A DNA stretch of 64,000 bases from assembly GCF_001194135.2 (NCBI RefSeq), contig NC_068989.1:81175646-81239645 (forward strand), in the 5' to 3' direction. Position numbers and translations under genes: made by a program. Below are positions 1 to 64,000 of the stretch, one piece after another. The DNA comes from Octopus bimaculoides. Lineage: Eukaryota. Positions within the stretch are counted from its first letter, which is position 1, and the number at the start of each line of letters is the position of its first letter. The notes under the pieces are model-generated. The model was not told where the DNA came from. It did no database searches and saw nothing but the letters and a program-made list of their open reading frames with translations.

Positions 1-322
1 GAAATATATTACATGACTGGATGGTTATCCTGGTGCTAACCCTTACTTTTGTATGTAAGGTACCATATTTGATGACAAATAAAACATTTTTCTTTCCAAA
101 AAAATGTCTTGAACAAATCACCTTGGGTCCTATATGCAAATTCTGGTCTTCCATTAACCTTATTTAATGCACAAAAAAAACCCGGTTTTTTTCACCCAAA
201 TCAGCACTGCTGAAATTGCGATGCATTTGATAGGCCCATGCAGCTTTTATGCCATAAAACACAGAATATATATATTTTTTCATTTATGTGAAACTGCTGA
301 GCTACAGGACATATTATTTACA

Positions 323-678
323 GATGACTTCTGACCGAGACCTTTGGAAATATGCTGTGCGTGAGAAGACCCGGCAAGCCAAGTGAGACCTAAATCCAAG
401 GCCTCTGCCAGGGGTGTAGCCAGCCCACTAATGCGTACCTTTCCTTCATTTGACACTAAACTCCGCCTGACTGACCTTCGTGCCGGTGGCACGTAAAAGC
501 ACCCACTACACTCTCGGAGTGGTTGGCATTAGGAAGGGCATCCAGCTGTAGAAACTCTGCCAAATCAGATTGGAGCCTGGTGAAGCCATCGGGTTTCATC
601 AGTCCTCAGTCAAATCGTCCAACCCATGCTAGCATGGAAAGCAGACGTTAAACGACGACGATGATGATGATGATGATG
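323..678 (+). mobile_element. RTE-clade LINE 3' end with (GAT)n tail
   Basis: Encodes ...MTSDRDLWKYAVREKTRQAK*, followed by the 3' UTR shared with many copies here, ending gttaaacgacgacgatgatgat. Confidence 0.85.
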
Positions 679-877
679 TAACTGAGTGAATTGTTGCTCA
701 AACAGTTTTAAAGTGAAAACACACAGAAACTAACATGAGCACATACATATATATGCACAAACATACACTTTTATACAATTTGTAAATGAAAAGCTATAGG
801 CAAATTTGACAAGGACAGCCATTAAACTGACTACACAACAACATTATCATCATCATTTAATATCCATTTTCCATTCT

Positions 878-1193
878 TGCCAGTACCGCCTGACTGGCCT
901 TGTAGGGTTTTCGAGCGAGATCGTTGCCAGTGCCCCTGGACTGGCTCTTGTGCGGGTGGCACATAAAAGACACCATTTCGAGTATGGCCGTTTTCGTGCG
1001 GGTGACACGTAAAAGCACCCACTACACTCTCTGAGTGGTTGGCGTTAGGAAGGGCATCCAGCTGTAGAAACTCTGCCAAATTAGATTGGAGCCTGGTGTA
1101 GCCATCTGGTTGCACCAGTCCTCAGTCAAATCGTCCAACCCATGCTAGCATGGAAAGCGGACGTTAAACGATGATGATGATGATGATGATGAT
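878..1193 (+). mobile_element. RTE 3' UTR copy with (GAT)n tail
   Basis: Near-identical to 490-678; same tail. Confidence 0.85.
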
Positions 1194-1497
1194 ACTGGCA
1201 TAGGCTAGATGATATAACAGTGTCTGATGTGCCGCCAAACTGCATCAGCCTGAATGTCAGCTTTTGGATGGTTTCTGTAACCTGATGCCCTTCCTAATGC
1301 CAGCCACTTTACAGTGAGTGCTGGGTGTTGTTTTTCATGTCACTGACATAAGTGAAGTTGTCAAGTAACTTGCAAGACAAAGTAAAGTAAGAAAAAGGGA
1401 AAAGCCCTCTTAATTGAGTGGGCATGTATTTGAGGGATAGGAGTTGGGGCAAAAAAATAATATATCAGAATGTCAGAAGCCGGGAACTAAAGATTAC

Positions 1498-1687
1498 CCT
1501 CTTTTGGATATTGCTGTGGCATAAATCGGATACCTCTAGGATTGACGAAGTCACTGCTATTCACTGCAGGAGATGCTGGTGTTGGTGGTGAAGCAAATTC
1601 ATTTACTGATGGAATAGAGTCTGCATCATCTCCTGTTTCTGAAGGACAACTTTGTTCAGAGTTCAGTTCTGTTTCACTAATAGATTT
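1498..1687 (-). CDS. GBF1: GBF1 exon 10: KSISETELNS...SSDFVNPRGIRFMPQQYPKE
   Basis: DFVNPRGIRF matches the GBF1 motif DYVNPRGVRF. ttttgtattctcag| acceptor, G|GTAATC donor; 190 nt. The gene continues left of position 1. Confidence 0.95.
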
Positions 1688-1964
1688 CTGAGAATACAAA
1701 ATAAAAAACAGAAAAATTAACTAAGAAGAAATCATGAAATGAAATCTAAAAAAAAAATTTTTTTTTTCAATGTTTTGAAATTGAAACATTTGTTTGGCTT
1801 CAGCTTATTTTATAAGAATAAGTACTTCTAATTATATTCTAGTACTTCTAATTATACTTTAATATGTTATGGGTGTGACAAACTGGATGAACAGGTATCA
1901 TGGTAGAAGTAGGCAAAGGAAGATTTAAAAGGGAATCATTAAATCAGCTCTGAAGATTTTAAGC

Positions 1965-2006
<42 letters not shown>

Positions 2007-2534
2007 ATGATGCAGGATTATTGAAATGATGACTCATAAATTCAAGATTTCTAAATTTCTAGATATAGGCAACCCTGCATTACAGAAGTTTTGGGACATT
2101 CAGAGCAAACAGGGTGTATTGTCAAGATGGAATGTAAACATCACATCACTGTTTTGTACAGGCAGTGAAAAGTGAAGACATAAGTATCAACATTCAAGCA
2201 TATGCAGGCATACACACATACATGGTGCACTACCACTTCCACTCACAAAGCATTAGTTGATCTGAGGTAATAGTCAAGATGTTTGCATAGGGTGTCACAC
2301 AATCAGACACAACTTGAAACTACATAGTTATGAAGTGGACTCAGTACTCACTCAGCTATGCTGGCACCTAGAGCCTAACTGCGACATGAACAATTAAAAT
2401 TTGTGTAGATGTAAGGATGAGAGTGAATGCAGGTATAAACATAGATTATGACAGACAAATGCTGTGCACCGTCAGCCGATGAGGCTGGACATAGAGTAAG
2501 ACATGGCAAGAAATGGTGAAGAGTTAGGAGCAGG

Positions 2535-2880
2535 CATGGCTGTGTGGTAAAACATTTGGTTTGTAGCCACATGGCTTTGGATACAGTCCTACTGCACAGC
2601 ACTCTAGGCAAGTGTCTTCTATTATAGCCCTGGGCTGACCAAAGCCTTGTAAGTGGATTTTCTAGAAAGAAACTTGTTATGTATGTATGTGTGCGTGTTT
2701 GTTTGCTCCCCATCACCACTTGCCAACTGGTGATGGTTTGTTTATGCTTCCCTGAATCAATATTTCAGTAAAACAGACCAACGGAATAAGTAGCAGATTT
2801 CAAAAATAAGTACTGGGATTGATTTGTTTAAAAGCAGTGACCCAGACCCAACATGGCCACAGTCCAAAGACTGAAACAAA
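2535..2880 (+). mobile_element. tRNA-derived SINE, family A (degenerate)
   Basis: catggctgtgtggtaaaa...aaagccttgt...catggccacagtc...gactgaaac; homologous to 32817-33380. Confidence 0.75.
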
Positions 2881-3162
2881 AGAGAAAAGACAAAAGATGT
2901 GTGCATGTTCACATGTATATACGTAAATGCCATTCCACATGTTCTCGTTAACACTGACTGATTGTAAGCAGTCCTACAGTTAAGGACCAATCAAATGAAA
3001 AAAAAAAAAAAATAATACCTTATTTAGAAAACAACTGAGGATGAGCAACAAGAAGAGGTCTAGCTGAAGAAATCTTACCTCAACAAGTTTCATCTAACCC
3101 ATGCATACATGGGAAAATGGATGTGAAACTGAACAAAACTGATGATAGTAATAATAAAACAT

Positions 3163-3541
3163 GTTGGCACTCCGTCGCTTACGACGCCGAGGGTTCCAAT
3201 TGATCCGATCAATGGAACAGCCTGCTCGTGAAATTAACGTGCAAGTGGCTGAGCACTCCACAGACACGTGTACCCTTAACGTAATTCTCGGGGATATTCA
3301 ACGTGACACAGTGTGACAAGGCTGACCCTTTGAATTACAGGCACAACAGAAACAGGAAGTAAGAGTGAGAGAAAGTTGTGGTGGAAGAGTACAGCAGGGT
3401 TCGCCACCATCCCCTGCCAGAGCCTCGTGGAGCTTTAGGTGTTTTCGCTCAATAAACACTCACAACGCCCGGTCTGGGAATCGAAACCGTGATCCTATGA
3501 CCGCGAGTCCGCTGCCCAAACCACTGGGCCATTGCACCTCC
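3163..3541 (-). mobile_element. tRNA-derived SINE, family C, full length
   Basis: Pol III A/B-box-like head; 14-bp TSD TAATAATAAAACAT (3149-3162 and 3542-3555); homologous to 56583-56977. Confidence 0.9.
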
Positions 3542-3691
3542 TAATAATAAAACATAACAATACAAAAAAATGCAACTAAAGATAAATATATATTTTTTAA
3601 AAAACTGTTAAAAGTGCAAAGGACTTACATGAACATTTGTTGGCCTTGAAACATTTAAACGTTCTTGGCTTGATGATATAGAATTACATAC

Positions 3692-3808
3692 TTCTTGTTC
3701 AGGTTCTCTGGAATCATCTTTATCTAAAGATACTTCTTCTTCAGTTTCTAGTTGTTTTTCTTCTGATATAGTATATCTTGCGTCAAAGCTTTCTTTATCA
3801 GATGCTTC
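3692..3808 (-). CDS. GBF1: GBF1 exon 9: EASDKESFDARYTISEEKQLETEEEVSLDKDDSREPEQE
   Basis: gtgtttttgaatctag| acceptor, GAA|GTATGT donor; 117 nt, phase 0 to 0. Acidic composition fits the linker, but it is not recognisably conserved. Confidence 0.8.
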
Positions 3809-4364
3809 CTAGATTCAAAAACACACGAATACAGCATCTTTCAAAACATGGTCAAAGAGATCCTTACAAAGCACAAAATGAAGACAGTGTCTACGCAAAC
3901 ATCAACTTCTAATTGATATCATCACTGATAAACTACTGTAAATACTTAGTAAATGCAACGCATAAAAGAATCATATATTTTAAGACTAATGACTTGTAGG
4001 TATATGGTATTTTGTGATGCAACCATAATATATCATAAAGTATATTAAACGTTTTTATAAGCTAATACCACGTTCTACTGATATTCTATAGAAATTATAG
4101 CCAGCACTGATTTTTGTCACTATGTTTTGTATAGGAGACGTCAGGTGTAAACAAACAATGAGATCGAAGATGAAAAATGGGTAATGGATGCCTATGGGTG
4201 TATATTGGGTACCGGTGTTTCTCCTTTCGCTACCCACTGTCTTCGGAACTTGACATTTCTATAGAGAACCCATTTCTCACCACCAGTCACTCTTCAATCC
4301 AAAAAAGGTTCATTCGTGAGACGTGACATCGAAGAAGAGCACACACTCACTTTTGCAGTTCGGC

Positions 4365-4495
4365 AAAAGAGACCGATAGAATAAGTACTAGGCTTACAAA
4401 GAATAAGTCCTGGGGATCGATTTTCACGACTAAAGGTGGTGCTCCAGCATGGCCACAGTCAAATAACAGAAACAATTAAAAGAGTAAAAGAGTAA
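4365..4495 (+). mobile_element. SINE family A, 3' half
   Basis: gcaaaagagaccgatagaataagtactagg...aaaagagtaaaagag tail. Confidence 0.8.
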
Positions 4496-4892
4496 ACACA
4501 TATACACTCACTCAAATATATAAATATATTTTACACAAAAACACACATACACACAAACATTCACATTCCTCCCTTTTACACGTACACACACACTCACACA
4601 AAGTTGAAGCCCTGATTGATTTTTGTTTCACTGATGACTTTTCACCCTCCCACTTCTATCGGTGGATCACCCCTTCCTTTCTAATTCATATGTTGTGACA
4701 GAGAAATACGTAAGAGTATTATTATAGTAGAAAATACACAACGCACTTTTGCAACTTCCTCTCAGTCATGGCTATTACTCTCACAACTTCTCCTTCACTG
4801 AATTACTATTTTCTCTCCTCTTCCTTCACCATTCACTCCGACTGTGTGATTTTGGACAAATATATTTATACGCAAATATAAAAACACTACGC

Positions 4893-4923
<31 letters not shown>

Positions 4924-4929
4924 GAACAT

Positions 4930-5805
4930 TAGAAGCATCAGTTGTGGTGTGCAAGAGAGACGATTGCGCTGGTATGGACATGTGGTGAGAATGGATGAGG
5001 ATAGCTGCGTGAAAAAGTGCCACACCCTAACAGTTGAGGGAACCCGTGGAAGAGGTAGGCCCAGGAAGACCTGGGCTGAGGTGGTGAGGCAAGACCTTCG
5101 TACATTGGGCCTCACCNNNNNNNNNNNNNNNNNNNNNNNNNNNNNNNNNNNNNNNNNNNNNNNNNNNNNNNNNNNNNNNNNNNNNNNNNNNNNNNNNNNN
5201 NNNNNNNNNNNNNNNNNNNNNNNNNNNNNNNNNNNNNNNNNNNNNNNNNNNNNNNNNNNNNNNNNNNNNNNNNNNNNNNNNNNNNNNNNNNNNNNNNNNN
5301 NNNNNNNNNNNNNNNNNNNNNNNNNNNNNNNNNNNNNNNNNNNNNNNNNNNNNNNNNNNNNNNNNNNNNNNNNNNNNNNNNNNNNNNNNNNNNNNNNNNN
5401 NNNNNNNNNNNNNNNNNNNNNNNNNNNNNNNNNNNNNNNNNNNNNNNNNNNNNNNNNNNNNNNNNNNNNNNNNNNNNNNNNNNNNNNNNNNNNNNNNNNN
5501 NNNNNNNNNNNNNNNNNNNNNNNNNNNNNNNNNNNNNNNNNNNNNNNNNNNNNNNNNNNNNNNNNNNNNNNNNNNNNNNNNNNNNNNNNNNNNNNNNNNN
5601 NNNNNNNNNNNNNNNNNNNNNNNNNNNNNNNNNNNNNNNNNNNNNNNNNNNNNNNNNNNNNNNNNNNNNNNNNNNNNNNNNNNNNNNNNNNNNNNNNNNN
5701 NNNNNNNNNNNNNNNNNNNNNNNNNNNNNNNNNNNNNNNNNNNNNNNNNNNNGCTAGCATGGAAAGCGGACGTTAAACGATGATGATGATGATGATGATG
5801 ATGAT
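4930..5805 (+). mobile_element. RTE LINE C-terminal ORF and 3' end, spanning a gap
   Basis: RSISCGVQERRLRWYGHVVRMDEDSCVKKC...GRGRPRKTW is a typical RTE C-terminus; (GAT)n tail after the gap. Confidence 0.85.
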
Positions 5806-6065
5806 ATATATATAACAATTGCAGCGTGGAAGGTGTTTATAAGCCATTTAAGAAACACACAAGAGATGCAGCACGGAATTTTGTCAGTGAACAGGTCGCT
5901 GTCTCAAAGTGACGAAAATAATTTGGCAAATTAAATTTAAATGTTGAAGTGAATCTAACGGTTTTTGTGTGTTTCTTAAATGGCTTATAAACACCTTCCA
6001 TGCTGCAATTGTTTTCGTTCCAGCACACAATCACAGATCAGGTCGCTTGCTATGCAAGTACATCT

Positions 6066-6108
<43 letters not shown>

Positions 6109-6598
6109 TATACATACATATACGCACACACCACACACACACAATAAACATACAGATAGACAGCTCTTTTAGCTGTTTAGTCCTAGGTCTTCCCTGATGG
6201 AAGAGACATTAAAGAGGTTTGATATGTCATCTTGTCAAAGATGCAATAATTATATTTTTTTTACAAAAAAGGAGATTGGGAGAATATATTAGGAGCATCT
6301 AAAGATAATTAATCAAAAGAATTATTATTATTATTATTAGTGCTGTTGGTATTAGTATAAGAAGCAGCAATCAGCAAACTCCATGCAATATTGATGATTA
6401 AATAGCAGCATTCTGCTATTTTACTGCTTTCAGTCATTGCATACTGGCCATACTGGAGATTTTAGTCACCATTTTATCATCAACATTATCATTTAACATC
6501 TGTCTTCCATGCTACCATATGTTGGATGGTTTAACAGGATCTAACAAGCCAGATGACTGTTTTGGCATGGTTTCTATAGCTGGATATCCTACCTAAAA

Positions 6599-6630
<32 letters not shown>

Positions 6631-7204
6631 NNNNNNNNNNNNNNNNNNNNNNNNNNNNNNNNNNNNNNNNNNNNNNNNNNNNNNNNNNNNNNNNNNNNNN
6701 NNNNNNNNNNNNNNNNNNNNNNNNNNNNNNNNNNNNNNNNNNNNNNNNNNNNNNNNNNNNNNNNNNNNNNNNNNNNNNNNNNNNNNNNNNNNNNNNNNNN
6801 NNNNNNNNNNNNNNNNNNNNNNNNNNNNNNNNNNNNNNNNNNNNNNNNNNNNNNNNNNNNNNNNNNNNNNNNNNNNNNNNNNNNNNNNNNNNNNNNNNNN
6901 NNNNNNNNNNNNNNNNNNNNNNNNNNNNNNNNNNNNNNNNNNNNNNNNNNNNNNNNNNNNNNNNNNNNNNNNNNNNNNNNNNNNNNNNNNNNNNNNNNNN
7001 NNNNNNNNNNNNNNNNNNNNNNNNNNNNNNNNNNNNNNNNNNNNNNNNNNNNNNNNNNNNNNNNNNNNNNNNNNNNNNNNNNNNNNNNNNNNNNNNNNNN
7101 NNNNNNNNNNNNNNNNNNNNNNNNNNNNNNNNNNNNNNNNNNNNNNNNNNNNNNNNNNNNNNNNNNNNNNNNNNNNNNNNNNNNNNNNNNNNNNNNNNNN
7201 NNNN

Positions 7205-7620
7205 CACGCCAGGCGAAATGCTTAGCAGTATTTTGTCTGCAGCTACGTTCTGAGTTCAAATTCCACCGAGGTCAACTTTGCCTTTCATCCTTTCGGGGTC
7301 GATGAATTAAGTACCAGTTATGCACTGGGGTCGATGTAATCGACTTAATCCCTTTGGCTGTCCTTATTTGTCCCTTCTATGTTTCGCCCCTTGTGGGCAA
7401 TAAAGAAATAAGGAATGTTAGCATGTCAGGCGAAATGCTTAGCGGTATTTTGTCTGTTTTTACGTTCTGAGTTCAAATTCCGCCAAGGTCGACTTTGCCT
7501 TTCATCCTTTTAGGGTTGATAAATTAAGTACCAGTTGCGTACTGGAGTCCATCTAATCAACTGGCCCCCTCCCACAAAATTTCAGGCATTGTGCCTAGAG
7601 TAGAAAAGAATATCCTTCTT
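7205..7620 (+). mobile_element. Two head-to-tail SINE family B copies
   Basis: ggcgaaatgcttagc...ttctgagttcaaattcc...ctttgcctttcatcc...taagtaccagtt occurs twice. Confidence 0.85.
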
Positions 7621-8079
7621 CTGTGCTGGTATGAGTTGGATGGCTTGATAGAATCCAACAAGGGTTGTGCCCTATTTTAAAGTCTGCTTTGGTATGTATT
7701 TTATGGCTAGATACCCTTCCTAATACTTTTCAATGCAATGGGTACATTCTTTTTCCTAGTACCTGGGTGGAGGTAGCAAAAGTATAGGGAGAGTGAGGAA
7801 TGGTTAGAGATGGGGTAAGGGTATAAATATAGTGAATGATGAACATGGGTTGAGGCAGTGTGTGTNNNNNNNNNNNNNNNNNNNNNNNNNNNNNNNNNNN
7901 NNNNNNNNNNNNNNNNNNNNNNNNNNNNNNNNNNNNNNNNNNNNNNNNNNNNNNNNNNNGGGGGGGGGGGGGGAAAGGTAGTCAATGGTAAATATGAGTG
8001 TGATGGAAAGTAAAGAAGAGTAGATAACAGCTAGAAAATGGGAAACGTGTGTGTGTGTGTGCATATTATATCATCATCA

Positions 8080-8345
8080 TCAATTAACATGCATTTTCCT
8101 TTCTGGCAGGGTTGGACAGTTTGACAGGAGCTAATAAGGCCAGGAGCTGCAGTAGGCTCCATTGTTTTGGTATGGTTTCTATGGCTGGATGCCCTTCCTA
8201 ATGCCAACCACTTTATAGAGCATACTGGGTGCTTTTTACGTGGTACCAGTACCAGTGCTATTTATATGGTGCCAACACCAGTGTTTTTTACATGGCACCA
8301 GTGCTTTTTATGTGGCACCAACACTTTTTACATGGCACTAGTGCC
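8080..8345 (-). mobile_element. Degenerate RTE 3' UTR with an internal ~22-bp tandem array
   Basis: ggctggatgcccttcctaatgccaacc followed by repeated gtgctttttacgtggcacca-like units. Confidence 0.65.
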
Positions 8346-9031
8346 AGTGCATGTTACGTAGCACATACCCTTTTATCTGTCAGTCTGTCAACTGAATTGT
8401 CACCATTATACGTGATGGGGTTTTACACAATTTCCATTTACCAAATTCCACTTACATAATATTGGTCAACCCAATGCTACAGTAGAAGACACTTGCTCAC
8501 ATTGTTATTTAGTGAACTTCTTAACCACACAGCCATGCTTGCAGTCAATGTTGAATAAAGCAATTAGATCGAAGGGATAATACATGACTCATCAAAGTAA
8601 ATGAAAATTAAAAAAATAACCAATTGATAATTGCTAATTAATAATGAAAAAAAGAGAGTAAGATGCAAGCTAGTCAGGATCCAGAAAATATATGAACTCC
8701 ATATAAACTGAAGTTGCATAGTTAAGGACTTTAATATATAAACGAGAGGTTAGTTTTGCAAATAAAAATTCAAATGATAAGAACTGAAAATTCCCAAAAC
8801 AAAGAAAAATTGTATTAGAGAAACAAAAATAAAATGTCCAAAAGAAAAATCTTCCCCACAAGCAGATAATACCAAGAGCAGCAAAAAACAAAAATTAAAA
8901 AGGGACCAATTTGGGAGCAAGACAAATAAAAATAAATTAAATTGAAAAAGAGTGAGTGTATGTTTTTAGAATGGGTATATCAGGGAAAGTGTTTTTAATA
9001 TTTTGTTTTTTAATGCAATTCTCATAGTTAC

Positions 9032-9049
9032 CTCCAGCTCAGAATCTTG
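9032..9049 (-). CDS. GBF1: Candidate alternative 18-nt microexon of GBF1 (QDSELE)
   Basis: Minus strand reads tttcatatttttttttacaattccaTGCttttttacag|CAAGATTCTGAGCTGGAG|gtaact. Frame-preserving in a phase-0 intron. No transcript evidence. Confidence 0.6.
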
Positions 9050-10137
9050 CTGTAAAAAAGCATGGAATTGTAAAAAAAAATATGAAATATTCCTTCTAGA
9101 CTAAATTCGATGGAAATATGTATAGTTGCAATTGCCACTAGGCTAATAACAGAAAAATATTCAGCATGATGTTGAGAAAATTAAAAAACAATGTCTTAAA
9201 TAAAAAGAAATAACACACATTCAACTTGCTAATTAGAACCATATTAAAAATGATGATGTGTATTAAATTATCTGGATCTTCAAACTTATTCTCTCTCTCT
9301 CCCTCTCCTGATGTGCACAGCAAAGGCAATAGACTGCGACAATATTTTCAGTCTCTATATTTTGTTAAAAACTGATAAAAGTTATTTAATTAGCTGGATA
9401 CTGAGTAGAAATGTGCATTATAAATTTTAGCTGTCCATGTATACTGCATAAATTGTAGATGGTTATTTATATATTTCTTTTTGACTGTTTTACCCGACAC
9501 CTCATCCAACTGGTTGAGTGAGCTATAATTTAGAGCAATTATGTAAATTAGTAAAGTATTTTGAGTAAAAACAAAAAAGAGCATGTTTTCCCAAACATAA
9601 AGAAAAAAAAACAAGAGTAAAATTATATTTTAGGTTTGATATCTTCTGTTTTTGTTTCTCCAAATTTTTATGCAGCCCAACTTGAACCATCTTAATTTCA
9701 TGAAAGCAACAATCCGGAATCTATCAAAGTTTCTAGATTAAATAAGCAAAAATGATTTCTTTTGACGATGCTAATTTTTAATGGAATGTCAATATTTGAA
9801 TTGATTTCAATATATGACTGGTATCTATTTTGTTTGATTAACCTTGAGGTAAATTAAGCTCAGATGGACGAGATTACACACTGCAAATCATTTAATCCAG
9901 GGCTCTGCTATTTTGGCCCAAGTTTCACTCCTGCTTTATCTGATCTTTCACTTGATTCAGTCAGAGAACCCCTTTAAGGAATTTTACTTGAACAAATTGA
10001 ACCCAGTATTTATTTTTATTTTTTCAAGACTGTTACTTATTCTACCAATTCTCTTTTGCCAAACTGCTAAGTTACAGGTATGTAAGCACATCAACTGCTT
10101 GGCAACTAGGATATATATAAAAATGACAGGCTTCTTT

Positions 10138-10520
10138 CAGTTTCCTATTTCTTTATTGCCCACAGGGGGCTAAACATAGAGGGGACAAACAAGGACAGAC
10201 AAACGGATTAAGTCGATTATATTGACCCCAGTGCATAACTGGTACTTAATTTATTGACCTCGAAAGGATGAAAGGCAAAGTCAACCTCGGCGGAGTTTGA
10301 ACTCAGAACGTAAAGACAAACAAAATACTGCTAAGCATTTCGCCTGATGTGCTCGCCGCCTTTCAGGCTTCTTTCAGTTTCTGCCAACCAAATCCACTCA
10401 CAAGGCTTTGGCCAGGCTAAGGCTATAGTCTACAATAGACACTTGCCCAAGGTGCCATGCAGTGGGATTGAAACCAGAACCATGTGATTGGGAAACAAAC
10501 TTCTTACCACACAGCCATGT
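10138..10520 (-). mobile_element. Adjacent SINE family B (10138-10365) and family A head (10366-10520)
   Basis: Reverse complements of the family motifs above. Confidence 0.8.
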
Positions 10521-11002
10521 CAAACAATTCTTAACAGTTGAAAACAGTATTTCCTATCCAAACTATAATTTATTTGGGTCCTAAAAAATAGTGAATCAGA
10601 GATCAGTAGATGTCTAACAAAATTCAAACTGCATGATTTACATGAAATAATCAGCTGCCAATTTAAACACAAGCTTCAAGATATTTATCTTTGAAAGTAA
10701 ACATGTTGCTTAACTGCACTGTAGATATCACAAACAGATTGCTGCAGCAAATAAGTTGCTATGAACTAGGCCTTTGCTCTATTTCTAACTATCTGTATTC
10801 AACACCAAAATATAATTTTTACTTCATTAATTTTGATTTTGAAGCTTTAGTCTACTTTTCTCAGGTGGACTTATAGCACAAAAATAGCTAACTAATGGAT
10901 TGTATCATTTGCATTTTGTAGGTATGACCATCTAATCATGTTCTAAGATCTAAGACTTAAAATATAGATTCACTTTAATGATAATGATTTGGCTACTACA
11001 CG

Positions 11003-11260
11003 GATGGCCAGGTGGTTAAGGTGTTGCACTCACAACTGCAAGATCATGGTTTTGATTCCTGGACTGGGTGTTGCATTGTGTTCTTGAGCAAATCGCTTCT
11101 TTTCATATTGCTCCAGGCCACTCAGCTATAAATAAGTAACACCGTGACAGACTGGCATCTCATTTAGGGAGATATGTTGCCATCTCGGTCACATGTATGC
11201 CATGGAAACCAGGTAACTGGTCCTATGAGTCCTGGGATTTGAGACAGTAACATCCATAGT
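11003..11260 (+). mobile_element. tRNA-derived SINE, family D (degenerate)
   Basis: tggccaggtggttaagg...tgattcc...gtgttcttgagca...ttgctccag..cactcagct; homologous to 28322-28672. Confidence 0.65.
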
Positions 11261-11968
11261 TTGATGATGATGGTGATAATATTACATGGAACAAATTGTG
11301 ACCTATGCACAAGTTATCCTGTTAATTCACGTGTAGGAGATTAATCTCCTTGGCAACAACTGAAATATGTAATCAAACAGATCAAGTGACTATAAAAAGA
11401 ACAAACATGCTCAGAAAAAACAAAAGTCTAACAAGTTACTTGCAAAGAAAACCCCATTTCTACTTCTGCTGTCTGTTATGATTCTATTAGTTATATATTA
11501 AAAAATAAATCATTAAGAACAATGTTTTCATATAAACATTTTAATAGGTTTACATTTGCTTTCCTATATCAGTATGAATTAGATGGTTCTTCAAACATGA
11601 CTATATAAAATGAATAACAATGTTGAAGTTAAACAAAAAGTGAACCGGAAGCTAGAAATTATTTAACTTAATCTGCTGCCGTGAATGAAGAATCTAAATT
11701 ATTCTAACTTTTAAACAGTGTTGTATGTTCATCAGTGTAGAGCATATAAAGGGTGAATACACATCAAGGTCTTACTGATGCAAGGACTCTAATTCTTGTA
11801 GGGCTAAAGATGACTACAGAATTAATCAGGAAGTATCAAAATGAGAAGAAAAATAAACAAGATAAGCTATGAAATAGAATATTTCCTCTTTGGTGGGAAG
11901 TAAATTTTGAATATGGTTCAGTTCACATTACTCCATAAGGAGCAAAGGGCTGGTTTCCCAGTTTCTCT

Positions 11969-12003
<35 letters not shown>

Positions 12004-12190
12004 CCTTGGATGGGAAGCCAGTCCATCACAGGATAATTTTGAATATACTACATATGTTATTGTGTTATTAAAAAAAAAAAAAAGGTAGTGTAGTATTTTG
12101 CTTGAGAATGCTTTGAAATGCTATGTAGTTGAAGCAAACAGAAATAGATTTTCTGAATCTATCAAATACTTTAGAAAAACAAATGAATAC

Positions 12191-12643
12191 CTGAAAGCTG
12201 TTATTGATATCAATTACAGTTTTTTCCATTGGTAAAGCAGCAGGCGTCGTGGCTATGATTTCATCTGGTGCAGTTTCATGGACACCGTCGGATGACTGAA
12301 CTGATTCAGAAAGTTCACTTTCATTATTTAAGTCTTTGATCTTCCTATCACTTTCAATTCTGTTTTCCTCTGCACTAGTTTCATTTGTTACTGATGCATT
12401 GGTTGGAGAAGTAGTAGTTGTGGCTGTTATTGTGGATGATGAAGATGATGATCCCGATACTGGTGTCCCTATAGAAACTGGTGCAGATGAAGTATTCCCA
12501 TTCTTTATGCATTCATTGCTCTGCCGTGTGATCTGTGGATGCATTGAAGCATGTTGAGAGTTCATTTTGTCATGTTTCCGCTTGGGTGAGCGTTTCTTTT
12601 TGCCCATCCGTGATGGTTCAACACTGCCAGTCCTCATCTTTAG
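12191..12643 (-). CDS. GBF1: GBF1 exon 8: LKMRTGSVEPSRMGKKKRSPKRK...EKTVIDINNSFQ (Ser/Thr/acidic linker, 151 aa)
   Basis: Starts LKMR as in human GBF1. CAG| acceptor, CAG|GTATTC donor; 453 nt, open, phase 0 to 0. Confidence 0.93.
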
Positions 12644-13795
12644 CTGCCAGGGGATAAATTAAAAAAAAAGAAACGCATAAAGACTAGATACAAGAAAATA
12701 ATGAGATTACATCAATTTCTAAAAACGGTACAAGGCCACAGACCCTTTAAAGGGACACTATAATCAATTAACCACCAGAAGGTTCAGTCCTAGTGGCAGT
12801 GTAGTGGCTTGTGTGCTTCAATGAGCCTAAGAGCTATGCTAGTGGAAAGAGAGCTCCTGGTAAAGCTTCCTATGCTGGATAGGTCAAGGGATGGAGGCCA
12901 GAATGATATGGATGAACTTTCGTCAGAGTAAAAATGGGTTTGCACAGAGCTGATATCTCTACCTAGAAATAGCAAAGCAAAGTTACAGAAGCATCAATAA
13001 TAATTCAAAGCCAACAAACCTGGGTAAAGGAAGGCCTTCCCTTAGAGAAACATATAACATGGTGCAGCAAAATCCAAAAGGAAACTAACATCATGCATTA
13101 CATATCAGGCCCTCCACCTGGAGTTCACAAGGGGGACACCCTAGAAATAGCTGGAGGTGGAATATTGAGGCAGAGCTGAGAAAGCAGGGATTCAATTGAA
13201 GGAAGTAGAAAAGACAGCTTAGAGTCAAGAACAGAGATGATGGGGGATGAGATATCAGAATGGGTCCAAAGAGCGGAAGCGAAAGATCAGGAAAGGTGGC
13301 TGGGTAGAGGTAGCAAGATTTTATGTGGAAAGTGAGGGATGGCAAGAGATAATGGTAGGGGTGTGAATGTACTGATGATGAACAATGGTCTAATACTAAC
13401 AAAAGTTATCTCTCCTTGTCCCTCTCTTTGGAACCACACTTTCACCAGTTTTCATTCCGCTTGTCTTCAAAAGTGTTGAATTACTTGATGATTTGCTGAT
13501 AGAGAAATGTCAAGAAACATCATCAAGTATAGCTTAACACTTTTTTATAAAAGAAGTGTAGAAAGTAAACACTCAGGTAGACACGTGCACAGGTGCACAT
13601 ACACACTTACAATAGGCTTTTTCTGTCGATCAAGCTCACTTATGAGACGTTGGTTGCCTCAGGGTGAGAGTAAGAGACCATGCAACAAGACTGAACCCAA
13701 AACCTTATGGTTCAGAAGCAAATTTCTTAGCCACACTACTTACATGGTCGTAGCTAGCTTAGAAAAGATGATTTGATCACAAAATAAGATGTTAC

Positions 13796-13905
13796 CTTCT
13801 TCATACTTGCATTCCATTTTGGATCTTCCTTGAACTGAGGTAGGCGTGTGAACAGAAGTTGTACCATATCCATAAGGGTGTGCTCAGCAGACTTCCTTAA
13901 TAACT
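13796..13905 (-). CDS. GBF1: GBF1 exon 7: (E)LLRKSAEHTLMDMVQLLFTRLPQFKEDPKWNASMKK
   Basis: ELLRKSAEHTLxDMVQLLFTRLPQFKE motif. AG acceptor and GTAACA donor; 110 nt, phase 1 to 0. Confidence 0.98.
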
Positions 13906-13956
13906 CTAAAATAAAATAAAATAAATAAAATAAACAACAAAAACATACTTTCCATA

Positions 13957-14388
13957 TACTCTTTTTAATCTTTTACTTGTTTCAGTCTTTTGACTGTGGC
14001 CATGCTGGAGCACCGCCTTTAGTCGAACAAATCGACCCCAGGACTTATTCTTTGGAAGCCTAGTACTTATTCTATCGTAGTACTTTATTCTTAATAAGCC
14101 TAGTACTTATTCTATCTTTTGCCGAACCACTAAGTTACAGGGACGTAAACACACCAGCGTCAGTTGTCAAGCTTTGTTGGGGGGACAAACACATACACAC
14201 ACACATATATATATACATATATGCGATGGGCTTCTTTTTCAGTGTCCGTCTACCAGATCCACTCACAAGGCTTTGGTCGGCCCGAGGCTATAGTAGAAGA
14301 CACTTGCTCAAGGTGCCATGCAGTGGGACTGAACCCGGAACCATGTGGTTGGTAAGCAAGCTACTTACCACACAGCCACTCCTACGCC
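13957..14388 (-). mobile_element. SINE family A, near full length, about 50 nt upstream of the exon 7 acceptor
   Basis: Reverse complement of 32817-33380, with an internal duplication of agcctagtacttattctat. Confidence 0.9.
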
Positions 14389-14609
14389 TATATGAAATCA
14401 ATTTCCAAAGAATATTACTTCATTATTGATTATATGTCTTCTGAACGCAGTTTCTGGCTTGGACAAAATGGAGAATTTTTTGGTACTCTCCCTATCTATC
14501 TCAGCTCTTACATTAACAATACCATCTCTGTTATTTCTGTCTGTAATTATCAGTGGAACAGTGTTAATATTCTCAGTCTTAGCAATACTGTTCATATTTT
14601 CTTTTGGTT

Positions 14610-14640
<31 letters not shown>

Positions 14641-16512
14641 GCTGCTGCTGCTGTTGTACGCAACAATACTTTGTGTTACTCTGTTAATAACATTAGCATC
14701 ACTGCTATTCACATTCTGTAACTTCCACTACATATTTACATCTCCAGGAGTAGTTTCTACAACTCCTGAAACAAGAAGGTTGATGTCACCATCTAGAGGA
14801 GTACTCTCTCTCTCTCTAACTTCTGATGTAACACTGTGATATCATTTCTGTCCACCTCCTACATACATAATATAGAACTTGAAGATGAAAATGTCAATAA
14901 CCACATATTGAACTGTGTGTAAGCAAACTGAACTGAAAAATGGAGCATTTGCTTCAATACATAAAATTCAAATGCAAATCGAATAACTAGAAAGCAACCA
15001 CACAAAGTGAACTCAATTACAATTGTGATCTTAAAAGGTTATTTCTACATCATTATTTAACATCTGTTTTCAATGCTGGCATGAGTTGGATGGTTTGACA
15101 GGATCTGGCAAGATGCAGGGCTGTGTTGAGCTTCAATGTCAGCTTTGACATGGGTTCTACATATAAGGCCAAAAATTTGAGTGAAAATGTTTGTCGATAA
15201 GACTGACCCAGTTCTTGACCCAGGAGAGCAGAAAAGCAAAACTGACCTCAGTGGGATTTGAACTCAGAGCCAATCCACTACCTGTTTATTCAGAATGAAG
15301 TAACAAAGATAAAAATTATAAGCTGAGTTGTTTAATTTATGGTACTATGTAAAAATATATCACAAATTGAGTCAAAAGAGAGAGTCTCTATGCAGTTGCT
15401 TGACTTTCTAGAAATAGCACCCAAATCTCCCTCAACTCCCTCCTCTTACCATTTTGAAGTCTCAAACAAAAAAGACATATTGAATAATATATCTGGAAAA
15501 GGTGATGATCATTGATAAAATATCTTTGATAATAGATCAACATGAGGGCTGATCTGTGACTAAACAACAACTTATGACAAAGATGTAGTTGTAATAACAT
15601 TAAGCAAATATACTAATCTGTAAAAAAAAAATCTATATTAGCATGAGGGGTTGGAAAAAGAGGAAAAGGGTTATGATGATGGCATAAAACTATAAACAGG
15701 AAACTATTATCATCCCATGAATTAAATCTGTTGATGACTGACAAGTATATATTTTATGATGAATCAGTCCAGTTGTTAAGGAACCACTTAAAGCTTATTA
15801 ATCTATTATTCATGTGTGACATGGATAACAATAAAGGAGGAGGTGTTCAGGAGAGTGGTTTCTCCATTGCCTTTGTCAAGGCTATAAGAGGATTAACAAG
15901 TCAGTAATGTAAGCCAATGAAACAAACACTACTTATATAATACTCAAATAGGTTACAAACAAAAAATGTTTATTTTAAAACAGCAATTTACACCAGGGGT
16001 GAATTAGTAGAATCAGACATAATTCCTTGCAGTTTTCATTCCAGCTCTTTACACTCCAAGTTCAAATCCCATTGAAGCCAACTTTGCCTTTCATACTTAT
16101 GGTGTTCATAAATAAAGAATCCAGTACCAAAGTTAATTCTTCTCTGAATTCCACCTCTAATTCAAAAGAGATCGGACCTTGGTACATTATGTCCGCTAAG
16201 CTGATCTAAGAATTGTGCTAAAAGTATGCATGTCTGTGGAAAACTCAGCAGTTCATGAGTTAATTTCATGAATAAGAATTTAGTTGTTTCAACAACTGCA
16301 TGTTCACTGTTGAGTCCAACAGAGAATCCATCACTCATATACAGTGAAGAAGCAAGTATTAAAAGCCTTGCAATATAAAAGCAGTGAATGGTCAATGACA
16401 CAGTGCAAACTATTGATTCTCCCACTAACATCATATGTATGATGGACTAAAAATAAACCATACATTTTCAAATTTCTGATGAAGGGTCTTGCTTAAAACA
16501 GGAAGCCTTTCA

Positions 16513-16878
16513 TTGGAGTTCATTTAAGTTCCATGTATCTAATACATGTGGACTACAAAGTCAGAAAACAGCACAGCTCCCATGACTTTTGGAAACATGT
16601 TTTCACACTCAGAGTTGCTGAAGCATAGAAGAAGCTACCTGCATCAGTTGTTAGTTGCCGAGACATTGCATCCTTTAAAACCTCCATGCTTCCTGAAATT
16701 CACCAACACTACACCTGATATCCCCACCTCCATATACATGCACACATGTATATCATGATTCATACACTGTTCACTTTCCTGGCTTTTGTACATAATCCTA
16801 TGTACTGTACATGCACCTTTGATGAGTTGTAGTGCACCTGAGCATTATACACAATAATTTCATTATTATTATTATTAT
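16513..16878 (+). mobile_element. CR1-like LINE 3' end with (ATT)n tail
   Basis: Clearly homologous to 37790-38150. Confidence 0.85.
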
Positions 16879-17039
16879 AAACAAATACCAGTTGCCAAAT
16901 AGTGTGTGACAAACACAGACACAGACACACATACAGACATATATATATATATATATATATATTGATGTGTCATGTGTCTTTGGAATTCCACAATATACAT
17001 GTATGTGTGGTGTGTATATATGTATATATATGTATATAC

Positions 17040-17089
<50 letters not shown>

Positions 17090-18316
17090 CCTAATAAGTA
17101 GGAAGGTAGATAAAACACAAACCCCTTCAGGTAGATGGCCCTGCTCAGTATGTAGAAAAGGAGTAGGTAGTAACTCTATAAGATGTACCCGGTGCAAGCT
17201 ATGGACACATAAGAGGTGAAGCAACATCAAAGGCAGGTTAACTAGCAAGTTAGTTTTTGTTTGTGGCAGATGTTCAGGTGCAATAAAGACTGTAAACAAA
17301 CAGGAAACAACTTCTANNNNNNNNNNNNNNNNNNNNNNNNNNNNNNNNNNNNNNNNNNNNNNNNNNNNNNNNNNNNNNNNNNNNNNNNNNNNNNNNNNNN
17401 NNNNNNNNNNNNNNNNNNNNNNNNNNNNNNNNNNNNNNNNNNNNNNNNNNNNNNNNNNNNNNNNNNNNNNNNNNNNNNNNNNNNNNNNNNNNNNNNNNNN
17501 NNNNNNNNNNNNNNNNNNNNNNNNNNNNNNNNNNNNNNNNNNNNNNNNNNNNNNNNNNNNNNNNNNNNNNNNNNNNNNNNNNNNNNNNNNNNNNNNNNNN
17601 NNNNNNNNNNNNNNNNNNNNNNNNNNNNNNNNNNNNNNNNNNNNNNNNNNNNNNNNNNNNNNNNNNNNNNNNNNNNNNNNNNNNNNNNNNNNNNNNNNNN
17701 NNNNNNNNNNNNNNNNNNNNNNNNNNNNNNNNNNNNNNNNNNNNNNNNNNNNNNNNNNNNNNNNNNNNNNNNNNNNNNNNNNNNNNNNNNNNNNNNNNNN
17801 NNNNNNNNNNNNNNNNNNNNNNNNNNNNNNNNNNNNNNNNNNNNNNNNNNNNNNNNNNNNNNNNNNNNNNNNNNNNNNNNNNNNNNNNNNNNNNNNNNNN
17901 NNNNNNNNNNNNNNNNNNNNNNNNNNNNNNNNNNNNNNNNNNNNNNNNNNNNNNNNNNNNNNNNNNNNNNNNNNNNNNNNNNNNNNNNNNNNNNNNNNNN
18001 NNNNNNNNNNNNNNNNNNNNNNNNNNNNNNNNNNNNNNNNNNNNNNNNNNNNNNNNNNNNNNNNNNNNNNNNNNNNNGCGGGTGGCACATAAAAGACACC
18101 ATTTCGAGCGTGGCCGTTTTCGTGCGGGTGACACGTAAAAGCACCCACTACACTCTCTGAGTGGTTGGCGTTAGGAAGGGCATCCAGCTGTAGAAGCTCT
18201 GCCAAATTAGACTGGAGCCTGGTGTTGCCATCCGGTTTCACCAGTCCTCAGTCAAATCGTCCAACCCATGCTAGCATGGAAAGCGGATGTTAAACGATGA
18301 TGATGATGATGATGAT
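17090..18316 (+). mobile_element. RTE LINE fragment with a Cys-rich PHD-like finger, gap, then 3' UTR and (GAT)n tail
   Basis: GRWPCSVCRKGVGSNSIRCTRCKLWTHKR...CGRC; the RTE 3' UTR resumes at 18078. Confidence 0.75.
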
Positions 18317-21300
18317 ATATATGATGGGTTTCCACACAGTTTCTGTCTACCAAATTAACTCAAAAGGTATTGGTCATTGGTCAACCCAGGGTTATAGAAG
18401 ACACTACCAAGTTCCATGCAGTAGGACTGAACCTGAAACCATATGGCTGCAAAGTGAGTTTCTTAACCACACAGCCATGCATGCTCTTATGTAGATTTTA
18501 AATAAGAGTGCCGAGAAGAATAATTTACAAGGCATTTCCAGGAAGCTACCTCTTACAAACTTATATCCTACTGAGGACAAGCTTTGTTCCTCATCAGGTT
18601 AATGCTTTGGAAACCAGAGACAACAACCACACCTATTATTCCTTGTGATACTTTCAAAAAAATTTTCAACTTTTAAGTGTAACATGTATTTTTACAGGAT
18701 ACAAACTATTAACCTTTCTGGTTGAAGGGTTAATTGTTTGTATCCTGTCACTGACTGTGCAATGATTCTATATGGCAAAGCATATAATACTTGCTTCTCT
18801 ACAGTGTATGAGTGATGGATTCTCTGTCAGAATCAACAGTGAACATGCAATTGTTGAAACAACTGAACAGTTATAATGCTATGCTGTATTACAGAGAAAA
18901 ATCTGTAGATTTTAACCAGCTCTGTATATAACAGACAGATGCAAACAGGTTGTCCTTAAATACAGTTTTCTTGTGGACAGAAAAAGAACCAACTGGACTA
19001 GTTTCAAACCTCTACTGAAATTTCATCAGAGACTGAGTTACACTCTTTAACCATTCACTAAGACACTGTTTATAAACCTATTATTTCTTACAGTTTAAGT
19101 AATCTAGACTAACTGATTTTTACATTGACACTTTCTTAGCAGCTAGTCCAATCAATAAATTACTTATGCGCTAATGATATTTTGTTTCAATGTTATTCTA
19201 TACTACAAAATATATCTATAGATTTTAGTCAACATTTGACACTGACTTCATGTACAATGTCTTTGTGGAAAAAATAAGTAGGATCAACCAAACTAATTTC
19301 AGTCAGTAATTTATTAACCAAACTAATTGTTGAGAATGTATTTCAATATGCATACCACTCAACTTGATTTATTCAAGCCTTTAGCAATAGTGGGTTTACA
19401 GATGGTGTCTTTGTGATCAGTTAAGCGAGATACTCACTTGCTGATGAAATGTTAGCAAAGGATAGGAGGCAGTCCAGCTTATTCCTCTTCTCTTCACAAA
19501 GATATTGTATATACAGAACTAGATGTGAACATTTTTGTATTACATACAGTGTTGGCTAAAATCTATGGATACACTCTGTTGTACAGAATGGCATTGAAAC
19601 AAAATATTGGTAACACACAAGTAATTTACAAATAGTTATAACTACAGGCACAGACACGGCTGTGTGGTTGAGAAGTTTACCTCCCAACCACAAAGTTTTG
19701 GATTCAGTCTTTGTAGCACTTTGGTTAAGTGTCTTCAATAATAGCCCCAGGCTGAACAAAGCCTTGTGAGTGGATCTGTGCATGTGTGTTTGTTAGTGTC
19801 ATGTGACAGTTGTAAACGAGTATCAGTCATACAAGTGGTGTCTTCCGCTTCCAGTCTTCTGCGGAAACATGTCTGGTCAAGGGAAAATATTACCTTACTT
19901 GTTGAGGGTTGGCTACAGGAAGGGCATTCATCCATAAAGTCTGCCTCTATGAATTTGGTTCAACTCAAGTGAGCATGGAAAGTGGATGTTAAAATGATTA
20001 TGATGATAATGATCACACAACTCATTAGGTAACAGTCATTGATTAAAAAAAAAAAGTTAATTAGTACTAGTCTATTGATTCTGAACAGTTAGTATGGAGT
20101 TAGTATGGCTTCCATAATTAGTGTTTCTAACTTTTTAGTGACATTTTCAAATTTGTTGTTGATGGAAATCTTTAAAAGACTGACAAAGATCATTACCATA
20201 AAGTCATTAGACAAAGATTAACAAATAAAAAATAATGAATAAAAGTAAAAATATACATATATAAAAAGAGCCAATCTCAAGGTGTAGCTTGAATTTACAT
20301 GTAAATACTGAAATGTTATCTTTTTTAGAGAATCACTGACAGCATTTTATGGATTTTGTTTTTCCATTCAGGATTTCAGTGATTTTACATTTTATTCAGA
20401 GAAATGCACATCAGAAACTAGATATAAAACAAGATGTTTTTTTTGTAGCAAATGATTTGATCTGAGACAATGTTTGTTGAAACTGAAGCCATTACATTGT
20501 GGAAAAGCAATTCTAGACATCAATATAATAAAACCAACAAAAGACTTGCTAGAAATAGAAGCCAAATATCCATCAGTTATACTGTCTTTAAAAAATAAGC
20601 ACATTAGACAATGTAGTCCTAGATATGTAAAAAGATGGAGTGGTCACAGGTGGAATGGTTTTGATCATAGGTTAGCTAAGTTAGAGCTGACCTGGGGCTA
20701 AACAACAGCAATTTATTTCCCCACCCAAATTTGTAAATACAAAATATAAAAGTTTCCAAAGTTTTAAGGGTTAATGCATAGATCTGTCTCATTCTTCCTT
20801 TGTTTTTGTTTTTTCCTTACATTAATGATGTTAAGCAGATGATAGATATCTTTTCTGCATAGGACACTAAATTAAAATGGGTAACATTCTCCAAATGATC
20901 TGTTACCTATTTCCAACAACTAAATGTATTGTAGAGGCCTCAGTCAGTTAATGTTGACCATACTTCTGCACATGAAGGTACAGGATGAGGCTACGTTTTT
21001 TGGGGAAGACTGGTAGTTGTCTATCCATGCATTCAAGTCTCTACTCTAAATACCACCATGGTTTATCCATATGAAAGGTTATCATAAAAGCCAGGAAATC
21101 TCACCTGACGTTTTAACAGTACCACCAATCCATAATTCTAGACCTCATTGGAATTTGAACTCAAAAATGAGACAAATACTGCAAGGCATTCTATCCAACA
21201 CTACAATAATTGCCAATTTACCATCTTAAATCCTTTCATTAACATAATTCTTTTGAAATAGACTGTCTTTGTTTCAATTCACTTTGAAAACAGCGAAGCA

Positions 21301-22464
21301 TCTAGTAAAATAACTTTCTTATAATTAAGTTAACATGAAATTATGATGACAAGTTTCAATTTAGCTCACATAGAACAAAGGTTGGTCTCAGATTGGGATC
21401 AAAAGAGTTAAATATACTGAGAAGGAATAAATATTATATATTTTGAGAGAAAAATTATCACTATAAAATTAGTGTCTTAGAGAGGGAAAGCTTTGTTTCC
21501 CAATTGTTTAGGAGACTACTAAAATATACAATAAAATATCTTGAGTAGGTTTAAATTCAAGCACTATGAGCTAGTAATCCAATATCTTATTCACTGGAGC
21601 CATTACATACATAAGCATTTGCTAGAAATATGTAAGTTTCTGCTATTTTTGCCACCAACTTAAAGCAAACAAAATACTGCAACTTGCAGAATATATTTTG
21701 TACATAATAATTCTGGCAACATTTTGGTGACTGTCTGCCTACTTTTAATTATATAACACAATTGAAAATAACAAACTGAATGCTTGGACAAACTCTAAGG
21801 ATTCTTCATGCTGGAACATTACTGCATGCAAACACATATCTGCCATGGGAGAGTGAGAGACAGGGAGTGGTTGAGAGGTGAGTACAATGAAGAACAAGTG
21901 CTGAGAGGATGATAAGTAGGGGAGATAGGGAAGAACAGGTAACATGTGTTGAGATTGGACAGGGTTAAGGAGTGAATGTAATCAACGGTGGCTAAGGGGT
22001 GGGAGGTGACCAATGATGGATGCATCATTGTGAAAAGTACCTGAATAGTGGTGGAGAAGATCTTGTGTGCTCAAACAGAACAAAGTATTTGTTAAAAGTT
22101 AATAATTTATACTGAAAAGTGATTTTGACTCTTCTGATAACCAACCCACCTAAGACTGCTCTTTGCTCTATGATACATACTTACTGTTTTTAATTAATCT
22201 AAATCAAAACCATTCATCAAAATTTCAAGGTGACTTATGTCCTAGCTTAGTAATGGCAAAATTATTTTACTAGATTCTTCATTATTTTCAAAATAACTAG
22301 AACAAAGACAGAAATATGATATCATAAGGAAGGTGAATGAAGTACACTCTTTCCTTCTTGGTTACGACTCCTTGAAATGCCACTTCATGCCCTAGGTTGG
22401 AAATCCTTTCCTTTATTGTATTTGAAAGACATTCATTTCACAATTTAATGATGATTTCATCATA

Positions 22465-22603
22465 TCATCATCATCGTTTAATGTCTGCTTTCCATGCTAG
22501 CATGGGTTGGATGATTTGACTGAGGGCTGGTGAACCAGATGGCTACACCAGGCTCCAATCTGATTTGGCAGAGTTTCTACAGCTGGATGCCCTTCCTAAC
22601 GCT
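22465..22603 (-). mobile_element. 5'-truncated RTE 3' tail
   Basis: Reverse complement of the shared RTE 3' end. Confidence 0.8.
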
Positions 22604-23333
22604 AAAAGTAATATAAAATTTAATAAAGATGTTGACCTCGCCACAGAAAGGAACTAATGGTAAAAGCAGATTGGCCAATGATGTGTGCAGATATCTCTTA
22701 AGTTGGCAATTACTCTTTATGGAAAACGAAGAGACTGTCGAAGAAGATCACACTCAGTTTCTTGGAGGCATCCTGAAAATGTAGGGAACACGAACATTCT
22801 ACCTCACCACTATACCACTGTTTGTGTCCTTGTACATTAAGACATAGACCAGCATTTCATTACCTCATGACACTACTAGAAGATAGCTGTAAGACTTGTT
22901 TGTGTAGATCGTAAGCAACACCCCTGCTACTCAAGCAGTGTCAATGAAAATACACTCACACGTACACATGTATACATTCACATACACATATATGTACACA
23001 CACACATGATGACTGAAATAAAACCAAGAACAATGAGGAGACCAAATATATAACTGGCTACTAACTGAGTCACAAACATCAAGGTGTAGAGCTTTGCAAA
23101 GGACATGCATTTCACAAGTTAACAAGAAGCAAATCAAATGAAATATTAGACTGCATGAAGCTATTAATTCTGTCGTGAATATGGACCAATGGCAAAAATA
23201 GAATTGGCTTGTGATGAGTTTACAACATATCTAATATTGCAGATTACCACTAATAGAAATGGAAAAGGGGAGAAAAAGAAGATGATAATGATGATTTGCA
23301 GTAGATAGTAATAAACTATGCATATTTTCTTAC

Positions 23334-23442
23334 CACTCAATCTCATCTCAAAACAGATTCTGAAGCAAGACTGCATGATTTCACAGACAGATTCATTTGT
23401 AAGTAGCACTCCAGCTGGAGACAGCAGCAACGTTCGAAGTAC
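23334..23442 (-). CDS. GBF1: GBF1 exon 6: [36 protein letters not shown]
   Basis: [23 protein letters not shown] matches GBF1. TTTTTGTAG| acceptor, G|GTAAGA donor; 109 nt, phase 0 to 1. Confidence 0.98.
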
Positions 23443-24429
23443 CTACAAAAATATAGTAATTATGAAAATAAATTAAATGTATTAGTTGTAATGTGCTAAG
23501 GTATTGAAAATTTTTATATGAGACAATACATTACTTTTCTCATAATGATGAGATAATTTAGAAAGAAAAATGAATATGAAATATCGTAATTAAAAAAGAT
23601 AATAAGGTAAGCACCATAGAAAAAGATAAATTCTCAACAAAGAAAGTGCAGGTATGTGGTTAAGAAGTTTGCTTTGCAATTATGTGGTTCTGGGTTCACT
23701 CTCACTGCATGGTACTTGCAGAACCACTTTTACAAGACCCTCCTGCAGATCACCTTGATAAAGATTGACTGGTGATTTTAAGCAGACATGTTGGACAACT
23801 CCTCACAGCCATCTCCGTATGCCATTTCCTGATGGACATAAAATTTATGTCTTGTGTATTTGCCTTATGAGTAGGTGAAATAGAAAGTAGGCTCATATGA
23901 AATATAGCTATAAGTGGCTACTAGTGATGTTACTGACTATCATCATCATTATCATTCACTTTCCATGCTGGCATGAGTTAGACAGGTCGTCACAGTCTGA
24001 GTCAGTCCTTTGGAATTACCACCCTCCTAGATGAATGGGAAGATCACATCTCACTTGTACGTTTCAGTCTTGGCTTGGTTTCTACTATTAGATGCTCTTC
24101 CTATCACCAACCACTTTACAGAGGATATTGAGTACATTTAATATGGCACTGATACTAGTAAAGCTGTGGTATTCTTGACAAGGCTACAGAGTCCTCTTGA
24201 CTATGTCATCTCAACTTGATCACTAACCACTACAAAGAGCGCACTGGACTGGATGCATTTGATTGTGGCCCCAAGCACTAATGGTTTCTTCTATAAGACT
24301 AACCCTTTACACACACACACATATATTTCTGATAAAAACAAATAAAATTAAATAAATTCATTATTCACAATAACAAGGCGGATAAATGTCACATTCTTTT
24401 AACAATAACAGGAAAATATAAAACCTTAC

Positions 24430-24548
24430 ATGTAATATTTTCATAAGAACAACTTCATCCGAACTAGGATCTGTGCCAACAAATCGAGCATGTGTTACAG
24501 CATCAGCAATGTTTTCTATTGCTGGAGCTGCTGTTTTACAGGAAGGTT
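24430..24548 (-). CDS. GBF1: GBF1 exon 5: (E)[39 protein letters not shown]
   Basis: [25 protein letters not shown] motif. AG acceptor and GTAAGG donor; 119 nt, phase 1 to 0. Confidence 0.98.
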
Positions 24549-24894
24549 CTAAAACAAGACAAGGATTTAACATGTCAAATACTATTAGATACGATGAATA
24601 GCAAAAATATCTATTATTTGAAGAGAAAGGCAATGGAGAAAAAAAACATAAAAAAGGAAGACTTTTATCAAAATGTTTTAACAAGTGACTTCTTGTTCTC
24701 TTCCTCTCCATACTTCCTGTCAGTATGGTCTTGAGCAGTGACTCATGGTCCATAATATGATAGTTTTATGGACTTGTTACCTTGTAAATGCTACTGCCCC
24801 AGAAACAGTTATCTTTTTAAGAGTGGTGGTTAAAAGTTTGGAACAAACAATTTGATAAATCTGAAATCAAAATGAAATAAAAACAGTTACTTAC

Positions 24895-25026
24895 CAATCA
24901 ACCCATAGGAGATAAATTTGTTGACAGAGGTGAGAGCAAGTCCAGTGATTGGCCCTGTTGTATCTTCTGATCGGATTACTCCAAGGAATGGACTTAAAAA
25001 TGCATTTGGTTCTAGATCACCCAAAT
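24895..25026 (-). CDS. GBF1: GBF1 exon 4: (D)LGDLEPNAFLSPFLGVIRSEDTTGPITGLALTSVNKFISYGLI
   Basis: Contains the GBF1/Gea motif IRSEDTTGPITGLALTSVNKF. AG acceptor and GTAAGT donor; 132 nt, phase 1 to 1. Confidence 0.98.
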
Positions 25027-25299
25027 CTAAAAATAAAAATAATGCAAAAATTTTATATGATTTGATGCTTAGAAACATTCCAGAGAGACAGGACTCTTAC
25101 ACATTTTGTTATGTAATCTTCTCTAGTTTGTTAGTCACAGTTCAACTCTGATCAAGCAGGCCTATGATCAAAGGTATTCTAGCCATGACCATTCCATGTG
25201 GTATTAGGCACCTTGACCTACACTATCTAATGTGTTCCTAATTATGAAAGATATGGTGTGATTCAAGGGAACTATTACTAACAGATCATGTGCCCTGCA

Positions 25300-26600
25300 G
25301 GGATTCCATCATTGGTAAGAAGGAAGGCAATACCTGTAATTCTTTACAGGGCCCTCAAGAATGGTGACAAGGAAGGAAGAAAGTATCCATAAACTTGAGT
25401 CCTGGCTCAAGAGCTTGCAACAGAGGGGACAGCACTAAAAGCATCCAAGGTGCTGGGTGGTGATGGTGTTAAACAGAACAACAGAATAAGTCTACCAAGC
25501 AACTCTTTAACAGACCATATAATATAAGTTTTCTTTTCATTTATATAAGTCTAGAGGAAGGGGTAGAGCTCATGATCCATGCAGGCCTTCAGAGTCTGGT
25601 GAAATTGATACCATTAATATTGTGTTTCAACTACTGCAGGAAAGACATGAGCAGAGAGGAGATTCCTGAGGCCTGTTGTACTGGAGATGAAGGACTAAGC
25701 ATAGCAATTAGTGCAAGGAAAGAATGGGTACCAAAAGGTAGAAAAATTAGAGGGACAGGGGTGCCTGGGTAATGGAGGTATGAGACCAACCAGCTCTGAG
25801 AAGAGGCTAAAGTGTGTCCATTAGTGATGGAGAGCAACTGAGTCAAGAGACCCTTACCTGGATAGAATCCAGTACGTCAACATGCCTAATAGCAGCACAA
25901 TCCCAGATGTGGGCCTCGCCTGAGCCTTGTTGGGTATCAGCAGCTGTTGGAAAAATATCTTCTGATTCTAAAGAGAAAGGTTAGTTTTGGGGATATGTTC
26001 CTAGCTATGCTAAAGATGTCCTTTCACCAATAGAGATCTTCAGTGATTTGGATTAACCGTGAGATTTATAGTTGAGTACTGCTCATGTTTAAAGGAAAAC
26101 TGTGATGGGAGTGGTGTTTTCTTGATAGGATGAGCATGAGTTTTTTTTGCTGTTAAAAGAGACAAGGTTGACATGATCTCATAGGACGATGCTCTCAAGG
26201 ACTTCATTAATGGAATCACTGCAGGTGTGGTGTGTAGTGTTTAGGTTGCATGTGGATGATGCTTAAATAGAGAAGGTTTGGGAGGACTAAAAGTTCATAT
26301 CAGTTGTGTAAAATTGGACATTGTTGGAAGTGAGCCAAGTAGGTTATTGAAGAGATTGAGGGACAGAATACAAGTTGGTGGCAGTGGGGCACAAAGTGCA
26401 CCATAAACACATGCCACAATAGTACAATCTGATAGGAAACTGCCAATCCAAGAGATGAGAGATGTGTGGAACCTATAGGTGAGAAATTTTGATAAAAGAT
26501 TTGCATACCAGACACAGTCAATGGTATTGCTAATATCTAGAGTAACAACATTGCTTTCACCGAACTTCTCAGTGAGAACCCACTGGTGGGTGACAGAGTA
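25300..26600 (-). mobile_element. Degenerate Jockey/I-like LINE reverse transcriptase relic
   Basis: DISNTIDCVWYANLLSKFLTYRFHTSLISWIGSFLSD resembles the RT motif DISKAFDRVWH...ISWISSFLSDR; many stops. Confidence 0.6.
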
Positions 26601-27497
26601 GATCTCCAGTTGACCATTCAGAATTTCAAATGTAACAACCAGTAGGTATTTTGCCTATTTACACCTGTCTATTGTTATTTTTATTTTTTTTTTATTTTAT
26701 ATAGATTAAGAAAGACTGGAAATGTTTGAAAGTGGAGACATTTATGTGTGTTCTTTAAACAATTGTTTTACATTTGACTGTTCCTCCAAACACTTATTTA
26801 TAAGAGGAATATAGGTACATATTTCCCAACTAAAAAATGAAATTAACATGCTTGTCCTATAACAAAAAAACCTCGGAACACAATACAATGAGAGGGTTTG
26901 ACCCAGTGAACCATCAATAAAGTACTCGACATCTTAAACTACATGGCCATCATATATTGCCCTTTGGAAGATCAAAGTTATGAAGTTACAGTAAAATCAT
27001 ATTAACAGTGTAGTAGGCGTTAGCAGTCCAACCCATTCCAGTATGGAAAACAGTCATTACATTAGATGATGATGATGATACACAAAGTATTTAAAATTTA
27101 AATTGAGAAAATAAATACACATTAAAATCAATGACTAACATTATCCTTGAATTTTTCTAGTAAATATACAAAAAAAGAAGCTTCAAAAAGTTGCTAAGTA
27201 TTTTATATATAGAGTGACTAGAACCAGAAGTACAATTTTTTAAATAATATTTATAAAAATTTATTGAGGGAGATTTAGCTGCCATTTCTAGCAGGTTGAA
27301 TGACTCTGTAGAGATTCCATCATTAGCTTGTAACAGAAGGTGGCAGGAGGAAGATCAAAGAGTCCACATAAAATAATTAGTATCAGTTTGTATATAATGT
27401 TCAGCCTAGTTTGATGGATGAGATAATGCAAAATGAGATGAAACAAATAAATTGTTATTGTCCTCTAAGATCTGCTCAGTACAAAAGACAGACTTAC

Positions 27498-27564
27498 CTG
27501 CCACTGTGTTAAGCACATCTTTTAGCTGAGAAAAGCTGCTTAATATTGGATCAGCATCGTCATC
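27498..27564 (-). CDS. GBF1: GBF1 exon 3: DDDADPILSSFSQLKDVLNTVA
   Basis: ttttcccaattacag| acceptor, G|GTAAGT donor. Similar to human DEERDPLLHSFGHLKEVLNSIT. 67 nt, phase 0 to 1. Confidence 0.95.
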
Positions 27565-27789
27565 CTGTAATTGGGAAAAATTACAAAAACAGTAGTAATA
27601 TAAAAAAATTAATCAAAAGTAAATAATTTGAAAATTGAAAATAGAATAAATTTAGAAAACATTTAACTTGCATTTGTGCAGAAAGCAATCAAAGACAGGA
27701 CTATTAAATTATTCATCAAGTAGAAATTTGCTGTAAGTGTTAAAATTTATAAAGTAATCATTTTCCCTCTTTTTTAGCCTCATGTTAGC

Positions 27790-29110
27790 CCCGATTGGAA
27801 AAGAGCCATGATCAGAGGCAACCTATTGCGTATCTCCCAAACACTCTCCCATCACACGCACTTCAAACAACACAAAGGCAACAGAGATAGCCATTTACAA
27901 TATTTTTCTCCAACACCTTTCATCTTTCTCCCTCTTTAATGAACACTGCTACAGCTTTCATATAACCAAATTGACTTATGATCTACTTTCCCATGTCACT
28001 CACCAGTGGGTTGTTGTCTTTGAGAAATTTGGTTAAAAGTAGTATCGTTCTCTTCCCATCAACAAAGTTTTTGACTGTTTCTGACACATGATTCTCCGGT
28101 CAAAACTGCCCATACAAGTGCTTCACCCATATTTCTTGGATCGGAAGCATTTTGTTGTAAGACTTGCTGATACAACTCTCTCTGACCCACACTATAATAA
28201 CCATGCATTCAGTTTTGTCCCTCATGCTCTTCTTCCATTACATTAATGATTTACTTGGCATCACCTCCAACAACACCCACTCCTGTACAAATAATATTTC
28301 CCTCTGGTCCTCTTTAAGTGAAGGCACATGGCTCAGTGGTTAGAGCATCAGGCTTACAATTATGAGGTAGTGAGTTTGATTCCCAGACTGGGCTGTGTGT
28401 TGTGTTCTTGAGCAAGACACTTTATTTCACATTGCTCCAGTTCACTCAGCTGTAGAAATGAGTTGTGACATCACTGGCGCCAAACTGTATTGGCCTTTGC
28501 CTTCCCCTTGGATAACATCATCGGTGTGAGGAGGGGGAGGCTAGTATGCAAGGGTAACTGCTGGTCTTCCACAAACAACATAGCCTGGACTTGTGCCTCA
28601 GATGGCAACTTTCTAGGTGCAATCCCATGGGCATTTACGACTGAAGGGGGTAGTCTTTACCCTGATGCCCCCTAACCTTCCATATTCTGCACACATCCAG
28701 AAAACTCTATCACAACTCACTCCCTTTAAACATGAGTAACATGCAACTGGAGCCTTTGTTATCACCGAGAATCTCTCCTGACTACTCCAAGTATAAGCAG
28801 TCTAGAGAGCTCAGGTAACACCCCATAATAGTATACCTCTCCCTCATCTGAGATGGTGTTGCTCTCTGTCCAGAGAAAGGCCACTCAACTAATTGGTATG
28901 AAGTCACTTACAAACACACTCCAATCTTCGTGCTGTCCCAAATGTATCATCTCATCTCCCAGTCTTTTCTGCTGTTACTATATAATGACCTCAGGTCTTT
29001 AGATCTGACTGTTTCATTCTACCTCTCAAACACTTTCAATTCATTCTTCTCTTCTCCCATCACCTATATTGCATCCAACCCCACCAAACCCTCTAGATGT
29101 CCTCTTTGCA
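27790..29110 (+). mobile_element. Degenerate Jockey/I-like LINE RT relic, interrupted by a SINE
   Basis: INKVFDCF*HMILRSKLP...FLDRKHFVVRLADTTLSDP; same class as 25300-26600, opposite strand. Confidence 0.55.
28322..28672 (+). mobile_element. tRNA-derived SINE, family D
   Basis: ggcacatggctcagtggttagag (A box-like)...gagtttgattcc (B box-like)...gagcaagacacttt...ttgctccagttcactcagctg. Confidence 0.75.
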
Positions 29111-30610
29111 CATGTCTTTTTCTACAAATCTCAGCCCACAAAAGTTTAAGTAGAATATTTATAGAATGAATCTCACAAGTCTGAAGTCCTGCAAAAGCCA
29201 TAGCACAAAGCCTTCATCCAAACCAAATTAAAACACAAAACAAAACAGAATTTAGGACTACATTATCCATTTTAAAATGGTAGGGTGTAATTTGAGTGAC
29301 ATCTGACTCTTAGCAAGTTGGGTGACAATATAGAAACTCTTTTATTGGCTCACTCATCTGCAGTTTAAAGGAATATGTGTAGCTGAAGAATCTGTCATAT
29401 AGGGAATATGAAAAGATCTTGGATCCAACTTGGTCTACAAATATCACTGTGAAATCTTGTTGATTTCTTTTTCCTCTGAGCTGATGTAGTGAAAATGTCA
29501 GGCACAACATTTACAGAAAATACCTGATAAAAATTGTCGCTGTATGTAATATTATAGTAATATAGTCAGAGTAAATTCTATTATTTGTGACAGACTGAAT
29601 AAGTGGTGGAGGGAGATATACATGTCTATTTGAACTGATTTAGATAAAAAAACGTATAACTGATAAAACAATTTTCATTTTCCAATCAATAAAAAAAATG
29701 GAAGAACATACTATATGAATTGATAATGTAAACATAACATGAAGTTCAAACGAAACAATATGGAGGACAGCACAATGAGTTATAGTCTTGTCTTCAATCA
29801 ATTTGTAACCTATCTAAAGCTTATCAGCTTTCTAAAGAGATTCATTGATTTGTTAGATTGTTTTTCTTCTACATTATTTTTTTTCTTTACATTATGATGA
29901 TCTACATTAATGAGAGCAGAGATGTTCTGAAAGGCAAACAGCTTAAGTAAACATATGTATTATAATAGCTGATCTTAAGTTGGGAGATAGTGGTTCCTTG
30001 AAGGTGTTGTGAGGAGCTTGGAGCTTGCAAAAGGAGCATTATGAGTCAGGGATGAGATTCTAGGTACTTGGAGAGAAGGGTGAATTTTAGAAACAAAATA
30101 TTTAGAGCAGGTCCAAATTTTATATTTTAAACACATTTTCAAAAAAAGAAAAAGAAAAAATTTTATGAGTAGGATATTATTGTATTATCAACACACAGCC
30201 CAGTCTGGGAATTGAACTCACAACAAAAACGATTGATGATGCACCAAGGTTCAATCTAATTTCACTACATGCCCTCACTCCTAGTAATTTCCATAAAAAT
30301 TTAACATAGGGGTCACTAGTTCATGCAAATATCTAAAGAAGGAATAATGCAAAAAAAAAAAAAAAAAAAANNNNNNNNNNNNNNNNNNNNNNNNNNNNNN
30401 NNNNNNNNNNNNNNNNNNNNNNNNNNNNNNNNNNNNNNNNNNNNNNNNNNNNNNNNNNNNAAGATTTACACAAAATTAGCATTTCCTTATTTTATGTTTT
30501 ATTTTACTTATATTGTTGAACATTTCACTTGCTCCATCAAATTCTGCAAGAATGAACAATAACCTGTTAAGGGTCACACAGGGATTTCTATGATACTAAT
30601 CATCCAAATA

Positions 30611-31035
30611 CATCATCATCCTCATCGTTTAGCATCCACTTTCCATACTGGCATGGGTTGGGCGGTTTGACTGAGGACTGGCAAGCCGTGTGGCTGCACC
30701 AGGTTCCAATCTGATCTGGCAAGGTTTCTACAGCTGGATGCACTTCCTAATGCCAACTACTCTGAGAGTATAGTGGGTGCTTTTTACATGCCACCAGCAT
30801 AGGAGCCAGTCAGGCAGCACTGGTATCGACCAGGCTCGAATGGTGCTTTTTATGTGCCACTGGCACTAGCATCAGCCACACCCGAAAGGTGCTTTACACG
30901 TGCCACCGACATGGGTGCCAGTCAAGTGGCACTGGCATCGGCCATGACTATGATCTCACTTGAGTCAATAGGTCTTCTCAAGCACAGCATATTGCCCGAC
31001 AATTGAAGGGCACTTTTAAATGGGCTGGTTATGCG
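30611..31035 (-). mobile_element. RTE 3' UTR copy
   Basis: Reverse complement of the shared 3' end, with the internal gtgcttttt..gtgccac repeats. Confidence 0.8.
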
Positions 31036-31140
31036 ACAGTCTCAAAACTCGTCACTGTCCCCAATGAAATAGTTTCTGAGCATGTCCCCAATAAAACAGT
31101 TTTCAGGGAAATTTGATTTATTCATTTATCATTATTATTA

Positions 31141-31159
31141 TTAGTAGTAGTAGTAGTAA

Positions 31160-31192
<33 letters not shown>

Positions 31193-31203
31193 CAGCAGCA
31201 GCA
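31141..31203. repeat. (TAG)n-(CAG)n compound microsatellite
   Basis: Read directly. Confidence 0.95.
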
Positions 31204-31773
31204 ACGGCAATTGTTATTGTTGTAAAACATGGGGGACAAGGTGTAAAAATTTGTAAATATCATTTGGTGAAAGGGGATACTAAATTACAAAAGGTTAAAA
31301 ACCAGTTTCACGGTAATGGAAGTGATTCTTGTACTGAATACTTCAAGTTTGATAATACAAATGGATAAAAGAATATTGTTTGAAGTCAACCAACAAAGTA
31401 TTCTGTGAAAAGAAATCAAAATTTTAAAATGCTGAATGTTTTGAGTTCAAATCATTTGTGACAATATTTCTAATAATAGATGTCACTTAAGTGTTTCAAT
31501 TAAATTTAGAAAATAAAGAATTTTTTGGTGGGTGGAGGGATTTAGTAATGTAACAAAAAGTTCCTGCATTAAAAAGATTATTTCAGAAGGTTTTAATTTA
31601 GACAAAAACACTTGAACCCTGTTATTGTGGAAATCAGATATAGATCTATTCAAAATTTCATTATCTTTTGTTGAGGAATGTCATGTTTTGAAACTAATTT
31701 TTTGTTGAGCCCTGTCAAGTTTTACTTGAGGCAACATGACTTGCAGAAAATATCAATTCTACTTTTGGCAGAC

Positions 31774-32119
31774 GGACTCGTGGTTTCAATTCTCAGACCG
31801 GGCGTTGTAAGTGTTTATTGAGCGAAAACAACTAAAGCTCCACGAGGCTCCGGCAGGGGATGGTGGTGAACCCTGCTGTACTTTTCACCACAACTTTCTC
31901 TCACTCTTACTTCCTGTTTCTGCTGTGCCTGTAATTCAAAGGGTCAGCCTTGTCACACTGTGTCACGTTGAATATCCCCAAGAACTACGTTAAGGGTACA
32001 CGTGTCTGTGGAGTGCTCAGCCACTTGCACGTTAATTTCATGAGCAGGCTGTTCTGTTGATCGGATCAACTGGAACCCTCGACGTCGTAAGCGACGGAGT
32101 GCCAACAACAACAACAACA
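31774..32119 (+). mobile_element. SINE family C, 5'-truncated, (CAA)n tail
   Basis: 13-bp TSD ACTTTTGGCAGAC (31761-31773 and 32120-32132). Confidence 0.9.
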
Positions 32120-32816
32120 ACTTTTGGCAGACATTTAACATCATTACTGGAATAACCATGAAATTTAATTTTGCAGTCTAAGGGTTAAAATAGAGAGTTT
32201 TTATTGATAAAACTAGAAGCATACTTAGGTAGGCTGGTATCAAACAGATTAAACAGAAAGAAGTCTTAAAATATGTCAATTATTTAACGATCCAAGAACA
32301 CTACAATGGCAGTAGATTACTTCCTGTGTTCATCAGTCTTTTTTTTTTTTTTTTGCTGGCATCATTAATTTATTTTAGCATTTACATGACTAACCAGTCA
32401 ACCACAGAACAATTAGCATAATACAAAAGAACAATATATTTATAAATGATTTATTTCAAGCTAACAGAAATTATCCACATGATATAAATATTTTATAGAA
32501 TATTTATCTAAAACAATTTCAAATTTGTGAAATTTGACCAATTAATATTTAATCAACATGAGTTAGTGAAAGAGAGTTTCAATTATCAGTCAGTAACAAT
32601 AAATAGAATCCAATGTGTGTCAATGAACAATAAATTGCCACCAGTTCTTGTAAGAAAGGGAAGCAAGATCAGAGAATATCTACTTATTTGGCATGACATT
32701 TGAATATCATGATAGAGTCAGATAGTCAGAGATTTACAAGAAGGTTATTTAGATATCTTGAGGTTATACACAAAAATATTTTGATCACTGCATTTTCAGT
32801 TAGTAAAATGGCATTA

Positions 32817-33380
32817 TGGAGTGGCTGTGTGGTAAGTAGCTTGCTTACCAACCACATGGTTCCAGGTTCATTCCTACTGTGTGGCACCTTGGGCAAGTGT
32901 CTTCTACTATAGCTTCGGGCCGACCAAAGCCTTGTGAGTGGATTTGGTAGACAGAAACTGAAAGAAGCCTGTCGTATATATNNNNNNNNNNNNNNNNNNN
33001 NNNNNNNNNNNNNNNNNNNNNNNNNNNNNNNNNNNNNNNNNNNNNNNNNNNNNNNNNNNNNNNNNNNNNNNNNNNNNNNNNNNNNNNNNNNNNNNNNNNN
33101 NNNNNNNNNNNNNNNNNNNNNNNNNNNNNNNNNNNNNNNNNNNNNNNNNNNNTGTGTGTGTGTGTGTTTATGTTTGTGTGTCTGTGTTTGTGCCCCCCCC
33201 CCCAACATCGCTTGACAACCGATGCTGTTGTGCTTACGTCCCCGTAACTTAGCGGTTTGGCAAAAGAGACCGATAGAATAAGTACTAGGCATCCAAAGAA
33301 TAAGTCCTGGGGTCGATTTGCTCGACTAAAGGTGGTGCTCCAGCGTGGCCACAGTCAAATGACTGAAACAAGTAAAAGAG
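32817..33380 (+). mobile_element. SINE family A, full length; gap over the internal microsatellite
   Basis: tRNA-like head gtggctgtgtggtaag...ggttccaggttcattcc; tail gactgaaacaagtaaaagag. Confidence 0.9.
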
Positions 33381-34686
33381 TATGTCCAGAATAAATATGA
33401 AGAAACATAGAAATAGCAACTATAACTGTGCTACAAAGATACACACACATCATCATCATCATCCTTTTACATTTGATTTCCATGGTGACAGAATCATACG
33501 AGTCTGGGGATTGTGGCATGCTCTAATGTTTCAGTTTTGGTGTGGTTTCTATGACTTTATGCTTTTCCAGTGCCAACCGCTTCAGAAAGCGTCCGAGGTA
33601 GTTTTAGTGGGTGGGCACCAGTACAACAAGTCTGTTTTGCAACTAGCAGACTAAAGATTCTAAAAAGTATACACAACTACTCCAACCCTGCTTAAATCAC
33701 TGAGGAATCTAGGCTCCACAACAACAGCCTTAAGGTGATACCTAAGAAATCTATTTCCCTTCTTAACTACAACACCACAATTTAACTAATATCAAAATAC
33801 ACCTAACCATCACATTCAACACTGTAGTATACACTCACACACACACACACACACACAAAAGAAAAAACAAAATACCAAGAGTTAGATACATCTCTACATC
33901 ATTTACATCAAACATATAAGCTCTGTCTTAAAAAGATTGTATTTAGTATTGATACTGAGTTTTGTGTATGGCAACTAATTTGGAAAATATATATAAAATA
34001 ATTAATTTAACATACACTTTTTCATGAACACATGGGTCAAATGGAACTTTATTGGAGCATATTTTCTATGGCAAGATGTCCTTCCTGTCAGCAACTCTCA
34101 TCTGTTTCTAGGCAAGTGAATATTTCCCTATGATCAGACATGCGATTATGTGATATCGAAGTAAAGAGATAGTAACACACACACACACACACACACAAAC
34201 ATACATATAAAATATGAGTAGATACATAGTGTACACACACACACACACACATGCTTATATATAAAATATTAATAGAGACATAGTGTACACATACGCTTAT
34301 GTGTAGGGTTGTTTTGGCATCCTTTTAATTTTTCTTTTTCAAGAATTTCTACATAATTCTATTTTAGGAAATTAGATCTTACAATTCAGCCAAAACAAAA
34401 TTTTTTTTTTTTTCAACATGTTAATATTTCCCTTTTATTATTTGTTTGCCAGCTGCCTCCATTTGATTTCTGCATAAACAACCTGCTGTACCTATTGCAT
34501 TTCTAAATTTTGCTTTCGAAATATTGTTTCTGAATTACATGTCTGAAACACATGAATTTCCAAAACAAAATTTATCACAAAATATATTTTGCATGGAAGT
34601 GGGGTTTATTCCCAAATCTAGCCTTTATGTATATATAGACTGACAGAGAGAACAATAGATAATTGGTCCTTTCAGTGCCTGGCTTG

Positions 34687-35340
34687 TGTGTCTGCCTCTA
34701 CCATTGCTGTTGAACAGCAACAACAAAAACCGATACTTGGGTCTTCCTTTACCATTGCTACTGAACAACGGTAAAAACCGACCACTACCACTCTTGTTGA
34801 AGAACATCATCCCATGTCTTCCTCTCCCATTACCTCTCAACAACAACAACTGATGTCTGTGTCTTCCCCTACCATTCCTGTTGAAGAAGAACAACAAAAA
34901 TCGACCATCAATACAGAGTTTGCGGAAATACAACAAATGATTTCTGCTTTAAGCTGAGAAATAGCAGAAATCAAATCAAGCATTCATGTGGAACCCCACA
35001 ATGAGGGATCTTATTGGAATGCCTTGCTAAAAAATCTCCCTGTAGCTCTTGCCAAATCTAGATGCATCGAGAAAGCCACTGAATCTGTCAACCATGAAGT
35101 AATTGCTATTGGTGTATCAGAGAACATAGCTGACCTTCTGGCATTTGCCACCAGCTCATCCAAAGACTTAGGCTATACTCCTTCGAAGGGTGCTCTCCAC
35201 CTTTGTCGACCAGGTCTGAAAGCCAAACTAATCAGGCCGTCTTTTTCAAACTCTACTGAGGCACTTTCATACCTTTTAGCCTCTGATAAAGCTAAGTGTG
35301 AAAATAGGATTACCTTTAGAACAGGGATGAGGGAGAAGAG
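34687..35340 (+). mobile_element. Decayed LINE ORF1-like frame with a repeated N-terminus
   Basis: About 215 codons in one frame with two stops; VIAIGVSE...KAKLIRPSF...KAKCENRITFR resembles CR1/L2 ORF1; lies upstream of the CR1 RT on the same strand. Confidence 0.5.
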
Positions 35341-36838
35341 AGAAAAACGATGAGTTTTTTTGATCTTGTTAATATTACAGGTATTATTGTCATTATTATT
35401 ATCATCATCATTATTATTATTTTTAAAGATTACTACATGTATTTCTTAACATTTGACATGCTTCGGAGGGCAGACAAAATTTACCCTTCATATCCCCCTT
35501 CCCCATTTCCATTTAATTCAAATGGTTTGCAAATGCGTCTCAGTAGGTGAAAATATTTCAAGTAAAAATCAAGAAAAAGACCCTCTAATAGTATGTAAAT
35601 TTAAGTTCACAATCTTATTTATTCTGAAATCAGATTTGTTTCAACATTCTGTACATCACAATCTTTCTTTCATAACAAACAAGTAGTCTAATACACATGC
35701 CATTGGCCTAGTTTCCAAGAGGGCAACAGACATAATTACGAAATATTAAAAGTATAACTCATTAATGAGCACTTTTCACACTTGATGAGTTTGTGTGGTT
35801 GTTATTCATATTTTTCTCTACTGTTGTGTAAAATTTCATGTAGTTGCTACGTGGTGGCCACAAAAACAAAAAAACTAGAGCAATTTTAGATGTCTGCCTA
35901 ACAGTACCGTGTTCTGGAAAAATGTGCATTCAAAGCAGAGACCTTACTCTCCAGTTGGTCCCCTTCGCAATCCCCACACAAGCCAGATTACTGATGACCT
36001 CAAAGAATGTGCAGAACTCATTGCTGAATGCTATGCAGGAATTTTTACCATTGAAAACTAAAATGTACCATCTCTGCCACCTCTGACATCAAATTCTATA
36101 ACAGCTATGGAATTTACACCTGCAATGCGATGTCACCATAATAATAAGCTCAACTATGCCTCTCTTGGTCTTGATGGTGTTATGTATTTGCTTCTCAAAC
36201 ATGGTGGGTACTTTCTTCTGCAGTAGCTTTCACTCTTCTTTCAATTCTGTCTTAACAACAGTGCTACTCCAGAGCAGTGGAAAACTGCCAGTGTCATTCC
36301 TTGTTCAAAAAGGGTGACCACACATTGCCTGTCAACTATAGTCAGTCTTGCTAGCTGCATTGGCAAACTGATGGAATCCGGTGTCAAAGAAACACTCTGG
36401 AACTTCTGGGATTCTCACAGCCTTATCTGGTCCTCACAATTTGGATTTATCCCTAACTCCAGCTGCTGTGATCAACTTATCAAGTTTCTTGAAGACATCA
36501 CCCGGGTTACTGATGGTGGCTCATGGGTGGATGTTGTTTACCTAGACTTTGCTAAAGCTTTTAATTCTGTGCCACACAAAAGACTTATGACAAAACTCTC
36601 TGCAATGGGTGTGAAAGATTATCTTTTTAACTAGTTGGGGTTCTTCATTCTCAGCTAAAAAGAGGTAGTCAGTTCAGGACAGCATCCTTCATCCTATGAG
36701 ATGTCATCTGGTGTGCTGCAGGGATCTATTCTTGGTTCCCTTTTTGTTTGTTGCATACATTAATGACATAGATGCCAACTTAAAGAATGCCACAAGCTGA
36801 AATATGCAGATGACATCAAGGACAGATCCTGAACACTA

Positions 36839-37262
36839 CACAGGGTGTGTAAGGTATTTGAGGACACACCATTTTGGGGTCATTGCTGCATTTTTTGTTA
36901 ACTCTGTATAATCTTTGTTTCAGAAAATAATAATGGCAGACCCTCAGCTTACTCAAGAAATGAAGAGGCATTCTGTTATTGTGGTTATAATGGTTGAGCA
37001 TAGTGATGAAGGTTTATTTTTATCCTTATAGCATTTTTTGATAAATAAAGTTATCTGTTATTATATCATCATCGTCGTTTAACGTCCGCTTTCCATGCTA
37101 GCATGGGTTGGACGATTTGACTGAGGACTGGTGAAACCGGATGGCAACACCAGGCTCCAATCTAATTTGGCAGAGTTTCTACAGCTGGATGCCCTTCCTA
37201 ACGCCATATCTGGGTTTTTTTTTATAAACATAAAGCTGACCCCAAATATTTTACGCACTCTG
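36839..37262 (+). mobile_element. Internally deleted Tc1/mariner-superfamily element inside the CR1 RT
   Basis: TA at both ends; imperfect TIRs (22/28 by eye: tacagggtgtgtaaggtatttgaggaca vs tacagagtgcgtaaaatatttggggtca); transposase-like start MADPQLTQEMKRHSVIVVIMVEHSD at 36933. Confidence 0.75.
37066..37207 (-). mobile_element. RTE 3' tail inserted in the mariner-like element
   Basis: Near-identical reverse complement of the end of 18078-18316. Confidence 0.9.
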
Positions 37263-38834
37263 TAGATCTTTCCTGCAATCAGACCTGGACACAATGCAGC
37301 AATGGATCACAGACTGGCAACTCAAGCTGGTTGCGGACAAGTGTATCACCAGGCATTTCAGGAGTAATAACCCAGCATCCACATACTCCATTCACAACAC
37401 TAATATCAAGAACTCTTCCCGTGAACATCACCTGGGCATTACTGTCAGCAGTGATTTGTGCTGGACAAGGCACATCTCTAAAATTGTCAAGAAGGCCGAG
37501 GGTGTCTTGGCATCAGTCAGCAACACCTTTGTCAGCTGCTCTTCAGCTATTTATTTAAAGCTGCATATGGCTATGATGCAGCCACATTTGGAATTTGCAT
37601 CACCAGTCTGGAATCCCCATTCTTGCTCCTGGAAACTGTTCAGAGACATAAAACCAAGCAAATACCCTCCATCGGGTATCTACCATACTCTGAACACCTG
37701 AGCATGGATACACTGAAGCTCCAACGTCTCGCAACTGACTTGGTAAACACCCACAAAATTATTAGCCATCATGCCAACAACAATCTTGAGCACCTTTTTG
37801 AATTTCATGTCTCTAACACATGTGGGCATGCCTACAAAGTCAGAAAACAGCACAGCTCCCATGGCTTTCAGAAACATTTTTTCACACTCAGAATTGCTGA
37901 AGCATGGAACAAGCTACCTGCATTAGTTGTTAGCTGCTGAGACATTGCATCCTTTAAAACCTCAATGCTTCCTGAAATTCACCATCACTACACCTGATAT
38001 CCCCCTGCTCCATATGCATCCACACCTGTATATCATGACTCATACACTGTTCACTTTCCTGACATTTGTGCATAATTCTATGTACTATAGATGCACTTTT
38101 GATAAGTTGTAGTGCACCTGAGCACTACACACAATAATTTCATTATTATTATAATATCATATATAGACAGTGTGAAAGAAAGACCAAGAGGAAAAAACAA
38201 ATTTTGATATTTGTCCACTTAGTGTTAACATATATTCAATTTCATAAAGCTGGTAATGTTCTTCACACAATAGCAGATTATGCAAATATATCAACTCTTA
38301 AAATCCTATCCCACAAGTAACTATTGTTGCCATGTCCCAAACTGTATGTAATAGCAATTCAAATAGTGTTGAAAAGGAACTGAAAAATAGGATCTAAGCA
38401 TTCTTCTGTGTGAGGATCAAAGTTTAATCTCAGTTTGCAATGTCTGTGCTTATGTTTTTGCATTTTATTGAGTGAATTTCTCTGGATTTTCATTCCTTTG
38501 ATTTTCAAGCTTAATGGTGGTTTAATACATCAAGCAGTGTGTTTGAATCCAGTGATATTATTCATTAATGATATATTTATTGTTATTCATGATTTAATTA
38601 GAGAAAGACAGCTTGGATTTCTAAAAACAATAATTAGGGTGATATTTCAGTGTCAGTTAAGTTATTAGGATTTATAGATTTTGAGTAGGAGAGGAATAAT
38701 CATATAACCAATATTGCATTGATGCTTTCATAAATGAACGATACAGATTTTAAAATAATTTACTCTTAAATGAAGCATCTTGTCATACTAGTGAGTTTAT
38801 GATAATGTAATTATTGTAAGAACAGTAAGTAACA

Positions 38835-38960
38835 CTAATTTATAGAGCCTTACAAAACATTTGAATGGAAGAAATGGAGATATATTTTGGAATGCTTTAT
38901 CTAATGAGAGTTGTGCAGCTTCCAAATTACAGAGATTATCTCAAACACAAATTCAGTTCT
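38835..38960 (+). mobile_element. piggyBac-like transposase relic
   Basis: TNL*...EEMEIYFGMLYLMRVVQLPNYRDY resembles the piggyBac (DDE_Tnp_1_7) motif E...FLG...MG...LP..RDYW. Confidence 0.55.
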
Positions 38961-39477
38961 GAGACAGGAAATCAATCCAGGTATCAATTAACTAGTATTC
39001 AACCAACTTGGGCAGGTGAAAGTGATATGGCAAGAGGTAAAAATCAGCTAAAAACCACATTTGCAGGGTACACCAATGATCATAATATCATAAGCAAATT
39101 TCATCCAAAATCATACAACAGTTATTTATTACGAATTTTTTTTTTTATATTGAACTGCATTTCTTCAAAATGTCTAGTTTTTAACAGGATTGGGAGGTTT
39201 ACATAAATATAGATATTTATAACAAGATTTTAAGAGTTAAGGCCAGAAACAGAAATTAGGTAGCATTTAATTGTCTAAAACGGAATTAAATTAAATTAGA
39301 AACAATTTATAATACATAACCTGACAAGACAAATTTTGAGAAAATAATATTCTAGCACAAGAAAAAACTAACAAATGAAAAGCTATCATTTTTAATACTT
39401 CTTTTTCTTTCATTTTATGTCAATTTTTCCCTGCAAGCATAGGTTAGACAAATACATATTATTGAAGTAGTCATAGA

Positions 39478-39845
39478 TGATGCTAGTGTCATATAACTGG
39501 CACCTGTGCTGGTGGCACGTAAAAAGTACCCTTTGAACTTTGGGCCTCACAGAGGCAGTGACAAGTGAACGAGACCTTCAGCAATATACTGCGCTTGAGA
39601 AGACCTGTCAAGTTAAGTGAGATCATAGTCGTGGCCAATGCCGGTGTTTCGTAACTGGCAGCCATGCTGGTGGTACATAAAAAGCACTCACTAGACTCTT
39701 GGATTGGTTGGCATTAGGAAGGACATCCAGCTGTAAAAACCATGCCAAATCAGATTAAAACCTGGTGCAGCACCCCAGCTTAACAGTTTTCAGTCAAACT
39801 GTCCAACCCATGCAAGTCTGGAAAACAGGCATTAAATGATGATGA
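39478..39845 (+). mobile_element. Degenerate RTE 3' end
   Basis: gagaagacctgtcaag...ggttggcattaggaaggacatccagctg...ttaaatgatgatga. Confidence 0.75.
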
Positions 39846-39964
39846 AGTATTGTTTATTTTTTTAGAATGAGAGGATTGGATATGGTTGTTTAGACACTGA
39901 CAATTTCACATGGCTGACAAGACATGCAACACGTTTTGGTGATAGTACATTTTGCCACTGGAGA

Positions 39965-39965
<1 letters not shown>

Positions 39966-40028
<63 letters not shown>
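39966..40028. repeat. (CA)n microsatellite
   Basis: Read directly. Confidence 0.95.
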
Positions 40029-40034
<6 letters not shown>

Positions 40035-40973
40035 AACACATACAAATACATACAGAAATAGACACATACAAATAAAGACAGAGGGCGAGAGGGGCATCAT
40101 AATTTGTTACTTGAATATGATTGACATAAATACTTTCCTTCTCCACATAAAGAGAAAAAGTGTCACAAAGAAATAAAGAAAGAGAGACAAGAGAAACATT
40201 AAAATGTCTGATGTCAAATAAGTCAACATCAAATCAGTGATGCCAAATAGGTGGTTTCAAATGACTACCAAAACATCTCATACCCTTGTTTTCTTGCAGC
40301 TAGATGCTCTTTCCATTCACTAACTCTTGTCTCTTTTCAAGATATTTTTCATACCACTCATCTTTGAAAGCACAGACCCACTAGATGGTTTATTGACAAT
40401 TCCTTGTCAACGAACAATACTATCTGCAGCTCAATACTTTTCTAAGTAAAATACACAAAGAAGACACTCACTCACTCACCACACACAACAGGGTTCTGTA
40501 CATCACCACCATCATTTACTCACAAGACATTTGTCAACCTGGGGTTATTGTAGAAGATACTAGTCCAAAGTGCAGGGTAGTGAGACTAAATACAAAACCT
40601 TGTGGTTGAGAAGCAAACTTCTTAACCACTCTGCCATAGCAGCACCTAATACATAATAAATAAAGCTCAACATTAAACTTTGGTAACATCTGTAATATAA
40701 GCTACCAGTTTATATATTTCCCAATGACTGCAGCAAAATACATGCCACTTTCATATGTTGACACGATAACTGTAGTTTAAACATTTTGCATTCAGATTAC
40801 TGTCAAATGTAATGCCTGTTTATTCACAGTTTTGAATTAATTGTGCAATATCTCATAGCTTTGAGGTTTTGATGAGATAATTAATTTTCAGAATGATATT
40901 GTAGGGTGGATGTGAGTGTTCTGATCTGGCCGGTTTTAACATATTCATACAGGTGTGTGTGTACATATGTGTA

Positions 40974-41021
<48 letters not shown>

Positions 41022-41844
41022 CACATATACAAACATGCATACATACACACACACACACACACACAGAGAGAGACACACATATATAAACACACACGCATGC
41101 ATACATACATACATACATGCATACATACATGATGGGTTTCCTCACAGTTTCCATCTACCAAATTTCAGAATGTAGCCTAAGTATCTGATGCTGTCATAAG
41201 ACATACTTGCCTAAGCCACTGTGTAGTAGGACTGAACCCTAAATCATATGACTATGTCAGTGCTGTGCAAATTTACATTTTAAAATATTGACAACAATAG
41301 ACATCAATTGCTCAATAACATTTTTCTTTCGTAACAACACCTGATATTGATCTTGTGATTTTATGAAAAAATATTGTCCAATCTAATGCATTAATATTGT
41401 TATACTGCCAACAAAATATAATAATTTGAAGGTCAAAAGTGAAAAAAATAAGGTTAGATAATGCTTATGTTGTTGGTTTAAATTGATGCAGATCATTTAA
41501 TGTAAAACACATCATCATCATTATTTAACGTTTGCCTTCCATGCTGGATTGGGTCAGACAGTTTGACAGGAGCTGTCCAAGCAGAAGACTGCACCAGACT
41601 TCTGTGTCTGTTTTGACATGATTTTTTATGGCTGGATGCCCTTCCTAACACCAGTAGATGAATTCCTTATTTTGTAAAATACATGCAGTTTTGTTTGAGG
41701 TGAAAAATTATTCAAAATGATGATAGACTGAAATCATGGAACCTTAATAGTGTTCATTCTTCAGGCATAATGCAATTAAAGTCATTGCAGTCATCTACGT
41801 AGCATTTCTTATAACATCTTATAATGTACCTTATGAATGTGCTG

Positions 41845-41976
41845 TGTTGATAGGCAAGTTAACTGCAGTATTTGTCCTGAGATAACACCTCTTATACAAC
41901 ACAATGTGTTAAAAGCACAATAAATATTGAAGGGAAATGAAAATTTGTCTCTGCAGCAGCTAGCAAAAACACCAGA
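41845..41976 (-). ncRNA. Candidate structured intronic RNA, copy A (H/ACA-like size and boxes)
   Basis: Homologous to 42178-42307, with compensatory changes in a 6-bp stem. ANANNA (AUAAGA) and a terminal ACA on the host strand. Strand and class unproven. Confidence 0.3.
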
Positions 41977-42177
41977 TGCATTTTGGCTTTTTCCATGACA
42001 TGTACTCACAACCAGTCACATGTTCAGATGAGGATTCATCTCCTCGGACATTGGAAACCGTGAATGGAATATTCACTGATGTTGCAAATAGCTGCCTGGC
42101 TGAATAAATATCCAATATATGCAATTGAGACAGTATGAAACTAAAATAGCCACCTATGAATCATAATGTATATACAC

Positions 42178-42307
42178 TGTTGATAGGATAGTTACTGGGG
42201 TATTTATTCTGAGATAACAACTGTTATGTATGTGTAATGTTAAAAACACAATAAATATTGGAGAAAAATAAAAACATGTCCCAGCAGTGTCTAGCAAGAA
42301 CACCAGA
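42178..42307 (-). ncRNA. Candidate structured intronic RNA, copy B
   Basis: Paralog of 41845-41976, offset 333 bp; ANANNA (AUAACA) and ACA at equivalent positions. Confidence 0.3.
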
Positions 42308-42594
42308 GCTGTTATTCTTCTGTATATAAGTGGCAAATTGGCAGAGTCGTGATACTTGTTCCAACTCCAGCCACTATGAGTTCAAATTCTGCTGAGGTCA
42401 GCTTTGCTGTTTATCCCTTTTGGGATTAATAAAAGAAAAAGACAAGCACCAACCCCAGGCAGTGGATTAATGGAACTGTAATAAAATCAGACTTGATGTC
42501 TTGCAGTATTTGTTCTGAGTTCAAAGCCTGCCATGTCCTACTTGAGTGGCAGACTTAGTCCTTCACCCAATTTAATATCAACATAAGAAGCATA

Positions 42595-42960
42595 AGAAGC
42601 ATCAAATGTGGTGTGCAAGAGAGATGACTGCACTGGTATGGTCATGTGTTATGTATGGATGAGGACAGCTGCATGAGGAAGTGTCACTCCCTAACTGTGG
42701 AAGGAAATTGTGGAAGAGGTAGACGCAGGAAGACATGGGATGAGGTGGTGAAGCATGACCTTCGAACACTGGGTTTCACAGAGATAATGACAGGAGACCA
42801 AGACCTTTGAGAAGACTTGGCAACTAAAGTGAGATTGCAGCCATGCATGTCCGACCCAGTTAAGAGTACCCCTGGTGCAGCTGCTGGCTCTCCAGACCTC
42901 TGTCAAACTATCCAACCCATGCCAGCATGGAAAATGGATGTTAAATGATGAGGATGATGT
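42595..42960 (+). mobile_element. RTE C-terminal fragment joined to the 3' tail
   Basis: gaagcatcaaatgtggtgtgcaagagag...gaagacatgggatgaggtggtgaagcatgacc; homologous to 4930-5116. Confidence 0.8.
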
Positions 42961-43644
42961 ATATACAAATACATATATATATATTTGTAGACAAACAAAC
43001 ATTGGGGGTTATCTGTTCAGATGAACATGGTTTGGTCACTTAGAACAAAGAACACAAGCTATTGGTGTTGTTTTGTCAAAAACAAGGAAATGAATGAATC
43101 AGATGCCTATCACAACACTCTGATATGGTCTCAGTCAAAGCAAAATATCTTTTCTTGGACTCGTTGCTTTTAATAAAATACACACACACACACACACAGA
43201 TGATTCTTGAATAAGGAACAGAAGAGGTCTGTAACACTGGGAGTTGGTCATTATTCCTAGCAGGGTGACTGATCACAAAGAGAATCTCTTGCTGGTTGGA
43301 TTATTGACCCATTGATCATTAAGTTGTGGTTCTTGTTCACTGAATAAAAGGATTCCACTGATCCCAACAGGTCAGATACGTTTCACAGAAGTCCAACTCT
43401 GATAATGTACTCTATTGAATAAGAGCTGATTTGAACCACCTAACTGATTTTACTAAAACTGGATATGTATTACTGAACACCTTTAAGCTTTTTTCTTTGT
43501 CTCAATGGACATCATTAACACCAAGGTTTTGTAGCTATATCTGTGATGTCTTAATCTTGTAATATACCATTAAAAACTCCACATCACCATTGTGCCAAAG
43601 TCTGAATATGTTTAAGTAAAGATTTAGCTGTACAATTAACAGTT

Positions 43645-43810
43645 GAACCCTTTAGCATTTGGATTATTCTGCCAAACGTAATGCTTAATATTCACATGTG
43701 TGACTGTTTTTAGAATTACATTATAAGGTAAGCATGGGAGGCTGCACTTGGCCAGTTTCAACATAAAACAGGTAGAATATTTGAACGTGATATGGTCAAT
43801 TTACATATTA
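43645..43810. mobile_element. Degenerate MITE with a piggyBac-like end; related copy at about 40780-40940
   Basis: aaccctttagcatttggattattctgccaaacgtaatgc shares sequence with gcattcagattactgtcaaatgtaatgcc (about 40788). Confidence 0.45.
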
Positions 43811-45139
43811 AACAATGAAGTGATGTAATTAACTAGTTTTAATCTCCCAACTGCCTAAATTTCAACTTTGCGGTGAAGAACATGGTTCAAGAACAAACTA
43901 ACACGTTTCCTGGTAATACATAGTTGTGGGAATTGTTTAAAATAACAATAGGCAACAGATAATCTAGAATAGAGAGTGGAATGTTAGAGTCAGATGGAAT
44001 CTGAGGCAGATTTTCTATGGCCAAATGCCCTTCCTGCCACTAACTCTGACCTGTTTGTGGCAAGGTAATATGACCAAACATGTTTTTTCCATTGAAGACT
44101 GGATACAAACATCACTTGTACGACTGTGGTGCTCACTTACAACCATCACATAATGTTAGAATAAGGGTACACACACACACACACATACATATAAACACAC
44201 ACACCTTTTATTATATATGTTGTTTACATTCTACAGATTCCGCATTAAGCCGTTTGAGCAAAAAATGGTGACGTTATATCAATATTCCCTACCAACAAAT
44301 AATCCTCTAACTCGGTGCTTTTCAAGACAAGTCAAATAAAACATCCCTTACTTGAAAAATGAGTAAGAAAGGCATTTGGCTGTAAAACAGTGCTTCAGTA
44401 ATAAGTATTCTTCCAACCCATACTAGCCATGGAGAAATGGACACAAAACAGACAAATGAACACAAAATCTATAATTAGAGCTCTGTTATTTAGCAAGCCA
44501 TTCCAAATGACAATTGTTAATTAACTATGTGCAAAAGTGCAATAACTGTGACTGCATTATTTTCTCTTTTACATCTACAGTATTAGGTTTACATTTTTGA
44601 TATTCACCTTTCATAGTAGTAAAGTAACAGAAATGGTAGAAAGCTAGACAAAATGTCCTTCACTATTTAATCTCATCATTTTACATTCTCAACACAAAAT
44701 TCCACTCTGGTAGACATTGTCGTTCATCCCTCTTGACTACATAAATTAAACAAAAAGCATGTACTGGGATATTTCACCTATAAATTTTGTGGCCTTGTGC
44801 CAATGTTAAAAAGCATTATGCAGACTTTGTTTATGGCCCTAAATGAAATTGCTTGGTAGTGAATCTACTATCAATTATCATCATCATATTATTGAGGGAG
44901 TCTAAAAAAATTAATCCTTAATACATAAATATTATCATTATGCAACAATGATAAAAAAAAAAAAGGTGGGTGCTGAAAAGCATAAAAGCATGACTGAAAA
45001 AATTGCCATAACTGCTAGATATAATTCCTTGCAATCAATATTATTCAAATGAAAAATCCTTAGAGCTTGTCCCAACTTTCAGTTTCATGAGGCCTTTTCC
45101 CCTCTCCATAATAGCAAAGTATTTGAAGTATCAAGAAAT

Positions 45140-45358
45140 ATTGGTTTCAAATTGTAGAACAAGGCCAGCAATTTTGGGGGCGGGGGTAAGTCAAACACAT
45201 CAACCTTGGTGCTCGACCAGTACTTATTTTATTGACCCTGAAAGGATGACAAGTAAGGTCAACTCCAGCAATATTTGAACTCAATGTAACAACAGCCAAA
45301 ATGCCAATAAGCATTTTACCCAGCATACCAACAATTCTGCCAACTCACTGCCTTATAG
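45140..45358 (-). mobile_element. SINE family B, degenerate
   Basis: cagtacttatttt...gaaaggatgacaagtaaggtcaac...aagcatttt motifs. Confidence 0.7.
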
Positions 45359-45552
45359 TATCAAGAAATATTAACAATAGGTATTATAGAGTTGGTTCAG
45401 TTCTCATTTCTTTATTATTATTGTTTTTTTTGGTTGAATCTTGAAATAACTGTAGTCAGCTTAAACGGATAAAAATACTTCCAACAACATGCTAATGAAT
45501 ATTGATTAATGTTTAAATGGAAAAGCACACTGAATAGATGCCAAATTCTTAC

Positions 45553-45657
45553 TTGGTGACTGTGTGTAGTCCATCGAGTAGTTCTTCTCATAGCAGTCAC
45601 AACTAGAGATATTTCACCTTGGATTATGTAAATTCCATATTTTGGAGGGCCCATCAT
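45553..45657 (-). CDS. GBF1: GBF1 first coding exon (exon 2): MMGPPKYGIYIIQGEISLVVTAMRRTTRWTTHSHQ
   Basis: Resembles the GBF1 N-terminus (human ...IYIIQGEINIVVGAIKRNARWSTH). Donor CAA|GTAAGA at 45552. Acceptor TTTTTTCAG| puts the exon start at 45671, leaving a 14-nt 5' UTR, so an untranslated exon lies upstream. 105 nt, phase 0. Confidence 0.95.
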
Positions 45658-46289
45658 GACAGGTTACTAGTCTGAAAAAATATATAATAATTTTAGTAAA
45701 ATATAATTAGCTTTGGTATTATTATTTATGAACAACAATTAGCTGGCATTAAAAAAAAAAAACATAAAGAGATTTGGCAAGGGCAAACCATAAAAGGTTT
45801 AGCAAGGTATCAATCAGGTCAACTGAAAAAAAAAATCATTTCCAGTATACAATTCATGTTGAAATCTTCAATGTGGAAACCTACATACAAGCAACTCAGT
45901 AAAAAAAGGGACCTAAAACCCTTCTTTTGTTACTTCCCAAATGTAAAGATTTTACTTCATCAAAAGTCTTTTTAATTTGTTATATACAAAGTTGCCTTGA
46001 GTAGGGTTTGACTGTAAAACTATATAGTGCAGAAAGGGCCAAGAGAGCAGATTGGTGGTTTACTGATACAGAAATACAAACCAGGACTTGATCAACCCTG
46101 GCTGGATCAACTAAGGGAGGGGGTCTGATGTTGAAAGACCTGAAACCCCTAAAGACCCCAGAATCATGCACTATCAGTGGATAGTGCATCCCAGAGCATC
46201 CAGGATATGTATCTTGGAACAAAGCACTGAAAAATTGAATATAATTGAATATATGTTTCCTGACCATATAATTCAATGGATGCAACTGA

Positions 46290-46560
46290 ATTGATACAGT
46301 GTACCAACTAAAGTGCATTATGATAAATATCCTTGATAGAACATGTTGGAAGGAGATTAAGACCAAAGGAAGACAAGGGTGGAAGTCGCTGGTAAAAGCT
46401 GATGTGAAAATGCTGAATATTTACAAAGAAAATAACAAAGGAATGCAACAAATGGCAGGACGCTGCATTGGGAAGGACCCAGCCAACCATGTAAGTAGGG
46501 AAAAGCAGAATATGTGGTTGCTTGATCTACTAGTAACAGTTGCTTCATCACCTTCAAACT
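46290..46560 (+). mobile_element. Old RTE-type C-terminus/3' end relic
   Basis: HVGRRLRPKEDKGGSRW...KWQDAALGRTQPTM resembles RTE termini. Confidence 0.45.
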
Positions 46561-46569
46561 AATCCTGAA

Positions 46570-46800
46570 CTGACATTCTGTTGGTTGCGATGTAGGTTTC
46601 TGTTGATTTGATCAATGAAGCAGCCTGCTTATGAAATTAACATACAAGTGGCTGAGCACTCCACAGACACATGTACCCTCAATGTAGTCCTCAGGGAGAT
46701 TCAGCCTAACACAGAATGTGACAAGGCTGGCCCTTTGAATTACAGGTACAACTCATTTTGTACTGGAGCAACATGGAATAAAGTGTCTTGCTCAAGGATA
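46570..46800 (-). mobile_element. SINE sharing the family C 3' tail
   Basis: gaaattaacatacaagtggctgagcactccacagacacatgtaccc...gtgacaaggctggccctttgaattacagg. Confidence 0.75.
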
Positions 46801-48008
46801 TATCATGCTGCCACGTATCAAAGTCATAATCGTCGACCGTGAGACAAATACTCAAACCAAACCATTAAGCCACATGCCTTCATTAATCCCTATCACGTGA
46901 AAAAGGGAACAAATATAATGCAGAAATTATTTGATTTTTGAACGTTTTTTCCCTCAAAGTAAATCCTGAATTCTACCAACATATATTTTTAGAATCTCTC
47001 CTGTATTTAAACAGAGCCACGGTTAACCAAACTAGTAATATGTCAGTTGCCAGTCGAATAGTCCTTGAATTTTTACGTTAGGTTATGGTGCCAAGTCAAA
47101 GTCTTCTTCCTAGAAATATCACTTGCAAAAAAAATGGGCTCTGCTAAGTTGTTTATTTGTAAGGGTAATAATTATAAAGTAGTAAGTGTAAGATCTAATG
47201 CACTTCAAAAAATTATGCACACACACACACTCACGTGAATAAACAGTGAGATGTGAAAACAAAGTATTAAAAAATTTGCTTGCAACACACACGTTCTTGA
47301 ATTATCCGAGGCCCTACCCAAAATTACACAACACACTGTTATAAACACCCTTAGTTTACAAAATTCACTATTCATAATAAATGTAAAGCCAATAGCAATT
47401 TTCACTACTAAGCTAAGCGAAAACAGGTTTTACCTTTTCAGATGAGCAATTACTGTGTCAAGTATAAAATGAAAGCATTCTTACTATTATTAAAAAGATG
47501 TGGTTTATAAATTGTTCGACAAATAACAACTAGACATACTTGTCATGTTTCACACTTTAACACATTAAATTGAATTGGGCTGATCGGTCAACGTTGGGGC
47601 TCTGACATCCTGACTATGGGAAATTGACAAAATCAATTAACTGTTTAACTTTTGATAAATAAGTTTTTTTAAAAAATAGTATTAATTAGGGTATAATTGA
47701 TTACAGACGTGACAATTGCAATATGAACTATTATTCAATTCGTTAACCTACAAGCTCAAGTACGTTTAAGTTCGGTACACATCATGAAGAAATATGTAGC
47801 AATAAAGATTATAACGAATGACTTCCCGTCGTAAAGAGATGAAAGTCTCCTAACTTGATTTGGTTCGAAAACTGGACGAAGTATAAAAATTTTTTTTAAA
47901 TGATAATAATAACAATGATCAGTAATCACTTGCAATATATATCGATATTTTGTTTAAAACAACCTAGTCGGACCTATTTTTGATTCCAGTGTTCCACAGT
48001 CGATCACC

Positions 48009-48020
48009 GTTGACGTCAAC
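48009..48020. promoter_or_regulatory. 12-bp palindrome GTTGACGTCAAC containing a full CRE (TGACGTCA)
   Basis: Read directly; lies in the CpG-rich zone about 2.35 kb upstream of the start codon. Confidence 0.55.
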
Positions 48021-48178
48021 CACAGGATTTCGGCATAACACAGAACCCCCACTACCGCCACCATCACGTTATGTTCCTTCATAACTTTCTGAAAAAATGC
48101 CTGTTTATTTTTTCAATGAAATTTCGCTGAGATATGTCTTTGATGTTGTAGATTACAATTATGTTGATAACATGAAAT

Positions 48179-48227
<49 letters not shown>

Positions 48228-48818
48228 NNNNNNNNNNNNNNNNNNNNNNNNNNNNNNNNNNNNNNNNNNNNNNNNNNNNNNNNNNNNNNNNNNNNNNNNN
48301 NNNNNNNNNNNNNNNNNNNNNNNNNNNNNNNNNNNNNNNNNNNNNNNNNNNNNNNNNNNNNNNNNNNNNNNNNNNNNNNNNNNNNNNNNNNNNNNNNNNN
48401 NNNNNNNNNNNNNNNNNNNNNNNNNNNNNNNNNNNNNNNNNNNNNNNNNNNNNNNNNNNNNNNNNNNNNNNNNNNNNNNNNNNNNNNNNNNNNNNNNNNN
48501 NNNNNNNNNNNNNNNNNNNNNNNNNNNNNNNNNNNNNNNNNNNNNNNNNNNNNNNNNNNNNNNNNNNNNNNNNNNNNNNNNNNNNNNNNNNNNNNNNNNN
48601 NNNNNNNNNNNNNNNNNNNNNNNNNNNNNNNNNNNNNNNNNNNNNNNNNNNNNNNNNNNNNNNNNNNNNNNNNNNNNNNNNNNNNNNNNNNNNNNNNNNN
48701 NNNNNNNNNNNNNNNNNNNNNNNNNNNNNNNNNNNNNNNNNNNNNNNNNNNNNNNNNNNNNNNNNNNNNNNNNNNNNNNNNNNNNNNNNNNNNNNNNNNN
48801 NNNNNNNNNNNNNNNNNN
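48228..48818. other. Assembly gap; other gaps at about 5117-5752, 6631-7204, 7866-7959, 17316-18077, 30371-30460, 32982-33152 and 51704-51752
   Basis: N runs, mostly next to microsatellites or young repeats. The long X-containing ORFs in the track are artefacts of these gaps. Confidence 0.99.
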
Positions 48819-48834
48819 TTATTATCCCAATGTA

Positions 48835-48897
48835 TAACCCTGTCCCTAACCCTAACCTGCGTGTGCAAATGAATACGGGGTTAGGGTTAGGGTTAGG
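48835..48897. repeat. Short inverted telomeric repeats: (CCCTAA)n, 21-nt spacer, (TTAGGG)n
   Basis: taaccctgtccctaaccctaacc ... ggggttagggttagggttagg, read directly. Confidence 0.85.
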
Positions 48898-50066
48898 ATC
48901 GACCACTCACGACTAGCTAGCGGGGACACGCGACTTGCGCGTTCGGGTCCGCGCTGCTTTAGTAGTACCTAATATTTGATTACTTTTATTATTTGTCTTC
49001 TAAGATTTACACGATTAAAAGGATTTAGATTAATTTGGGTGACGAGGAATAGTACAGACGGCAGAGAGTCGGGTTACATTGTTTTGTGTCATCTATCTAG
49101 TTCGATGCTACGTGGCTTTGAGTTCAAATACTCTATCGGTCAACTTTTACTTTTTATTGCTCCTGGAGTTATCCAAAAAAATATATTCTGGAGTTAATTA
49201 AATCAACTCTCACTTTGTCACACCGTATGTCAAGTCAACAGAAATTTTTATTTACATCCTGATCTCGCCTGTATTTAGCCAAAATATTATGGAGCTTATA
49301 TCTTTTATTCTTTACTTCTTTCAGTCATTAGAATGCGGCAAAACTAAACACACACACACACACTTTATTAAGAATCTTAATTACAACTGTCCGGTGAACG
49401 GGAACGTGAAACTCTGAGTAGCAGTTTTTTGTGATATTTTTGTAGCTTTAAAAAGCATATTACTCTATCTCCGGTATTCGAGTACTATTTTTTCCCACAT
49501 TGTTTCACATTTATGTACTTACTCTGGTGTATGTGTGTGTGTGTGTGTATATATATATACAGCGCTTTGAAGGATTTTAGTCGAATGTGTCGATCCCAAA
49601 GTTTATTCTATCGGCCTTTATAGCCGAACCGCTGAGTTAGGAAACTAAAATTGTAAAATATGTGCCTTATCAAAACGGAGAAAATCGAATCTAAGAATGA
49701 ATCAGTAACGAGTTCTTTTGAAACTACAGTGAAGACGATATACAGATAAACGATTAATGATGAGCTATTCCAAGCAATGGCTCAAAAATATACTTAACCA
49801 TTAGGAAATGAAAAGAAACTTATTAATATCATCTATTAATTTTACCTCCTCAGCTCAAATCACACAACCTGCTGTCTTTAAAATAGAAAGACATATTGAA
49901 TACTTACGGCTAGAATGTCTTATCATACGTCTGCTTGTTTAGAGCTGATCTGGGGTTAATCGCCAACACTATCAACCCCATAAATGGACTATTTTTTTTT
50001 ATAATCCAAATACAGGTGAGATGCAACTTTCATGCTATTAGGTAAAAAGTACGAGGTGTCACAAAT

Positions 50067-50103
<37 letters not shown>

Positions 50104-50116
50104 ATACAAAGAATAC

Positions 50117-50298
50117 ATATGCATGTATACACACATATGTACATACATACATCAACATGTGTATATAGATGCATATCAGGGTACAGGACATTAGAACAAT
50201 GAACTACAGACCACAGAACGAACACACAGGAAAACAGATAGCCACTTGGAATTAATCCTTCGTCAGCTGCCTCTATTCTAACTAGACGTTTCGAAGAT
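50117..50298 (-). repeat. About 180-bp repeat, copy 1 (inverted partner at 51103-51281)
   Basis: Reverse complement aligns to 51103-51281 over its full length. Confidence 0.85.
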
Positions 50299-50714
50299 GA
50301 GAAACGAATTTAATCAGTTTAGTCCTAGATTAGCCATGAATCCAACTAACTTATAATCAAATGCGCTCTACCGTGACCACCACGTTCTATTTTTTTTTTT
50401 TTTTTTTTACACAGTGTATCTACTTCCGTGCAACGTGTACCCAGGATCACATTAACCAACGCGTCCTCACTTTTTATTATTATTAGTAAAGATTATTAGG
50501 ATAGGGCGTATAATCCGAAAGGAGATTCGACTGCCATTTCTAGCAGGTTAAATACATTCTCCTTGACATGACGTACTTTAAATGTAGTGTCAGCACCAAT
50601 AAGTGGACCAAAGCGAAAGACAAACATAAGTGAACTAACCTAGTCACACACACACACATGTGTATGTTGTATGTGTGTGTATTCTTTTGTTCGAGTTCAG
50701 TCTCTTGCTACTTC

Positions 50715-51005
50715 GAGTTTCGCCTGATAGTACACAGGGTCTTCAGAAAAGAGTCGTAATGAATCTTGTTAAATTTCTTCCAACCACACTTGAAGTATTT
50801 CAATTTTAACCAGATTTTTTTTTCTTTTTTTTACAGATTTACTACATTGATGTAACTTCTTTATTATTAATTTCTAGAAAAAGACTACTTTTTTTGTCTT
50901 TTTAAAATAATCTGGTGAATATTTTAAGTACTTTTAAGTGGTTGGAAGAAATTTAACAAGACCGTCGTAACTTGCCAGAAGACTGCACACCCACAGGCGA
51001 AACTC
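50715..51005. mobile_element. Fold-back MITE-like element with about 100-bp imperfect arms
   Basis: gagtttcgcctg / caggcgaaactc ends; 24-bp perfect arm 50764-50787 vs 50938-50961. Confidence 0.7.
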
Positions 51006-51102
51006 AAAGGAGCAAAATAAAATATATTAATTTCTATTGTTGTGGTACTGAGTAGTCTTCTGTCGGACAGTCAATACTAAATGTGTGTGTGTGTAGGTAT
51101 AT

Positions 51103-51281
51103 ATCTTCGAAACGTCGAGTTAGAATAGAGGCAGCTGATGAATAATTCCAAGTGGCTTTCTGTTTTCCTGTGTTTGTTCCGTTGTCTGTAGTTCATTGTT
51201 CTAACGTCCTGTACCCTGATATGCATCTATATACACATGTAGATGAAAGTATATACATATATGTGTGTCTACATGCATATA
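51103..51281 (+). repeat. About 180-bp repeat, copy 2
   Basis: atcttcgaaacgtc...ctgatgaa...gtaccctgatatgcatctatatacacatgt, running into AT-rich microsatellite. Confidence 0.85.
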
Positions 51282-51289
51282 TATATAAT

Positions 51290-51620
51290 TTGTTTCAGTC
51301 ATTTTGACTGCGGCCATGCTGGAGCACCGCCTTTAGTCGAACAAATCGACCCCAAGACTTATTCTTTGGAAGTCTACTACTTAATCTATCGGTCACTTTT
51401 GTCCAAACGCTAAGTTACGGGGACGTAAACAGGCCAACATCGTGGGGGACAAACACAGACACAGAAATGCATACGTATATATGGCGGAATTCTTTCATTT
51501 TTCGACTGCCAAATCCACTCGCAAGGCTTTGGTCGGCCCGAGGCTACAGTAGAAGGTGCCACGCAGTGGGACTGAACACGGAACCATGTGGTTAGGAAAC
51601 AAGCTTCTTACCACACAGCC
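51290..51620 (-). mobile_element. SINE family A
   Basis: Reverse complement of the family A sequence; CpGs largely retained. Confidence 0.85.
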
Positions 51621-54337
51621 AACAATAATGATAGATAGATAGAAATATTAATCAGCTGAAATTATAAGGTAACTGAAAAACTGCGAGTTTAATGCACAGT
51701 ACGNNNNNNNNNNNNNNNNNNNNNNNNNNNNNNNNNNNNNNNNNNNNNNNNNATATATATATATATATATATATATAGTAAGCTGTATAGTTTCTGGTGT
51801 TGATGTTACTACTGTTGTTATTGTCTCAAGGGAGAGCAATCACATTCATAAGGATATAATCTATATTAGTGCGTGTGATTACCGATTGCAAAAAAAAAAA
51901 AAACTGTACATGTGTACAGCATCGATTTGATGACATATATCCAACTAGATGCAAACAAGCAAAACAAACAAAAAAAAACTAATACACATAATCTTTAGTT
52001 TACATTCTTTCAATTCTGATTTAGGACACAGTCCTGTCACACAAGCTAAAACATTACATAACAAAAATCTCTGTTGCATGTGGTATTAAATTGTCTTGGC
52101 ACTTTTAACTAACCTTTTATCTATTTATATTTCAACCACCCTGTTCTGTAGAGTTTGTAAAATAGAGAATTAAGAAAAGTAGTTAATTGTCATTATTTCA
52201 TATACAAGGAAATGACATAAACAAGAGCAGGAAGTTTGAACATTAAACATATATGATGTAAATTTTTACTATTCCACCCGCCTATGTTTAACCCTGAATT
52301 TGTTTCGGGTAGAATGTAACCAAAGAACTTCATAAGACTTAAGAGGTAAGATGTGATTTGAGAGAGATTCCGCTGTTATTTCTAGCAAATCAAATGACCA
52401 CGTAGCGCACTCCCACACTTTCTTTGGAACATAAATTATACAAAAGAATGTAGGTGGCAAATATAAACATCCATAGAAAACGGCCTAAACTTGTCCGAAA
52501 AGAAATGCCAACAGTTCTTTTCTCGCCTAAATTTTACATTTTTTTTTCTTGTTAATGTTGGTGATTTTGTGCAACAAAAAGTTAATTAATACCATATCAC
52601 ATATATCATACGCAATCTGTAAACGTATGTGAGTTTGTATAAGCCAATAACACTACCTCATTGTTTTTAGAATATGATAATCAGAGACACAGACAGACGG
52701 AGAAAACAACAACACTATATAACAAAATAATACTATTTCTCATTCATTATTATAAAAATCAAGAAAAGGTTGAAAAGAAGAAATGAATACGGCATCGATT
52801 TTTGACAAATGTGAAGTTCTTAAATAAAGGTTTGAAATGTTGACATTAAAATTAAGGTAAGACGTAAAGGAAAACAATGATTCAATTAAGGTCATCATCT
52901 GTCTATCATCAGTTTATATAAAAGTACACTTATAGCGAGTAATAACTTTAGACATGATATATTATTTAACTTTAGGTTAACAAATATGATTATGTGGTTT
53001 GTTTTTAATCACTGGTCATTTTAAGGATTGCAAATATTCTACGTCCATAGGGTCCCCGTTTGGTAATCAACAATCAATATGAAAGCCACTGATAATATCT
53101 ATTATAGTTAAAGACTATCTAAGTAACTATGTGTGCATGTGTGTATGAGAGAGTGTGTGTCTTGTGTTGTTTAATTGCATACATATGGTTAGACAATTAT
53201 TTGTCAGGATATAGTAACAGATTGTTGTTATAGCAAAAAGATATATACACACAGCGAGACAAAATTTAGGTCGAAATAGAATCCCTTGATGCAAACAAAA
53301 TCGACAATGAATGAAATTCGTATGATTTTACTATCCTTTCTCCCACGCTGTCTACAAGGAACAAATTATTGAGAAAAGAATATATGGAATTTGAAATTAT
53401 GATTTCAACGCTGATGAGAATAAAAAGAAAAAACACATCGATAATCATCAATTATTTGCCACAAGCATAACAATACATTACAGATAAGCAAACATCGATT
53501 GCGAAAGAAGATTACGGTACGTATTAAATTTGACAAAGAAGCGAAGCCTAAGGGTTTATAAATGAGGGTACTGATGGTGGTCAGATTGTGTAATGTTCAC
53601 GCTTTTATCAAAGAATTATTACTAATAATGATTTCTAAAAATTGGCACAAGGCCACGCATATTTTTGTGAGGAGGGTGTATGGCCGAATATCAAAATCGA
53701 TACCCAAATACCTGACATGGTACTTTATTAAATTAACCCCTCTTCTCCATCGAAGAAAGGAATGACAAAAGTTGAATTCGGAGGAATTCTGATATAGTGA
53801 CAGGACCAAATAGTGAGCTTCTAAGTGGTCGCTCGATTTCCAAGAAATAACAGTTAAATCTTCCGTAAATCGAATCACCATTCGTCTTAAGTAAAATAGC
53901 AAAAAAACACATTGGCTAATGTAGTCATAAAAGGACTGGATGTCACAGTTGGAATGCCGCTTGCTCACAGCCAGTTCTACCCGGTCAGGGTTGACCGGGA
54001 TGAGGGTAGGGAGTAAACAACAATTGACAATAATCAATAATGTTTTCTTTAATAACCATTAAGGGTTGACAAAGACATCGAAGACGGGGTACAGAATGAA
54101 ACAGTATGGAATATCATAAAAAAAGGTATGTAAACAGGAAAATAATAATAATAATGGTTTGTAATGTTATGAAATATTTGCACTCACCTTATCTGGTATA
54201 TATATATTTTGGAGGGAGGGTTTGCTGAAGGAGTGACACTCTAAAATGTGTGAGATTCAGAAGAGAACAAAAACTATCTTTTTTTCTCTTCTCTCTCTGT
54301 CTTTGAATATGTTTATTAGAGACAGACAGAAAGGCAA

Positions 54338-54370
<33 letters not shown>

Positions 54371-54884
54371 AACCCGAATGAGTTTTTGTTGTTTGATGTA
54401 AAAATAATGGCTGCTGCTTGTCACAACAGAAAACTAACCCTGGCTCGTCGTCTGCAATACAATGTCCGTGCACATTAAACCTTAAAACACCTCAATCGTT
54501 TTTTTTTATATATTCTTTACGGAGAAACCTTCTTTGTACTTCCTTTTCCTCCTTTTTCTTCCTTTTTTTCTTCTTCTTTCAGTATTGCTTTGAAAAAACT
54601 CCGATCCCGATGTTATTCGGAGGCATTTTTTTGGGTTCCTTCGTATTCTCCGGTTTTAAGGGAGACCCCGAGAGGAGGAAGAGAATGAAAAAAATAATAG
54701 CATCAAAGAATTAAGTGAGACAAAAGAAATAAGTGATATTATACAACACCATATTGGCCATCTGTAAACTTTTAGGCTAAATGACGTGGTGGAGTGTCGT
54801 CTTGTGATTTTGTAGTGAAGAGCTACCATGCAAGGGGACATAATTCAATTTTTATCACTGCTTTCATTGCAATTCCATTCACGG

Positions 54885-55852
54885 AGGTGGCAACCAGAAG
54901 TATTGTTACCACACCGGACAAAATACTTTGCGGCATTTCTTCTGGCTCTATGTTCAGAGTTCAAATGCCGCCGAGTTCGACTTTGCCTTTCATCCTTTCT
55001 CGGTCGATGAAATAAGTACAGTTGAGCACTGGAGTCGATGTAATCAACCAGCCCCCTACACCCTATCAAATTTCTGGCCTTGTGCCTATAGTTGAAAGGA
55101 TTCTAATTCCATTCAGCAAGCTGGCAGAATCATTAGCACATTTGGCAAAATGCTTAGCAGCATTTCTTCCAGCTTGGTATTCTGAGTTCAAATGCTGTTG
55201 AGGTCAACTTTACCTTTCATCCTTCAGGAGTCAATAAAATAAGTACCAGTTGAACACTGGAGTTGATGTAATCGACATACCCCCTCCCTTAAAATTGCTG
55301 GCCATGTGCCACAATTTGAAATCATTATGATTCTATTCATCTTTAGTATTTTATCTACAAAAGATTTTAATGGCTTAAAATTTTCAGCATCATTTTTATC
55401 ATAATCAGAACAGCAGGTGTTCATATATTCATAAAGAGAGCTGATACAACAGTTTGTGCAATAAACCTCAGCAGACTTTTATATATGGACTGTTTGTGTA
55501 ATGAACCTCAGCAAGTTTTTATATATGCAAAATGGTTTCAAGAATTGTTTATATTATGAACCTTAGCAGGTTTTTGTCCATATTTTTGCTGTGTTGTTTC
55601 TCTCCAAATAGCAGTGTATCAATAAGGGCCTTTTCTAAGGCAGCAAGCTGGCAGAAACATTCGCACACCAGGCGAAATGCTTAGCGGTATTCATCTGCCT
55701 TTATGTTCTGAGTTCAAATTCCGCCAAGGTCAACTTTGCCTTTCATCCTTTCGGGGTCGATAAATTAAGTACCAGTTGCGAACTAGGGTTGATCCAATCG
55801 GCTAGCCCCCTCCCCCAAAATTTCAGGTCTTGTGCCTAGAGTAGAAAAGAAC
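54885..55852 (+). mobile_element. Three direct SINE family B copies (54885-55100, 55110-55330, 55636-55852)
   Basis: Repeated ttctgagttcaaat...ctttgcctttcatcctt...taagtaccagtt...gtgcctagagtagaaa blocks. Confidence 0.85.
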
Positions 55853-56582
55853 AAGGACCTTTTCTGGAGTATTGACAATAACTATGAAGAAATAATATTT
55901 GAACAAAAATTAGTGAATAGTAATACAGAAAATGTGAGTAAGGAAAGCATGGTTGTTTGAGTCTGTTTGGTATATGATGAAAGTAAATATGTCTTCAGCA
56001 TCAAAATGTACAGTTGCCAAAACAGGTTGAATGTCTAGTCAGCCATGCCATATCGTCAGCATCCAATCTGTCACATCCAATTGTCTCATTCTGTAGTTGT
56101 TTGGCTTGGAGTCATAAAACTGCTTGATCAGGTCTGACCTGGGGCTATACAACAACAACAACAATAAATTCTATATCATGGGTGAGTGAAAGAGTATGGA
56201 ATTTGTTTCCTGTGATGGATGCTGTTCTACTTTATTGGAGAAGATACTTGATCAGCAGCATTTTCACTTTTAAAACTATATGAGTTGCTGTCAGTTTAGT
56301 CAGTACAGTATTGTTCTTTAAAGAACAAATCCACTCCACTCCAATCTTGTCAGAAAACTTCAATCAACTGATCTTAACGAAGTTGTTCCCCTTATCTAGC
56401 TTTTTAATTTAGATTTTAAACACTTCTAGTGAAAGTTTTTGTTAACTAATTGATCTGATAATCTCAGCTAATCAAAGGTTTTCAACTTATTATATTAATT
56501 ATATAAAACTCTTGCATAGTGGTATTTAGTAAGCTCAGTATTTCTTCTGAAGTGTTTTCCTTCAGTCATATTGTTATACTTT

Positions 56583-56977
56583 GTGGAGGTGCAATGGCCC
56601 AGTGGTTAGGGCAGCGGACTCATGGTCATAGGATCGCGGTTTCGATTCCCAGACCGGGCGTTGTGAGCGTTTATTGAGCGAAAACACTTAAAGCTCCACG
56701 AGGCTCTGGCAGGGAATGGTGGTGAACCCTGCTGTACTCTTCCACCACAACTTTCTCTCACTCTTACTTCCTCTTTCTGTTGTACCTGTATTTCAAGGGG
56801 GTCAGCTTTGTCACACTGTGTCACGCTGAATCTCACCTAGAACTACGTTAAGGGTACACGTGTCTGTGGAGTGCTCAGCCACTTGCACGTTAATTTCACA
56901 AGCAGGCTGCTCCATTGATTGGATCAACTGGAACCCTCAACGTTGTAAGTGACAGAGTGCCAACAACAACAACAACA
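56583..56977 (+). mobile_element. SINE family C, full length, (CAA)n tail
   Basis: A box tggcccagtggttag, B box ggtttcgattcc; 13-bp TSD ATTGTTATACTTT (56570-56582 and 56978-56990). Confidence 0.92.
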
Positions 56978-57448
56978 ATTGTTATACTTTAAGCTAAAGG
57001 TACCACACAGAGTTTGTGGCAAAAGCACTTATCATTCTATGATTCAATCCATTTAAAAGCAAGCAGACATTACTGGATTACAGCACTATCCCACCATAAA
57101 ATTTCCCTTCTCACACAATATGCAGCTGGATCTCCATATAATTACTAAGTGTTTAATTCAAATTCCACTTGAGGGTGTAACATAGTGGGCGATGGCATTT
57201 TAACTTCTGTTGTGTTCATCACTATGTTTATAAGGTTACCGTTGGTGTTCTAACAACTGTTTTATAACAAAAGCCAACAAAGGAGCCTCTACATAGTCAT
57301 TTGATATGCTAAAAATATTAGCCAAATATCCCTCAAATCAAATCTACTTCTTTCTTTCTTTTATATTTGGGGGAAAAGGCAAGAACACATTTATGTAACC
57401 AGGATGCATTTATGTTATCATTTATGTAATCAGTAAAATAAAGTAATA

Positions 57449-57489
<41 letters not shown>

Positions 57490-58540
57490 CAGACTCCATC
57501 AACTGCCAGAGGGGTGAGCTAGTGGTAATAGATAGCTTCCATTATCTAGGCAACCAAGTTAGTTGCAGAGGTAAATACTCCAAGAGCATAGCTGTAAGAA
57601 TAAGATTAGGCTGGGCAAAGCTCAGAGAGTTCCTATCTCTGCTGGCAACAATGGGTCTCTTTCTCAGAGTGAAAGGCAGATTGTATGATGCTTGTGTGCA
57701 AACAGCTATGCTACATGGCAGTGAAACATGGGCTGTGACAGCCAAGGACATGTGTAAGCTTGAATGAAATGAAGCCAATATGCTTTGCTGGATGTGCAAT
57801 GTCAGTGTGCATGTTTGACAGAGTGTAAGCATCTTGAGGGAAAAGTTAGGCATAAGAGGCATCAGATGTGGTGTGTGAAAGAGACAGCTGTGCTGGTATG
57901 GCCATGTGATGCATATGGATGAGGACAGCTATGTAAAGAAGTGCTGATCTCTAACTGTAGAGGGAACCTGTGGTAGAGGTAGACCTCAGGAAGACATGAG
58001 ATGAGATGGTGAAGCATGGTCTTTGAACTTTGGGCCTCACAGAGGCAATGACTAGGGACTGAGACCTTTGGTGATATGTTGTTTTTGAGAAGACCTGTCA
58101 AGCCAAGTCAAATCGCAATCATGGCTGATGCTGGTGTCACATAATTGGTACCCATGCCAGTGACACATAAAAAGCACCTTTCGTGTGTTGGGCCTCACAG
58201 AGGCAAAATAGCTGAGCTTTTTTCGAGTGTTGTGCCTCATGGAGGCAATGGCCGAGACCTTTGGCATTATGTCGTGCTTGAGAAGAAGACTCATCAAGCC
58301 AAATGTAATCGCCATTGTGGCAGATACCCGTGTCACACAAATGGCATCCGTGCCTGTGGCACATAAAAGCACCCATTATACTCTTGGAGTGGCTGGCATT
58401 AGGAAGGGCATCCAGCTGTAGAAACCATGCCAAATCAGACGGGAGTCTGGGGCAGCCTTCCAGCTTGCCAGCCCCTGTCAAACCATCCAACCCATGCCAG
58501 CATGGACAATGGATGTTAAATGATGATGATGATGATGATG
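57490..58540 (+). mobile_element. RTE LINE 3' 1 kb (post-RT C-terminus and UTR), with stops
   Basis: DSFHYLG...RIRLGWAK...KGRLYDACVQTAMLHGSETWAVT; (GAT)n tail. Confidence 0.9.
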
Positions 58541-58639
58541 GTTACTGCCATTGATTTCAAATTTGTAAGTGTTTGAAGGAGAGGATTTAAGAAAAAAAAA
58601 GTTTAAAAATAAATTTGCTTGGGATTGGACAGATGTGTT

Positions 58640-59420
58640 TGTGATTACAGGATATAATTCTTTTATTGTTCTGTTGCTTCATCTCATTGTTTTGGTGCAT
58701 CATGACATTTTACACCATGCAGATAAATCTGAGCAACAACTTCCCCAGGATGTCAAATATAAGCTGTAGAAATTTTAGTGATTGCTTCAACTTATCCTTA
58801 TTCTTACACATAAGGACAGGTCTTCCTTTAACACAGTATCCCTCTACTTGTTGGCTATACAAAAAAACTTTTTCAGAACTTTTCAGTACTTGTAGCCTTA
58901 GATATTGTAATATTAATTTCATCATCAAGAGTACTCTTAAAGTTTATTGTACTTCCGAGATACTTAAATAATCCAACCCACTTGAGTGGCTTATTGTCAA
59001 TCATCACATTTAAATCTTGAGTATGTTCTGTCCCAGGCTTTGGTTGGAATAAAACTTCAGTCCTCTTGATTTTGATAGTCAGGCCAAATGCATAGGTTGC
59101 TGTAGCAAACCTGTTGGCTATTCCCTGAATTCCCTCAAATGTTTGAGAAATCAAAGTACAATCATCAGCAAACAGGAAACCATGAAGAAATTCTTCCTTG
59201 GTCCTTGCCCTTTTAGGTTTAGTAGACCTCCTGTGCATAACTGAATTTTTTTTTTAGGTTTGTGGATCTCATTTGTTATTGAAGCCTGTGCAGCAAATTT
59301 CATCTTCAGCACTCTTGAGCTACCAACCTTGCATCCAACAACCTTTTCCCCACATGGCTTTAATATGCACCAGAGTCTAGTTATTTGAACAAGAGAGTGT
59401 GATGGGTGACACAAACCTGT
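58640..59420 (-). mobile_element. RTE-BovB-like reverse transcriptase relic
   Basis: FLFADDCTL...FGLTIKIKRTEVLFQPKPG...FKYLGSTI; FADD at 59161-59172. Confidence 0.85.
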
Positions 59421-59434
59421 ATGACCTAAAACAA

Positions 59435-59436
<2 letters not shown>

Positions 59437-59512
<76 letters not shown>

Positions 59513-59516
59513 AAGA
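59437..59516. repeat. (AAT)n(AAG)n compound microsatellite
   Basis: Read directly. Confidence 0.95.
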
Positions 59517-60174
59517 GCAGCACAGTAGCAGCAGCTACCATGTCACAACTTTAGTAATGCAATTCCTGATTATATGGTCTCATAACGAGCAGACTAACAT
59601 AAAGAAGTCATGTGATGTATGTAACTTTATCTTCATGACAAACTAAATACAGACAACAGAGTAGACACACACCACATACACACACACACAGTCATATAAA
59701 TATTAAGTGCTCAGTTTTGGTGGTTCTTGTTCTATCTACTCATTGAATTAATATGTAAATAAATGGTTGAGTATTTCACACACACACACACACGCACACA
59801 TATCCCCATCAACACAATTCCTTGGTAAAATCAGTGTGGCACAATGTGGGTCATGGTTGTACCTTTGGATTACAAGTACAGTTCATCTGATGGGTTTCTT
59901 TATAGTTTTCATTTGCCCAGTTTCACTTGCAAGGCATGGCTCAACCTAAGGCTATGGCAAAAGACTCTAGCCCAATGTGCCTCACAGTTGGAGTTAACCT
60001 GGGATCTTTTGATTGCTATATAAACTTCCTTACCACTCTGCCAAGCATGCAACCTCATTTACACACCTTTATACAGAATGTAAGCAAACTGGTAGAGTTG
60101 TTAGAACATTGAAAAAATGCTTTGCTATATTTATTCCAGCTGTTTATACTCTGAAGTCAAAATAGTGTACTTAT

Positions 60175-60385
60175 AATAATTCTTTCTATGATAGGCACAA
60201 GGCCTGAAATTCTTAAGGAGGAGACTAGTTGATCATACTGACCCCAGTGATCAACTGGTATTTATTTCATTGACCATCAAAAGGATGAAAGGCAAAATTG
60301 ATTTTGGTGGAGTTTGAACTCAGAGTTTATAGACAGACAAAATACTGAGTCATTTTGTCCAGTATGTAATGATTCTGCTAGTTCT
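60175..60385 (-). mobile_element. SINE family B, degenerate
   Basis: ggcacaaggcctgaaatt...aaaggatgaaaggcaaa...tttgaactcaga. Confidence 0.7.
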
Positions 60386-60402
60386 CTACCTTAATGTGTT
60401 TC

Positions 60403-60568
60403 CAGGGCCGGCCCTAGGGTTAATGGTGCCCCAGGCAAACTGAACTTCGGCATGTACAAGCTGACAATCATGGAAATTTCCATGTCTTTGTCACACCCTC
60501 CTTGGTGCCCCCTAGCACATGGCACCCCGGGCAACTGCCCAAGTTGCCAGTACCTTGAACCGGCCCTG
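60403..60568. mobile_element. 166-bp hAT-like MITE
   Basis: TIRs CAGGGCCGG / CCGGCCCTG; imperfect 8-bp TSD TGTGTTTC / TATGTTTA (6/8). Confidence 0.75.
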
Positions 60569-61247
60569 TATGTTTACAATAATAAAAAAAGAGATAAACA
60601 TTTTTGTTATTAACATGTTCTATTTGTTTCTATTTATTTTCTTCATGTGTGTGTGTGCACTTTCTTGTTTTTTTCTCTTACATGTACTGCAGCAATTCAA
60701 ACCTGATTAATGAGAATGTTTAAGTAGAACATATATGACCTATTACAGTTTTTTCCACATAACTAAACAACAGATATTGTGAGCCACTCCTAACAGTTAT
60801 TATTCTCATAATAGCTCAAGAGCTAATTTGCAAGTATTTTCTCTTATTGATATAGACTTCATTTTCTGTATTTAACCAAAAATTTTGTGCACAGGATATA
60901 AAGCAAACAAATTCATAAATCTCTGGTAACTTGAGATTTTAATTATAGTGTTTGTGCTAAGAGTCAAGAAATACGCTTATTGGCTTTCAAGGTGTCCAGT
61001 ATGGCGAGTACCAAATTATTGATAAAAGACAATTAAACCAGTTAGCTTAACTGCTAAATAGGTACAGAATTTTGGCTGTGTGATTAAGTTTCCTTCATAT
61101 CCATTCAGTTTCAGGTTCTGTCTCATTGAGCAGTAAGTTTGGCAAGTAAATATTTCTTCCAAAGCCTTGGGCTAACCAACATTTTGTGATTGGAAATTGG
61201 TAGATGGAAAGTGTGCAAAAGCCTGGTTTTTTACACACACATACATA

Positions 61248-61465
61248 TTGGTTTCAAATTTTGGCACCAAGCCAGCAAGTTCAGGGGTGGGATTAAGCTG
61301 ATTACATCAATCCCAGTGTTCAACTGGTACTTATTTTATTGACCCTGAAAGGATGAAGGGCAAAGTTGATCTCGGCAGAGTTGGAACACAGAATGTAAGG
61401 AAGGACAAAATGCCACAAAGCATTTTGTCCAGCATGCTAATGATTTTGCCAGCTCACTGCCTTAA
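61248..61465 (-). mobile_element. SINE family B
   Basis: ttggtttcaaattttggcac...ctggtacttattttattgaccc...aagcattttgtccagcatgc. Confidence 0.75.
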
Positions 61466-61947
61466 ACACAGACATATATATGCAATTAGACTCTAATTTG
61501 GATTCTATCTGAATAATGCAATTGTATCTACCCCAACAAAGTGGCAACTAACAATAAGTGCACATAACGATGCAAATTTTGCAGTGTGCATTAGTTAATT
61601 ACTGCAGAAACATGTGTAGGTGCAGAAATGAAAAAAAATAATTAACTGCTGAATAAAACTGGATATAAATCTCTATTCTCTTTTATTATAAAAATTCATT
61701 ATTTTCTCTACCAAAAACATGCAGTTGCTATAGAAACATGGATTTACTCATGTGAAAATAAACTGACTCTAGTAAATCAAACTAACTGGAAATTTTTATA
61801 GACTCATGGAGGCTAGCCGGCATTAATAACTGGTACATGTGACTATGGTACCCACATGGAGTTTATATCCCTACCAACAGTAATTTGGAAACTTGTAGAT
61901 TGTTGGTGATTTTTTTCCTCCATCTTCCTTTTCTCTTGGACTTTTCT

Positions 61948-62170
61948 ACGTGGCAGTGAAACATGGGCTGTGACTGCTGAGGACATGCGTAAGCTCGCAA
62001 AGAATGAAGCCAATATGCTCCGATGGATGTGTAATGTCAGTGTGCATACTCGACAGAGTGTAAGTACCTTGAGAGAAAAATTGGACTTAAGAAGCATCAG
62101 TTGTGGTGTGCAAGAGAGATGATTGCTCTGGTATGGTCATGTGGTGAGAATGGATGAGGATAGCTGTGGA
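61948..62170 (+). mobile_element. Internal RTE ORF fragment without the 3' tail
   Basis: GSETWAVTAEDMRKLAKNEANMLRWMCNVSVHTRQSVSTLREKLDLRSISCGVQER. Confidence 0.85.
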
Positions 62171-63740
62171 AAAACATGTGTAGTTTGATGCAGCACAGGA
62201 ACTTACTGACATCAGTGGTGGGTCCCAAATTTGTCACAGTGGGGCATGAGAGGTATGAAGCAAAGACATCTGCTGAGGAGTGAGCATTTGGCAGTGAATA
62301 AGGAAAGGTTGGGTGGTATAGTAGAAAGCAAAGCTTGATGATTTAAGTAGAAAGAAAGGAGAAAGATTTAATCAGAATATAAAACAATAGAAGAACCAAG
62401 GAAAGAGGGATATACACATAATGATTCATTATTGCTGGATAAATAGACTGTCTTCGGAAACCTCACAATAGAATGTCCGATATAAAAAAGCTCTTTATGT
62501 GTTGAATGAATGACCCTTTTGTATATTTTATAAGTAGTTTGCTTTTATAAGATTTCCTTTCTATAGTTTGTGGTAATATTGTTTAAGAGTTGATTGTTCA
62601 TGTTTTTTGTTTAATTCATATACATCATCTATTTATTTGTGAATGCGATAGTTTTATTGGATTTCTTAATGTTCTTCATATCAGAGTGTGGATTAACTAG
62701 AAAACTCATTTAATTTTAAATAATGTCAATGGTGGAATTAAGAAAGTGACAAAGATCCTTCAGTGAAACAATAACAACATTGTTATCATCTAATTTACAA
62801 TATCAGGAACAAAAGTCAGTGAAAATTCATTTAATTCTATACAGCTGGATTTTATCCTGTCATCTTGAAATGATTACTTACAACCATTTCTTAGACTTTG
62901 TTATGGCACACAATACCATCAATGATAATATTATAGAAACCATTTTGCATCCAATGAAAATTTTGACCTTTCAGGAAAACTCTACATGGATTATAAACAA
63001 CATCTGCATATAAAAAGATATGTGATACCTCCAAAACTTGAGCTGAAAGAGCAAAACTGATGACATCAGTTGGAATCAGTCTAACATTATTCTAAAGAAT
63101 AAGTCTAACATTCAAGGTAGGAGAATTTTCTTATTTGTTGCTGACCGGTGTTATTAATGGAATTACATGATTGCAACTGTAAATTGTTTTTTTAAAAACT
63201 AGTTTGCAACAGCTGGAGGAGAGAAGGTTGTAATAGTTGTAAAGTTGCTGAGAATAAAGAAAACAGAAAAAAAGCAAATATAAATCTAAGAAACAACTCA
63301 ACTCACAGAAGTTTTTTTCACTGGTTTGATAGAGAATTTCTAATTTACAAATAAAATTGAAGCTTGATTTCATTGTTGGAACTGGATTGTGTTGTTAAAC
63401 TGTTTCTCCTTTTCTTCCTACTATATAAGCTTGGTAAACTTTGCCTTTATTTATGTTTATTGAACAAGTCACAACACAATAAGACTGCGAAGTTTCAGTG
63501 TATTCATTCTGTTGCAAGTTCAATATATCAACAACTTTGTCAATAATTTCCTACAATCTAGGCACAGGCATAGCCATGTAATTAAGACATTCGTTTTCTA
63601 ACCATGTGCCTAACCTGGTTCACCATAGTACATAGAGCAAAATGACTTTTACAATAGTCAAGAGCTTCACACTGACCAATGATGTGAGTAAAATTTGGTA
63701 TTTGGAAACTGTGTACATAGTATTTGTATGTGTATGTATG

Positions 63741-63784
<44 letters not shown>

Positions 63785-63792
63785 CATACATA

Positions 63793-63956
63793 CAGGATGT
63801 GACGGGTAAATTGTCACCATTTTATATTTTTTATTTCACACACGCACATTGTTTTTGATTTTGTCAACAATACAGTATAATAGGGTCAGTTTTTGATTTT
63901 GTTGACTACACAGTATAGTAGGCTCAGTTGGGCACTGTCTGTGAGAAAAACAGTAC
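63793..63956 (+). mobile_element. Left end of a Tc1/mariner-like MITE
   Basis: TA|CAGGATGTGACGGGTAAATTGTCACCATTTT start and an internal ~38-bp tandem duplication; right end not visible. Confidence 0.5.
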
Positions 63957-64000
63957 ATCATCATCATCATCATCGTTTAACGTCCGCTTTCCATGCTAGC
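63957..64000 (-). mobile_element. RTE 3' tail cut by the window edge
   Basis: catcatcatcatcgtttaacgtccgctttccatgctagc. Confidence 0.9.

What the first reader, a model, noticed from the sequence alone, without database searches (positions are those of the whole stretch)
9032..9049. Candidate neural microexon (18 nt, QDSELE) in cephalopod GBF1 with the SRRM4/eMIC UGC signature
Seen: in the 8.4-kb phase-0 intron between exons 8 and 9, the minus strand reads tttcatatttttttttacaattcca-TGC-ttttttacag|CAA GAT TCT GAG CTG GAG|gtaact. It has a long pyrimidine tract, no other AG for about 45 nt, UGC at -13 to -11, a strong donor, and a stop-free length divisible by 3. Inclusion would give ...NNSFQ-QDSELE-EASDK in the linker. 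Established: bilaterian neural microexons (3-27 nt) are activated by Srrm2/3/4 eMIC proteins via UGC near the 3' splice site, and are enriched in vesicle-trafficking genes. Inference: a neuron-specific GBF1 isoform. From memory, and unverified, human GBF1 has a one-Gln splice variant at a comparable linker junction (about residue 337), which would point to a shared or convergent site.
Basis: partly seen in the sequence, partly recalled or inferred. Interest (0 to 1): 0.8.

Follow-up and report, generated by a model that had tools for sequence, protein, structure and literature searches.

The report
Real alternative 18-nt microexon in GBF1
The 18-base segment is a genuine exon of an octopus-like GBF1 gene that public RNA data show is either included or skipped depending on the sample. 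It adds six amino acids (QDSELE) to a flexible linker, but whether it is nerve-specific could not be tested here.

Summary
The sequence is exactly as described: minus strand ...ccaTGCttttttacag|CAAGATTCTGAGCTGGAG|gtaact, window 9032-9049. It lies in an 8,382-nt phase-0 intron of a GBF1/Gea-family ARF-GEF gene. Public RNA data show the exon is used. Assembled transcripts of 8 runs, and raw reads of 3 more, join ...AACAGCTTTCAG to CAAGATTCTGAGCTGGAG to GAAGCATCTGAT... exactly as predicted. Transcripts of 10 other runs join the two flanking exons directly. Both forms occur within single studies, and three raw-read runs give roughly 54%, 84% and 88% inclusion. So this is a true cassette microexon whose use switches between samples. 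DNA runs of five other organisms keep 43% of the sampled 31-mers around it. They keep none in a control intron stretch 400 nt away, and two of them keep 100% in the next coding exon, which points to a conserved island. Not shown: neural specificity (tissue labels are coded) and dependence on an eMIC protein. The UGC alone is weak evidence, since a TGC precedes 31% of all AGs in this intron. The Py tract lacks UCUC and there is no strong branch point. The remembered human one-Gln variant could not be checked. Verdict: a correct prediction of an ordinary kind of feature, and a new member of a known kind.

The parts
9032..9049 (-). 18-nt cassette microexon CAAGATTCTGAGCTGGAG, encoding QDSELE
   Evidence: Sequence. 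The exact 18 nt sit between exon 8 and exon 9 in RNA contigs and in the raw-read consensus. They are absent from the contigs of 10 other runs.
9050..9092 (-). 3' splice-site region: AG at 9051-9050, a U-rich tract, and a 41-nt AG-free zone (previous AG at -45)
9060..9062 (-). UGC at -13..-11, the candidate SRRM/eMIC-type enhancer motif
   Evidence: By chance a TGC is present before 31% of AGs in this intron.
9071..9071 (-). Candidate branch-point A (uuuAc, -22). A second candidate, uucAu, lies at -34 (9083).
   Evidence: yUnAy scan. This is an inference only. No CUAAY-type strong branch point is present.
9026..9031 (-). 5' splice site GAG|gtaact
   Evidence: Its use is shown by the junction CTGGAG|GAAGCA in RNA.
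12191..12643 (-). Upstream exon (453 nt, ...TVIDINNSFQ) with donor CAG|gtattc
   Evidence: and contig pieces. The same ...NNSFQ| boundary is seen in two other cephalopod DNA contigs.
3629..3808 (-). Downstream exon (180 nt, EASDKESFD...PTNVH)
   Evidence: and contig pieces
1498..1687 (-). Next exon (KSISETELNS...DFVNPRGIRFMPQQYPKE), the end of the acidic linker
   Evidence: The contig continuation before 3629 reads into it.

Best explanation
This is a genuine, frame-preserving 18-nt cassette microexon of the GBF1 gene, a Golgi ARF guanine-nucleotide exchange factor, in an octopus-like cephalopod. The spliceosome either uses the AG at 9051-9050 and the GT at 9031-9030, giving ...NNSFQ-QDSELE-EASDK..., or skips the segment, giving ...NNSFQ-EASDK.... 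The choice differs sharply between RNA samples, so it is regulated, most likely by tissue or cell type. Shown: use of both junctions, the existence of both isoforms, sample dependence, and an island of exact sequence identity around the exon in other species. Inferred: the exon is too short for normal exon definition, and its 3' splice site has a long AG-free zone and no strong branch point. Inclusion therefore probably needs an activator bound near the 3' splice site. The leading candidate is an eMIC-bearing Srrm234 isoform acting through the UGC at -13, which would make inclusion neuronal. I put neural enrichment at about 0.5 and eMIC dependence at about 0.4. Also inferred: the six residues lengthen the acidic, Ser-rich, presumably disordered linker after the DCB domain. 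They add a Ser in a CK2-type context (S-E-L-E).
For: Sequence anatomy. Inclusion: in X1-X4 one 6.3-6.9 kb contig per run carries 18 extra letters between exon 9 and exon 8. In X1 the letters after exon 9 read (CT)CCAGCTCAGAATCTTG+CTGAAAGCTGTTAT, the reverse complement of the microexon followed by the end of exon 8. X8, X10, X11 and X14 show the same. The raw reads of X20, X21 and X22 (15, 12 and 11 reads) have the same consensus. Skipping: in X5, X6, X7, X9, X12, X13 and X15-X18 the contig reads ...TTATCAGATGCTTC directly followed by CTGAAAG. Both forms occur inside studies P2, P3 and P4. Read agreement of 0.66, 0.88 and 0.91 corresponds to about 54%, 84% and 88% inclusion, and the three off-consensus letters in X20 are those of the skipped form. 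Conservation: five other organisms keep 0.43 of the 31-mers in 8960-9120 and none in control intron 9450-9610. Two of them keep 1.00 in exon 9. Rarity of the signal. Gene identity: DCB domain PF16213 at E=7e-8 and yeast Gea2 (7uro) at E=3e-25.
Against: Nothing argues against the exon being real and alternative. Against the neural/eMIC part: tissue labels were not available. The skipped form is the assembled one in 10 of 18 contig runs, including all four runs of study P5, where GBF1 depth is highest. UGC is common by chance (31%). No UCUC-rich tract or CUAAY branch point is present, although the literature lists both for eMIC exons. UGC is also not strictly required for, or specific to, SRRM4 targets. 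Logan contigs drop minor variants, so 'dominant form' is not a PSI value. The position of the conserved 31-mers inside the 161 nt is unknown.
Confidence: 0.9

Rival explanations
1. The microexon is tissue-regulated but not neural and not eMIC-dependent. Inclusion could be the default in many tissues, with skipping in particular ones such as embryo, gonad or secretory tissue. Or another factor could drive it, for example a muscle, epithelial or developmental regulator.
For: All four runs of the 2015 study carry the exon, and 8 of 18 contig runs do overall. The three deep raw-read runs all have majority inclusion. UGC is expected by chance in 31% of cases, and the UCUC tract and strong branch point are missing.
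Against: Most sharply tissue-switched microexons known in bilaterians are neuronal (established knowledge). The 3' splice-site layout fits that class: UGC between a candidate branch point and the AG, and a 41-nt AG-free zone. No Rbfox GCAUG lies within 300 nt on either side. Public cephalopod RNA sets are rich in neural tissue, so 8 of 18 is compatible with a neural exon.
Confidence: 0.45
2. It is a constitutive exon that the reader merely failed to count, with no alternative splicing.
For: Long contigs run straight through the exon in 8 runs without a break.
Against: Ten runs have equally long contigs (up to 6.86 kb) that lack the 18 nt. The raw reads are mixed.
Confidence: 0.01
3. It is a chance AG...GT pseudo-exon in an intron that is never used.
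For: 145 in-frame, stop-free AG..GT segments exist in this intron.
Against: The exact 18 nt are in mature transcripts of 11 runs. Only this candidate reaches its own signal values. There is a conserved island around it.
Confidence: 0.01
4. The conserved island reflects something other than the exon, such as an intronic enhancer or a conserved repeat that happens to lie beside it.
For: The 31-mer test does not say where in 8960-9120 the kept words lie. Only one control stretch was tested.
Against: The stretch is not repetitive, since RNA-contig depth there is low. The same share, 0.43, is seen in five organisms. Conserved flanks are the rule for regulated microexons.
Confidence: 0.12

Closest known systems
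Neural microexons activated by eMIC proteins (vertebrate SRRM3/SRRM4, invertebrate Srrm234 eMIC isoform)
   Same: The length is 18 nt, a multiple of three, and the exon lies in a disordered linker of a membrane-trafficking protein. A UGC sits close to the 3' splice site, downstream of a candidate branch point, and the AG-free zone is long. Use looks switch-like between samples, and the surroundings are conserved in related species (literature).
   Different: Neural restriction and dependence on an eMIC protein are untested. The Py tract is oligo-U without UCUC, and no strong CUAAY branch point is present. The donor lacks G at +5.
Cytohesin-1 3-nt (one-Gly) microexon, another ARF-GEF with a functionally distinct microexon isoform
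   Same: It is a small in-frame microexon in an ARF exchange factor that gives two protein isoforms (review PMC6724607).
   Different: That exon lies in the folded PH domain and changes lipid specificity. This one lies in a low-complexity linker after the DCB domain, and its effect is unknown.
Reported human/hamster GBF1 splice isoforms (Claude et al. 2003, as cited in PMC3776844)
   Same: The gene family is the same, and the isoforms are reported to differ by small in-frame changes (from memory).
   Different: From memory those are alternative splice-site choices of 1 and 4 residues, not a separate exon. Here the 18 nt lie 3.1 kb and 5.2 kb from the neighbouring exons. The positions could not be compared.

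Membership tests
Alternatively spliced cassette microexon (3-27 nt) | Length of 3-27 nt, flanked by AG and GT | tested here: met
   18 nt, AG at 9051-9050, GT at 9031-9030
Alternatively spliced cassette microexon (3-27 nt) | Both junctions are used in mature RNA | tested here: met
   ...TTTCAG|CAAGAT... and ...CTGGAG|GAAGCA... are seen in contigs of 8 runs and in raw reads of 3 runs
Alternatively spliced cassette microexon (3-27 nt) | A skipped isoform also exists | tested here: met
   A direct exon 8-exon 9 junction is seen in contigs of 10 runs. The raw reads are mixed.
Alternatively spliced cassette microexon (3-27 nt) | Frame preserved | tested here: met
   Phase-0 intron, 6 codons, no stop
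eMIC (Srrm234 / SRRM3/4)-dependent neural microexon | Inclusion enriched in neurons or neural tissue | not testable with these tools
   Run, sample and study names are coded. No tissue marker locus could be laid.
eMIC (Srrm234 / SRRM3/4)-dependent neural microexon | UGC near the 3' splice site, between branch point and AG | tested here: met
   UGC at -13..-11, with candidate branch-point A at -22. The weight is low, because a TGC precedes 31% of AGs in this intron.
eMIC (Srrm234 / SRRM3/4)-dependent neural microexon | Long AG exclusion zone | tested here: met
   41 nt
eMIC (Srrm234 / SRRM3/4)-dependent neural microexon | Py tract enriched in UCUC, and a strong branch point (CUAAY) | tested here: not met
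   The only TCTT/CTCT match in the 300 nt upstream of the exon is at -159, so the Py tract holds none. No CTAAY lies in the 70 nt upstream.
eMIC (Srrm234 / SRRM3/4)-dependent neural microexon | Inclusion depends on the eMIC protein and on the UGC | not testable with these tools
   Needs a minigene or a knock-down
GBF1/Gea family of large ARF-GEFs (host gene) | N-terminal DCB domain | tested here: met
   PF16213 at E=7e-8, above the curated cut-off
GBF1/Gea family of large ARF-GEFs (host gene) | Closest solved relative belongs to the GBF1/Gea branch rather than BIG/Sec7 | tested here: met
   Only yeast Gea2 chains matched (7uro, 8ezj; E=3e-25)
GBF1/Gea family of large ARF-GEFs (host gene) | HUS and Sec7 catalytic domains | not tested
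   They lie beyond the start of the window. The window ends in the intron after the linker exon 1498-1687.
Tandem-acceptor (NAGNAG-type) small indel variant | Extra residues come from an alternative splice site of a neighbouring exon | tested here: not met
   The 18 nt are a separate exon, 3,141 nt from exon 8 and 5,223 nt from exon 9

The most novel reading that the evidence does not exclude
The exon is a neuron-specific, Srrm234-eMIC-dependent GBF1 isoform conserved across octopods. It would add a phospho-regulatable acidic hexapeptide to the DCB-HUS linker and tune Golgi ARF activation in neurons. It might lie at the same ancestral phase-0 intron position where vertebrate GBF1 also varies, making that position a recurrent hotspot for isoform evolution.
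Probability: 0.15. Interest if true: 0.5.

Novelty: new member of a known kind. Interest (0 to 1): 0.35.

Why it matters
The result shows that a sequence-only reading of splice signals can pick a real 18-nt exon out of an 8.4-kb intron. It gives GBF1, the essential cis-Golgi ARF activator, a regulated and conserved isoform in a cephalopod. If the labelled tissues show a neural switch, it would add a lophotrochozoan example to the microexon programme, which has been studied in detail mainly in vertebrates and flies. It would also point to the little-understood DCB-HUS linker as a regulated part of GBF1. As it stands it is one more regulated microexon. Any RNA-guided annotation of this genome probably already contains it.

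Tried and rejected
1. The protein database search with exon 8 + microexon + exons 9-10 returned only two genomic ORF fragments of exon 8 from other cephalopods. No transcript-derived GBF1 came back, so isoforms in other species could not be read.
2. The contigs behind those fragments end 0.2-0.5 kb into the intron, short of any microexon.
4. A protein search with the intronic ORFs around the microexon found nothing.
5. Organism B (X19) did not align at 80% likeness.
6. Laying contigs on exon 9 alone showed no loose ends, because they ran off the stretch.
7. Raw reads at the exon 8 edge produced six loose-end rows that the tool did not print, so there are no direct read counts per form. PSI is therefore only estimated from consensus agreement.
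8. RNA editing as a proxy for neural origin gave nothing: no variant letters in exons 8-9 of X20-X22.
9. Literature: no paper links GBF1 to a microexon. The bilaterian tissue-splicing preprint that includes an octopus has no GBF1 mention and no held supplements. Claude et al. 2003 is not held.
10. Rejected readings: constitutive exon, unused pseudo-exon, NAGNAG variant, and an Rbfox-driven exon (no GCAUG within 300 nt).

Full report
**Observation**

The minus strand of the window reads ...atatttcatatttttttttacaattccaTGCttttttacag|CAAGATTCTGAGCTGGAG|gtaactatgag.
- The 18 nt are window 9049..9032, the acceptor AG is 9051-9050 and the donor GT is 9031-9030.
- The TGC lies at -13..-11 (9062-9060) and the nearest upstream AG at -45, which leaves a 41-nt AG-free zone. 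Pyrimidines make up 76% of -40..-3.
- The donor GAG|GTAACT matches 7 of 9 consensus positions but lacks G at +5, so it is good rather than strong.
- The 18 nt encode QDSELE.
- The upstream exon (12643..12191, 453 nt) ends ...TVIDINNSFQ with donor CAG|gtattc. The downstream exon (3808..3629, 180 nt) starts EASDKESFD.
- The intron is 8,382 nt, of which 1,304 are assembly gaps, and it is phase 0.

**Is it more than chance?**

The intron holds 145 in-frame, stop-free AG...GT segments of 3-27 nt. Only this one reaches its own combined values for Py content, AG-free zone and donor match. Just four such segments exist in the whole window on both strands.

The UGC is different. A TGC lies at -30..-4 before 31% of all AGs in this intron, and also before exon 9, for which no skipped form was seen. 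UGC is reported in 74-79% of SRRM3/4-dependent microexons (bioRxiv 10.1101/2024.09.17.613571). By my own division of those figures, the motif raises the odds only about 2.4-fold.

**Host gene**

Minus-strand exons at about 45.6, 27.5, 25.0, 24.5, 23.4 and 13.9 kb encode an N-terminus and a DCB domain. The DCB domain is PF16213 at E=7e-8, above the curated cut-off. The only solved relatives are chains of yeast Gea2, the GBF1 orthologue (7uro and 8ezj, E=3e-25).

The gene is therefore a GBF1/Gea-type large ARF-GEF. The microexon lies in the low-complexity, acidic, Ser/Thr-rich linker after the DCB domain. The HUS and Sec7 domains lie outside the window. The exon numbers 8 and 9 assume a non-coding first exon, which I did not check.

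**Is the exon used?**

Yes.
- In four RNA runs of a 2015 study (X1-X4), one 6.3-6.9 kb contig per run aligns to exon 9 and to exon 8 with exactly 18 unaligned letters between them.
- In X1 the letters after exon 9 are (CT)CCAGCTCAGAATCTTG followed by CTGAAAGCTGTTAT. That is the reverse complement of the microexon followed by the end of exon 8.
- The same junctions are seen in X8, X10, X11 and X14.
- Raw reads of three 2026 runs (X20, X21, X22, with 15, 12 and 11 reads leaving exon 9) have the same consensus.

**Is it alternative?**

Yes. In ten runs (X5, X6, X7, X9, X12, X13, X15-X18) the contig reads ...TTATCAGATGCTTC directly followed by CTGAAAG. That is exon 9 joined to exon 8 without the 18 nt. 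Several of these contigs are as long as 6.86 kb.

Both forms occur within the same studies:

| Study | Skipped | Included |
|---|---|---|
| P2 | 3 | 1 |
| P3 | 2 | 2 |
| P4 | 1 | 1 |

All four listed runs of P1 include the exon and all four of P5 skip it.

In the raw reads the loose-end agreement is 0.66, 0.88 and 0.91. The two forms share 8 of 30 letters there, so this corresponds to about 54%, 84% and 88% inclusion. The three positions where the X20 consensus departs from the inclusion form carry the letters of the skipped form. These PSI values are rough. A direct count failed because the tool did not print the six loose-end rows. Logan contigs keep only the dominant variant, so the contig tally shows which form dominates, not exact levels.

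**Conservation**

Orthologous introns could not be fetched. The 31-mer index gives a proxy instead.
- For the 161 nt around the microexon (8960-9120), DNA runs of five other organisms each hold 0.43 of the 14 sampled words.
- For a unique control stretch of the same intron 400 nt away (9450-9610), only the window's own species holds any word.
- For coding exon 9, two of those organisms hold all 15 words.

This indicates an island of exact identity around the microexon, intermediate between a coding exon and neutral intron. Regulated microexons typically have such conserved flanks. The limits are a single control, and the unknown position of the kept words within the 161 nt.

Separately, the exon 8 donor boundary ...NNSFQ|gt is the same in two other cephalopod DNA contigs, which are 88% and 40% identical in exon 8.

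**Mechanism**

Shown: two isoforms produced by inclusion or skipping of a separate 18-nt exon, with the choice set by the sample.

Inferred: an 18-nt exon cannot be defined by the usual cross-exon contacts. Its 3' splice site has a long AG-free zone, oligo-U rather than a UCUC-type tract, and only weak branch-point candidates (uuuAc at -22, uucAu at -34). Inclusion therefore probably needs an activator near the 3' splice site.

The best-described activator for such exons in bilaterians is the eMIC domain of Srrm234/SRRM3/4. It acts with U2AF and SF1, is helped by a UGC between branch point and AG, and is restricted to neurons (PMC8797185). The layout here fits in part. UGC and the AG-free zone are met, while the UCUC tract and a strong CUAAY branch point are not.

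No Rbfox GCAUG lies within 300 nt. I put neural enrichment at about 0.5 and eMIC dependence at about 0.4.

At the protein level, the insert extends an acidic linker and adds a Ser followed by E-L-E, a CK2-type context. This is inference from the sequence only.

**What could not be tested**

Tissue labels are coded, and no marker locus of this organism could be used. The central claim of the interpretation, neuron specificity, therefore stays open.

The remembered human one-Gln variant was not verifiable. One paper confirms that three human GBF1 isoforms were reported (PMC3776844), but the source paper is not held. In any case the present feature is a separate exon, 3.1 and 5.2 kb from its neighbours. 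It is not a tandem splice-site variant.

No paper in the library links GBF1 to a microexon. A 2026 preprint analyses tissue-specific splicing in 20 bilaterians, including an octopus, so the event may already sit in such data sets.

**Verdict**

It is an alternatively spliced, apparently conserved microexon in the GBF1 linker. The neural/eMIC reading is plausible but untested, and only partly backed by the cis-elements. This is a new member of a well-known kind, of moderate to low surprise. The inclusion form dominates many public transcriptomes, so RNA-guided annotations very likely contain it already.

Noticed in passing
window 456-599, 831-1115, about 16970-17200 and 18100-18241, 58140-58541 (minus); 8167-8361 (inverted): A SINE-like repeat recurs through the introns. 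Read on the minus strand it gives ...LQSNLAEFLQLDALPNANHSESVVGAFTCHPHENGH.... Several repeat-rich stretches of the intron reach RNA-contig word depths of 10^3-10^4, far above the GBF1 exons.
   Followed up: no
window 58876-59253 (minus): An open reading frame with a reverse-transcriptase-like FADD motif (…LFADDCTLISQTFEGIQGIANRF…) lies upstream of the GBF1 start-codon exon. It is probably a LINE fragment.
   Followed up: no
window about 5100-5700, 6600-7200, 7850-7950, 17300-18100: Runs of N are present, 1,304 of them inside the 8.4-kb intron. The window comes from a draft assembly, so the true intron length is uncertain.
   Followed up: partly
window 12185-12190 (minus strand donor of exon 8): Exon 8, which was present in every GBF1 contig examined, has a poor donor, CAG|gtattc. 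The acceptor of exon 9 also has a weak Py tract with a TGC nearby. Weak flanking sites may matter for the microexon's regulation.
   Followed up: no
window about 45421-45663 (minus): The GBF1 start-codon exon (MGPPKYGIYIIQGEISLVVTAMRRTTRWTTHSHQ) lies here. About 18 kb of intron then precede the next coding exon at about 27.5 kb. The 5' third of the gene fills most of the window.
   Followed up: partly
RNA runs X3, X4, X5, X9 versus X1, X2, X10, X14: Some runs have a longest contig of about 40-41 kb, perhaps a giant transcript. Others top out at about 16-16.8 kb, the size of a mitochondrial genome. This does not track inclusion or skipping of the microexon.
   Followed up: no
window 3640-3800 (exon 9): All 15 sampled 31-mers of this acidic, low-complexity linker exon are identical in DNA runs of two other organisms. 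A nearby intron stretch shares none, so nucleotide-level constraint looks unusually strong for a linker that is presumably disordered.
   Followed up: no
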